A DNA stretch of 63,826 bases, filler included, from Lenisia limosa (Eukaryota > Protista > Breviatea), in assembly GCA_001655205.1 (NCBI GenBank). It is 7 parts of 7 records of this genome, joined end to end, with 100 filler letters (N's around TTAATTAATTAA, not from the genome) between each part and the next. Parts side by side here need not be neighbours in the genome. Positions count along the whole stretch, not along the records: positions 1 to 21,198 come from LPNZ01007845.1; 6 more parts are not named here. The stretch is one strand, 5' to 3'. The notes under the pieces are model-generated. The model made no database searches. It was not told where the DNA came from and was given only the letters and a program-made list of their open reading frames with translations. Below, one piece after another: positions 1-63,826 of this stretch. How positions within the stretch are numbered: the first letter of the stretch is position 1; each line of letters starts with the position of its first letter. The position numbers were made by a program, and so were the translations under genes.

Positions 1-300
1 GATTGTCTAAAAACCGGAATTGGCAAAAAAACCGGAATTTTGAACGGACGCATATAGTATTACATATAAAGTAAGTTGTAAAAAAATCGAGCAGAGAAAC
101 TAGTTACTCCTGCCACACACCTCAATGGGGTCAGAGGTGTATTCAATTGCAGCAGTCTTCAGCATGATATGGTATTGACCTGTACAATGAGGCAAATGCC
201 GTGAGAAAGTATTAGATAGCGTAGTCATAAATGGCGCAAATACTTAAAAACACACCTGTCATTCCCCCGATGAATGAGTTGTAATTAGCCTTCTTTGACA

Positions 301-3300
301 TCATAGAAAAGTCCTGGAGCACCAAGTTGTCGCCAACTGAGCAGTTAAATCAAGGTATTCCGACTGGACATTCATACGGTAAATTGGCTCTCGACACGGC
401 TCTTTGCACACGGATTGGATTACCTGGCTGAACTTCATAATTGAGTAAAGGTCCACTACTGAGTCAAATATAGTCACCAAGATGCCTCTTTTAACAAGCT
501 TACAACCAAAAGTCAGGAATAATTCAAGCTTTCCACAAACAGTTTCTTCTGATTTCTGGGTCAATATGAAAGCCTTGACTGAGGGCAGTGTTTATGACAC
601 ACTGATTACAATCCTAGAGAGTTCAGAAAGTGCCAATCCGGTCATATTTGGTGTTGTTGTGTTGCCATTCAAAGGGCGGCTTTTACCTACGGAGGATCTC
701 ATAATGGCAGGCTTAGTCGAGATGTCGATTTGAGATGCAGGAACATACTCACCAGTCTAAATAGGTAACTTTCAACCGAGCTCAAAATGACATCTGCCCC
801 AAATTCCGTACATACGCTGAGAATCAGGTTCGTGAAGAGCAAAATGTCACTCTCCCCAACAATGTAAGGCCTCACTGTCGTGTCTGCGAAGAGTCAGATA
901 CTGATAAGGAGACGGCACACTGACTCACCTATATGAGCAATGGAGAAATTGAGGAACTTCTCTGGTTCGACCTACAGATAGCAATAAATGAAATAATAAT
1001 TCAAGTCAATAGAAGTCCAGTTGATACCTGTACGGTCACAGTGAACGGGGAGACAATGTGTCCGACAAAGAGGGAAGAACTACAATATGAAACAAAAAAA
1101 GGGAGAAACAGCACAGTGCCCATGCAAGTGCCTCACCCCCAGACATTAGAGACAAAGAGTAGTCACCCGCTTTGGTGTCGACAACAAAGGAGGTTTCTTC
1201 AAAGCTTAGGATGTAGCCGTAGGGCTTGTTGTCATGAGGCTTGATGGTGCATGTACCCGAATTGAGGGAATCTAGAGAGTCACTAACAAAATGCTCTCAT
1301 TATTCTGGAGTGCTTTCACATACTTGCGTTTTGGTTGCCCCAAACAGTCATTCGAAAGATGGAGTTCAGCAAAATATCCCCTGGTGGTAAGATGAAGAAG
1401 GGCACCGATTTTGGATCAAATGCTGCAGCCATACCAGTGTCTCCGGGCCAATACAGCTCAAAAACAGGCTGGATTGGGAATGCTACTCCAGGGGCCACGG
1501 GTCTAAAAAGTCAAACGAAGCAAAAAGAAGCATCTAGCCATCTAGAATACTAGAAACGGCCTCACGTGATTGGTCTGCTAACAAGCCTAACAACACCATC
1601 ACCGGTGAGGGTGTAGCGGTGGTTAGTGTACAGGCAGCTGTCCTTGTCGATACTATATTGGATACACACGGCAAGAGTGTACTAAAATGTCAAAAGTGCA
1701 CCCTGGACAACAAACATACCTCCTCAAGGAAATAGCCATTCTTCTGTAAACCTCTCATCTCAACAGAGTAATACTGCTCGTTTGTGAATTCTAAATCGGG
1801 TAAGTTAATCTGCCTTCCTGTATCAACCTCACCAGAGGTGACGGTGTTGTATGTTGCCAGGTGAACGATTTCGTGAGGTTTCACCGGAATTCCCATCACA
1901 GTCAGCTTGAGATTAGGGACAAACAGTCCCGATGATGTGACGTTGACACGATAAGGGCCGTTTATAGCGTTGGCTGAGGGGTTGAACAAGTTCTAAACCA
2001 TCAGCGTTCAGCCAGAGAGTTCAATACCACCATCAAACTGAACCCTCCCACAAAGTCAATTTCTTCGCAAAGCTGAACTTTGTAGTTTGATTTAAAGCGG
2101 TTCTCCAGAAGCACTGAATGTCTGAAAGTGTCAGTACTCTGTATGCACAATGCCAAGACCCAATAGAAAGGCCCACAGACAGCACGTCAAACCCCAGAAT
2201 GAACGAGGTTTTCCAGTCGTAGTTCTGGTTTTCACCGCCATTAATCGTAAAAGACACCTGTAGTGTGAACGGACCGCTCAAACACGTGACCCCAACCGTT
2301 GAATTCGTCCAAGAGCTGGTTTGCGGTGTCATTGAAACCTCCACCTCCCTGACCACATTAGAGGTTCACTCAAAAAGTGATGTCACATACTGGTCAACAG
2401 GCTCAAGAGCGCCGCTTTCCGATATCCCAAGCTCAAAGTATGTAATGTGGCTGATTTGATGTGCTTCTGGCCTCATATCTGAATAGTCACATCTACAACT
2501 TATGTTGGTTCAATCAATTAAGATCTTTCTGGGTATTCAATCACATAATCTTGGGGGGGGGGGGGNNNNNNNNNNNNNNNNNNNNNNNNNNNNNNNNNNN
2601 NNNNNNNNNNNNNNNNNNNNNNNNNNNNNNNNNNNNNNNNNNNNNNNNNNNNNNNNNNNNNNNNNNNNNNNNNNNNNNNNNNNTGACGGTGTGTGAACTT
2701 CATCGGGATTGTCACTGGAGGTGGTCAGGTCCAATGGTGCAGAAGGGAAAAAAAAACTGAAATCCCCTCAGATGCGAATAAAACTTCACTTCGTTTCAAA
2801 AAAGACTGAATTTCTCGATAAATCTTCGAAAACTATCGATATTTTTCCGATCTTTATCGAAATGAAGGGAAGCCCTTGATGCGAAGTAGAAAAATCCTCG
2901 TTTTGGATATGAAGCCACACCCATTCCAAAACCTCACATTGGCTGAAGTAGTCCTCGTACGTCATCCATGAGTCTCCAGGACGCGGTGTTGGGTCTCCTT
3001 CTGCAACACCTCTATTCTGATAAGAACAGACGGATTTGAAAAGTCGCAAACACAATGAAAATTGACGGGTCCAAGAAAGATTGCTCCGATGATGACCAAA
3101 AGTGCTCTGTAATGGTAAGCGAACAGTTCTCACATCATGATACTAACCTGAGTTTACAGAAAAGTTGAAACTGGCTTCAGTCTATACAAGTAAGTGTTCA
3201 ATCTTCTTCATAGGCAAAGCACAAACTATCCTCCCATCCTCCCATACCCCTTCAGTACTCAGGCAATCGATTATCTTGAACGTGGCAATAATGAACATAT

Positions 3301-6300
3301 TCTACAATGTCAGAACTTGGTCAAAGACCCAACGTCGGAGTTTTGAGACGTCCAGCCGGTTCCGTAGCAAACGGTCCCATTGTTTGACCCTTGCTTCTGG
3401 GTGACAAGCTGTAGTATGGTGAAATAAACGATATCAAAGAAAGTCTCCCTGTAATTACTTCAGAGAACATATTCTTTTTGTATTAAGCTAGCAATTCAAA
3501 TATCACGATGCACACTGATGAAGAAAATGCGAGGGGTATTGAAGACGGGAGGCTTTCAGGCTGGCTGTGGATAACCGTGGTCATAATCGGATCCTGTCTG
3601 ATACGGTGTAAACAGCAATCTTGTTCATGGAACAGAAGAGTTAGAAAAGAGAGCGCCTACACGTCAACATGAGGCTTAAACTTTTGGAGTTTTGTTGCAG
3701 CTACCTCCTTTCCGTCAATTTCAGCCTACAGGAGTGGAATTATTACGAAAGAAAGAAAAAGCTGCAAACGCACCACATATCTCAGAAGTTGCTCTCCTTC
3801 CTTCGTTGCTACCGCGTGGCAAAGATAAACTAACACCTCAGTTTGGTAGAAATAGTTCTGTGACGTCACATGGGATTGTAGACTTTTGGAGTATAGAACA
3901 CTCAACACACCCGATAAACACAAGGCTTCTTCATTTTGATACCGTCCAACTCCGGGTACACAGAAACCTCATAGGCTGCAGCTGAAAGCGCTGGAGAATC
4001 AGTAGAAGCCATCAGCGGGACTTACGTTTGTCATTCTCATCAAAAATGGACACTCGGACAATCTGGATATCCTCCTGCCATTGTGAAACAAGATATGACA
4101 ACCAATCCCAACAGTGCAGTAAGAGTCATGTACGACGTAGCAGTCACAGTCTCCGAAGACGACTTTGGTTGATGCCGGCAGAATCTGTTGATATCAACGG
4201 GGCGTTACCCAGACAGTCCGACAGTCCGATAACATGTTATGAAGACAAGCAGAAAGTTATAAATATGACAATAATAGAAAACCAAAAATCGCTATCTGAA
4301 GGATTGACATTTCCAACATTTACAATCTTTATAACTCTTCAGTGACACAAACCTTGAACTCTTGTGGGGCTGAGGATACGCCATCACAAATGGCGACAAT
4401 GCCACACTTATGAGAGTTACTGCAAAGGTGAGAGGAATTTTCTGTAAAACAATCCATGGTGTTCTGCTCTGAGAAGACAAGAAATCGGTTTTCAAAATCC
4501 ATTCACCCTTGTGCGGAAAGAGCAAATGGTATTACAGCTTCTCCCATAGAATTGGTTGTGACATTGAAGAGGGTGTGGAGTCTCTGAATTGGTCACTATC
4601 AAGGACAAGTTTATCAGTAGCACCATTCAAGACGTTCAAAAAAACGGGATATTAACAGCAAGCAAACTTTAATATCAGGGCGCTTATTCAAGGAAGAAAG
4701 AACCTTTCCAAAGTGAAAATTATCTAAATAAGATAAGAAGTTTTGATTTCTTCCATCAGAATAGCAGATGAAAAGATGCAACTGCAATAAAAAAAACTAT
4801 GGTAAAAAACAATGCCCACCCAGAGAATTCAACTCTAGAAAGACAAGTTTTTCTGACGCTGGTGAGCCATTGGAATTGTTAACCTGAAAAACATGAGAGG
4901 GATGGGGGAGGTGCACAGAAATATTTATGAGATGTATACGTATAGTTATCATATACTAAAAGATGATTTCAACGGGTAACATCCAGAATCGCCCACCAAT
5001 ACAGTAACACTGTACTCAGTCCCGGCACGTATTTCGGAAGGGAAATAAGAAGTGATTGCAACCTAAAACATCATAACTAAACTCCAAGCTAGGCAATAGC
5101 GCTTCCAATCAGTCAGAATAAGTCTACGAGGAGTAAACAAACAACCCGCTACCGATTGGACATCAGAATGCAGTTGAGGCAAAGGCTCGCCCGAAGGAAC
5201 CAAAGGCTCCGTTAGTGAGTCGCAATGGACGTAAATATCCTGGGGGGTAACACACTGCATCTTATGATATGTCTCACAATGTTCTTGGACATAGATCCAA
5301 TAACGGACCAATCACCCAGAATCGCGACTCCAGACGCGTTTGTTACCGCACTGGTTCCTTGTACCTGGGCTAAGAGTGTCAATACAAAGAGGGAAACCGA
5401 AGGCTCATCTCTTATAAATCCTCGAGTTTCAGCCCCCCTCACGGTGCATTCTGAAATCCATGAGTTCGGTCTGTGGCCAGTCATCGGTAATAAATGGCAC
5501 CATATAAACAACAAGGCCCTCCTGGGGCGACCCGAAGGCGTCCGTTGCACGGACCTAGCCAGTAACAAGGCAAGACCGTGCCGTATCAGGCGAAACGAAG
5601 AAAACACATAGGTTCATCAAGTGTATCAGAACATGAGGTATACAAGTGGATATTGCATGGGAAAATGCACATGAGGGCTCTTACCGTTACTGGTGGTAGT
5701 GTCTCATGGGTGCGAACTACATAGCTATTCTCCCATTGTAGTTCCAAAGAGGCTACTCGGGGGACTAAGGCAGTCAAATGTCTTTACAATATGAACAATA
5801 TAACTCGGAAAAAGGCGAGTTCCAGTGTTACCTATTTTGAGAGAGAATTTTGCTTTTACAGTTGGTTCTGATGCAACACGAATGGTTATACTGGAAAGTG
5901 AGCTTTTTGTGGTTGCCTTCAGGCTACTTCGAACTAAATATGAAATATCATTTGGTGTGCTGCTACATGAACGCATCCCGCCCACTCATATTGTCCGGAA
6001 GACCCTGCCTCAATAGTCAGGTGTGGAAACTCCACAAACTAAAACATCAAAAAACCGCTAGTTCATAGCCAGTACTCCTAAGTTGAGGCATATAAAGACT
6101 ACAACAATAACATCGAAACACATCCCAATTACTCCGACGTCATCTGTCGAGGCTGTTCCTCCTGAGTACTGGGGTGAGCAAATAGCCCGAACCAGATTCT
6201 GCGGTCGGGACTCAAGGCCAAGCTCGGACACCTCATCCACAGCGTCTGAAGTGCCATTATTGGTGCGGTACTTGAACTGAAACGGAGGCCAAGATTAAAA

Positions 6301-6650
6301 CACTTCATGTCCAGCAATAAACCCTACATTTGACACAAGCGGAGGTTGACGACGGTAAAACATACTGAACGTCCGCAACAACGTCACAATCTGCAACAGG
6401 GTACCCCTCGTTGTTGGTCACAAATGCCTACAAAGAAATGAGCGCATTGTCAAGAGAAAACTTCAACAATCCAAATAACACCATGTAAACTCATAATCCA
6501 TCTGAGACAACAGGGAGCTATCATCCCACTGAAATTGGAAGTTCACCCATGGACAAGGGCAGGCCAAATGAGAAGCTCTCAAGGTTGGTTGGAGCAGCCA
6601 TGAGAGTAAGCTAATAGGATAAGCCATGGGTGTGAGCTTATAGATAAGTA
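301..6650 (-). CDS. Very large multi-exon protein with repeated Ig-like (Big-1/invasin-type) modules; likely secreted or surface protein; both ends approximate
   Basis: Hand-spliced GT-AG exons give recurring Big-1-like strand/turn motifs: FVTNNEGYPVADCDV (~6380-6425), TDDVGFVEFPHLTIEAGSSGQY (~5980-6150), VRATDAFGSPQEGLVVY (~5500-5555), VTNASGVAIL (~5315-5345), VNNSNGSPASEKLV (~4845-4883), VTTNSMGEAVIP (~4535-4570). Coding-like minus-strand exons continue to ~300. The 5' end probably runs into the gaps above 6770. The domain call rests on motif resemblance only. Confidence 0.55.
2784..2876. mobile_element. Degenerate copy of the hAT-type MITE family, probably inside an intron of the Ig-repeat gene
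   Basis: CTTCACTTCGTTTCAAAAAAGACTGAATTTCTCGATAAATCTTCGAAAACTATCGAT...GAAGCCCT matches the element at 58830-58928. Confidence 0.7.
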
Positions 6651-8309
6651 CTTGCATTCAATCGTATTGTGGTTTCTTCCTCTTCTTTCCATAAATTTTG
6701 TTGATTCAATCCCCCTATCCTTGGATTGGAGCCATAACTGATTCATAAACGGGGCAGTCCCCCCCCCCCCCCNNNNNNNNNNNNNNNNNNNNNNNNNNNN
6801 NNNNNNNNNNNNNNNNNNNNNNNNNNNNNNNNNNNNNNNNNNNNNNNNNNNNNNNNNNNNNNNNNNNNNNNNNNNNNNNNNNNNNNNNNNNNNNNNNNNN
6901 NNNNNNNNNNNNNNNNNNNNNNNNNNNNNNNNNNNNNNNNNNNNNNNNNNNNNNNNNNNNNNNNNNNNNNNNNNNNNNNNAATACACTATCAGATGAAAT
7001 TTAATAATTTTGTCAATTAACTTACAAATATAATTGCACATCTCCTAAAACTCAAACAAAAAAAAACTATCACAAAAAAAACAGAATGGTGTGTGCGGCA
7101 AAAAAAACACAAAACGAACGTCTCACCCACCAAGTGACACAAAAACGAAAGTAAGGACAAACACCAAAACAGTCAAGTATCGGTTGTGGACTTCCTCTGT
7201 CACAAAATCTGCAGAGGGCTGGGTGGTGATGAAAGATGTGAAAGAATGTACGAAAAAAAACACAATTTCATTACAAACGGTCAATAGGGGAGGTGCACAA
7301 ACCGCCTTGCCCAGAAGAATGAACCGGGAAAAGACACCATGAAATATATATTCATCTATCAAGAAGACCGCATGTCCCCAAGCCTACTGCGATACTGCGC
7401 TCCTTCTGTTCCGAAGACTGGTCGGACGGGAAGCTCCCAAGCGGTTCGGACATTTCAACATAATCGCCATCGTTGCCGGTCATATTATGAAGTTCAAGAC
7501 GGGGGGGGGGGGGGGGGGGTNNNNNNNNNNNNNNNNNNNNNNNNNNNNNNNNNNNNNNNNNNNNNNNNNNNNNNNNNNNNNNNNNNNNNNNNNNNNNNNN
7601 NNNNNNNNNNNNNNNNNNNNNNNNNNNNNNNNNNNNNNNNNNNNNNNNNNNNNNGGACCAGGGGACAAAAGGGGAGGGGGGTGGCAAACGGAGGAACGGA
7701 AGGGCCCGGTAACCGGGAGTGTTCCGTTTCTTCCCGTCCAGCTTCCGTCCAAACTTTTTTCACTTTTTTTTTTAAAGGGAAAAGATCAAAAAAAGAAGAG
7801 AGAACAAACAACAACAGTCAGTGGAGCAACGCGAGAGGTAAGAGGTTTGAGGTTTGAGAGTTACCTTAGGTTAAACAAGTTTTTACCACCCGGAGTATAT
7901 TATGTACTATAGTATTCCTCCTAGGCGTATCCCTATTTCCCTCACCACCTCACCCTGCCCCCTACCTACAGACAGAAAGCCTGCAGAATATCAAGGGTGA
8001 AAGGTCGACGTTTTCATCAACTCGGTGGTAATTGTTGGTAAGGGGAAATCTGAGTCGACATGTGTTCGTACCAGGAGGAATATATATGATATACGTACTT
8101 TAGTATATACTCCTCCTAGGTTCGTATGTCGCAGCAAGTTATATTCATGGGTTTTTCAAAAATTAATATAAGGTTAGATTTGGTTAGTTAGTGAAGGATT
8201 TGTTATTAATAAGTGCGTATTCTGCTGTATTTTCCATCTGTTCATAATAACTGTAACTGTAACTCTCCTCAAACTTCCATCTCACCAAATTGATTGCAAC
8301 TATTAACAG

Positions 8310-9745
8310 CTTAGACACAGAATACCAGAACCTTTTAATTGACTGTCATTCAATCATGGTAGGGGAGAGGCAACGTGTAGCTGCCATGATTTTTTTGACA
8401 CTCTGGTCATTTCCTATCATTCTGCTGAACAAACAGGCAAATTTGCTCAAGGCAACCCAAAATGGAAACCTTGCCAGCATTTATAACTTCTTTGATAATG
8501 GCGAGGATATAAATTATTTACACCCGCCGCATCAGGTACGAAGCTTGTATCCAATACCTTACGACTTATCCTTAAGGTCAATCTTTCTCATTTTGCTCTG
8601 ACAAAAGGTCAAGTTAATTCATTCAAAGCCCTTCTTCTCCTTGGTGCTGATATTGACAGAGTAATAGTAACGGTAAGAGGGATCTTCGAATAGAGGGACT
8701 AGAGTTTGTAATTGTGTAGAACCAGCTCAACTCCCTCATATATCATGCAATCAAAACGGGCTACTTGAAGTCATTCTCCGTCTTGGAGCACCCGCGACTC
8801 ACTGAACTGGCAGTAGGTTGTGCGACTGATTTGTAGCAAATGGTTCAGAACTCACTGTGTTAGAATACGCGCTGAATTTTAATGTGAGACAAACAGATCA
8901 GTCAGTTCAAGAAGCAAGGGTATGCAGGAATGATTATTTCAAGATCTACCCTACCTGACAATTTAGGATGAGTACCGAGTATTTATTTACATCCATACGA
9001 AGATAAACACTTCGACGAACACGGCAAAGTTCTTTGTCAGGTTGGTTCGACTTAAGGGTACAAAAGTAATTCTCTGGATAATACTGTAGAATTTTCCTGT
9101 AACAGCCTTCCAATATGCCATATGCCTGAAGAGGTTTGATGTATGTGCTCAAATGGTCAAACGTGGTGCAATGGTTGATGCCAAGTTCTCAGTTCCTTAT
9201 ATCGAATTTGAAAATGTGTGTCTGACTGAACCCCTTTTCTTATTATTTAGCGGTATAAACCTCTTTGTGATGAGTTTCATCAAATGATATGATATCTCCT
9301 CTTGAGGATTTCTTGGAAATGGCATTAAAGATTGAGAAGAGTAAGGTGGATGATGTACATCCGGTACAATAAAAAAATGATCTACCCACCCGTTATGGTG
9401 GGAGGTAATATTTAATTTAGTGTTATTAAAGTTTCATCATACCTTGTCTTTATAATATCACTCTACCTGATTATTTCACAATGGACTAGAGGCTAATGAA
9501 TAGGTCTTGTTACCCTCTCCAATTTGCACATGAAAATCGACACCATCAAAGAGTTTCCTCTGCTCGGTTTGTGGGTATTCCTTGGGATCATTCATTCAAA
9601 AGCGACTGAACGTTGATATAACCACCTAGACAATGAACAAGTACCACAGCTGAAAGGCGAGTCAGATATTAAAGCTGTTCAAACCATTGCTGATAACCTT
9701 GATCACATAAAACATTTCCAAGAGTCAAAAGAAGAAATAATATAA
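8310..9745 (+). CDS. Ankyrin-repeat-like coding exons; possibly the 5' part of the RZ-finger gene
   Basis: Spliced exons read ANLLKATQNGNLASIYNFFDNGEDINY, SHFALTKGQVNSFKALLLLGADID, LIYHAIKTGYLKSFSVL and TAFQYAICLKRFDVCAQMVKRGAMVDA. An in-frame TAA lies at 9743-9745, but a donor just before it could continue the frame into exons at 9770-10500. Confidence 0.6.
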
Positions 9746-10712
9746 ATATTACACAACTGTTGAAGCTGTCTTTCCGTATTCTTGCCTTACACACCACAGA
9801 AGGGCAAGACTGAACTTTATCATATTGTTTCCAATGAGAATGGCGAAAATGACTGGATCAAAGTATGAGTTGTTTTTTGTTGGGTTCGGAAAGTTTATCA
9901 TCCATTCCAGAAAAGCAAAACAATTTATTGATCTGACCGTGTTGTAGACCCTCATTGAGTGGAGCCAGGACCCGGTACAGCGTCGTTCTGCAGACCTGCC
10001 ATCTTTCGGCAACAATCAGGTGCGGCTCTCAAACCTATTCAAGAACTTATTACCATACAGCACCGAGTTCTCTTCTCCGAAGCCGTTGACTGTGCCTTCA
10101 ACCAGGCGCTCACTGATGACGCTGTTGTAACTAAAAACAATGGCGTCACCCTTCTGCCTGCTAAACTTCCTGTTGGCTGGGCTGTTGATATGATAGTGCT
10201 TGTATTATACAGACTATAATATAATAAAATATTTGTAAAAAGTATACATTTATACATGTATACTATATGTATGAGGACCCATCTTTCACACAGGCTGTAT
10301 TTTCACCATCCTAGCATCCATTCTGGTCAGCTATGGGCCTGGCGATGGGGAAATGCTTCAAATCAGGTGTCGGTATCAAGATCCCTATGGCCCAGGTGAG
10401 CTTCTCCTTCACTTGCTAATACCAATAGATTGGGTGGGCATATTCTTCGAACCCGCAAAAGACAATGAACCAATCAATGAAGGATCTTTCTGAGCTTATT
10501 ATAGGTAACTGGTACTGAATTATTGCATGAATTATCAGATTATGATGCGATTTATTGCTATTTTTATTTTCCTAACCAAATCAGAGTACGACCAGCCATA
10601 TGCAACTTGAGTGAGGGGAGGGGAGGGGGGATCAACTCGAGTGAGGGGAGGGGGGATTATCCAAGGTTATTCTGGTGATTTTGGCCGAATAATGCCACTA
10701 ATGCCACCGTAG

Positions 10713-11784
10713 ATCCAAAATGTTCTCCAATATGAAGGGGAAGAACTTGAAAGCCTTCTTCTTGAGGAGCAAAATCTTCAGGGAAAATACGTCACTGTCA
10801 ACAGTATGCCTGGAATGTCCCCTCATATGTAGGCAGCAACATCCACACCCTCCTCCGTAGACGTCTGAACATGATCCTTTAGGACTGTTCTGCCAATCTC
10901 AACGCCTTCACAATGGAATTCGAGTGGGAGGGGATTCTACCCATTCTTTTGTCAATGCCCTCACTTGATCGTCTAGGCGCTCAGTTGGACCCACACTCTC
11001 CTCAATGGTCACTTTAGTAGGAAAGAACGTTTGAGGATAGGAAAGTGTATTTAATGTTTTTGCGGCTATTCTGCTTATCGCCGAATGATAATTATCCAGT
11101 CTTCTTCACGGCTTTGCAATGACCGAAATGGCAAAAGTAATGGTTGGCGTTCCCAGGCATAATGTAGAGAGACAGCTAACATATATCATATAACAGTATA
11201 CTACTATTATTTCCCTTAAGAGAATAACAATTTAGAACAAGGCTGCAGAGGCTGAGACCAGAAAAAAGGCCTTGGAAGAAGCAAAAAACAGGCAGGTTTG
11301 TCCTATCCCACGTTAAATGTCTGTTTCTGACTCTTCAGGTGGCTGTTGACCTCATGGTCAAGAAGGTTTGTGAGTACACTATTGGGATTAACAAACAACG
11401 TAGATCGGCCCAGGCAGAGGATTCCGCTGTGCATGTGGAAACCCCTATTTTGTTGATGCCTGTGGAGGTGAGATAAGAAGATATAAAAACAAGTCACATT
11501 ATATTGTTTTTTCTAACAGATTGCAGGCTATCAAATGTAACAACTGTCACAGAGTAAGCTGGTACATGACAAGGGGTTACTTATTCAGGCAATTCGTATT
11601 TATCGTTGATACATTTGTTTAGTGTTTTGTTTGCGACACTTTACCACTTTGGTATCTTCTCTTGTGGTGATATTTGAAATTGATCCCCCAGATGCTTGGA
11701 GGAGGCAACCATCGTCTCAATAATGACCAGCATTATGACCCTGAACTTGGCCAAATGGACCACTCCGCCTACCCTGTTTCCTAG
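10713..11784 (+). CDS. 3' exons of a protein ending in an RZ-type (RNF213/ZNFX1) zinc finger
   Basis: Exons 11404-11471, 11520-11553 and 11692-11784 give RCACGNPYFVDACGGELQAIKCNNCHRMLGGGNHRLNNDQ, stop TAG at 11782-11784. Upstream are helical exons (IQNVLQYEGEELESLLLEEQ; NKAAEAETRKKALEEAKNRQ). The 5' end is unresolved. Confidence 0.75.
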
Positions 11785-11998
11785 ATGAAAGGAAATCCTT
11801 TGTTGAATAATGGATTATTTGTGATCGTCAGGGTGTTGAACTCACATTGTTTTTTATATTGCAATGGTCATTAATCTCAGAGGACTTCTTCCAAAAAAAC
11901 TTATTCAGAGATGTATTTAAATAGGAAATACGGCTTGGGCTCAGAGGCCGCCAACACAACAATTGGAAATGCACAAACAGAAGACATGACAAAAATGA

Positions 11999-13064
11999 TC
12001 AGAGGATTGTGCACTTCTTCTTCTTGATATGGTCAGGTACAGTGAACGCCGAGAGAATAGCTGTGTCAAAAACGGTCTTGATGTTGAACTGAGACTTGGC
12101 GGAACATTCAACAAAAGCGGCTAGATTATGCTTCTGTTGCATGGCTTGGCCTTGGAGGTAGGTCAACTGGAGGGTCAAAGATAACTCTTGCCAAGGGAGC
12201 AGCGTGTTAGAGATCCCCCCTTCATACCGCATGGTAGCCTTTCTCCTCGAGAACACGCACAATGTTGGGGTCATCGCGAGCGTCAGTCTGAAAGAGTAAC
12301 ACTTGGGATAATCATCGGCGTGACAATTTGATGTTTCAACGCAAAAAACAAGGGGCATGGCAAACCTTGGTACCAACAAGCACGATGGGGATCTCGGGGC
12401 AGTACTGGCGGACTTCTGGAATCCACGCATGTTCAACATTCTCGAGAGAGGATGGGGAGATAACTGGGCGGTGAGTGAGAGAATAGATTAAGGAGACCGC
12501 ACTAGTGGCAGAACAGCAAGCTCACCTGAGTAGCAAAGGACGAAGCAGTCAGTGCCGGGATAAGACAGAGGGCGAAGGCGATCGTAGGTATGCTGGCCAG
12601 CGGTATCCCAAAGACCCTGAAGCGTCAATTGTGCAGAAGTAATGAAACCATCAAAACAGCCTTCAGGCAAAAGCTTACAAGCTTGACAATGCGTTCGGTT
12701 CCATCGAAGTTGGCCATCACGCAACAGGCGTAGTTATCAAAAACCTACAGGGGTAAAGCAAAGGAAACATCTTGGGCTAAGCAAAGTAGATTATATGACG
12801 CTGAAAAAACCTCTGAAAAAGACGCTTACAGTAGGTTGATAAGACTCTTCGAACGAGTTGTCAGCGTAGGTTCGGAGGAGAGAGGTCTTCCCGACAGCAC
12901 CGTCACCAATTGCAACGATCTTGCACTAAATGGTCAAGGTGGAAAAGAAGGCCAATATTTCAGAAAGACAAAGCAGTAAGCAAGTATACCTGAATAACTC
13001 CACTAAGATCAACGTTCTGAGCAACACGGCGGTTGGCAGAGTTAAGAGTAGTTCGAGGAGGCAT
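11999..13064 (-). CDS. Rho-family (Rac-like) small GTPase, 7 exons
   Basis: ATG at 13064. Motifs: [16 protein letters not shown] (G1), YQPTVFDNY (G2), [19 protein letters not shown] (G3), VLVGTKTDAR (G4), FVECSAK (G5), polybasic CAAX end KKKKCTIL, then TGA at 11999-12001. All introns are GT-AG. Confidence 0.96.
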
Positions 13065-13621
13065 TGTTTAACAAATGGGAAAAGTAAAGGGAGATTGTTT
13101 ATGAGCGTTTATTAAGATTCTTTTGGTTTATTTGAATTTGTTTTTTTGAAAATTGAATGAGAAAACCTTGAGATCCAACATACATAAATAGTGAAAACAT
13201 CTCTGGGCTTGGGGCCAAAAGTACTACTTCCTCCTGTGGTGCTGAATCACCATAATATACCGGTAAATGCTGTAGTTTAGCTATAAAAAGGCCAACGCAT
13301 CCAGTGAAAGACAGAAATCGCTAATATCCTGACAAATAACAGCGGTTATCCTACTAAAGCTATATATTCATATTCAACTTCTAGTAAATAATGCATCTTC
13401 ATATTCAGGTAAGTGGGTAAGTGCAAGCCCTGCAAAATCCAACATAACGCGCAAAATTGTGTGTATGCGCGTGTACGCCTATCTATAAAAAACATAAAAA
13501 CCGACAAATGAAATGACCCAAATTGGCATTCAATTGAATATAAAAATATATATAACATAATATCAGGGAGAAAAATCACGCATTTGAACCTCAGTGTACC
13601 CGTTTTGTTGTGAGTTGACCA

Positions 13622-16600
13622 ATGGCAAAGGGCTCGATATGTTCGCAGCTTTGCTGCTCAATTTTGTGCCTCGCTATCTCAGTCATTGCCATTATTGGAG
13701 GTCTTTTAGTCATGTAAGTTGACGTTAATCTTTGCTGTTTTCACTAACTCGTTCAGACCATACGAGAATCAAAAGTTTCGTGATACTCTTGCTGAAAACC
13801 TTGCAATCCCTATCCCTGAAGAGGAAGCTCGCTTTGATAAATTTGTAAGAAATCTGCTGTACTTTTTGGTGCCCTCCTGCTTCTGTCGTGCGGTTTTTTC
13901 ATTTATTTTTGAACAACAATTAATTTGAGACTGGCAAAGAGGCTTGCCGAAATCACACTCTTTCCTCTTACACCTGAGACTCACAACTTCGCCTTCAATG
14001 ACAACACAAAAGACACCCTCCCTGTTCATGTCGAGTATACTCTGGTGGGTTGAAAAATTATAGTATTATTTATACACGTACTATTCTATAATATGAATTA
14101 TGTGGTACTGATCTGCTTTGCTGCTGAGTGTTGTGAGTGTTGTGCGTGACATACCAGCGCACGACTATTCTCTGAATCAGAGTACGCCTGAAGTACTACT
14201 TCCATCACTTTAATTTTTTTAAATAAGCAGTTTAGTATTTCTCAGTATGGTTATTGTTTTTGTTCCCCGTTAATACCCCCAGTTTACCATTGACAACATT
14301 GAGGAAGTCAAGGCAGGTAAATCGCCAAAATACGAGACAATTGGTCCCTTTGTTTTCCATAAAAAAGAGTGTGTTGGGTGGTTATTTTATTAATTTATTA
14401 GATTTCAAAGACATATATACTGTTTATATATGATATGGTATCTTCCAGAAGCTAACAATCTAGAATCAAAACCAACGTAACGTATAATGAGGACAACACT
14501 GAGGTGTCGTACACGCCGTTCACGCAGTACTTCATGGACGAGGATCTTTCAGGAGCCGACTGTCAGGCGTCCATTACTAGTGTCAATATAGGTTTGCACT
14601 ATGCGTGAATATCATATGTCATTATATTGGCGAATAGCCACCTTCTCTATTATCCCTGTTAATTTCTGGCTGTTTATTTTGATCACACTTTCAGCGTACC
14701 TTACGATGGTATCCAAGGCTGGAAGCGAACCTGCACTTCTCAAGCAGCTGAGTAGGAGGAGGCCCATATCAAATGCATTTTTAGCTCTTATGGTGACACT
14801 TTAGCCCCAGTTGGTTTGGGTAGCATCTTCCAAGGCCCCCTCGGTGCCCCTTACACCGCGTCTGTTTTCAGCAAATACACTGGTCAAGTTCTGAAGGTAG
14901 GAATGGTTGAGACGTTTTGTTGTGGACGCAATAGCTAAAAAAAACCCTTTTGCATCCACTAATATGTACTAGAATCAATTCACGGATCTCTTCACCGAAC
15001 TTGTGGTGGAATTCGGCGGTAACAGCACTCTTGGTGGGAGTGGTTGATAAGTTGAGATTTCAGGTTGACCCCTTCCATGCAATTCTTTCTGACTCTTCAG
15101 CCATGGGCTATTTCCTGGATACTTTTGCTAAAAGTGACGCTATCCCAACTCGCGGCTCAGAGAAGAACTGGGACAATCTCTTGCCTTGTCGTGACCTGAA
15201 GGTAAGCAATTCAGTCTTGGGTCATCAGTAACCTCCCCAGCTCTGTCTTGAAGCTCCCTCCACTTCGCTGATGGCAATGTGGCTTGATATTTCGCCGATT
15301 GCAGTGACTGGAACTTTTGACGGGAAGGACGCAAGAACAATGTGGACGTCTGCCTTACCTTCAAAGCCATTCGGAGGTGGGGTGGCTTGCTGTGGCTTTT
15401 GTAGTTGCTTGTTCCTGTTGTATATTGTTGTACCAAGACTTACTCATTGTAGAGGAGCCGTACAACATTGCCACCACTGCAATGAAGGACAACCTCCTAA
15501 TCAATGACAAAGATGTAGCCATGCTTACCAGGTGGGAATGCAGAGTTGTAAATTGATCATCACAGAACCTCAACCTTAGCTAATCACCCAGATGGTATGC
15601 CTCCTACCTGACCACTATTGGAACGCCTTACACGTTGACCACTTTGGGGCTTCCGTCTGCCGACCTTATCCCTCTCGTTCAATGGTATGCTAATGATAAA
15701 GCTGTACCTCTGACGTACACTGAAGTGATGGGATGCGGTGCTGCAGAAGCGACNNNNNNNNNNCAACAAAGTTGATTTGGGCTTATTTTTGATTTGGGCT
15801 TATTTTTACCAAAATTATCTAATTTTACTTTTGTTTTTGTGTTTTTGTCATCTGGCTTTTGTCTAGTTTTAGCGTTGGTTGCTCATGTNNNNNNNNNNNN
15901 NNNNNNNNNNNNNNNNNNNNNNNNNNNNNNNNNNNNNNNNNNNNNNNNNNNNNNNNNNNNNNNNNNNNNNNNNNNNNNNNNNNNNNNNNNNNNNNNNNNN
16001 NNNNNNNNNNNNNNNNNNNNNNNNNNNNNNNNNNNNNNNNNNNNNNNNNNNNNNNNNNNNNNNNNNNNNNNNNNNNNNNNNNNNNNNNNNNNNNNNNNNN
16101 NNNNNNGGCCGAATTTGCTCTTGTCGCCAACTCCACTCTGTCAGTCACCCAGGCCGCCTCACTGTTGTCCGGGCCGAATGCGTTGACCACGGCAGCGGGC
16201 ATGACGGCTTTCATTACGGCGGCACACACAATGGATGCCAACGCTTTCAATCAGACCTGGGGCTTGGAGGTTGGTGTGATAGTTTGGATAGAATGTCATG
16301 ATTCCGATGTCACCTTGTAGCTTGCTGACGGGATGAGAGTTGCGCAGTACCTTGGTCCCTTCGATTCCACTTGGACTCTGGTGAGCGCCTATTTCAGTGA
16401 TTCTTATTTCTTAGAACTCTTTATTCCTTTCTTCATTTTTTGGTCACAATAATCCTTAAAGAAACAGAATTCCACCATTGACATCATAGTTTGCCCTCAG
16501 TAACCTCTACGCTCCATATGGCGGGAACCCAATGTACCTCACTCAGTCTCCCTGCTCTTGGCTCTGGTTGGTGATGAACGAAGACCGCTGGCTTCTCCTA

Positions 16601-18299
16601 CCATTGCTATGAGAACTCACCCCACAGGACTTTTGAGGATCCTCTTCTGCAAACTCTGGGCGTTTCTGCTGGTGCACATTACCGTAAGAATGATACGTCG
16701 CCGGAGCAAGCACTGTAAGCTGCCAGCCTTGCTTTGAGATCTCATGCAGTCCTTTTTTTGTTTCATAATACGTTATTACTGAAATATGGAAAATTGAGAA
16801 CCCTCTTGACCCTAATTTAAATTTAGTGAGCGAATGGGTGGACAAAACATCATGTACACTGGCAGAGATGAGATTGACAAGGTGAAGACGTAAGCAGGTA
16901 TCAAGTTAGAAATTTACAATGTCACTCAAGACCGGTTGTTCAACTTTTAGAATGAAGGCCTTCCATGGTTCTGAGGAAATCTCTGAATGGGCCACCCCAC
17001 TGAAGGTTGATGTATGGAGACTCATATTGCTTTGATGGACAACTTACGAAATTAGGGCACTGATGGCACACAGTTTGGAATGGATGATGCGAAGGACCCC
17101 CGTCTCCTCTGGGTTGACGACATTATAAGACCGTCGGTCTTCAATTTCCAGGACAGGCAGCGTGTTGAGGATATCAAGGTTGGCCGTCTGCGTTGTTGAC
17201 TGACATTCCCAGGTAAATCGCTTTGTTCTTGGAGATTCCGTCTTTGCCAAAAGTGTCCAATTCATGCAAAACAACACTGGTTTGTTATTTAACACACAAG
17301 AGACATACTCTTTGCAATTCCCACATGTGTTTATACAGTAGGTCTTGCGAACATGGAGGCCTTTTCCGGAAGCCCACTCTTTGTGTCTCTTCCCCATCTT
17401 CTTGGTGAGTTCAGCATAGCATTAAAATTGCCCAACCGATCGTTGTCCATGTGGAAATTGTGACGCTCCAGGAGTAAATGACACAAGCCTGATCCCTGAG
17501 GGCGTTACCCCTGACGACAAGTACTTGCCTTATTTGGATGTTGAACCCTTTACTGGCGTGACATTAAGAGGCTCCAAGAAGCTGCAAGGCAACGTGTTCC
17601 TTGACAGCGACCGGAAGGCCGAGGTTGGTGTCAAGGATTGATCCTTGCATCCCGTCTTGGCCTATTGACCCCCCAGATGTTCCCGGTGGATTCCCCTCGA
17701 AGCCTCCGCGGTGACCTCATCATGCCACTGTACTGGGCTGACGAGCACAGTCAAATCTCGAAGGAGAACGCTAAGACTCTGAGGAACAAGGTGTGGTGAT
17801 GGCTACGTCGGCTTATTCTGGGTCGGGCATAGCATCACACTGAAACTTCAGGTTCTCTTCTTCAAAAAGGCATTTGCTCTTGTCAAAATCGCTTCTTTCA
17901 TCATGTAAGCTGGACATTTCACATTGGTTTGGAAGAACTTTTTCTTCTGCTATTTTTATTATAAAAAAAAACAACGTCTGCTGGGGAGGCACGCAGAAAG
18001 CTGTGTGCACAGAGTTGTAAGGCAAATGATTGGGTGAATATAATCACGTGATGGTGTTGACGGACAGATACATCTTTATTTTTTATTTCTCATTGCAATA
18101 TAAAAAAAAAACCACGTCAGTGTGCATTCAACAGTTTCACCTCTCTCACGACTTCAGCTGCGGCATGACTGGCCTGAGTGCCGCTGTTCTGTTCCTCATG
18201 AGCAGGCGTGAAACCTCAAAGTACCAAGATATTCCCGACTCCACTCTCATCCCCTCAGAGTCCTCTGGTAGGCTGTCTCTCCTGAGCCTCAGGCCCTAA
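13622..18299 (+). CDS. CD36/SCARB2 (LIMP-2, LmpA-like) class B scavenger receptor, multi-exon, spans assembly gaps
   Basis: N-terminal TM segment (CSILCLAISVIAIIGGLLV). CD36 motifs: FTIDNIEEVKAGKSPKYETIGPFVF (~14285-14360), GSPLFVSLPHLL (~17370-17403), YLDVEPFTGVTLRGSKKLQGNVFL (~17530-17603). C-terminal TM followed by a YQDI tail (~18160-18235). The last exon is uncertain; the stop may be at 18299 or slightly later. Confidence 0.9.
17986..18050. repeat. Dispersed intronic repeat shared with 36164-36360
   Basis: GGCACGCAGAAAGCTGTGTGCACAGAGTTGTAAGGCAAATGATTGGGTGAAT is the near reverse complement of 36310-36360. Confidence 0.7.
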
Positions 18300-18706
18300 C
18301 TTCTCAGGCCTTGTGGGCTCCATACCGCGTACGGACTCATACGACTCTATTCCCCAGGTGAGACCCTGCACTTTCCACTTTGCCACAGTCGACTTTTCAT
18401 TCACGTAATATGAAACCGCTTCCCTCTGACACCCCAGTCCACCCCCCTGCCAACTGAGTGGACGCCAAGCTCCACCCTGTAGCTTCACGTCACCCATCCC
18501 CTGTATATTCGGCCATGGTGGCCTCTTTCGGTTTTGTTTTTGAATGTTTTGAGTGGCTCCTGAAGCAATCAGCTTGAGAAGCATATGGAATTGTGCACTA
18601 TTACACTGGTCATGGCAATTACATCTATTCCTCAAAAGTAACCTCCTTTAAAAATACACACTATACATCCACCTTACACCCATACGTCCATTCTTTGCCC
18701 ATTAAT

Positions 18707-20183
18707 TCACATCCTTTTACTTTTTAAATACTCTACTGTCGCCGTGTTGCCCATGTCTTTTGCAAGCTCTTCAGCTGTTACACCCTAAAGCGGTGAACAG
18801 ACCATCTAAAGTTCCAAAAGCTTTATTGAATGCCGCTCAGTTCAACAAGTTTTAGGCCCTCAAACATAGCTATCTTTGAAATTGAGATCCGCTCCTGCTT
18901 CCACCAAAAGTTGGACCATTGGAAGATACCCACCACCAGCAGCCATAATGAGGGGGGTTCCCTGGAAAGTTAAACAGTTCTTGCTGTATAAACAGCCCGC
19001 AATTGAATAGAGCCTACCATTTCACCCTCTAGTATTGAGAACACAGCCGACCATTTCACCCTCTAGTATTGAGCACACAGCCGACAATTTCACCCTCAAG
19101 TATTGAGTACACAGCCGACCATTTCACCCTCTCCATTATTGACATCAGCGCCATACGCCACGAGAAGCTCAGCTATCCGCACTCGATTATCGTTGTTCTA
19201 TGATAGTAAAATCTCTACTGCTATTGGGCTGCAATGATATTGAGTTAAAAGCGTCCCCTAAAGGAAGCTGAATCAGAAATTTAAGCACACCATCTTACCT
19301 GATATTCGCAAATGGCAAACTCGGTCCTTCGACAGAGGCTCACACAATGTAGTGCTGATTCACCCTGAGTGGATAAAGGGATAGTGATCCTTTACGTTTT
19401 GGCTTGTAAATATAATAATTCAATGCCTGAAGTGTTCAAGAAGAAACAATTAAAGAAAAGGTTGAAAATCTCCACTAACCGATTTATCCTTCACGTTGAC
19501 TGCCGAGTCCTTTTCCAGTAGCTTCTTCACCCCTTCCAAGAATCCTGCGCGGCATGCTGTCATAAGTGGGGTGGCACCCTAAGCAATGAAGTGGTCAGGC
19601 AAAGTGGAAATAGTGCACTCATGGCCACCATGTAGAGGCTCACATATTCATCAACAGCGTTAACGTTTGCGCCATACTCAAGCAGAAGGTCAAGGGGGCC
19701 TGTCAAACAGTGGATGCAGGAGAGGTGGAGGGGGGTGGCAAAGCCGTTCTGAATTGTTATTGCTAAGACAGAACAAGCAGAACAAAAAAAGCAATCCATT
19801 GTTTCAAAAACAAGTGCTAACAAAAACATCGACTGGAAAATGGCCATTCATGGTCTATTATAAAACTGCACCCACATCAATCTGAAATTCTGATTTGCCA
19901 TCAACATCAGACATCGTTGCTAGTAACACCCGGATTCCAGGCACATCATTGTCCACTACTGCCTGGTTCAGCCGATCCGCTAGGTGAAATTTTTTCTGTG
20001 AGTCAGCTGCAATTCACAAAATGTTAACAATGGTATCGTATTTATGACTCTACTTTTTACATCATACCACTTTATAAAAGTGTAAAATATCATTTTTCAC
20101 GCAGTGAAACGGCAAGTACGCATGCATACCCTATTTTCTTCAGTCTCTTTAGCCGCTCTGGAGCCTGGTGGAGGCTTTTTCAT
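18707..20183 (-). CDS. Ankyrin-repeat protein (about 5 repeats)
   Basis: ATG at 20183 (MKKPPPGS...). Repeats: ATPLHLSCIHCLTGPLDLLLEYGANVNAVDEY, GATPLMTACRAGFLEGVKKLLEKDSAVNVKDKS, GESALHCV...IAELLVAYGADVN, GTPLIMAAGGGYLPMVQLLVEAGADLNFKDSY, GVTAEELAKDMGNTATVEYL. Stop TGA at 18707-18709. Confidence 0.85.
19017..19132. repeat. 34-bp tandem repeat, about 3.4 copies
   Basis: Unit CCATTTCACCCTCTAGTATTGAGAACACAGCCGA starts at 19017, 19051, 19085 and 19119. Confidence 0.95.
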
Positions 20184-21242
20184 CTTGGGCTAAAGAAAAT
20201 GAACAGGCAAACAGACAAGGATAAAAAAAAAATTCAATCAGTGATTATGTAAACAAAAGAGAGACAAAAAAAATTAAATCATGAAGATGATAGATATGAA
20301 ACAGAGACAGGTTCTTTTCCTTTATAACCACAGTGGGAGAAACCCACCCCAAAAATAATAACCAATGTTCAAAGTCGATAAATACAATATATACCGGAGA
20401 TACCTGAGTTTTTTTGGAAAGAGGAAGCTCAACAGCGGACTAAAGGCGACTGGGTGTGCAGGTCAAACTGGATTTAGGATCTCAAAATGCGTTTTTTGTG
20501 TTGTTGTTGTTTTGTTTGCTTGCGATTTGTGCTATGTTTTGGCTGTGCTGTGGTGGAAAGAGAGAGAGGAAAGAGGAAACCAAGAACCCAAGAGGAACCT
20601 CAGACCTGTCAGACTCTGGTCAGACCGTAAAAAATTGGCGCGCTTTTGATTGGCGGCCGCAGTTGTGCTTCCTGTCTACATGTAATATGCGTCATTTCCT
20701 CCATGGTTATGTGGTTGGGTTATTATTATTGGTCATGCCTGGGTCATGCTTATACTTTAAGGCTTTAAGTTTGCAGATGTGCATACAATGTGCAGATGCG
20801 CTTGAACGACTGTGCAACAGTCAGACAGCTGCGCAACAATTGCAGCTTTGCAGCGCAATAGCGCAGGCGAATCGTGAATGAACTGTGAATGAATTGTAAA
20901 CTGATGGTAAAAAAAACATAGAAGTCCCACGAGCCACAAGCTCTTCGGATCAGTAACCGAGGCGTTCGGCAAGAGGTCGCTCTTAGATTTTCAAACGACT
21001 CCAAATTGACCCCATAAACAGAAATATATCAAACCAGATTAACCCTCTCATCTCTATGAAATTGTTCGCCTCGGCTTCAGCTGAGGGAGAGCCATTGTAG
21101 GTGGCGCGTACCCAGCCTGTTCTGTTAACAACGCCACATGCCCTTAAGGCATTCACAAAAGAAAAGTTCAATATTTGGCCAACCTTGGTGGGGGCTGCNN
21201 NNNNNNNNNNNNNNNNNNNNNNNNNNNNNNNNNNNNNNNNNN

Positions 21243-21254
21243 TTAATTAATTAA
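21243..21254. other. Artificial scaffold linker (all-frame stop TTAATTAATTAA between N runs)
   Basis: The same 12-mer flanked by 44 N on each side also occurs at 37950, 40277, 43443, 61147 and 62403. Confidence 0.97.
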
Positions 21255-21298
21255 NNNNNNNNNNNNNNNNNNNNNNNNNNNNNNNNNNNNNNNNNNNN

Positions 21299-21984
21299 CT
21301 CTTCACTTCCGAGCCAAATGCTCAGCGGCTGCGCGGCCTCGGTGAAGATGGAGATTGACTCGTCATCAGAGTGCGAGTCGAGGACGGTGAGAATGTTCGG
21401 ATGCCGACAGCGAAGGCTGTTGTTCAGTGCATTCTGGGCATCGCCTGAATGGATTAGGACGATTCTTGCTCAATATGGAGTCTAACATGGAAAATTTCTA
21501 GTAAATGTAACCGTATCATATGATTAAGTTCAGAAGGGGGATAAAAAAGATGGATCGCGATATTAATTGATCAGGTCTGAATCAAAAAAATTCTTTTCGG
21601 TGATATTCAAAAATAAAATGGAAGATTGGAGATAATCGTAGACACACTTCAGAAGAAGAGCGCAATATGGCAAGGTAGAACTATAAAGTGATCTAATTCA
21701 ACAAATGAAGCACTAAATTTGAATTTTTTTTCCCCACTTTTTTTTGTTGGATTTTCCTTTGCTGTCCAATTGTGAACCAGAACCGTATTGCCATTCTTCA
21801 TCCTAAAACGGTCAATGTGTTCAGAGAACGGAAAAACGACAGGGTGGACTAGACGCGATAAGAAAAAGAGTTCCACTTACTTTCCTCGAATCAACTTGAA
21901 CAGGTGATCGTTCTGCCCAGCCTCAATTACTGGAACTGAGGCGTCAGGGGTGAACCCCATATCACGAGAGAGCTGGTTGCCCAT
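21299..21984 (-). CDS. SCY1-like (SCYL/CEX1) pseudokinase, 5' fragment cut at the scaffold end
   Basis: MGNQLSRDMGFTPD...LFKLIRGKMKNGNTVLVHNW...DAQNALNNSLRCRHPNILTVLDSHSDDESISIFTEAAQPLSIWL. This matches the SCYL pattern LRHPNIL...VTExVxPL. The Gly2 start is compatible with myristoylation. Confidence 0.75.
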
Positions 21985-22462
21985 GACGAGAGGGGGGGTG
22001 GGGTAGGCTGTTTTCTCCGCGCCTTCAGATGCTTAAAATAAATATTTAATCAATATATCGGGGCTAGATAAATGGAAGACGCTTGGAGACACCAAAAAAC
22101 GCCAAAAAAACAAAATATCAAATCTCGTTTAGACGAATCCTTATTATATATCTGTCAACAGCAATACTCTTATCATATATAAAACAACAAACTGAAGGAT
22201 TTTTTGGTACACGTTTTCATATTTATGGGGTATAACCTGTAGGGGACATACTTGGGCCTTTCAGGCTCCTTTGCTTTAGCAACAATAGTGTCGGTATTAA
22301 TACATCAAACTAACAATATTTTATCTCTTTTGTACGCAAGAAAGACAATTACTCCTTGAGATATGAGATTACGCCCCCTACAACAGTCGCTTTAACCGCT
22401 CCCTATGCTTAAATGACAGCATAGTTGTTAACCTGTTATAAATACCCCACTCTTTCTCTCAA

Positions 22463-25400
22463 ATGGAGACCCTTCCTCCAAGACCCCCATCGTCTAATGC
22501 AGTAGCCCTCCGTGTCCGCCCCTCCCCGCTTTTCAAGCACAGTGCCGCATCAGTCTTGCGAACGTTTGCGTCACCAACACCGCCACCTGGACCAAAACCG
22601 GCAGAATCGTCGCCACCTGTGATAAACAGCCGATCTCGCCAGCTAAGTGCTGTCGAAATTTCAACAGGTGAGTTGCCTCTTTGAAGCATTTGTATTAGGG
22701 CTATTTTCTGTAATAATATGATATAAATCTTGGATTGGGATCTACCTTTTGTCATTAGATAATACCGTTTTGATTCCCCGCATGATTTTTACATGATTGC
22801 TTTCTGGTGGAAAGTTGCTTTAATGAACTGTTGCGGAAGCGACATAAAATTGGAGCATGATATCACCATAGTCATTAATGCTATCGTGATGTTATTGGAA
22901 GCTTTCATTTGGTGGATGCATATTTTTTGAATTTTTGAAATTTTTCGAGCTACATTATATTAATTTGCTTTCCTTAGTATACTTCATTAACATCAACTTC
23001 TTTCACAAAGCTTTGTGGATTATTCAGATATGTATAATGCTCAAATGTAAATCCTTCTGTGCTTTGTTTTTTTTTTTGTTATGGTATTTTATTTCGTAAA
23101 TGCCCATTTTCCACTCCGCTTCCCCATCACACATTCCTATTTTACCCCCCTCGCTTTTTGTTTTGTTTCATAAATTCCAATTTTACTCCCCCTCCCAACC
23201 CCATCATTAATTCCTCATTGTTATTCCACGCAGCCAAGCCTCCTCCCAAGCGAACTAGGCCCAAAACCGCGCCGCCGAGCCGATCGCGCCCTCTCAGTGC
23301 CGCCCGGCCACAAAGCGGCACAGTCCGTTTGGCTACGGCCGCGGCAGCATCGAAGGTTTCCGGGGCTCTTTTTGTTAAGACTATGAGTTACTGTTTATAT
23401 ACCTGGGGGAGGGCGGTCTTTTGAATTTTATCATACAGAGTTCGTATCTTCACTCAATTTCTCCCAAAAAGCCAATTTAGAACCAAACTGATTATGTTAA
23501 AGGGAAAAAATTTGTAATAGCGAGCGATTGCTGTAAATTTGAAATCTTAATGTTTGGGATTTCAAATGAATAGAGTAGGCAAAAGATTTACGGAATTAGG
23601 TCGATACACTTCCCACCCTAAGTTTGGTGAAACTTCTTGAGTCTTCGCGTCCAGCTACGCCTACTTCGCGTCCCCAAAGCGCCCGGTCCGTGATTGAGGC
23701 TGACACCACCATCACGCCAGTCACCAACCACGTCACACCATCGCCCTTTGCACCATCATACCAGAAGCCTTGTCGGCCCTCGGAGGAACACCAGCCGATT
23801 GTAATCAAAGATCCAAATGCTAAAACGGTCGGAAGGGTTGATGTAAGGGCACCGAAAAACCGGTAAAATACTGATATGCCTAATCTTTTTTGAGTCTCAA
23901 GAAAATGACAAATTTACTAGATATATCGTGATAAACTGGGTGTCCAACACCATTACTTATTATCTAGGAAGCAAAGCCTCCTCTTCCCCCTGGTTTTGCC
24001 CCTCCAAAAACCCTCTCGTCACCCCGCGTCACACTTGTCAGTCGCCTATCCTCAACAGAAGGGTCAACAGCTCCGGCACGGCCAACAGGTGATCGACGCC
24101 CGCGTAGTGCGCGCAGTCGTGACGCCCATCGGAACGAATGGATACGTTAGCGGCATTTCATTTATCGAGACATTGCTGTTAATTGAAAATACTATGGCTT
24201 CAGCCTGACACTACCTTTTTTATTTCTCATCCTTGCATAGTGTTATATTACTCATCTCAATCCTTCAGAGCCAGCCAGCAGGCCACACTCGGCGATTCGT
24301 CGGAGCGAATGTTGGGACACGGCGAAACGTGAAGCAGAGGATGTAGGGGGAGTGAGGCTTCTGAAACAATGAGGGCTGGTTCTAAAAGGTGTCATTTAAG
24401 AAGTTTTTTGTTGTGCACTTCTGGCGTATTATTTGATTCGTTTGGCTTAGTATCTTTACTTACTAAATAGTCTGACTCAGATCATAACTCTCCAACAAAG
24501 CCCCATGAAGTTCGTTTTGTTTCTGAAGCAGGAACATCCAGAAATAAGTGGATCGAAAATCCTTCTTTCAACAACAGTGGGATGGGCTGAAGGGATTTTA
24601 CAGTTACTCAGTGCTTCCCAATTAGGCATATAATTGTTTAGCAATGGATCTCCAGCAAGTCGACTCTGATGACTCGGTTTGGCGCACCCGGGTGGGAAAA
24701 GGGCAGAATGGATTAGTTTCAGTTTTTTGACGTCTTAGTTTTTTTTCTTCTTTTCAGAATACGACCAAGCCAAACCTTATTACTTTTATTAAATTAACCT
24801 GTTTCTCACTTCTTCTTATAGTTTTAATTTTCCAGTTCTTTGGTGATTCAGCACCCTCTATTTGCCCCCAGAAGCCGCCCACACCACTCAAACGGTTTGA
24901 CAACTTCAAAGCTTTGCTTTAATTTGGTAACATTTTAAAAAATTTAAATCTATGAAATATTAGAATACTGTATACCTTGATATTATTATTCTTGCACTCA
25001 AAATATTTATCGATGGCCAAATATGCGATTCTTATTCGTTAAGATATGGTGCCTACGTACCGCCGTCGAAGTTCACCCCAAAAGTCAAAATCTCCAAGTA
25101 AGATTCTGGTGCTTCTTTTCCTTCCATACTGTATCCGTTTNNNNNNNNNNNNNNNNNNNNNNNNNNNNNNNNNNNNNNNNNNNNNNNNNNNNNNNNNNNN
25201 NNNNNNNNNNNNNTATCTTCGAAAACCTGAGGAAATTTCGCAGGAAGATAGAAGTAAACAACAGCAGGTTTGGGAAGTGGTGCAATTTTGGCAATTGTGC
25301 TGCAACTCAAATATGTTAAATTAAGAATAATATATATCATATATATATATCATATATATAATATAAGATATAAGAAATATAATATTACATAGAGTATATT

Positions 25401-25747
25401 GATATAGTCTTTTTATGATATACTATATATATATACTATAATTATTTGTTTTCGATCATTCTTTACCTTCAAGGTTCTCAAAGCTCGGTCTCAGCGATAT
25501 AAACAGTCAATGGAAAGGGTAGAAGCTGTTTCCAAAGTAAGCATAAAAGAAAAAGGGGGACAGAAAGAAGTCACCTCGAAATAGTCAGGATTCTTGAATC
25601 AGTTTTTTTTATAATGTTGAATCAGGTCTCAACAGCCCCCTGGTTCAATTCTCGTGTATTTTTCTGTATCCCTCGATTTGATTTGATTATGTGTTCTTGT
25701 TCACGAAAGCCTCACGCTCAAGGCTGGAGACGCCCAAGCAGATCGGC
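22463..25747 (+). CDS. Low-complexity Pro/Ser/Arg-rich protein with repeated RPxSA motifs; 3' end in a gap
   Basis: In-frame GT-AG exons at 22463, ~23233, ~23620, ~23968, ~24270 and ~25474 contain RPKTAP, RPLSAARPQSG, RPATPTSRPQSAR, RPRSAR and RPHSAIR. Confidence 0.55.
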
Positions 25748-26186
25748 NNNNNNNNNNNNNNNNNNNNNNNNNNNNNNNNNNNNNNNNNNNNNNNNNNNNN
25801 NNNNNNNNNNNNNNNNNNNNNNNNNNNNNNNNNNNNNNNNNNNNNNNNNNNNNNNNNNNNNNNNNNNNNNNNNNGATTTTATATTGTGTGGATAGCTTTC
25901 TTATTTTGTAACGTTATGTGTTTGTATGATTTTGTGTTTTAATGGGAAATGTAATGTACAAGTATTGAAAACATCTGTTGATCTTGATTGAGCAAATGGA
26001 CACGGAGAATGATAAAACTTAATAACAACCATTCTTATCGTAAATAGCGGAGAGAAGCTAGAGAGACGCAAAATGAGGGACTGAAGCGTATAAAGTCATT
26101 ATCATACTCATTCAAGATTTACCCCATTATGAGCCATTGTCCAGAACCTGAAATTGTGTGGCCAGGATTCATCAAGAAACAAAAGT

Positions 26187-26906
26187 CTACTCGGTCTCGA
26201 TGTTGGTCTTGGTCTGAACGTAGATACCGTCGAGGAACTAAATAAGGGTCAAAATGGCCAAAATACAAAGAAGAGACATACCTTACGGATATCCTTGTTG
26301 CGGACGAGAGTGCAACCGTGGATCTGAGAAGCCATAAGGGAGACATCCTCAAGAGAGTTGCCCTCAAGGTCGATCTGGTCCTTGGTCTTGGGGTTGCGAG
26401 AAGCAATAACACCATCAACCATCTTGATACGGCGGACGCGCTTCTCTCCAAGGAAGTTACGGATCTCAACTTGCTTGCCATCATCAACAAAGTTAGCGTT
26501 GATGGGGAAATGAGCGTGGACACAACGCATAGAGTACTTGTAACCCTGAAAAAGGTTAATCGGTCTTCAAAACACACTCAAATAATACCTTGGTGACACC
26601 AGTGATCATGTTGGAAACGTGAGAGCAAACGGTACGGAGGAGAGCCTTCTCCTTCTTCTTGCAGCTGTTCAAGGTGATGTTGAAGCTAGCCTTGTTAGCA
26701 GACATCTGGGCACGGATGTGCTTCATGTTGCGAACAAGCTTGCCACGGGGGCCGGTGACGGTGATGACACGAGACTTGCAGGTGACGGTAACTACAAATA
26801 TGAGGGCCCACACTACTCAGACTAGAAAAAAAAGAAAAAAAATTGTATTGCCCAACATACCATCAGCGGGGATCTTAGTGGTAGCGGTCTCAACGAGAGA
26901 TTTCAT
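26187..26906 (-). CDS. RPL9: 60S ribosomal protein L9 (uL6), 4 exons
   Basis: Exons 26906-26861, 26791-26589, 26545-26282 and 26237-26187. Translation: MKSLVETATTKIPADVTVTCKSRVITVTGPRGKL...GYKYSMRCVHAHFPIN...VEIRNFLGEKRVR...TLVRNKDIRKFLDGIYV, stop TAG. Introns are 69, 43 and 44 nt. Confidence 0.98.
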
Positions 26907-27226
26907 CGTGATCTAGCTAGAGTAAATACAGAAGGAAGGGTGAACAATGAAAAACAGCAAAACTCAATAAAACACTTTTTATAGAACAGAAAATACAACT
27001 AACACCAACCTGGCCAAGAAAAGGACTTCAGCACTAAAAAATATTTGGCTAAAAGGAAAATTGGATGACTCAGTTCAGTTCGCAAAAGATAAATTACGAA
27101 TTTAGAAATAGTTAAAAAGAATAAAGTTGTAAACCCTTAAACCCGATAAACAAGAAACAATAAAAAGAACTTAGAAGAGCGACGTGAGAGCGACATAGAG
27201 AAGGAGATAAGAAAGTGCTATACATT

Positions 27227-29980
27227 ATGAACAACGAGATATATGAGCACAGAAAGAAAAGGTACGCTTCCCTCATCCTCTTTTGACTACTAGGTTCTTC
27301 TTCCCCAGAAAAGAGCGCTCAAAAGCCGTAAAAAAGGCTGAATCAAAAATTCTGGCTGCATCCCGCGAACAAGCGTTTGATCCACTTCACCTTTATGTTT
27401 TAGACCAAAAGCCTTACATGACGCACTCACGAAGATTATGTTTGGAAACTTCCCTTCAATGACCCCAACGAAATATATTTTTGACTATGGTATGCTCCTT
27501 CTCCTACCTTTCAATCACCCAATCAAGAATGCCCGCATGTTAGTGTCGCTAGATTTGATGCCATCGAACCCTTCAAAAAATGGTCTGTCGCGGGATTACA
27601 AGCTGTTGTTATTTATACACTTCTTTTGTGAAACTTGGAGTCCATATATCAGCGTTACAGGAGAATTTAATTTATAGGTTTGCTGAAAAAGTTGGTAGAT
27701 ACTTGGACGCACCAAGGGAGGTTTGTCGGGTTGGGTTTTTGATATTTCTCTGTCCTTGCGTTTTTGTATTTCGATTCAATTCCTCTGAGATGATTTCCGT
27801 CCTCTTTTCTTGTTAACAATGTAGACAATCGATTCGATTCTTATGAAGTTTCTCATTACTCAATTGGTGAGTATATACGGGAACAATTCTGAAGCTTGTT
27901 TCTCTAATACTTGTAATTTTACACGAAATGTCGATGATTTCATCTTACTATAAATATATTGCTGTTTGTTGTTTCTCAATTTAAAAGTAATATGTATTCC
28001 TCTCCTCTTTTTCTTCAAGGCATAATCATTTTTTGAGTTTACTTATTTCCCTGTCTTCCCATTGTCTTCCGCTTACCTTCCAGTTTTACGAGTCCCATGG
28101 TGGGGATGCCGCCGTCCCTTGCCAAGCCTGGTCATTCCTTGGCATTTACCAGGATCTCAAGATCCGTGGTTTGGAGGAAGAAAAGGTGGGGCTGCTTAAT
28201 TTGTTTTTGGTTGTAGTTGGTCAATCTTTTTGAAAATTGGTTTTACAGTTCTCGTTTGCCTTGCCTCCCTCACGTGTTTTCATTTGTTCTAGATTGAAGA
28301 AATCACTTCAGAGTTAGACTCAAGGCTAAAAGGTGTGTCGTTTTTAGAGTTTGGTCTTAGATATTCATACATATATATTACATAATATTGTAATATAATA
28401 TCATATGCATATTCTATGATATTGTATAAAATATACCTTTCATTTCCACAAATGTTTTATGAAGCAACTTGCTGTTTACCTTCACCACACTTTTTTTCAA
28501 ATGAACCTTAAAAGGTCAAGTTAAGATTGATATCAATCCATTTTCTGTCCCAATCTAAACTATTGGTTAACTCTTTAGCACTATCGACCCCTATTCACGG
28601 TACTCGCCCGTGTTCTCATGACCACACGAGCACTCAATGGTACCCTGAAAGTATGGTGGAATTGCAAAGCTAATGTCATTCTGTGATGTCTTACAGAATT
28701 ATTAATATATACTATTTTCTATCACATCATATTCATATGGTATGTTTGTCGAGAATTTCTATCTTTAAAGATCAGAGATCTAAAACGTTCGACAGTGCAA
28801 CAGAATCGGTCTTCATGTCATATAAAGCTGATAGTCGTATCTTGGGAGCAATGTACTTACACTACAATAGACACGTCCTTCTTGTCAGCATTTCCTCCTC
28901 CCGCCGATGGGAGCGGAAACCCCCAATGGCCGAACCTTGGGCCCAAGCCCCAGTGCTCCTATGAGATCAATGCTAGCTCAATTCAAGTTGGAGTTTTTTT
29001 TTGTTTCAAACTATCACTCGTATTTCAAAGTGCGGAAGTTTTATAATAGTGTACTACTATATATTTATTTGATGTATTAGTGTATCATATGATATGTGAG
29101 ACCAAATGTTTCAACCTTGACAGTCAACTCTTAAGGTTTTCCATTCTGAAGGAAACTTACCATCTTGATGAATTCGTCTTAAATACTCTGTATAAACTTT
29201 AATTAATCTGCACTTTTTATATTTAATATTTCATGACACTCTGACTTTCAGCACGGGGCTACGACCTATAACTGGCATGGTTCCATTGTGACAGTCCCTA
29301 ACAAAATCCAAACAAGATACTTCGATAAAATGAACATTGAGTCAAAGGTTAGCTGATAATATCAGTTGTGTGAGTGTGTGTTGCTCAACAAATTTACACT
29401 CAAGGACAAGCCTGATGAAAACACTCTGAAATTGTCTCTTTTTTCTGCATTTGAGACCTATGCTACACTTAACTGCCCTCACATATGGCCCCAAATCCCC
29501 AAAGATGTTGAAATCTGCCTTAAAAACGGTAAGGGGAGGGAGTGATGGCTCTTGCCACCACCTATTTGTATTATTGTTATTGTTATTGTTTGCTTTTTTG
29601 TATTTCGTTTTCTTTTGGAGGTTTCCCTTATGTTATCATATCGACTCCCTATTATTGAACATGAATTTACCCCGTTTCCCTTACTGCATTTCTTTCACCT
29701 CTTTCATCTACAACTGGTGTGCAGGGTTATGCGAAGATTTCCTTCAGTTTTTAACAGATTTGATTCTGGGTGTTTTTTTCATATATTCCCTCCCCCAGAA
29801 TTCAGAACAGTTAGAATGTGGTTATGTCAAGGCTGGGCCTCTCGGTATCACACCGCATTCCCATTCCTTGGCAATGACCTTGCTGCCACCCCTCGAATGC
29901 CTTTTATGCCGACTCTGAAAGGCGGAACTATCGTTATTCCACCCAAAATCCCGGAGGTCAGAGCCTTGAACGATTTGTGA
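27227..29980 (+). CDS. Uncharacterised multi-exon protein
   Basis: GT-AG-bounded open exons: PKALHDALTKIMFGNFPSMTPTKYIFDYECPHV, FYESHGGDAAVPCQAW, YRPLFTVLARVLMTTRALNGTLK, HGATTYNWHGSIVTVP and a terminal EFRTVRMWLCQGW...RALNDL*. No family recognised; start uncertain. Confidence 0.5.
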
Positions 29981-30033
29981 AATAGAACTAAGGCTCACGT
30001 TCAGAGTTAATTTTTGGTAGATTCAAGTGGCTG

Positions 30034-30740
30034 TCATAGACATGATACTTGCCCGACTGGAAGAGGAAAAAGAGGGTGCACATGTACTGATTTTCCTTGC
30101 AGGAACTGACTCCAATGGTCCAGCTGTCTCTGTGAGGCGGGCAGATACCTTTCTCATTCTTCAAATCATATCATATCATGTTTTATTGTAATGAGAGATA
30201 AGTAAACGCTATCGAACCGGGTTGAACCATCATTCTAATCTATCTGACGTCTCTGAGTTCACAATTTTATCAATGATGGATTGAGTAAGGTTGTTTCATT
30301 GCTTATGAAAAGGGCTTTGTGTTTTATCTTGTTTTCATAGATCATTATATTTAAGTTTTTCTAATCCCCCAATAACCGTCACTGCTCAGCTTGCCAGACA
30401 AAGTGAGTACTTCGATCGAATCCCACTGGAATCCCATAAGCACTTCTGGGCAACTGTCCGGCCGGACAAGGCCTACACAAACCTTAGCCCGGTGGGGGTG
30501 GTCTTGAGTCTTGAAGAAACTATCAAGCGTATAATGATTATTTCCTTGAGCCATGTGTAAGGCTTCGGCCAGATTCAACCTTGTATTATTTCTCATCTCT
30601 ACATATGCATATCATACATAACATAAAAATACCAGTTCAGCTTTCCCTAAATATTGAATTCCTCAATCATCTTGCTCTTATCTCCCAAGAAAACAATACC
30701 TGAAATTGGGGAAACGACCTACATGGCCGACTACCATTCT
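30034..30740 (-). CDS. Small uncharacterised multi-exon protein
   Basis: Exon-like pieces VVGHVGRFPNF, RNNTRLNLAEALHMAQGNNHYTLDSFFKTQDHPHRAK and KYLPASQRQLDHWSQFLQGK...VSCL*. Joins are uncertain. Confidence 0.35.
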
Positions 30741-31353
30741 CGCATTGTCATTCTGAAAAATGCCAAAAGTCATTTTAGATTGGAAGGTGGGAAAAGAATG
30801 GGCCCGTTGCCAGAAGCAATTACTATTTAAAACTCTCTATGGGGCAAAAAGCAACGCGCCGATTTTGAAATTACGCTGAAATACGGAATTCCCAAATTTT
30901 CACTTATATTTGATTTCGCGCGCTTGCTGTTTGACCCATTCCTTTCCTCGCATTCCTTATCAGAGATCTTTGTTTTACATTGATCTATGATTATTTGTGT
31001 ATCTTATCCTTTTTCATTGGCTTAGAAAAGACTTTCAAGGCCCTCATGAGAGCCTATGAGACTATAGGCAAAACTTGTGGACAAGGAAGATGAAAACGAA
31101 ATTCGTTTGCCTCTAACTGATGAATACCTCGTGTTTCCGTTTCGCTGTTTTGATAGCAATTACAAGTGGTAAATGGGGGAAACAGCTTTATTTATGCAAG
31201 CGATAATAATAAGTTATAAGTGTACAACAGTTCTATAATACAGTTCCGATGGTTTGAGAAGGGTGCGATCTAAAACAGTTAAAGAGGAAGACAATGATTT
31301 CAGTTTTGGAAACAAGGGAGTCGGAAAAATGTCATTTGCCAATGCTCACCAGT

Positions 31354-34335
31354 TTAATGGCCGCCTTGGTCCTTGAAGATTCTGCGGATCTTGTCGTTGT
31401 TGGGGTTCTTAGGGCCGAGCCACTCGGGGCGTGCGTCCATGAGAGCTTCCCACATCCATTCGCCAGAAATTGAGTTGAGGAGCTGAGAGGGGTGGAAACC
31501 TAAAGGGTCAAATCCACCAAACATGCAAATACAAAGAAAACAATTGAAATGAAAGGTAACCGACACTCAACCCACATACCATCGACAGGGTCAAGTGTGT
31601 CAGCAAGTCGGAAGCCTCTAGATACGGCAGTGTCCATAAGGTGCTTCAGGGGGGACAAGAAGAAGATCTGGAAATGTCAGAGGAGCAAACAAAGGACGAG
31701 TGGAGTTGGCATGATTGTGCCAAGCTTACCAGGTCAAAGTTCTCGAACTTCTCCTCTTTAGCAATGCGCTCGTATTCCTTGTTGAGGAGAGAGGCACGTC
31801 TAAGACAATCAGTCAATGCACAACTCAGAAATGGCAATCATGAATATAGTCATGTTCTCTTGAAAAAGTGGAGGCTTACCTTGAAGCCTCGTCACGAGTA
31901 GCCTTGTCCTTGTTCATCCATGGCCAGCAGGGGGAAACCTTCAGACAGTCTAAAATGTCAGAAATGGACTTTTAATGAAGTCGAAAAAGCGTGCTTAAGA
32001 TAGAACGCCTTGACCTACTCATGTATTCGTAGAGCTCTCCGTATTCGAATCCGAGGGGGTGGGTTTCGTTGTGAAGAATGTCGTAATGGAAGGCCTCCTG
32101 AAGTACGCCAATCATGGCAATATGCGAGCCCTGAATGGTAAGACGAATATGGTAACTTTCCAAAAGGGGAAGTCAGACTGCAAACCTTGGGCATGACAGA
32201 GTCGAAATAACGGAGGCGCTCCATGGTGTTGTTGTAGAAGTCGGGGGGAGTGATGATCTCATCGAGAGAGTCAGCGTGACAGACATCATTGCCTAATATG
32301 GTAAGCGACAATGACACGACATGTCCCAAATAAGGAAAGTGGCCGCCGGACAAACCGATAAGTTCGTAGATCAGAAGCATAGGTGCGTCGTTTTGGCTGT
32401 CGGAGGCGAGATAGCGAATGTCATCATGGTTGTTGTCTGACCGGGCACTACAGGGGTGAAAAAAAGCGATTAATGAGAATGCCAAGAATGTCGTGCTCGA
32501 GGTCTGAAGGAATGTTGCCGGCGCGGCTTACCCGTTGACACAGATGTTTTGGTACTGACGATGGTTGCAGAGGTTGTGCTCGCGCATCTAACAGGATAAG
32601 AGAATGACGGAAGGACTAAGTAGGCACTTGACTGTATGGGGCACAGGGATCTACACTGCATACCTGGAGGTAGAGAGACTGGACTGGACGTTCAGGGGTG
32701 GACTCCTCATAGCCGGTGAAGAAGCCACTGTGATGGTCAGAGAGTGAAAAAACATTGTATTTAAATTCCAAGGCTTGTGTGGCTTTTCAAACGAAGAGCT
32801 GGGACAAGGCTTACAAATGGGGAAGGTCAAGTTCGTCAGCAATGCGCTCGTAAAGGTTGGAGAAGGTGTGACGGTTCCACTGACGGGGGCTGACCCTGAA
32901 GCGTGTAAAAAAACAAAACAAGGCTATGGCTGGGAATAAGCCTATCATCACAAGAGAATGAATTTGCTCTTTCTCACCATGCGGGATCAACGCTGAAATG
33001 GGCGCCGGCACTGTCACCAGAAACCACAGTCGTCATTGGGGGGTATTCGCCACAAAGCTCCTCCTCATAGGTGTTTTCTGAAGGGTAAAACAAGATTCAA
33101 GATGATGGTGAAGGAGACGTCAGAGAGTCCGCCAGCCTACTAGTGTCGGGGTTGGTGCCCTTGATGCCATTGCAGTTGTGGTCGAAAGTGTGTTCGTCGT
33201 CACCAGCAAGGCGGCCTGGGTAGATGTTGTGGTTCTCCTCATGGCTGAAAGAATGAGATGACTGTGGATCTCAAGAGAGAATGAAAGAGATAGGTTGTGG
33301 AGCCCACCAGTCACGACCGCGCCAATGAGACCCGCGAAGCTCGGTGTAGGCACTGAACTTGTCTTGGTCCAAATCCTCGAACGGCTTCTTGTCTTCAATC
33401 TAAACAAGGTTAATCCGTTTCTTCTCAATATCTCTACACCACTAATATCAAAATCCAGTCCACCTTGGCAAGAAGATCCTTGATCCAGTCCATGGGGCTG
33501 TTGACGTTGTGCATATGCTGGGAAAGCTTCAGGAGCTCAGAATCGGAAGGAACGTAGAGGGTGTCGGTCTTGGAGTCCTCGGAAAGACCAGTCTTGATCT
33601 TGGGACGAATTCCTGGTGGGTGAATAAACAACTCCAAACAAGAGGGTCCAGCAAGAAAAGACAATGTGATGAACTGAATGATATATCTTATTGATGCAGC
33701 AAAAATAGATAAATATCGCTATATGCTCAAATGATGAAATGAATATGTGAACAAAAGAAAGAGTCATACCTGGGACAGGGCATTCACCAGCCTTGCGGGT
33801 GCAGAATCTCATGTCAGTACAGGCCTTCTCAATGGAGCCGTGTTTCTCTAAGGACTGCAAGACGGTCTCACCAAAGGCAACAACGGCAATTTCACAAGCC
33901 TCGCGGGGGCCCTTCGAGGGGAAAACATGACAGATTGAGGACATAGCCTGGAGGGTCAGCAGTTGCTTTAAGGAAGATATCCCATAATCTGAGAGAATGT
34001 AATTCAAGGAATCCGAGGGAAATAGGGTGGCATGGCTTACCTCTTCGATAGTAGCCTCATGCTCATCAGCATACTCGATAATAGTGTAAAGAGCCAGGCC
34101 ACAGGCAAAGCAATTGCTGTTAGTCGACTCTAGAAAGGATGTGAGAAAAAGGTTGTGCGTGAAAAATTCCACCGTTAATTCACAACCCAGTAATTCCAAG
34201 CTCACCCTTGCCAAGACGACCGCCAGAAGGGAACAAAAGATCAAAAGGAGTTGAAATAGAGGCGCTGTTGCCGGTAATAAGGAAGACACAGACCATAAGG
34301 CACACCAGCCAGGGAGTACCCATCAGTGACATCAT
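31354..34335 (-). CDS. AOAH: Acyloxyacyl hydrolase (saposin B + SGNH/GDSL lipase)
   Basis: Signal peptide MMSLMGTPWLVCLMVCVFLITGNS (ATG at 34335). Saposin cysteines CFACGLAL...ACEIAVV...ACTDMRFC. Catalytic block VVSGDSAGAHF (~33000-33030), LIYELIG/NDVCH, and DPLGFHPSQ with the AOAH-typical end WLGPKNPNNDKIRRIFKDQGGH* (31354). Confidence 0.95.
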
Positions 34336-34848
34336 CTATAAGTCCGTTAGAACAAATATAACTCCATTTTTAAGTTTGTATTCAACCATTAAAGCTAATA
34401 CGAAGCAAGAAGGCCCTGAAGGCGAGAAATGAGTTTCCGCCTTTCCCACCTTTAATAATATCTTGTCGTATTCTGCGATGTACACCTAATTAATAGAAAG
34501 ATTACGTTTAAAGTTAAATAAATTAAGGCGAACTAGTCAGTGGAACGTAAAGAGGTTGCCAAAAAAGAAAATTTTCTTTTAAAACTCACGCACAACACAC
34601 ATAACATCACACACAACATCACGCACAACACGTTGTGCTACTCTTGGTGTTTATATAGGAGACTTTTTTTTCTCCAAAACCACACCTCCTAGCACCAACC
34701 TAGCACCAACCCGCTTCCCCCCTCCCTTATCTTGCGTGCATCACCATTGTCTGAGCATTGTGGTGAATTACATATTTCATTTGATTGTTTACGTGTCTTC
34801 GTAGAAAAATCTAATAGTTGATCAATTGATAGACTCCCTTCCAAAACA

Positions 34849-36532
34849 ATGGTATACAGGCAATTATTCATGTATATATGATGGAATGTATTATTAAATA
34901 TTCAAGACTTCCTCTCATTGATCAGGCTGGTTCCGCTGCAAAGAAACGTGCCCAAGACAATGAGAAGATTATGAACAATATAACGTACTACTTCTTCGGA
35001 ACGACTGTTTGAGGATTTACCATTTCTTTGCCGGGATTATTCATGATTTAGATTTGAGGGGATTCGCTATTCTTTCTTCATGATTTAGATTTTTCATGTA
35101 ATTTTTGGACTTCTTATCCACTTCCAAACAATTGAGGTTTGCTGGTACATAGGTTCTTATTATCAAAGGATTGTTCATTTACAAGATGGGACTGGCTTTC
35201 TAACTCATATAACTTTTTATCATTTAATTGATGGCATTGTCTTCCAAGAACAGGAAACTGGTACAACAGAGATTCCCGATTTCATACCCCTTAATCAACC
35301 TGGCCTCTTTTTTTTTGCTTTGCTGTTTTCAGCCTTGTGTGTTTCGCTAATGTTTAGCCAACATAGTTTATTCTGACTTGTTTTGTATCATATAGTAATT
35401 TTCATTTTTTTGCTCCCATTGACGATGCCAGTTTAGTGACCTCTTCTTTTTCGCCATGAACGCTGCCTCAATGGGTTTCTCTTTCAGCCAAATTTCAACT
35501 TTCTGTGAGGGGATATGCACAATACAGAGTTGTCTTAAACTTCAAACTGTTTCAATATAATCACATTTAAATGTGTCTTTTGCATGTCAGGGACGGATGG
35601 AAATTAAGATTCTTTTTCATCATTTGTAATTGTTTTTTAGCTCAAAATGGAGATCTCAACCAAAAAGGTCTTATTTCGTCAGAGGAGGGTTGTTGTTATT
35701 CATTTTAAGGAACATTAGATCATTTCCACCTGCTTATAGTTTTTTTTTTTTTTTTTTTTTAACGATACAGCTTCTATTTTGACTCAATTTACGTTGGCGG
35801 CTTCGTAATGGTGTTTTCATGCTTCTGGAGCAAAGTATGCTGATGCGTTATTCATAAAAGTGAATTTGAAACACTCATCCTTTTGGGGATTGTATTCTTC
35901 TAACAGCATGCTTGTAGACCTACTGGCTTCTTCTCTTAGTGCCATGCTTCCTTGGTTATATGGCATGGACCACCTTCATTGCCCCCCTTTGGAACATGAA
36001 ATCGGCTGTTGATGCCAAGGTGGGGTCTCAGTAGTGATGCTAGTCCTGCTTATCACAGATATTTTGAATACCATAGCCTCATCACTACATATCATATAGT
36101 ATGTACAATGTTGGGGAGGGGGGATGATGACTTCACTTACACATAATGTTGAGTCACGAAGGAAGCTGTGTGTAGAATTTGTTAGGCATCATACTTATCA
36201 TATAATTAATATTTAATACTAAATTGTGTATAATATGTGTAAAATCACACACATATTATTATGTAGATAAAAACACGCTTTATGAGATATTGGATTAATG
36301 TACTATTAATTCACCCAATCATTTGCCTTACAACTCTGTGCACACAGCATTCTGCATGCCTCTCCATTATAATACATCTTTTAGTCTAATAGAATATTTC
36401 ATAGTTTTTTTAACTTGTTTTTGTGCTATTATAATTGGTTTTTGTGACACTGGATTTATTTCTGCTTCATTGCTTCAGAACGACCAAACTAATGCCTCAA
36501 ATAAAAAGCAGAAGATCAAGTATTCAAGATAA
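34849..36532 (+). CDS. TMEM208: TMEM208/SND2 (SRP-independent ER targeting) homolog
   Basis: ATG is followed directly by an intron, then AGSAAKKRAQDNEKIMNNITYYFF. Later exons: NGDLNQKGLISFYFDSIYVGGFVMVFS, YWLLLLVPCFLGYMAWTTFIAP and a basic tail NKKQKIKYSR* (36530-36532). One internal junction (~35150-35440) is unresolved. Confidence 0.8.
36164..36360. mobile_element. MITE-like element with imperfect terminal inverted repeats in a TMEM208 intron
   Basis: GAAGCTGTGTGTAGAATTTGTTAGGCA (~36166) faces TGCCTTACAACTCTGTGCACACAGC (~36324). The right arm also occurs at ~17990-18045. No target-site duplication established. Confidence 0.45.
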
Positions 36533-36829
36533 GCTGATATCCTTTTTTCGTTTGTGTTTGTCTCTTTCTTCTTTCCCCCTTTTTTGTTTCATTTGAAGTT
36601 GGATTTAGCTGATACACTTTGAACATTAATGTACATCTATTGATACCTTAACTAATAATTTACACGATCAAATAATAAATAAGGAAGTTCCCAAGGCTTA
36701 TGTACAAGTACACTCTAAAAAGATGAAGAGTAGAATATTTCTTTTGAGTAATATTTTGTATCTGAGAATGAACGAGAGATAGAGCGAATGACTGTATGAG
36801 CTTCACAACAGCCTAACGTACCTCAGTTG

Positions 36830-37740
36830 ATGGCTGGGACCATGGGGTGGGCATTGAGGTAGTGGTCGAGGTTTTGATACTGAGTTGTTGGTTGGGGCTG
36901 CAAGGATCAGACGACGGAAAACAGGGCTATTCATTTGCCATTTTTAATAAAAAAAATTACCAAAAGACCCCCTATAATGTCGCATATCAATTGATTCAAA
37001 AAAAAAAAAATCACAACCCCGATGGTGAATTAGATTCAATCCCAAAGTAGCCCAACCCTGGTTTCCATCGTGGTCATGGCGGCGTGATTAGTGAACTTCT
37101 TGCGCCCTCTTGGCTCGAAATCCTCAGAAAATACTTTCGGGGGGCTGACGTGTCGTCGTCCACGCGGCCGGATACTATGATGGTGAGAGGAAACAGTGAG
37201 AGAATGAACAATAATGGTTGTGATGAGAAAATGAACAATAACGGTGATACTATTGTGTGGTAGAACAATGAACAATAACGGTGGTACCACTGTCACCAGT
37301 CGAGAGGTGTTTATGTTAGTATAATGATGGTAATCAGAACGACAATGTATTACATTGATGTATTATGTCTGCGCAATAAAGGAGGATGAATAGAGCAATA
37401 ATGGTAGTGATGAAAATAACAAGATGTGGAGATGTGTAGAAATATTCAACGGGTCGTACAGGCCCCCTTGTTACAAGCCAGAATGAAACAAAGGGAGGTA
37501 TGAGGTTCAGAAAAGAGTATAAAAAAAGAAAGGTCAGATGGAAAGACGTAGGAGCATCATTATATAGAGATGAGAAATAAAAAAATGCATCTGGAGCATC
37601 ACTATACTTAGTCAAAGATCACAAAGGACCTGCTACTCACTGTGTATGAAGAGATGAGCCACCTTGGCCGGCCCGAAGGGGGGAATTCGCGGTGGCTGCC
37701 GGCGGTTCCTTTACCGCAGCGGACTGCTAAATAGAATGAC
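36830..37740 (-). CDS. Possible 3' part of an uncharacterised gene with a hydrophobic segment
   Basis: Exon-like pieces REFPPSGRPKVLISSYT, YSDAPDAFFYFSSLY and PHLVIFITTIIALFILLYC, each with nearby GT/AG sites. Confidence 0.3.
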
Positions 37741-40332
37741 TTGCATAAACTTATGTGTTGTTTAATTGAAACATTCTTATATGAAATTATATATCACACC
37801 ATCCATATGTGAATTTTCCTCTATCTGTGCATTTATTTGAACTAAGCGAAAAATTTTGCTAAAAATATGGCATATAACTAAGAAAATTGTCGTAACACTC
37901 TTGTTNNNNNNNNNNNNNNNNNNNNNNNNNNNNNNNNNNNNNNNNNNNNTTAATTAATTAANNNNNNNNNNNNNNNNNNNNNNNNNNNNNNNNNNNNNNN
38001 NNNNNATATTTGAAGAGAATCAGAGTAAAAAAATATCAAATATCGACAGGGGGTTGTTTTTCTTAAGAGACAAAAACCCTGAATGGAGGGAGACTAAAAA
38101 TGAGCAAACAAAATAGAAAAGCAAAAAGTAGAAGTACTGGTATAGAGAATGTGGCATGGTAATGGTGATTATGTATTCTTATGTATCTTAGATTATATCT
38201 TGCTCCATATAAAAAAAAAAGTCAAGAAAACAACAACGCTTATTTTAGTCAAATTCGACTTCGACAAATATATACCTTGTTGCTTGCAGCCACATGTGGA
38301 ACAACAACAGGAGCATCGATCTGAAGTATTAATGAGGGGTGACGAATTAAGGGGGATGGGAGAGGGGCGAAGAGGGAATCAAAGAAATTAACCCCATCAA
38401 AAGGGTGCCTAATAATATGAGGGGGTGACCCACGTTTTTGAGGATATCCGCCCTATTTGCCAAGGTGAAGGCGGACGACCTTGTTTTCGAAATCCGTGAC
38501 GAGAAGAATCCTAAAACAGGAACCGAATTTATGAAAGATTTACAAAAAGTATCTAATGCACACATGCTATTAGTATATACTGTATCATATAGCACTGAGA
38601 TATGAAAAAAAAAAACAAGGTTGCTATTATACTATGAAGTGCACCCCTAAGCGAGGTGCCCACCTTTGAGCTGCCCTTCGGGTTCGGCCATCAAGTCCAA
38701 TCGTCCAGCCAGATCAAGCTGGAATGTCAAAATATGTTGAAATGCCAAATGATCATAAAGTTGCCAAATCAAGCTGTAATTTCATAAAGTGTTGAAATGA
38801 GTAATTTAGCTGTTTTACAACATACTAGCTAAAACAGTAAAAAAAAAATCCATCAAATCACTATCAAAATACAAACAAAGTTGAAAGTCAAGCCAAAATG
38901 ATGAACAAAACAAACGGGGAAACGGTTGGGTCAACCGCCGTACCTGAACTTTGCTGNNNNNNNNNNNNNNNNNNNNNNNNNNNNNNNNNNNNNNNNNNNN
39001 NNNNNNNNNNNNNNNNNNNGGTTTTGAGTTTGTTGAAGTATACTTTTGACATGACTTCAACATAAGCCACACAGATGTCGTGAGCCATCGTGGGGCTGCG
39101 AAATGATGTTATGCGTATTTGAACTTGGAAAAAGAGTGGACTATATGCTACTGACACAGCAAAAAAGAAGCTGAAAAAAGGGGCGCGGTGGGGGCATTAT
39201 CTTGTATCTTTGGTGAGGAAAGCTATTCCGTATTATCCAGAATAGAGAAGGGGTTTTGTCGTGGTATAAAATCTAATCATCTCTAATAAATCTGGGGATT
39301 CATGAAACCCTGGTTATTTTGTTCAAGTCCTACAAAGAAAACACCCTACCCACTTATGAATCTCAATAAAGTTGAAGAGATACTTAAACTTATTAAGTGA
39401 AGACTGTTGAATCATCTACATGCGTAAAATACAGGACAATTAGTAAGTACATAATCGTGTTAGCTCAGGGTCAGACCATATCTTGGTTACTGTCAGTATT
39501 TTCACGAAAAGAGAAAAAAAAAACCCAAAGAATCGGAATGATGTGACAGCAATAGCGTCAACATTCCCAATAACATCAAGAATATCAAAAACCTCCAAGA
39601 AGTGTCATTGAAAAAATGTAAACAAATAGAACTACTTTTGAAAGAATCGAGTTTACCTGTGGATTAGTACTTCGCTTGAGGGTTGAAAATGTATCCAGAA
39701 GAAACGCCTTGCATCGCGATAATGCCTAGCAATAATTAAGGTGTAGATAGTGAGCATACAACAATAAGCAAGGAGCAAATGATTGGGTTAACTAATTATA
39801 CAATCACCTGATGTTGAATGTATAGCACCAGACTACCTTTTTGGTAAGTTTTTCAAGGTCAGGAAGCATAAGGTGACACGCTTTTGCATCACTAGTGCGC
39901 GAAAATTCGACCTTCAAGTTTAACTCCCTCAAGTGCTGCAAATAGGCTTCGTCAATAGGATCCTCCGTGATACCACTATAAAATTAGGGAGCTCACAACA
40001 AAGGGTTGTTAATGTAGGAGATTATTTGTCTCTTATTGATCCCTTTGTTTATTGGTGTTCGAAGTTAAACATGTTCTTGCTCCAAAACACTCTGCTGTGT
40101 TACATATCTAGATATACAATATAAACAGTAATATATAGCTATATTATATCATATTATTTGATTTATATATACTATATCACACCGTCCATATATCTGTGAA
40201 TTTTCCTCTATCTGTGAAAAAAAGCCAAATGANNNNNNNNNNNNNNNNNNNNNNNNNNNNNNNNNNNNNNNNNNNNTTAATTAATTAANNNNNNNNNNNN
40301 NNNNNNNNNNNNNNNNNNNNNNNNNNNNNNNN

Positions 40333-43150
40333 CCGAGCCATGAGAAGTACCGGCGGAAGTACTACAGAAAGAAGCTCAACATTGACGTCAATAAACAGGA
40401 CGAGATGGACGCCTTGTGCAGCTCTTATGTGCACGGCTTGCAATGGTATGAGTGCATGTGAACCGCGGTCCCCAAAAACAGGTAGAATAGAGTATCGAAA
40501 ATTCAAACACATTTCTTCTCTTTTGAACTTGAAAATGAATCTCATAGAAATTATACGATATTTGCGACATACTCATATGTTCTTCTCTTATGTTTATGGG
40601 TTAAAACGATATGGTATAATAGATTGATTTGGATGAAATGCTATGGTACGATTCTAATGATGGCAATTTTATGCTTTTTTTTGCCATATACGTATACGAC
40701 GTTCACATTTATGATACAATGAGATGTATGCTCTTATTTGCATGGATTACTATGGAATTAAGGCCAATAAGTTACAAAAAATGTTTAATGAATGAGTATA
40801 TAATGGATACCTTATGATACAACTATATGATGCTCATGACACAATTTTATGTTCTTATATCCAGACATTAAAATGGTATAATTAAATCACATGGCGAAAC
40901 AATTACATGATGTTCATCCCACAATAATGACATGTTCATGTCCCAGTTATACAGCGACCGGGATAAGTCTTGACCAATTTGCTCTATCATTTCCCAAGAA
41001 AAAAAGAGTCAAGACTTATCCCGGTCACTGTATTATATGATGTGGATGTGTCAACATGGTGCAATACTTAAGCACCAATTTATGCTCCAATGTTCAACAG
41101 AGTTTATTTTGGGCTTGTTTTGATTCATAAATTTTCCAAATTGAACCCTCACTTTCCAGGGTCCTATCGTACTACTACCAGGGATGCCCGGCCTGGGGGT
41201 GGTACTACAACTTCCACTACGCCCCTCTTGCTTCAGGTGGGGGGAGGGGGTTCTAGAAGTGTTTGTCTGGGGTGTACATAACTGATGCAGAAGCGACTGG
41301 CCTGGGCTGTGTTTTTTTTTTGTTGTTCCTCGTGCGTTGAACAGAGTTGATTTTGGGCTTTGTTTCATAAATTTCCCAATTTTTACTCCCCCCTCCCCGC
41401 AGATCTTGTGAATATTCGTGAGAGATTCCCCAATATTTCGTTCCAGCTTGGTGCGCCCTATCTTCCCTTCCAACAGCTGCTTGCGTAGGAGGAGGGGGAC
41501 GCTTTGATACAGCCGTGAGAGTTGATTTGTGGTTTTTTTGGTTCCATTTTTTAATACAGAATTGGGTTGAGTATATTAATATTATCCATCCAAGCATTTT
41601 TATTACACCTCTGGGCTATTTATTACTTTTCTCTGTTTACTTTTTTCAGGGTTTTGCCAGAAGCTAGTAACTCGTTCCTTCCACAGTCCTATAGGAACCT
41701 GGTAAGGGGGGGGGGGTATCACCTGGGCTTCCCTGCGCTCCAAAAAAGCCGTCAAAATATGGTCTATTTTGTGACATTAGGGAAGTCCTAAGTATCACTT
41801 TTCGGGTCATTTCCACACGTGGGTAATACTATTTTTTTCCACTAGTGAAATGATACCTCATATCTGCTCGTGTGATAATTGTTGTGTTGTCTTCGTTCGT
41901 GGCTTAGTTTATTTTGTTGTTCCGAATTTTCGTGTTTTGTTTGCCAATATAGTTGATTCTGGGCTTTATATATTGTTTAAGGAATGTCTGATTTACCCCC
42001 ACACAGATGAGATCCAACAATTCGCCTCTTGCTCGGTTCTTCCCCGAAACCTTCCCTATTGACCCCAATGGCAAAAAGGCACCATGGGAGGTGGGGTGGT
42101 ATTTTTCTAGAAGAATGGAGAATGGAAGTGTTTGAATTATGGAAAATATGAAGGGGAGGGGGGTAGAGTTATGGATAATGTGTGCGTTTTGTATTGAAGG
42201 ATGGACTTATTTAATGCTCTTTCTCGCTTAAAGCACAAGAATGTGACAATCCAAGTTAACAAAAACGGTCCAATTTCCTAGTATATTCCAGCCTCAACTT
42301 ACTTATGGTAACCCTGTGTATTGCATAAAATTGTTTCATGTACCCTGTATATTATACAACGTATCAATAATATGGATACATATGGTATTATATGATAGAT
42401 ATGTACTATGTAGCATATGTTGATTGTTGTGGGATCAACTTACCCTTTCACCATCCCAGGGCGTTGTTCTTTTGCCCATCATCGGAGAGGCCAGTTTATT
42501 AGCTGTTGAGACTGAAGCTCGAAGCCACCTCAATGAAGCCGTGGGGGGGGGGGGTAATGGTTTNNNNNNNNNNNNNNNNNNNNNNNNNNNNNNNNNNNNN
42601 NNNNNNNNNNNNNNNNNNNNNNNNNNNNNNNNNNNNNNNNNNNNNNNNNNNNNNNNNNNNNNTTTTTGGTTAAATACTTTTTAAATTTCATCGATGGGAT
42701 GCGGTGTTGTAGAAGCAACTGGCCAGGGCTTTGTTTGTTTTGTTGCTATCCCTCGTCTATTATCAGCCGACAGAGTTGATTTTGGTCTTTTTGTTTCATT
42801 AATTTTCCAATTTTACTCCCCCCCTCCCCCACACACACAGGAAAAAGCGAGGAATGTCCACAACCCTGCAATGGTTGTTACCACGTCTTCAACGCCAATT
42901 AAAGATGTTCATGTAAGGGGGGGGGGGTGAATCTTGGTATCCCCTAAAACTTGTGAGATTATATTCGTGACCATTTTAGTGCAGCAATCTTTTGTGATAT
43001 TGTATTCGTGACATTTTAGTGCTATCGTGAAGCGTTTGCCCCCCTCAAAACCCCCCTTATCGCCGTGGCGCCCTACCACCACGATGACTACAAAGACGAC
43101 CGGGGATATGTCCCCTTCCTTCATCCGCAGAGCAGAAACAGCAAAACCGG
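40333..43150 (+). CDS. XRN1: 5'-3' exoribonuclease (XRN1-like), internal fragment, 8 exons
   Basis: [14 protein letters not shown]...[11 protein letters not shown]|[25 protein letters not shown]|DLVNI...[15 protein letters not shown]|[17 protein letters not shown]|[28 protein letters not shown]|GVVLLPII...|EKARN. All joins through EKARN are in phase; the acceptor of the last exon is unresolved. XRN1 rather than XRN2 is less certain than the family call. Confidence 0.93.
40952..41030. mobile_element. 79-bp Tc1/mariner-type MITE in an XRN1 intron
   Basis: TA|CAGCGACCGGGATAAGTCTTGAC...GTCAAGACTTATCCCGGTCACTG|TA: 23-bp inverted repeats with one mismatch, flanked by TA on both sides. Confidence 0.85.
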
Positions 43151-43329
43151 GTGGGTGGCGTTTTTGTTGGAACACGAAATAGTATAATATGCATATGATT
43201 ATCATTAGCAATCTTGTGAAATACATAAATACTTAGGGATGTCATAAAGACAAATTACCTTTCGAGGAGGGAGGGGGGTTGATTTGGGTTTTTGTTAATT
43301 AAATTATCCAATTTTACTCTCCTCCCCCT
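41098..43329 (+). repeat. Intron-associated repeat family, about 55-bp core and up to about 120 bp, six copies in XRN1 introns
   Basis: Core AGAGTTGATTTTGGGCTTTGTTTCATAAATTTTCCAATTTTACTCCCCC at 41098, 41342, 41517 (degenerate), ~41950 (degenerate), 42771 and ~43276. Further copies at ~15766, ~23153 and 63727-63769 (minus strand). Confidence 0.85.
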
Positions 43330-43560
43330 ACCCCAATATTCTTCATAGAAATTGCTTTTGTAACGCGGAGTGATTAGCCTTTGCTTTGTTTGTTTTGTNN
43401 NNNNNNNNNNNNNNNNNNNNNNNNNNNNNNNNNNNNNNNNNNTTAATTAATTAANNNNNNNNNNNNNNNNNNNNNNNNNNNNNNNNNNNNNNNNNNNNGA
43501 AATAATCATAACCGTCACAGTTTTTCAAAACCGTCACAGTTTTTGTTCGGGAGCATATTA

Positions 43561-44050
43561 TATATCACCGTCCAGAAATATGTGAAATTTTACATAGTGT
43601 GAAAAGTATTTAAATTCTTCTTTTTATGATTTTCCCAAACATCTGACACCATTTTCATTGCTGTAAGAGAGTCAGTATTTTTTTTCTCTGATAAAAGCTA
43701 AACAACTCTGTCAAATAATTGAAAAGAATAATATTATCCTTCAAAATTGTAAAAAAAAAAAACTAGTATTATACATAGAAATAGGTACTGCCACTCATTT
43801 NNNNNNNNNNGTATATCACACCGTCCAGAAATATGTGAAATTTGATACGTGTGAAAAGTGTTTAAATGCTTGTTTTCATGATTTTCCCATTTATCCGACA
43901 CTATTTGCATTGCTCTGAGTGCGTCATGTATTTTGTTTTCTGAAAAAAGCTCAACAACTCTGTCAAATAATTAAAAAATAGAAGTAGTATCCTTCAAAAT
44001 TGTCCAAAACTACATAGAAATCACTTTTACGTACTGCCACTCATTCTTTT
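43561..44050. repeat. About 240-bp dispersed repeat, two adjacent copies
   Basis: TATCACACCGTCCAGAAATATGTGAAA...GTACTGCCACTCATT at ~43563 and ~43813. The same start motif occurs at ~37792, ~40174 and ~62890, often near scaffold ends. Confidence 0.8.
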
Positions 44051-45697
44051 TTTCATAGCAAGAAAATTTGAACGATAAGTGAAACATCCCAATGTAAAAA
44101 GGCAAGTACGATCACTTGGACTCTTAGCTGCAGAACTGAAACTATCATTCCTTTCTTTCTTAAAGCTGTTTTTGGATCAAAATGACGAAAAAATGGCCAA
44201 ATTTAACATACTATATCTAAATTTTGATATATTTCTGGACGGTATGATATACTATATATATATCTTATACTGTATATATTGTAATATACTATGATATGAT
44301 AATATATGATAATATACTAAAGATTTCAATTCTGATCTAAATGGTTAAAAACTATCCCTTTGGTTATGGAATTATATCGAGAATGCTAAGAAACCATTTT
44401 GGAAAAACAAAGATTTGTATGGGGTATTTGTTGGGAACCAAAATTTGACAATAATTAGATTATAGTATACATGATAATAATAAATTAACCATCCCTACAT
44501 AAACAGATTATAATATAGATATGGTATAATTTCATATAGAAAATAAAATAGATAATATATTATGATACAATATGATTACACCATACACAAAAGATATACA
44601 CCATTCATTTCCATCTAGAGTATTCAGTTAGGTACATACATACACAAAGATCACGTCGTATATCATATTACAAAAGCCTTTTTTCAAGCTTTCACAATAA
44701 ACAATATGGGCTTACTTAGGAACGTCCGCTCCTTTGGCTTAATGCACGATTGGCATATGTGCGGCTTAGTCTGAACGAAGTGCGGAATGACTTCTGCCGG
44801 ACAGGTTCCCAGCAATACGAAAGCGATTAAATTCAACAATAGTGTGAACTTCTTTTCAAAGCTGTGCGTGGTTGTGCAGTGCTTTTCACAGCACGCACAT
44901 TTGTCTCTAAAATAGATTAGCGATTTTCGAATACTAAAAAAAACGGGAGTGTTGTCTCAAACGAAGGACCACATAGCATTCGAAACTACTCTGATCCTAA
45001 CACCCACTAACTCCAGGTTACATTCGCTGGTTTCCGATTTGATAGAAAACAAAAACTGAAAAGCTTCAATAACCGAGAGTCGCTCATTTGAGGGATCTGG
45101 TGGTCTCTTTGTCATCTATATTCATTATACAAAACGCACTTCAATCGCAGAATGACATAAGAATGTACTGAAAAGACTATTTTTATTGACAAAATCTAGA
45201 GTAGCTATTAATGCCAGCTTATTCTTTATCATATTCTAATACGAAATAATGGATCATAAGTCAAAAAGATTGACAACAAACAAGGAAAGAAAGATAATTC
45301 TTAATCAAGAAAGGGTCCAATATGACCATTTTTGGGGGTAATTTTGAAATTGAAAAACTGTCGACTAAAAAAAAAGATGACAAACCGAATCAACTCCACC
45401 AAATACAAAGAGACACAATGAATAGAATGGTTTAGAAAAAATTCAGGCTTACCTCCCAACAAGATCACCTGTATGTGTTGTAGCAAAGATTCTCAGAAGG
45501 AGTGACGCAAGAAAGGCTCGATTTGTTGTTTAATTTGAAAAATAGACTCACTCAGGCCAAGAAGGCAAATGGAGGCTTTTGATTCAATTTTCTATAAAAC
45601 ACCAAATGGCAAAACTTTGCAGCAAAAGGCTTCTTGCCCGCTTAGTCACGTTTATAATGTTTTTGAATATATTATATAGACCCCCCAGTGTTTTCAG

Positions 45698-48600
45698 GGT
45701 CCCCTAAGACAAATCCCGGCGGGGGGGCCACCTCCCTGCTCAACCCTAAACTCAACCACTCAACAACTCTCACAACCAAAACCACACAGCCCAACAACCG
45801 CNNNNNNNNNNNNNNNNNNNNNNNNNNNNNNNNNNNNNNNNNNNNNNNNNNNNNNNNNNNNNNNNTGACGTCAAGGAGCAAAAAGAAAAACAAAACAAAG
45901 AATTCAAAGAAGAGCCCTGCTACCGCTGTTACTACTACCCCTCCTACAGCAGCAGCTACTCCGGCGACTCCTGCTGGTCTTGCTGTCGATCCTGTTGTGT
46001 CTCAGGTTAGTGGTGAGTCTCAGGTTAGTGGTTGGTGGTCAGGCCTGGTTTACTTCATATGTATGAAGGTATTATTGGGGGGGCGTGTGTGTTTGGTAAT
46101 GATGTTGAATTAGGTTATTTTGTGATAGTGTTGTTCTTGCTGTTGATGATGGTGTTGCTGAGAGATTAAGAGAGTTACGGGAGGGAATTTACCAGATGAT
46201 GACATCATCTTCATCAGTGTTTGGTTGAGGGTTTGGTGGATGACACTGACACTCTGGTGGACCTGGTGGTGTGGGAGCAACTCACACAAACACACAAAGC
46301 ATGGGCAAGTGTATGAAATTATCTTACACTTCCCTTTGTACAAACGATGGTTGGTGGGTTATGTGGTACTGCTGTGTTGGCGGTCTCATTACAACCATTA
46401 CAATCTTCAACGAACAGTAACTTCTTTCTGATTACTTCTCAGGATAAGCCGATTGAAAGAGGCAACAAGGAGAAGAAAGAAGAGAAGATAGAAATCAAAC
46501 AGGGGAAAGAGAATCAGGATCCGAATCAAGAAGTGGAAGCCAAGAAAGAAAGCCTGAGTAATGAGGAAGAAGATGAAGTAGAGTGGCAAAAGGCACGTGG
46601 CCGCAGCAAAAAGAAAGGTACCACCAAGATAAAGCTTTCTGTTCAGAAGCTGGATGTCAAGAGCGACGCTACCAATGATTCAACCACTTCCTGTGGCTCC
46701 TCCCAGGTTGCGAAAGACAAGCCCGCACCTTGGAAGTTGGAGAATGAGAAGCCGAAAACTGGTGATTGGGTGATCTCTCTTATCGGTCAATGTCGCTTCA
46801 ACTCATTTCCCTTCAATACTCATTTTATGTGTTTAGTGCCCCGTCAATGTCGATTCAACTCATTTCCCTTCATATGTGTTTAGTGTCCCGTCAATGTAGC
46901 TTCAACTTATTTCCCTTCATTACTCACTTTATGTGTTTAAATTTTTCTTATTAGAATAGAGTTTTTCTTGAATCGTCTACACTCATTTGACAGGTTCGTC
47001 AGTTCCTTCTTTTACGTCGAATCAATTGAATGAGCTCCACAAGTTTGAGCCTACAGACTTTATGAACACAGAAAATTACGACAAGCTGACTGCTGAGGTA
47101 TGTTGTTTGGTGGGAAACATCAATTGTTTTGCTGAAACTCCGCATATGTATATGTAGATATGTACTTATTACATACTAAGGGAATACACTTCGTATATCC
47201 TGTAATATGATATTATGCTATGGTAATTAGTATATTACATACAGATAAGTAATATCTAGTATGCATAGTTTCGTTTTCTTCACGTCACCCTTTTTAGTGC
47301 CCTTTCTGTAAAGAAAAAGAAGGAGGAGAATGCCGGTCTTTCAGCTTTTGGAAGTTAGAAAAATTTGACCAACCGAGTAAGCTGCACCAATTGAATTCAC
47401 CTCTATTTCTGTCCTTCAACTTTCGAACTGTCCAGTATCCCCTTATCACATCAACAGTCTCCAAATCCGTGCCCCGTCAATGTAGCTTCAACTCATTTCC
47501 CTCCATTACTCACTTTATGTGTTTGAATTTCTCTTTTGATGATATCCAGAGAGAACTGTTCATGTATGCTACTACGATGCAAATATGGTTCTGCAAAGTG
47601 ACGATATCAAGAGTATTTTGGGATAAACTGTGGTTGCTTTCTTTTTTATGTACACAAACCACATTTACATTCAGATCTTCCTCTTTTCAAGGATGGGATG
47701 TTCGTGGCACATGTTGCAAAGAACCCTGACAAGTTGGTGGTATTATGGACCTGACTGTTATGTCATATAATCTTATTATCTCATCTCAAATCCAAGGAAA
47801 GATTCGAAAGTTTGTATCAAGTATGAATGACTCTATTATTACAGACGCTATATCCTGAAGCGCCGTCTGTTGGGTGGAGGGCAAATCGAAAGCTCACGGT
47901 TTACAACTGAAGTATCTGCCTATGGGAATCTTGATGTTTGTGAGACAAGTTTCACCAGGTCTTGCAACAGGTCTTTTTTCTTCAATTCATTTATTTTAGA
48001 ATGTTGAAGGCATTTGTCAGATGGCTACAGCGAAAACTGATGAATTGAAACACAGGTACTTCAAAAAGCTTTGTATTGTGTACATTCACTTGCTCAGCAA
48101 ACTGATCTTAGAGCTTGCTCCTGGAGGCAACTTGAGGCATTTCCTTCAAGTGTGCTACAAGGTTGGCGTTTGGAACGACGCACGCTTTGTTGTGTGTGAC
48201 CCATTTGTTATCCAAGTAGATAATGCATTAGATATTTGACGCCTAGATTTGAGTTGTTTCTCACCATCTTCTTCAGGAGGAATATGAGTTTGATCACATT
48301 GAGTTCATGAAGAAGATCCTTGAGGCTGTCAGGAACATTCATGCAAAGAACATGACTCACAGGGACATTAAGGTTAGCATTTATGAACAATGTTTGTTAT
48401 TTCTCCCACCTATTTCTTCAGGACATCAATGTGGTTGTTGACATTGTTGACGGCGTTCCTGTTCCAAAGGTTAGCAATAAATGAAGACTTCCTTTGTTAT
48501 ATTGTCAGCAGTTTTTCACTCTCCCTCAGCTCATTGACTTCGACATTGCAAAAGGAGACGTTAACCATGCGCTCCACACTCATGAATCAAGAACGAAGAC

Positions 48601-50048
48601 ATGTTTGTTGGTTGATATCAACACTGCTATCTGAAGGCTATTTTTAACATTTTAACACAATCGTCATTTTGACCTTCTATTTCTGGTTTTCTGATTGTTT
48701 CAGTGACTGAAAACATCGGCACTCCGTTTTGGCAGTGCCCTGATGTAGGTGAATTTTCACTCTGTCACATGTACTACGCTTTTTTACATTTATTTTGACA
48801 TCGCATTCTTGGATTAATTTTGGTTTTTCTCTCAATTTTTGTTGACGATCAGCTCAAGCGAGTAGAGTCCAAGAATGATGGAAAACCCAAGAATCATCTT
48901 CAGACCAAGAATGATGCTCAAACCAAGAATGACGGAGAAGCTAAGGTCAACTGGAAGGAGGTGGACATTTGGAACTGTGGTGAGCATGGGAGGACTCTCT
49001 TTTACCACACTTTCCCATTCGCTTTAAATGAGCTCTCAGGTCGGGTGCTTCAATTCATTATGGGATTTCCGGAGAAAATCAAAACATGTAGGTGGAGCTT
49101 CTTTGGTTCTTTTCCGTGACAGCTTAGTTGATTACGATTCCCATTTTGTACATGACACTGAAAAACAAAATGACTTGACTGGATTGACGAAGTACTTGAA
49201 TAGCCGTAATAATGTAAGTCTACCATTTCGTGAATGCAATATCATCATTTAGCTTGTAGTTCAAGGATTGATGCCGATGGTCGACCAAGTTCTCTATACG
49301 ATGACATTTCCGAAGGACAAAGGGTACACTACCTTCTTCAACACCTTACATTTTCAGAAATGAGAGGCCAACTGCAGATGAAGTTCTCCTTGACCCGTTG
49401 TTTCTCCCCCTCAACAAAAAAGTTGATTGGATAAACAGCCACCTCACTGTTTTAGATCGATCTTCTTGAGGAGTTGCAGAATGTCTCTAAACCGAATTTT
49501 TTCAGTGGTATTGAATATCACGTGTAAGACTGACGATTTCATTGGCCGCCAATTTACATCTTTAGCAAACTTTATCCTAAATGGGAGGAGCGGATGTCGC
49601 ATCTCGGGTGGAAAGTACCTAAGAAGAGTGTCGAAATCGGCAAAATCAGCTGCATTATGATGCGAAACATGGTAGCTCATCGCCACGACAATAAGAAAAC
49701 AGACGAACACCCAAGGTTTTGTTGTTGTCGTTTCTCACTTTCTTTATTCTTCAGCACGCCGTTCAAGAAGTTCAAGTGTCCAGTGACTGAAATCACACGT
49801 GTCTTCCCCCTTCTACTTCCCTTTGCTTTCTACTCATTGGCGATCAGTGTTAGTATTCATCTCGTGCTTTCTTCTTTACTGATACCCAGCAGGATGCTGC
49901 TGCCATTGAACGTCTCGAGCGACAAGACATTGTCATTCCCAAGCGCATTGCCAATTTCAGACTTCGATGTATCCACAAATTGATGGGAGCTCTGAGGAAG
50001 CCTGATGCCAAGGATCTGATCCAGGAATGGGGAGTTCTCTACTTCTGA
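45698..50048 (+). CDS. Divergent protein kinase fused to a KEN (IRE1/RNase L-type) ribonuclease domain; 5' end unresolved
   Basis: Kinase motifs: RYILK (beta3 Lys), RFTTE (alphaC Glu), LILELAPGGNLRHFL, HRDIKDIN (48358-), LIDFDIAK (48530-), GTPFWQCPD, EVDIWNCG, RPTADEVLLDPLF. KEN region follows directly: PLNKKIDLLEELQNV, MMRNMVAH (R-x4-H, 49663-49680), ITRVFPLLLPFAFYSL. Stop TGA at 50046-50048. Upstream exons are K/E/T/P-rich. Confidence 0.8.
46784..46938 (+). repeat. Intronic minisatellite, three 47-56 bp units, with a fourth copy at 47469-47525
   Basis: Unit GTGCCCCGTCAATGTAGCTTCAACTCATTTCCCTTCATTACTCACTTTATGTGTTT(AG). Confidence 0.9.
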
Positions 50049-50663
50049 AGTTGTTTGTTATTTGTCTTGGATTTCATCATTGTTATGTTGATGTATGATT
50101 GTGATCTCAGCAAAGCAATTGATGAGAAAAGGGGTAAAGGGAATCTTCATTGGGTTCACACAATCAAATGAAACAGAAACGAAACAAAAAGAGAAAAGAG
50201 AAGGTTTATGTAAGAGTACCACTGGTCCTTCTTGTAGCCAATCTTGTTAGAGAGGATGGGCTTGATGATCTTGCACATGATGAGAGGACCGCACATGACA
50301 ATCTGAAGTGTCAGGATAAAGCACAGACTTTGAACCAAAGGGCCAAGGAATGGAGGTGCTGGTATCAATCTGGTGCAAGGCTTAGCCTAATATTCTTATA
50401 CTGTCGGGTCGCACAATTCACCGCTTTTGGGTCGCTGAAGAGTTGGAGAGTCGCTTTCATGTTCATTCATTTATTCATGTTGCATTCATGATTTCATAAT
50501 GACATAATCCAACATCAATTAAAAGGCACCAAGGCAAAACAAAGGCAAACAAAGGCCAAAAGGCCCTAAAAGGACACAGTGTAAGAAGAACCCGGGCCGG
50601 GTTCTCTTTATAAACAATTTTGAAATTTGAAAATTTCTCTTTTTTGCTATTAGTTGATTCAGT

Positions 50664-51900
50664 ATGAAACCACAAGTCGTCTGGGCCCAGCGCAAGACTT
50701 TTGTAAGGCATATTTGAGCTGTTTTGTGACTTACGGCACCAGGTCATTGCTACTATCCAAGCTACCACCCCTAACCCAGAGGTTACTATCTCTGAGGACA
50801 AGGTTACCTACAAATGCGGGGTTTTTTTTTTTTTTTTTTTTTTTNNNNNNNNNNNNNNNNNNNNNNNNNNNNNNNNNNNNNNNNNNNNNNNNNNNNNNNN
50901 NNNNNNNNNNNNTTGATGTTTCTCAATCGAGATATTCTGTTCATCGTCATGTTGAGCTTCACCTTCAGAAAACCGACGACACTTGGTGGTATGCTGCGTT
51001 CCCCCTTTTCTCTGCCCTGCCTTTTGTGCTTATTAACATTCTCCAGGCCTCGTTTGACCGCAGCCAAGAAGGTTGCTGGTGTCAAGGTCGACTGGACCAA
51101 GTGGCAAGATGAGGACGAAGAGGCTGAGGAGGCCGCTAGCAAGCAGGAGGAGATGTCCAACCTTCTTCAAGGAGTAGGAGGGAGAAAAAGGGGTGTGTCT
51201 GGCGTGACTGAGACATGATCATCATCATGGCTCAGAACAGTTGGTTTTCGGTGTGTGATTTTTTGGTTTCTCTCCATGATTGGTTTCCTGTGACTAATCC
51301 TTTTTGTTTAATTCCACACATGACTTGACTTGTCCGTTTTGCACCTCCCACCATTCCGCTAACTTCTAACACGTGACAGCTGTTTATTCATTGAAAGGGT
51401 GTACTTTGTCATACATCTCCATGTACCTCCACGCCACACAGTATCTAGAAGATGGAAATTCCTCTATCCTTTTGATATTTCCCTTTCCTATTACCCACAC
51501 TATCAAACGACATCTGAAACCCACACTATCCTACAAGGAAATAGGGGTTGTAATTTGCCAGATCTTAGTTTTCTCCACCCCCTCCCCCCAATTCTGAAGA
51601 AGAAATACAAAGGTTAATTTTAACACAAGCATATTACTAAGTAATACCTGGTCTCCTTCTAAGAGAGCAGACTTCTAACCCGGACTCCTCATGATACTAT
51701 TTTGATGACTGTTGGAATTTCTGTTCTTGAAGGGAGCTGTCCCATTCCTCACCCCCTCCCCCCAGATGGCCGGTGGCGGAGGCGGAATGGCCAACGGGCT
51801 GAACATGGACGACCTCATGCAGAAGGCCAAGGGAGCTGCCCCCCAGCCCGCCGCCGTCGACAGTGACAGCGATGACGAGGACCTCCCCGAGCTCGAGTAA
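50664..51900 (+). CDS. SBA1: Hsp90 co-chaperone p23 (SBA1/wos2/PTGES3 family)
   Basis: MKPQVVWAQRK...WWPRLTAAKKVAGVKVDWTKWQDEDEE...GGGMANGLNMDDLM...DSDSDDEDLPELE*, stop TAA at 51898-51900. One intron or exon boundary falls in a gap. Confidence 0.92.
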
Positions 51901-52050
51901 ACTCCTTTCTTTATGTACTTTTATCTTCCCTTCTTCATTTATTGGAGTAAACACCTTTCTTTACTTTTATCTCCCCTTCTTCGGAATAAACGTTAACCTT
52001 CGTACTGAAAAAACAAACATATATTTAAGAAACTGGAATGACATAGGCGA

Positions 52051-52900
52051 TTAGAAGACATGCCACTTCTGGGCAAGCGCGGAAGACTGGAACACTGAGT
52101 ATGAGGGGCGAACCTGGTGTTGATGCATGTCTGGAAGGTCAGGAATAGGTGGGCGGAAAGAGCAACTAAAAAAACATCAGAATAACACTGAGATACAACA
52201 TCAAAGCCCACAGTTATTTGAGATCTGTGATCTAAGGTCCGAAATTTCTTGCTGCATTCGATTGAACTCCTGGGGGGGGGGGGGAANNNNNNNNNNNNNN
52301 NNNNNNNNNNNNNNNNNNNNNNNNNNNNNNNNNNNNNNNNNNNNNNNNNNNNNNTCATTTTAGCACGGGCAAACCTCATTGTTTCGCCGTCTTTCATCGA
52401 GGAGCATATCGTAGACTTCTTCGTTCTATATAGTGAGCTACACAACCTCATGATAAGCCTATCCAGTGGTATATTTTAAGATACTTAAGTAAGAAGGTCA
52501 ACATCTCCCATCATAACAACCTCATGGAAGAATCAGAAAGCTTCCCATCATACAATGGTTCTTTCAACTGGGACAGTTGGAGGGCCTGGAAGAGAGTGGT
52601 GTGACTTTGGTGCTGGGGGTGGAGAGAGCTCTATGAAATTAGTTAACTCTGTTTTCAGCAGGCTCACTTCTTTCCAATTTGATCAATATTTATTTTACCA
52701 TATCGCCGATAAAAGAAGCAAAACAGAAAGAGCAAACAGAACAAAGTTGGAGAAAAGGGCAAACCGAGGCTCTGCTGTTGGCGCGCAAGAGTGGACTTTT
52801 TGCGTCGCCTGCGCGTCGGTACTGTCACACTCACAAAGTCTTCCTCTTCTTCCACTATGCGATCAGATTCAACATACAACTCATCATAACATGATATAGA
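52051..52900 (-). CDS. Uncharacterised small multi-exon protein (basic, Pro-rich and coiled-coil segments)
   Basis: Exons PTRRRRKKSTLARQQQSL, LSPPPAPKSHHSLPGPP, NEEVYDMLLDERRRNNE, EFNRMQQEISDLRSQIS and ...SALAQKWHVF*, with in-phase GT-AG joins. Confidence 0.45.
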
Positions 52901-53529
52901 ACTTGGTCTTTACTGAGGTCCGAAAAAAAAGACAAAATTGCTCAAAAAAATTCAAAGGTCTATTTATTCACCCAAGTGAAACGAAAAAGAACTTGGTCAA
53001 ATAGTATTAGCCCTCTCAACCCACTCAAAGGTTCGGGTGAGGGAGTTGGCATCGGGGGCGGCGCGGGGGAAGACTGGAAGGTCAGATTAGTGAGCGCAAG
53101 TTAGAGAAGTTGTAGGGGAAGTGATAAGAAGCAAGTAGAACGGCGAATCAATAATATCTGATAGCTATATCATATATGCTCAAGGTCCAAAATTATGTCG
53201 TTATTTCGAATTAATGTCGTTAATTATTTACGGTCGCCAAATCAGCGATTCCCCTTCAAAACAGTAATATATTTCTGAGATATACACACTTAATTTGTTT
53301 ATGAAGGAAAACAAAGAAAAATATAACCTTTCAAAATTTTTTTTTACAAGATCAGCACTTTATCGTGGAAATTTAATTTTTTAGCGCCACGCTCGCGCAA
53401 TTTTTTTCAGTTTATTCTCGCTTTTTTCTCATATGTCCTTTTTTACGAGTTAAATTGTGAAGTTGACCGTAACATGAAAAAGAGACAGTCACAGAAAATT
53501 GAATTAACGACATAGTTTANNNNNNNNNN

Positions 53530-55786
53530 ACAGAATAAAGACTTGCCACCCCTTCTCCAACCATTTTGCCTTCAGGAGTAGGAGCACGTTTGGTTGGAAC
53601 TGTCTTCACCTGTGAGGGCTGAAGAGTGAGAGTCTTATAAGATGTAGGAATGTGCAAATCAATGTTCCCCAGTTAGATAATAATTGGGGAAAGGGATAAG
53701 AATTATGAGGGCTTGGAAATAGATCAATCCACAATTCTCTCATAATAAATAACTAACATCATATCATACATAATGTGCATGTTTAGAACTAACAAAAAAG
53801 TATCACCGACACCCTTCTTACGGTTCTCCTTGGGACTTTTGCGGGGACCGGGGGTGCATTGTCACGTAACACTCGCTCGATTGTCTGCTGTATGAATGCT
53901 GGGATAACAGATTGAAGTCATAGAATTCAAGACCCTTCTGCCAAGAATAACAAAGTCTTATTTTTTTCAAAAAAAAAAACCCCTCCCCAAGTACAGCAAT
54001 GAGTTGACGAACCACCTCAATATCAAAAGAGCGGAAAAGAGGGTGCATGTAGGTCCAAGTGCTGAAGTGTAAAAGAGTGCGGATAGAACTTCTGAAATAT
54101 TTCAAGTCAATTGCTTTTTTTTGACCAAGACGGGTTCTTGGGACGAGATTATCATGGCTCTCTATTTTTTATTAGAGGTTTAGTGGGTTGTATCTAATAC
54201 GCATAATATCATACTATAAACAATAAGAGAGAGAAAGAGAAACAAGAGAAAAGAAGAGAAGTATCAGAGCAATAGTATCATATTATATGATGAGGGTGAT
54301 GTCAAACACCGGACGAGTTTGTTACCTCAGGGAGCCCTCTTACAGTGTACGGTGCCTACAAAAATAAGAGCAAACTTGAAGAACTAAATATATGGATGTG
54401 CCTTTATGTTTGCTTTGAATAAATTGTATTTCGTGATGAGTAGTTGTCAAAAAGAGAGAATTCTCAATGCTTGTGAACCATTATCACCCAAAATATGTCA
54501 AATCTGACATTCTGCCTACTTTTCGTCGTTCTTAACAAATCCATGACGGGCCATCTACAGAGAAATAAGTAATTCACAGCAGCGTGATGATGTGTGGAAA
54601 GGACAAATAGGTTACATTTGAAGCTAACCACACCCCATTATGTTAAGAAGTATTAATAATTGGATGGGATTTCTCCAGCTAAAAACAATACCCAGCCTTA
54701 CAAGGGTTCGGAGGGACTTTGGCGTGAATGAGTTGCCAGGGCAGAGTGTGGCAAGATAGGTGCTGTGGAATAAGGATAAATGCAGAGACTGAGAAGGGTC
54801 TATCAAGAGTTTTTTGAGAAGAAAATATGACAATACTACCAATAATACCCTTCCAACTTCATTACATATTAGTACATATAATATGTATTGTTATTATGAT
54901 ATATGGTATTACATGTAAAGGATATATGATTTGAAACCTTTGACGTAGCAAACCAGAACTGCTCAGGGTCAGAAATACTGAACACTTGAGGGGTATTGTT
55001 GAAGAGTTTCAGACTAGATGCTGTTTCTACAACTCATAAGAATGGTATTAAAAAAGAGTCATTGGTGTAAATGAGAGTTTGGAGAATTGTATGTGCAAAA
55101 AGTTGGGTTGCAAAAGCCTTATATCAAAAGACTCATATTTTCCCTAGAGCCACCCCCCCTTCCCACCGAATATTTTGAGCACAAATTCGGATCCAGAAAT
55201 GCCAATAGTAGAAGTGAGGAGGTACGTGTACTGCTGACACGTCTGGAGGGTAATGCAAGCAACGCATTAGAATGAAAGCAATTCAATTTGGTGCCGTTTG
55301 TCCAAAAGAGTGAATTTGCTATAAAACAGTAGATTACAAAAATGACACAAGAAAGCCCTCTCCCGCCCACGCTCAAGCTTTCGAACTCCTTTTCCAGTCG
55401 TTTTTCTGGAGGGGGGGGGGGTTAGCCAAGAATATATATAGCAATGAGAATTGTATCTGGCCGAAGTCATCACGCTTCTCAAAGATATTGGATTATAGTA
55501 AAATATTAATTCACCCATATACTATAAAACATTGCGGGTTTAGAAATGAAACTATATTAAGCAATGTCAACACAGATATTACAAAATGTTGTATTAAATC
55601 CGGTAGATTTCTTTGCAGACCTTCCATGTAGGTCTGCGTGTCTTTTGGGGGTTTCGGGTCTTTGATGACGGGCATTGGGAGGTTGTACGTGTCAAAGACA
55701 GAATGAAGAGTTTCTGAGTGGCAGGTGGTTAAAGGGGGAGGAAACGTCGCAAAATGAGTAACTGAGGATTTCTTCGTCTTGCTCAT
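53530..55786 (-). CDS. Uncharacterised multi-exon protein
   Basis: First exon MSKTKKSSVTHF...MEGLQRNLPDLIQHF, then exons such as SLHLSLFHSTYLATLCPGNSFTPKSLRTL and SIRTLLHFSTWTYMHPLFRSFDIEVVRQLIA. The 3' end runs into a gap. Confidence 0.4.
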
Positions 55787-55849
55787 AAAAGAGATGTTCT
55801 ATTTCTTCAGCGATCAATTTGTAAACCCGGCATACCAAGTCGGTCATTT

Positions 55850-58140
55850 TCCTTGTACGTCATAATGAGAGGGGTTGCAAGGGCCTTGAGCAGCACCTCG
55901 GGGCTGAAGGCTTCGGGGAAACAGTATGCCCTATGGAAAAAACATGAATTAATCTGATACTACAATTCAATATCTCGAAGCGTGATGACGNNNNNNNNNN
56001 NNNNNNNNNNNNNNNNNNNNNNNNNNNNNNNNNNNNNNNNNNNNNNNNNNNNNNNNNNNNNNNNNNNNNNNATAAAAAGGTAAAGGGAAATATGGAATAT
56101 ATTTCCAATCAAATGACCCACTTAATCCTGCGAAGTTCAAGGTTGAAGCCATACTGTCCAGTCACTTCGTCATTGATGAGGTTCATGTCGACACAGAGTG
56201 ACACGTGCGTCTATGCGGTTAGTTTCAGGGTTGAATCATGGGGTTCACAACGTAACTCTAATGCTTAGCTTGTAACGAAATTGACTTTAACAACGACTAC
56301 ATACCAAATGTCATTGAGTGAAATATTAACCCCCTCCCCACGCCAGCAGCAAGTGGTTGGTTGCCTTTGTGGGGATAACGTCTCAGCAAGAAGCCCTCCA
56401 TGTGAGTGGCGTAGACCTGAGCGCTATGAATAAATGACATAAACAACACAAAACAGCATCTACAAAGGTTGCAAAAGACTCGCATACACTTGCCCCCCAC
56501 CCACAGCAATAGGAACTTGCCTGGCCTCTCCGGTAGCCATTTCTACCGGGCCTCTGCTGGCAGTAAAGAGGTCATGTTGCGACCTTTCCCCGCTCATGAC
56601 TCTCTGCGTGATAACCCTCGAAATCTGGGGGGTTAAAAAGGAAAAATTATGTGAAAATAAGAGGTTTTTTTTCGTTCTAGATAAGACCCCTGCCCAAAGG
56701 ATGGTAGTAAAGCTTTGTGACCGCATACGAATTCGCCATCGTGGAGATGCTCTGCGGGGGGAGGGTGTCAGATGAAGGAGAAATATGGGACAAAAGGGAA
56801 GTATGATGATTAGTATTGAGAGAATTCCCAAATAACATTAGATATGCCAATACTATTGCGAACCTAGGGGGCTCATGACGCCATGAAGGGGGTGGCGACA
56901 TCCATTAGAGACGGAAAGGAACTGCTGAATCACTGGAGACGTCAGGTCAAAATATTATTTTCAATAAAATTAAACCATCTTCAAGGTGTAATTAACTCTT
57001 TAAAGTCTCAGAAAGATCTTCAGTAAAAGAAGGTGTGATACAGAAATGGTGTTCATACAAATCCCCCNNNNNNNNNNNNNNNNNNNNNNNNNNNNNNNNN
57101 NNNNNNNNNNNNNNNNNNNNNNNNNNNNNNNNNNNNNNNNNNNNNNNNNNNNNNNNNNNNNNNNNNNNNNNNNNNNNNNNNNNNNNNNNNNNNNNNNNNN
57201 NNNNNNNNNNNNNNNNNNNNNNNNNNNNNNNNNNNNNNNNNNNNNNNNNNNNNNNNNNNNNNNNNNNNNNNNNAGAGGCAAAGTTGGATATGCAGTGGTG
57301 ATGGCTTGGATAGAGAGTTGGATATGCAGTGCGCGAAGCCGATATCTCATATCCACAGTGACCCTCTCGGTATGCTGTAATTGGTACCAACTGAACACCC
57401 TCAAACCTTATCAGTGATCATTTTCAGTCCAATTGTAAACATTAACTATAAAATCAAAGAAAACTCTTAAAGAACCTAGGAAAACGAAAGCATACATAGT
57501 TCAACCTTGTCGAGTCTAACATGCCACTCCCCCACCTGCCACAGCCATGCAAAGTAAGCTGCCTGGAGTTTGTTTAGCACAACATCGTGAGGTTTCGTGC
57601 GGTTAATGGGTTGTGAGGGTCGGACCTGTGTTCAGTGAAAAATGAATNNNNNNNNNNNNNNNNNNNNNNNNNNNNNNNNNNNNNNNNNNNNNNNNNNNNN
57701 NNNNNNNNNNNNNNNNNNNNNNNNNNNNNNNNNNNNNNNNNNNNNNNNNNNNNNNNNNNNNNNNNNNNNNNNNNNNNNNNNNNNNNNNNNNNNNNNNNNN
57801 NNNNNNNNNNNNNNNNNNNNNNNNNNNNNNNNNNNNNNNNNNNNNNNNNNNNNNNNNNNNNNNNNNNNNNNNNNNNNNNNNNNNNNNNNNNNNNNNNNNN
57901 NNNNNNGCTGGGCTGACACGAGTTCCAGAGGGGGTGTGATGATCCCTAGACCTCTCTTTCCAGGCTCCAAACTCTGCAAGAATAAAAATCGGCATTTATC
58001 AAACAAAACTGAAATTAAATATTATTATAAAAAAGAAACATCAAGAAGTGAAATGAACATGTGCAACAGAAACCCATACCTTGAAAAGGGCTTCCTCGCA
58101 CATGGAAGGGGAATGAAAGTAATCAAAAGGCAGCCAGTCC
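55850..58140 (-). CDS. Uncharacterised multi-exon gene broken by gaps
   Basis: GT-AG-bounded open pieces such as AQVYATHMEGFLLRRYPHKGNQ and THVSLCVDMNLINDEVTGQYGFNLELRRIK. No family recognised. Confidence 0.3.
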
Positions 58141-58409
58141 TGTTGGGGGGGGGGGGNNNNNNNNNNNNNNNNNNNNNNNNNNNNNNNNNNNNNNNNNNNN
58201 NNNNNNNNNNNNNNNNNNNNNNNNNNNNNNNNNNNNNNNNNNNNNNNNNNNNNNNNNNNNNNNNNNNNNNNNNNNNNNNNNNNNNNNNNNNNNNNNNNNA
58301 TGCAAAAGTGTCATTCACAGAAACCCTCTACTACTGCTTCACTTCGGTTCGAAAAAAGACTGAATTTCTCGAAAACTATCGATTCTTTGCCGAACCGAAG
58401 TGAATAACC

Positions 58410-60560
58410 CACCCACTGCGAAAAGTGGGTCAATTGGAATCGGAGCGTGGTGGATCTCGTCAGCGCCGCTAATTGCAGGCTGTAGCTTGAACGGCAGCGT
58501 CGGCATGTGGGGCAAGGTGGGGTAGCGGTCAACATTTCCTGCAGGGAGGAATAATTTCAGTAACTGATTGACTAACCAAAAAGCACCCCCCCCACCCTCG
58601 GAAGCTTTTGCTGGAACTGGTGTCGGAACTTCCTTAGCTTCCGACCCGACATTCTTTTCCGATGACTCCAGGGCGGCCGCGGTCAGCGGCAATGTGATAG
58701 TCTCGGAGGTGTCCTCGAGAGAGGGGGTTGCGGAGGGAGGGATTTCTACAGGGTAAAATACATACAAACTAAAACAACGCGTTGTTGGTAATAACTAGGC
58801 CAACTCAGTCCCCAAACTCTTGTAGTTGGTAGGGCTTCACTTCGGTTCGAAAAAAGACTAAATTTCCCTATAAATCTTCGAAAACTATCGATTTTTACTG
58901 GTCTTTTTTGAACCGAAGTGAAGCCCTAGTAGTTGGGCTCCCACAAACCATTCACAACTTCAGAAGGGGGTGACAACTCATTGGTGGGAGGTATTTCGGA
59001 AGGAGATACTTCTACTTCCGTAGGAGCTGCGTGGGGCACGACAATTGGGCTCTCTTCGGCTAACTGCTGTGTGTTCTCAAGAGTCTTCTCCAGTTGAGCC
59101 TTTGTGATGAGGATCAGAAGAAGGGCTATTGATGTGGGCAAAGGTAGCAGATCTAATGAGCTAATAAGTTTCTAAAAACCCCTGTACCGTGGGCATGGGC
59201 AGGGGCATTCCAGGAAGCGTACCAAGTTCTAAAGTGAATGAGGTGAAGAAGCTGGAGTTAGTTGACTGAGCAAAAGTAACTCTTGGTAGGTGTTTGATAC
59301 TGTATTGTATAATATTTGTAGCTCACATTTGCCGAAAAGGAAGGGCTTCCTTATATACACCAAATAAGGCTCCCTTTGAAATGACAACCCACCTAGGTAA
59401 TTTCCATCTGATTGTTCTGAATTCCGAGCTTGTGTGGGTTCTGAATGTCAAACAATGAGGAAATAGACGACTGTGAAAGAGATTTCAGAATCGCCATTGC
59501 TTATACAAAGATGAAATAGAAAAGAGGATATCTGACCGGCTACACCATTACGCTTATCAGAGACTTGATAAGAGTATACGATTGAAATGAAATAGTAAAC
59601 AGATTGAGATGATACAGTGGAAAGGTTGAAAAGAGAGTGAGGCATATTTATTGGTAAGCCCACATTGTTCCTCGGTACTTTGTAACTACTCTCGGGATCT
59701 TTGTGTTATCCAATATTATTTAAGAGTAAGAAAAGAAAACAGCGTGAAAGCTTGTTTACCTGGCTGTTGCGGCTCCGGGGTGATGACAATGCGGGGAAAG
59801 TCGTCAAGAGAGGAAGGGGAAATCTAAAATGTGAGTAATTATGCAACATTATTTTTCTTCTCTCACTAAAACAATAAAAAAGTTATATCACAGTATACCT
59901 GCTTGAAAAATAATTGGTCAAGGTGAATATAGCATCAACTCAAACCATTACAAATAATTCCTGGGGTTATACTAGCACTACCCGAAAATGAAGATGAGCT
60001 CCATAAACAACCGTTTCGTACTGAGAGCGAACCCGTTAATACTAATAAACATTTCATCACCCGATAACCCACAATTGGTGCCAGGGGAAGAGTGTGGGTG
60101 GACGATGGGGCTTCTGTAGGCGTGGTAACAGGATGGATCTGTGTCTATTGTGTTAATTATATGTGTCACAAAAAGTTGGAGGCGGGGCACTCTGACCACG
60201 TAATCAAATAAGTATTAAATAATAGGTATTGCTTAATATCTCCAATAAAAACGGAACTGTCACAAAACCGTTCGCCAAATAAGAGGGAATATGAGGAGAG
60301 AAAAGATAACGGTTGAGACGATTTAACAAGCCATTTGTCAACAGTCTAACGGCTTACCTCGGGAGCAACAAAAGTCGGTACAGGCACGTGTGCTGGCTCT
60401 GAGACAGGAAGAGATTTTGCCACTATTTGTTCACTGGGAAGATTGCCATCTTTTAAAAGAGCTGTCATTGCAGGGACATTGGCAACGATCGGCTCAGAAG
60501 AGGGGGGTGGATGGATCACAGGAGGAGGGGCCGGAAGGCCCTGATCCGGGGTACTCATTG
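58410..60560 (-). CDS. Pro/Glu/Ser/Thr-rich low-complexity protein, multi-exon
   Basis: Exons STPDQGLPAPPPVIHPPPSSEP..., LEKTLENTQQLAEESPIVVPHAAPTEVEVSPSE and EIPPSATPSLEDTSETITLP... share composition and strand. Confidence 0.4.
58830..58928. mobile_element. 99-bp hAT-type MITE with perfect 8-bp target-site duplication
   Basis: GTAGTTGG|TAGGGCTTCACTTCGGTTCGAAAAAAGAC...GTCTTTTTTGAACCGAAGTGAAGCCCTA|GTAGTTGG. A deleted copy lies at ~58335-58410. Confidence 0.93.
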
Positions 60561-61202
60561 CCTTCTTGCCTTATTACTATTTGCTAATTTAAACAGCTGG
60601 CGAGAGGGGACGCAGTAGGCCTCAGAAATACCAAGATGTCAAGATACAATTTTCTGATGAGGCAACTATATCTCGAAAACAACTCTAATTAAGCTCTACT
60701 AACTAATATGAGTGACAATGGAAAAAAAGGAGCAAAAGATCACAAAAAGACGAGATATCGGGGCGGATGGACAAGTAAAAAAATACTCCTGCTATTCTCC
60801 GCTTTGAAGCCGACTGGGGACCCTTTTTGGTTGATTTACTTCAAGTTGGCGTTTTAAAAACATTTATTTGAGATTCTTCGCGTATCCTTCATTGACATGG
60901 CATTATAGTTTCATTCCAAGCCCCCTCAGGAACAGAAAACCACAATGGTTACAAGAGCACAGTTAAAGAGGGACAGTAATGCAAGGAAACAGCACGATGA
61001 GGCTCCTGAAGAAATAACTGTTCCAACAGCTCGTCGCCGTGCCACTGCCAAAACCAAGCCTCCCGTGAAAAAATCAATTAACAAAGCTACCACATCCAAA
61101 CCNNNNNNNNNNNNNNNNNNNNNNNNNNNNNNNNNNNNNNNNNNNNTTAATTAATTAANNNNNNNNNNNNNNNNNNNNNNNNNNNNNNNNNNNNNNNNNN
61201 NN

Positions 61203-62331
61203 AGCGGGTCTTGCCCCCTGCCTGACCTGACTGAGGGCGTTTTGAGCAACTGTACCGAGAGGGAGGTGTACGACCCCTTGACTCGATGCATGTTCGAGTG
61301 CAGTGTAGGGGGGATGTTCGGCTCATCTAAAAAGGGGTTTGCAGCGTCTGTGAACAATAAAAAGGGATTAACGTAGTGGGAATTTTTGAGTGTAATGTAG
61401 AGGGAATTTTCGAGTGTAATGTAGGGAGAGGGGAGGGTCTTAGAGTTTATTCAACTCTCCTTCATTGTGCCTCTCATACTGAGGTTACTCATCCATTCCG
61501 ACTAGAGCCTCACTTTTGTTCAAAAAAGAATGTATGTATATTTCGATAAATCTTCGATATTTCACCGCTTTTTGTTACCGAAATGAAGCCCTAATTCCGA
61601 CTGAACATTGACATGGAATCTAGGTTGGCTACTCCCCCCTCTCCGGAAGCCCGTCTTCGACTTGTTGGAAGGGGCACTTCTCGGACATCTTACACTGCGC
61701 ACTTACCAGTGGGGCAGGATGGCAAATGTAACCAGAATGCAAAATGTGGCAAATGATGAATCCACCAGTGCAAGTACTAATGCTTTTTATTTAGAACTTC
61801 CCTTCTCAGTATCGTAATCAGTGGTCGTTTAAAGACCAATAGGAACAACTGGACCGTTTTATTGATGAAGGCTTTTATATATAATTCAATTGAGCTCACC
61901 ACCCCAGATACGACTTGCGCCACACCGGTTGTACCCGATCACCAGTTAACAAGCTGCAACCGTGGGCATTGGAATGCTGTTGAGTGTTACAGACTGGGTC
62001 TTTTTGTGGCACAAATCGTGGTGTTAATCCTAGTCTATATTCATTTTAATTACTTCTGGACAAAGCCGCACTCACACTTTTAACTCGAAAATAGAGGACA
62101 GCTACGCTGAGTTTGCTGAATGCTCTTATGAATGTGACTCCGGGTTTCACCAGGTTGGCTGTCCACGGTCACTGCATTGTCGTGTTCGACTCGATTGCCT
62201 TTGTTTTCTGTGTATTGCTATGCTGGATTGTCATCTTTCAAATCCCCTTTATTCATCATGGCACTCAGATTTCAAACTCAAGTGTTGCCACGTGTACTCA
62301 GAATGGAACTTGGTCCTACACTCTCGAGTGT
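61203..62331 (+). CDS. Sushi/CCP-repeat protein, internal fragment
   Basis: CPLPDLTEGVLSNC...RCMFECS, GYSPLSGSPSSTCWKGHFSDILHC, ECSYECDSGFHQVG and SSVATCTQNGTWSYTLEC follow the CCP pattern C...C..G(Y/F)...G.....C...G.W.....C. The fragment is bounded by linkers. Confidence 0.75.
61503..61593. mobile_element. hAT-type MITE copy with perfect 8-bp target-site duplication, in an intron of the Sushi gene
   Basis: ATTCCGAC|TAGAGCCTCACTTTTGTTCAAAAAAGA...CCGAAATGAAGCCCTA|ATTCCGAC. Confidence 0.85.
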
Positions 62332-62469
62332 AAACAGAGTGGGAGGGGGGGGGGGGGGNNNNNNNNNNNNNNNNNNNNNNNNNNNNNNNNNNNNNNNNNN
62401 NNTTAATTAATTAANNNNNNNNNNNNNNNNNNNNNNNNNNNNNNNNNNNNNNNNNNNNAACCCCCCCCC

Positions 62470-63724
62470 CCCACCACAACGGCAATGGTTCTTAGTGGCT
62501 CGTCCATAAGGGAGGTGTCAGGGCCTCTCGATGCAGCGTCCTTCAGTTTCTGAGCAAATGCATGCCCCTTTTTGTGCTGCAAGTGTGAGATAATATACTG
62601 GAGGGTCAAATTATCCTTATACTTCGAACTGCTCTCAATTAAAATTGTGAAAATAGTGTTTCAATTAATTGTAGCGATCAAACACACTAGCTGAATTTGA
62701 GCGTTGGGGTTGAAAAGCTGTCTCAGGAGTAATTTGGTATGATATGATACAATATGTACAGGACTTACTTCGGTTCGCAAAAAATACTGAATTTCTCGAT
62801 AAATCCTCGAAAACTATCGATATTCTACAGGTCTTTTTCGAACCGAAGTGAAGCCCTAGATATGTATAATATGATGTAAAAATATACTATATCACACCGT
62901 TCATAAATATGTGTTATTTTTAACTAAATGTTTTTTTTTTCGAGAGTTGTAAAAACAGTGTTTGGAGTCCTAAAATGAATAAGTAAACCTAGTTTTGTAA
63001 CAAATACACAAGTTGCAAGATGTATACATGTACATGTTTAAAGCCAACTTGGTGATTGCTTAGAGGACAAATAATATTATACAAGAAAGACTACACACAA
63101 GAGTTGTATCCTGAAACGGACTATTTAGATTGCNNNNNNNNNNNNNNNNNNNNNNNNNNNNNNNNNNNNNNNNNNNNNNNNNNNNNNNNNNNNNNNNNNN
63201 NNNNNNNNNNNNNNNNNNNNNNNNNNNNNNNNNNNNNNNNNNNNNNNNNNNNNNNNNNNNNNNNNNNNNNNNNNNNNNNNNNNNNNNNNNNNNNNNNNNN
63301 NNNNNNNNNNNNNNNNNNNNNNNNNNNNNNNNNNNTGATATATAATATATAGTATACTATAATATGGCATTTGGTTTATATTAGTGCAAACACACCCTCT
63401 GGATTTGGGCATTGGGATTAACAAGCTGTCTCAGGAGGTCATGACGTCTTGTTTTGGGCACGGCTGAAAGTTGCTTCAAAGTGCGCTCAATGGACGGTTG
63501 TATGATTTCCGGGTACTTTCCTAGGGGGATTGAGGTGAGTGAATAAAAGAACTGTATATGCAAAAATATCAAAATATCAAAATAACACCATATATCCCAC
63601 CGAAATATGTCTTATTGACCATGGGCGGCAGAATGACGTTAGGAAAGGCCGTCTCCATATCGCGCCGATGCCAGCGCAATTCGAGCAGCGAACGCTCGAC
63701 TGTTGTGAAGTGCTCATCTGTGAT
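62470..63724 (-). CDS. Uncharacterised gene, internal exons
   Basis: ITDEHFTTVERSLLELRWHRRDMETAFPNVILPPMVNKTYF|GKYPEIIQPSIERTLKQL...LLRQLVNPNAQIQR and HKKGHAFAQKLKDAASRGPD, with in-phase GT-AG joins for the first two exons. Confidence 0.5.
62759..62858. mobile_element. hAT-type MITE copy with 7/8 target-site duplication
   Basis: AATATGTA|CAGGACTTACTTCGGTTCGC...GAACCGAAGTGAAGCCCTA|GATATGTA. Confidence 0.85.
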
Positions 63725-63826
63725 CTGGGGGAGTAAACTTGGAAAATTGATGAAACAAAGAAATCCAAGTAAGACGGAATTTCTCGAGAAATATCAATAT
63801 TTCACGGTCTGTTTCAGACCGTAGGG

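Follow-up and report, generated by a model that had tools for sequence, protein, structure and literature searches.

A candidate small RZ-finger gene with a C-x-C zinc-ligand swap, no NTPase module and a frame conflict under canonical splicing

Gene content of the interval

The window analysed is a stretch of 63,826 nucleotides joined from seven parts of one genome, and the follow-up concerned positions 8,310 to 11,784, for which three small plus-strand genes are the simplest reading. Each of the three models (G1, G2 and G3, in 5' to 3' order) is complete and small with canonical signals; exon borders were set ab initio in all of them, and the exon chains and gene borders are inferred.

G1 was modelled as a small ankyrin gene (8356..9372) from splice phases and an AATAAA signal. 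It comprises an ATG at 8356, exons 8437-8535, 8577-8672, 8720-8812 and 9307-9372 and a TAA stop at 9370, which is overlapped by the AATAAA at 9368. The 33-residue ANK repeat signature is present in exons 8437-8535 and 8577-8672, which match designed ankyrin proteins with E values of 1.4e-4 and 3e-8, respectively. The candidate ankyrin exons 8720-8812 and 9108-9251 gave no match to designed ankyrin proteins, and the Pfam Ank models matched none of the candidate plus-strand ankyrin exons, 8437-8535 and 8577-8672 included. One minus-strand exon does have a Pfam Ank match.

G2 (9496..10219) is a phase-0 canonical chain of exons 9496-9570, 9800-9862, 9948-10019 and 10061-10219 on the plus strand, with a stop at 10217 and an AATAAA at 10223; no family was assigned to it, and no relatives were found in Pfam, the PDB or the databases searched. 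The ORF at 10275-10490, which has a low codon score and lies beyond the AATAAA at 10223, is probably not coding, and a HMMER search with it returned no match.

G3 (11119-11784, 0.7 kb) would be a small gene of its own, with six micro-exons and about 95 codons for a K/E-rich helix and an RZ finger. Its candidate first coding exon, of 6 codons beginning with ATG (11119..11136, plus strand), was placed by a manual phase-consistent chain and is the weakest part of the model; the donor aaa/GTAATG follows it. Next come a K/E-rich helical exon of 20 codons in phase 0/0 (11236..11295; acceptor tttag/, donor cag/GTTTGT), which scores +0.25 per codon (z 2.7 against random ORFs), and an exon of 9 codons for a short hydrophobic and basic helix (11339..11365; acceptor cttcag/, donor aag/GTTTGT), which scores +0.63 per codon; both are on the plus strand, and the finger occupies the other three exons. 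Codon scores are log-odds values trained on 1093 codons from the actin, Rho and ankyrin exons of this assembly. Per codon they reach +0.16 for G3, -0.03 for G2 and -0.11 for G1, compared with -0.31 (sd 0.2) for random ORFs and 0.28 for the training exons.

The 3' end of the RZ gene is bounded by a convergent Rho-family GTPase gene on the minus strand (12002..12930; Pfam Ras; six exons with clean GT-AG borders), the two stops lying about 215 nt apart. Over all candidate exons and ORFs, Pfam matches were confined to the first finger exon, the minus-strand Rho gene and the minus-strand Ank exon. Pfam ATPase and helicase domains were searched for in plus-strand ORFs of at least 60 aa over the 8 kb upstream of the interval and in the candidate exons scanned inside it, and none was found; the assembly was also scanned with AAA_12, without a match on the contig of the locus. 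An AAA or SF1 helicase NTPase in the same polypeptide, which marks the giant ligases RNF213 and ZNFX1, was thus not detected, in agreement with the preliminary description, which had reported no ATPase or helicase attached to the finger.

The assembly scanned amounts to 49 Mb in 11,727 contigs, with the RZ locus on contig C7845. A full-length SRP RNA of Metazoa type (130 bits; gathering score 70) is also encoded in it, and the actin gene on contig C8530 is animal-like. Taken by themselves, these two features would make an uncultured animal the probable source; a human origin was rejected, as intron sizes, the metagenome source and the structures of the actin and Rho genes speak against it.

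Sequence and spacing of the finger

The finger is divided over three plus-strand pieces that share one genomic frame. Exon A (11413..11467) gives the match to Pfam PF20173 (ZnF_RZ-type) and ends at the donor gag/GTGAGA at 11468. Exon B (11520..11553), in the genomic frame of exon A, carries the second zinc knuckle and ends at the donor aga/GTAAGC. Exon C (11692..11784), behind the acceptor cccccag/, completes the finger and adds a 22-residue tail with a TAG stop at 11782-84.

From 11428 to 11466 the plus strand reads Cys, Ala, Cys, Gly, Asn, six residues, Cys, Gly. These include the first zinc Cys (11428-30), an extra Cys (11434-36), an Asn at the His-ligand position (11440-42), the putative catalytic Cys (11461-63) and a Gly (11464-66), after which one base of a split codon remains in exon A. 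Exon B contributes a Cys at 11536-38, two residues and a Cys at 11545-47; exon C contributes Gly, Gly, two residues and His at 11698-11712, this His (11710-12) being the putative general base. If the first gap is bridged by one residue, the finger is spaced as in RNF213 and ZNFX1. The zinc-ligand set, counted from the first Cys, is Cys, His (+4), Cys (+20) and Cys (+23): all three Cys are present and position +4 is Asn, with the Cys at +2 as the likely substitute for the fourth ligand (C-x-C). At +11 there is a Cys followed by Gly, as expected of the catalytic residue, and GG-x2-His at +32 is present in the RZ frame.

Exon A alone scores 20.5 bits against PF20173 (E 3.7e-4, HMM positions 8-31 of 54; cut-off 27), and its match has an E value of 0.02 against the whole 49 Mb assembly. 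The profile score covers exon A only, exons B and C being too short to be scored separately. The second half was assessed by dinucleotide shuffling of the downstream 333 nt (n=3000), and C-x2-C-x4-GG-x2-H joined through the canonical intron 11554-11691 arose in 0 of the 3000 shuffles. Judged from the sequence, the RZ-like finger is real and above chance.

These positions and the Pfam match on exon A bear out the RNF213/ZNFX1-type spacing claimed in the preliminary description, as well as its statement that a CxC replaces the His ligand while the central Cys is kept. The peptide quoted there holds in its residues, since 33 of 33 are encoded (at 11428-11472, 11521-11553 and 11692-11712), but not in its continuity, as the join GGE/LQ needs an intron that starts with GA at 11472.

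Frame conflict at the first finger intron

All GT, GC, GA and AT donors were enumerated against all AG or AC acceptors at the first gap of the finger. The donor with the highest splice score in the region is gag/GTGAGA at 11468, and an acceptor with a pyrimidine tract ends at 11519; together they define an AT-rich GT..AG intron of 52 nt on the plus strand (11468..11519). Its removal shifts exon B by one base relative to the finger frame, and the resulting product, which lacks the second zinc knuckle and the catalytic His, continues as an unrelated tail up to a stop at 11786-88. Under GT-AG splicing, no continuous mRNA frame therefore spans the whole finger. The canonical spacing was restored only by a non-canonical GA(11472)..AG(11519) intron of 48 nt. 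The 52-nt intron itself is stop-free in frame, and its retention would insert a loop of 16-17 residues after the catalytic Cys.

Two further candidates were rejected: a 27-nt GT..AG intron (11493-11519), which is in frame with eight extra residues but shorter than any myosin inter-exon gap found here, and a U12 AT..AC intron, which has the wrong spacing and lacks the consensus.

Codon use was compared between the two frames downstream of the gap. Exon B scores 0.01 per codon in the RZ frame against -0.57 in the shifted frame, and exon C +0.23 against -0.37. Since both exons favour the RZ frame, this is the frame that coding constraint has shaped, and the defect is either recent or not real.

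The length of the intron is unremarkable. In the myosin genes, 38-59 nt lie between exon matches with abutting HMM coordinates, so introns of 41-52 nt are normal in this genome; those of the control genes, the Rho-family GTPase and the actin on C8530, measure 60-113 nt. Both control genes show clean GT-AG splicing with consistent phases, and because they are free of frame conflict, assembly indels are not common. Contig C7845 is 100% identical to NODE_203 (36.9 kb, coverage 31) of ENA metagenome assembly ERZ3820729, which is the same assembly. With this as the sole public copy, a null allele or young pseudogene and a one-base consensus error are indistinguishable. The locus looks like one with a one-base defect, most simply a fresh pseudogene or null allele, with a consensus error as the other possibility. 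As the finger is not joinable in frame by GT-AG splicing, an active ligase is not supported; in the product of the normal G3 mRNA, the helix and the first half of the finger would be followed by an unrelated tail.

A second RZ locus and searches for relatives

A second RZ locus was found on contig C9703 (L001, about 880-1320), with a PF20173 score of 33.6 bits, above the cut-off. Its finger begins with C-A-C-G and keeps the catalytic Cys and the C-x2-C, all of which it has in common with the RZ locus on C7845. It differs in having an intron after finger residue 6, in reading G-N-x2-N where the first locus has GG-x2-His, and in placing the finger in an internal exon, whereas that of the first locus ends in the last exon. 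Since this only other true RZ match in the assembly has the same start, the change from C-x3-H to C-x-C is a trait of the lineage and not noise. Further PF20173 matches on C5477 and C8820 were discarded as RING-type C3HC4 fingers.

Relatives outside the assembly were sought with several kinds of query. Searches of PDB sequences with the RZ ORF and with the C9703 finger returned neither RNF213 nor ZNFX1, only chance zinc fingers, and the ESM Atlas gave low-score bacterial clusters only for the RZ ORF. Word searches with the exon-bearing ORFs found no relatives, a blank to be expected from the length window, and JGI metagenomes, scanned at the DNA level with a degenerate form of the exon A peptide, gave no match. 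Exon-sized queries have low power, and these blanks do not show that the RZ gene is unique.

Interpretation

The locus is classed here as a small RZ gene that lacks an NTPase and has exchanged its zinc ligand for C-x-C. Our preferred, if tentative, account is that a separate small RZ gene is represented by a recently disabled allele or pseudogene, or by a copy with a consensus error, and that the ankyrin repeats upstream belong to another gene; we place this somewhat short of even chance. The weakness of the ATG exon at 11119 counts against such a gene, as do the ORFs at 10713-10802 and 10883-11008, which might be more 5' exons. Three successive multi-exon genes of about 100 codons each would also be unusual for an animal. 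Finding an AATAAA signal beside a stop is weak evidence for a gene border, since chance alone would yield about three in 3.8 kb and a TAA is part of the motif.

The same weak ATG exon, with 6 codons only, could instead mean that a larger, hitherto unrecognised gene without ankyrin starts at about 10.7 kb or earlier and has the finger as its 3' end or as its decaying remnant. The ORFs at 10713-10802 and 10883-11008 are mildly coding-like and the paralogous finger on C9703 sits in an internal exon, but the two ORFs have no Pfam match, and no in-phase junction to 11101 or 11236 was found for them. A crude dynamic-programming parse, dominated by its penalties and not relied on, found no better upstream path. 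We consider this larger gene improbable, and a single compact ankyrin-helical-RZ ligase spanning 8.3-11.8 kb, the architecture put forward in the preliminary description, a shade more so. Every piece is on the plus strand, the interval opens with two real ankyrin repeats (8437-8672), and the codon scores of most candidate exons lie somewhat above those of random ORFs. Against this, when splice phases were followed by hand, no path through canonical in-phase exons was found that connects the ankyrin exons with the finger. Breaks occur at 8812/8837 and 9745, near 10396-10491 and at 11467/11520, in-frame stops lie by the AATAAA motifs at 9368 and 10223, and the middle ORFs are without relatives; AT-rich troughs also separate the ankyrin exons from the finger. 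The ankyrin repeats are most likely in a separate upstream gene, so that of the N-terminal ankyrin claim two repeats stand, while the later exons are not confirmed as ankyrin and neither the membership in the same gene as the finger nor the compact fusion protein is supported.

That the cysteine pattern arose by chance, with no RZ finger at all, is very improbable. Exon A stays under the Pfam cut-off (20.5 against 27 bits), no PDB entry for RNF213 matched in pairwise comparison and the His ligand is absent, but its genome-wide E value of 0.02 comes together with 0 of 3000 shuffles for an independent second half, and the only other RZ-type match in the assembly has the same C-A-C-G variant. An intact stand-alone mini RZ protein has more in its favour and is still rather unlikely: here the frame conflict would reflect a minor allele or an error in the consensus, or would be bridged by rare GA..AG splicing or by intron retention. 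The second half has all its catalytic and zinc residues and codon use favours its frame, the intron is stop-free in frame, GA(11472)..AG(11519) yields the exact canonical spacing, and an isolated ZNFX1 RZ fragment works in vitro. GA donors, however, are extremely rare, and no donor in the region scores better than the GT at 11468. By its NODE/cov record name the contig is a SPAdes-style assembly at 31x, two control genes are clean, no E2-docking domain was found, and the zinc His is missing while H1853 is required in ZNFX1.

Returning to the separate small gene, its product, if made, would be a K/E-rich helix of about 35 residues ending hydrophobic, followed by the finger. By analogy with the known RZ proteins, ubiquitin would be transferred from an E2 to the Cys at 11461-63 and then passed on with the His at 11710-12 as general base. 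All functional statements on the RZ product are drawn from this analogy, which is also the sole link to a defence role. With the zinc His missing, no E2-docking module and the frame broken, simple activity is doubtful.

We think it fairly unlikely that a free-standing protein of about 95 residues, made up of a ubiquitin-binding helix and a C-x-C RZ finger, exists and is expressed in the host organism. If it does, it would be a minimal transthiolating E3, or a carrier of ubiquitin thioester acting in trans with other ligases, and the RZ module would be an independent evolutionary building block, not peculiar to RNF213 and ZNFX1. A natural mini-protein of helix and finger would offer a minimal system for RZ transthiolation and ester-linked ubiquitylation and would inform the assembly of the giant immune ligases. 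The swap of C-x3-H for C-x-C, present twice in this organism, would serve as a natural test of the zinc ligands that the fold tolerates. The value of the locus is that of a lead and not of a result, as the copy looks broken and is without known relatives.

Comparison with RNF213 and ZNFX1

In human RNF213 the RZ finger is formed by C4505, H4509, C4516, C4525, C4528 and H4537, and in ZNFX1 by C1849, H1853, C1860, C1869, C1872 and H1881, with a ubiquitin-binding helix that includes I1835. In both proteins this module accepts ubiquitin from an E2 on a Cys and hands it over with the aid of a His. In vitro, the RZ fragment of ZNFX1 is active on its own and requires H1853, and H1881N abolishes the general-base step of the His. 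The finger is controlled by the NTPase module in both proteins, and E2 docking is provided by the CTD in RNF213 and by the Miz domain in ZNFX1.

Compared with RNF213, the RZ locus has no dynein-like AAA core, RING or CTD E2 site, its product would measure about 95 residues as opposed to about 5200, and its frame is broken under canonical splicing. Asn stands in for the zinc His of RNF213, and a further Cys lies two residues behind the first one. What the two have in common is the spacing of the first Cys, the catalytic Cys, the C-x2-C and the GG-x2-His, a helix directly upstream of the finger and ZnF_RZ-type as the best Pfam family. The SF1 helicase, the NFX1 fingers and the Miz/RING-like E2-binding domain of ZNFX1 are likewise missing from the RZ locus, and the equivalent of H1853 is lost. 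It resembles ZNFX1 in its C-terminal finger, which follows a helical or coiled-coil segment, and in a hydrophobic residue 14 positions ahead of the first Cys; this residue, a Val in exon 11339..11365, would by analogy take the position of Ile1835 in ZNFX1.

Reading frame of the RZ-finger gene

When the canonical 52-nt GT..AG intron (11468–11519) is spliced out of the RZ-finger gene (11119–11784, plus strand), the frame is shifted by one base and stays open through to 11788 (11428–11788, plus strand). The frameshifted product starts with C-x-C-x8-C-x2-C, a pattern that is a possible four-Cys knuckle. The open shifted frame with its four-Cys pattern is probably a coincidence, because an alternative frame remains open across a 43-codon length in about 9% of cases.

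Ankyrin repeats and neighbouring genes

At 19563–19847, on the minus strand (opposite to the RZ gene), an exon of another gene encodes a canonical ankyrin repeat (Pfam Ank, 21.6 bits). Ankyrin repeats are greatly expanded in the 49 Mb assembly, with 648 first-look Ank_2 candidates spread over many contigs (e.g. C9088, C10917, C7162, C1201 and C3799). Many of these candidates have one exon (about 99 nt) per 33-residue repeat, and introns of 60–72 nt were read in a single gene on C9088.

The Rho-family GTPase gene convergent with the RZ gene (12002–12930, minus strand) is intact, with six exons, introns of 60–85 nt and a CAAX end; its public metagenome annotation is a 276-aa prokaryote-style ORF running past the TGA stop.

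Repeats and other loci

In the stretch that separates the second gene model from the third, two 21-nt direct copies of a G-rich unit (…GAGTGAGGGGAGGGG) lie 30 nt apart (10603–10653, plus strand) and may constitute a regulatory or low-complexity element.

The peptide motif …FLDKSSKTIDI… recurs in the translated copies of a short dispersed repeat, which was found at 2697–2876 (plus strand), in L001, the stretch of contig C9703 with a second RZ-type locus (about 1600–1680), and on the further contigs L002 (about 850–1030 and 2100–2340) and L004 (about 28–100). The copies occur in either orientation and sit on four contigs that are unrelated to each other. A SINE- or MITE-like element is the probable identity of the repeat in this genome.

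On C10005, two loci that help to place the organism lie side by side: a full-length Metazoa-type SRP RNA (14640–14924, minus strand) and a multi-exon myosin gene (16181–20433, plus strand).
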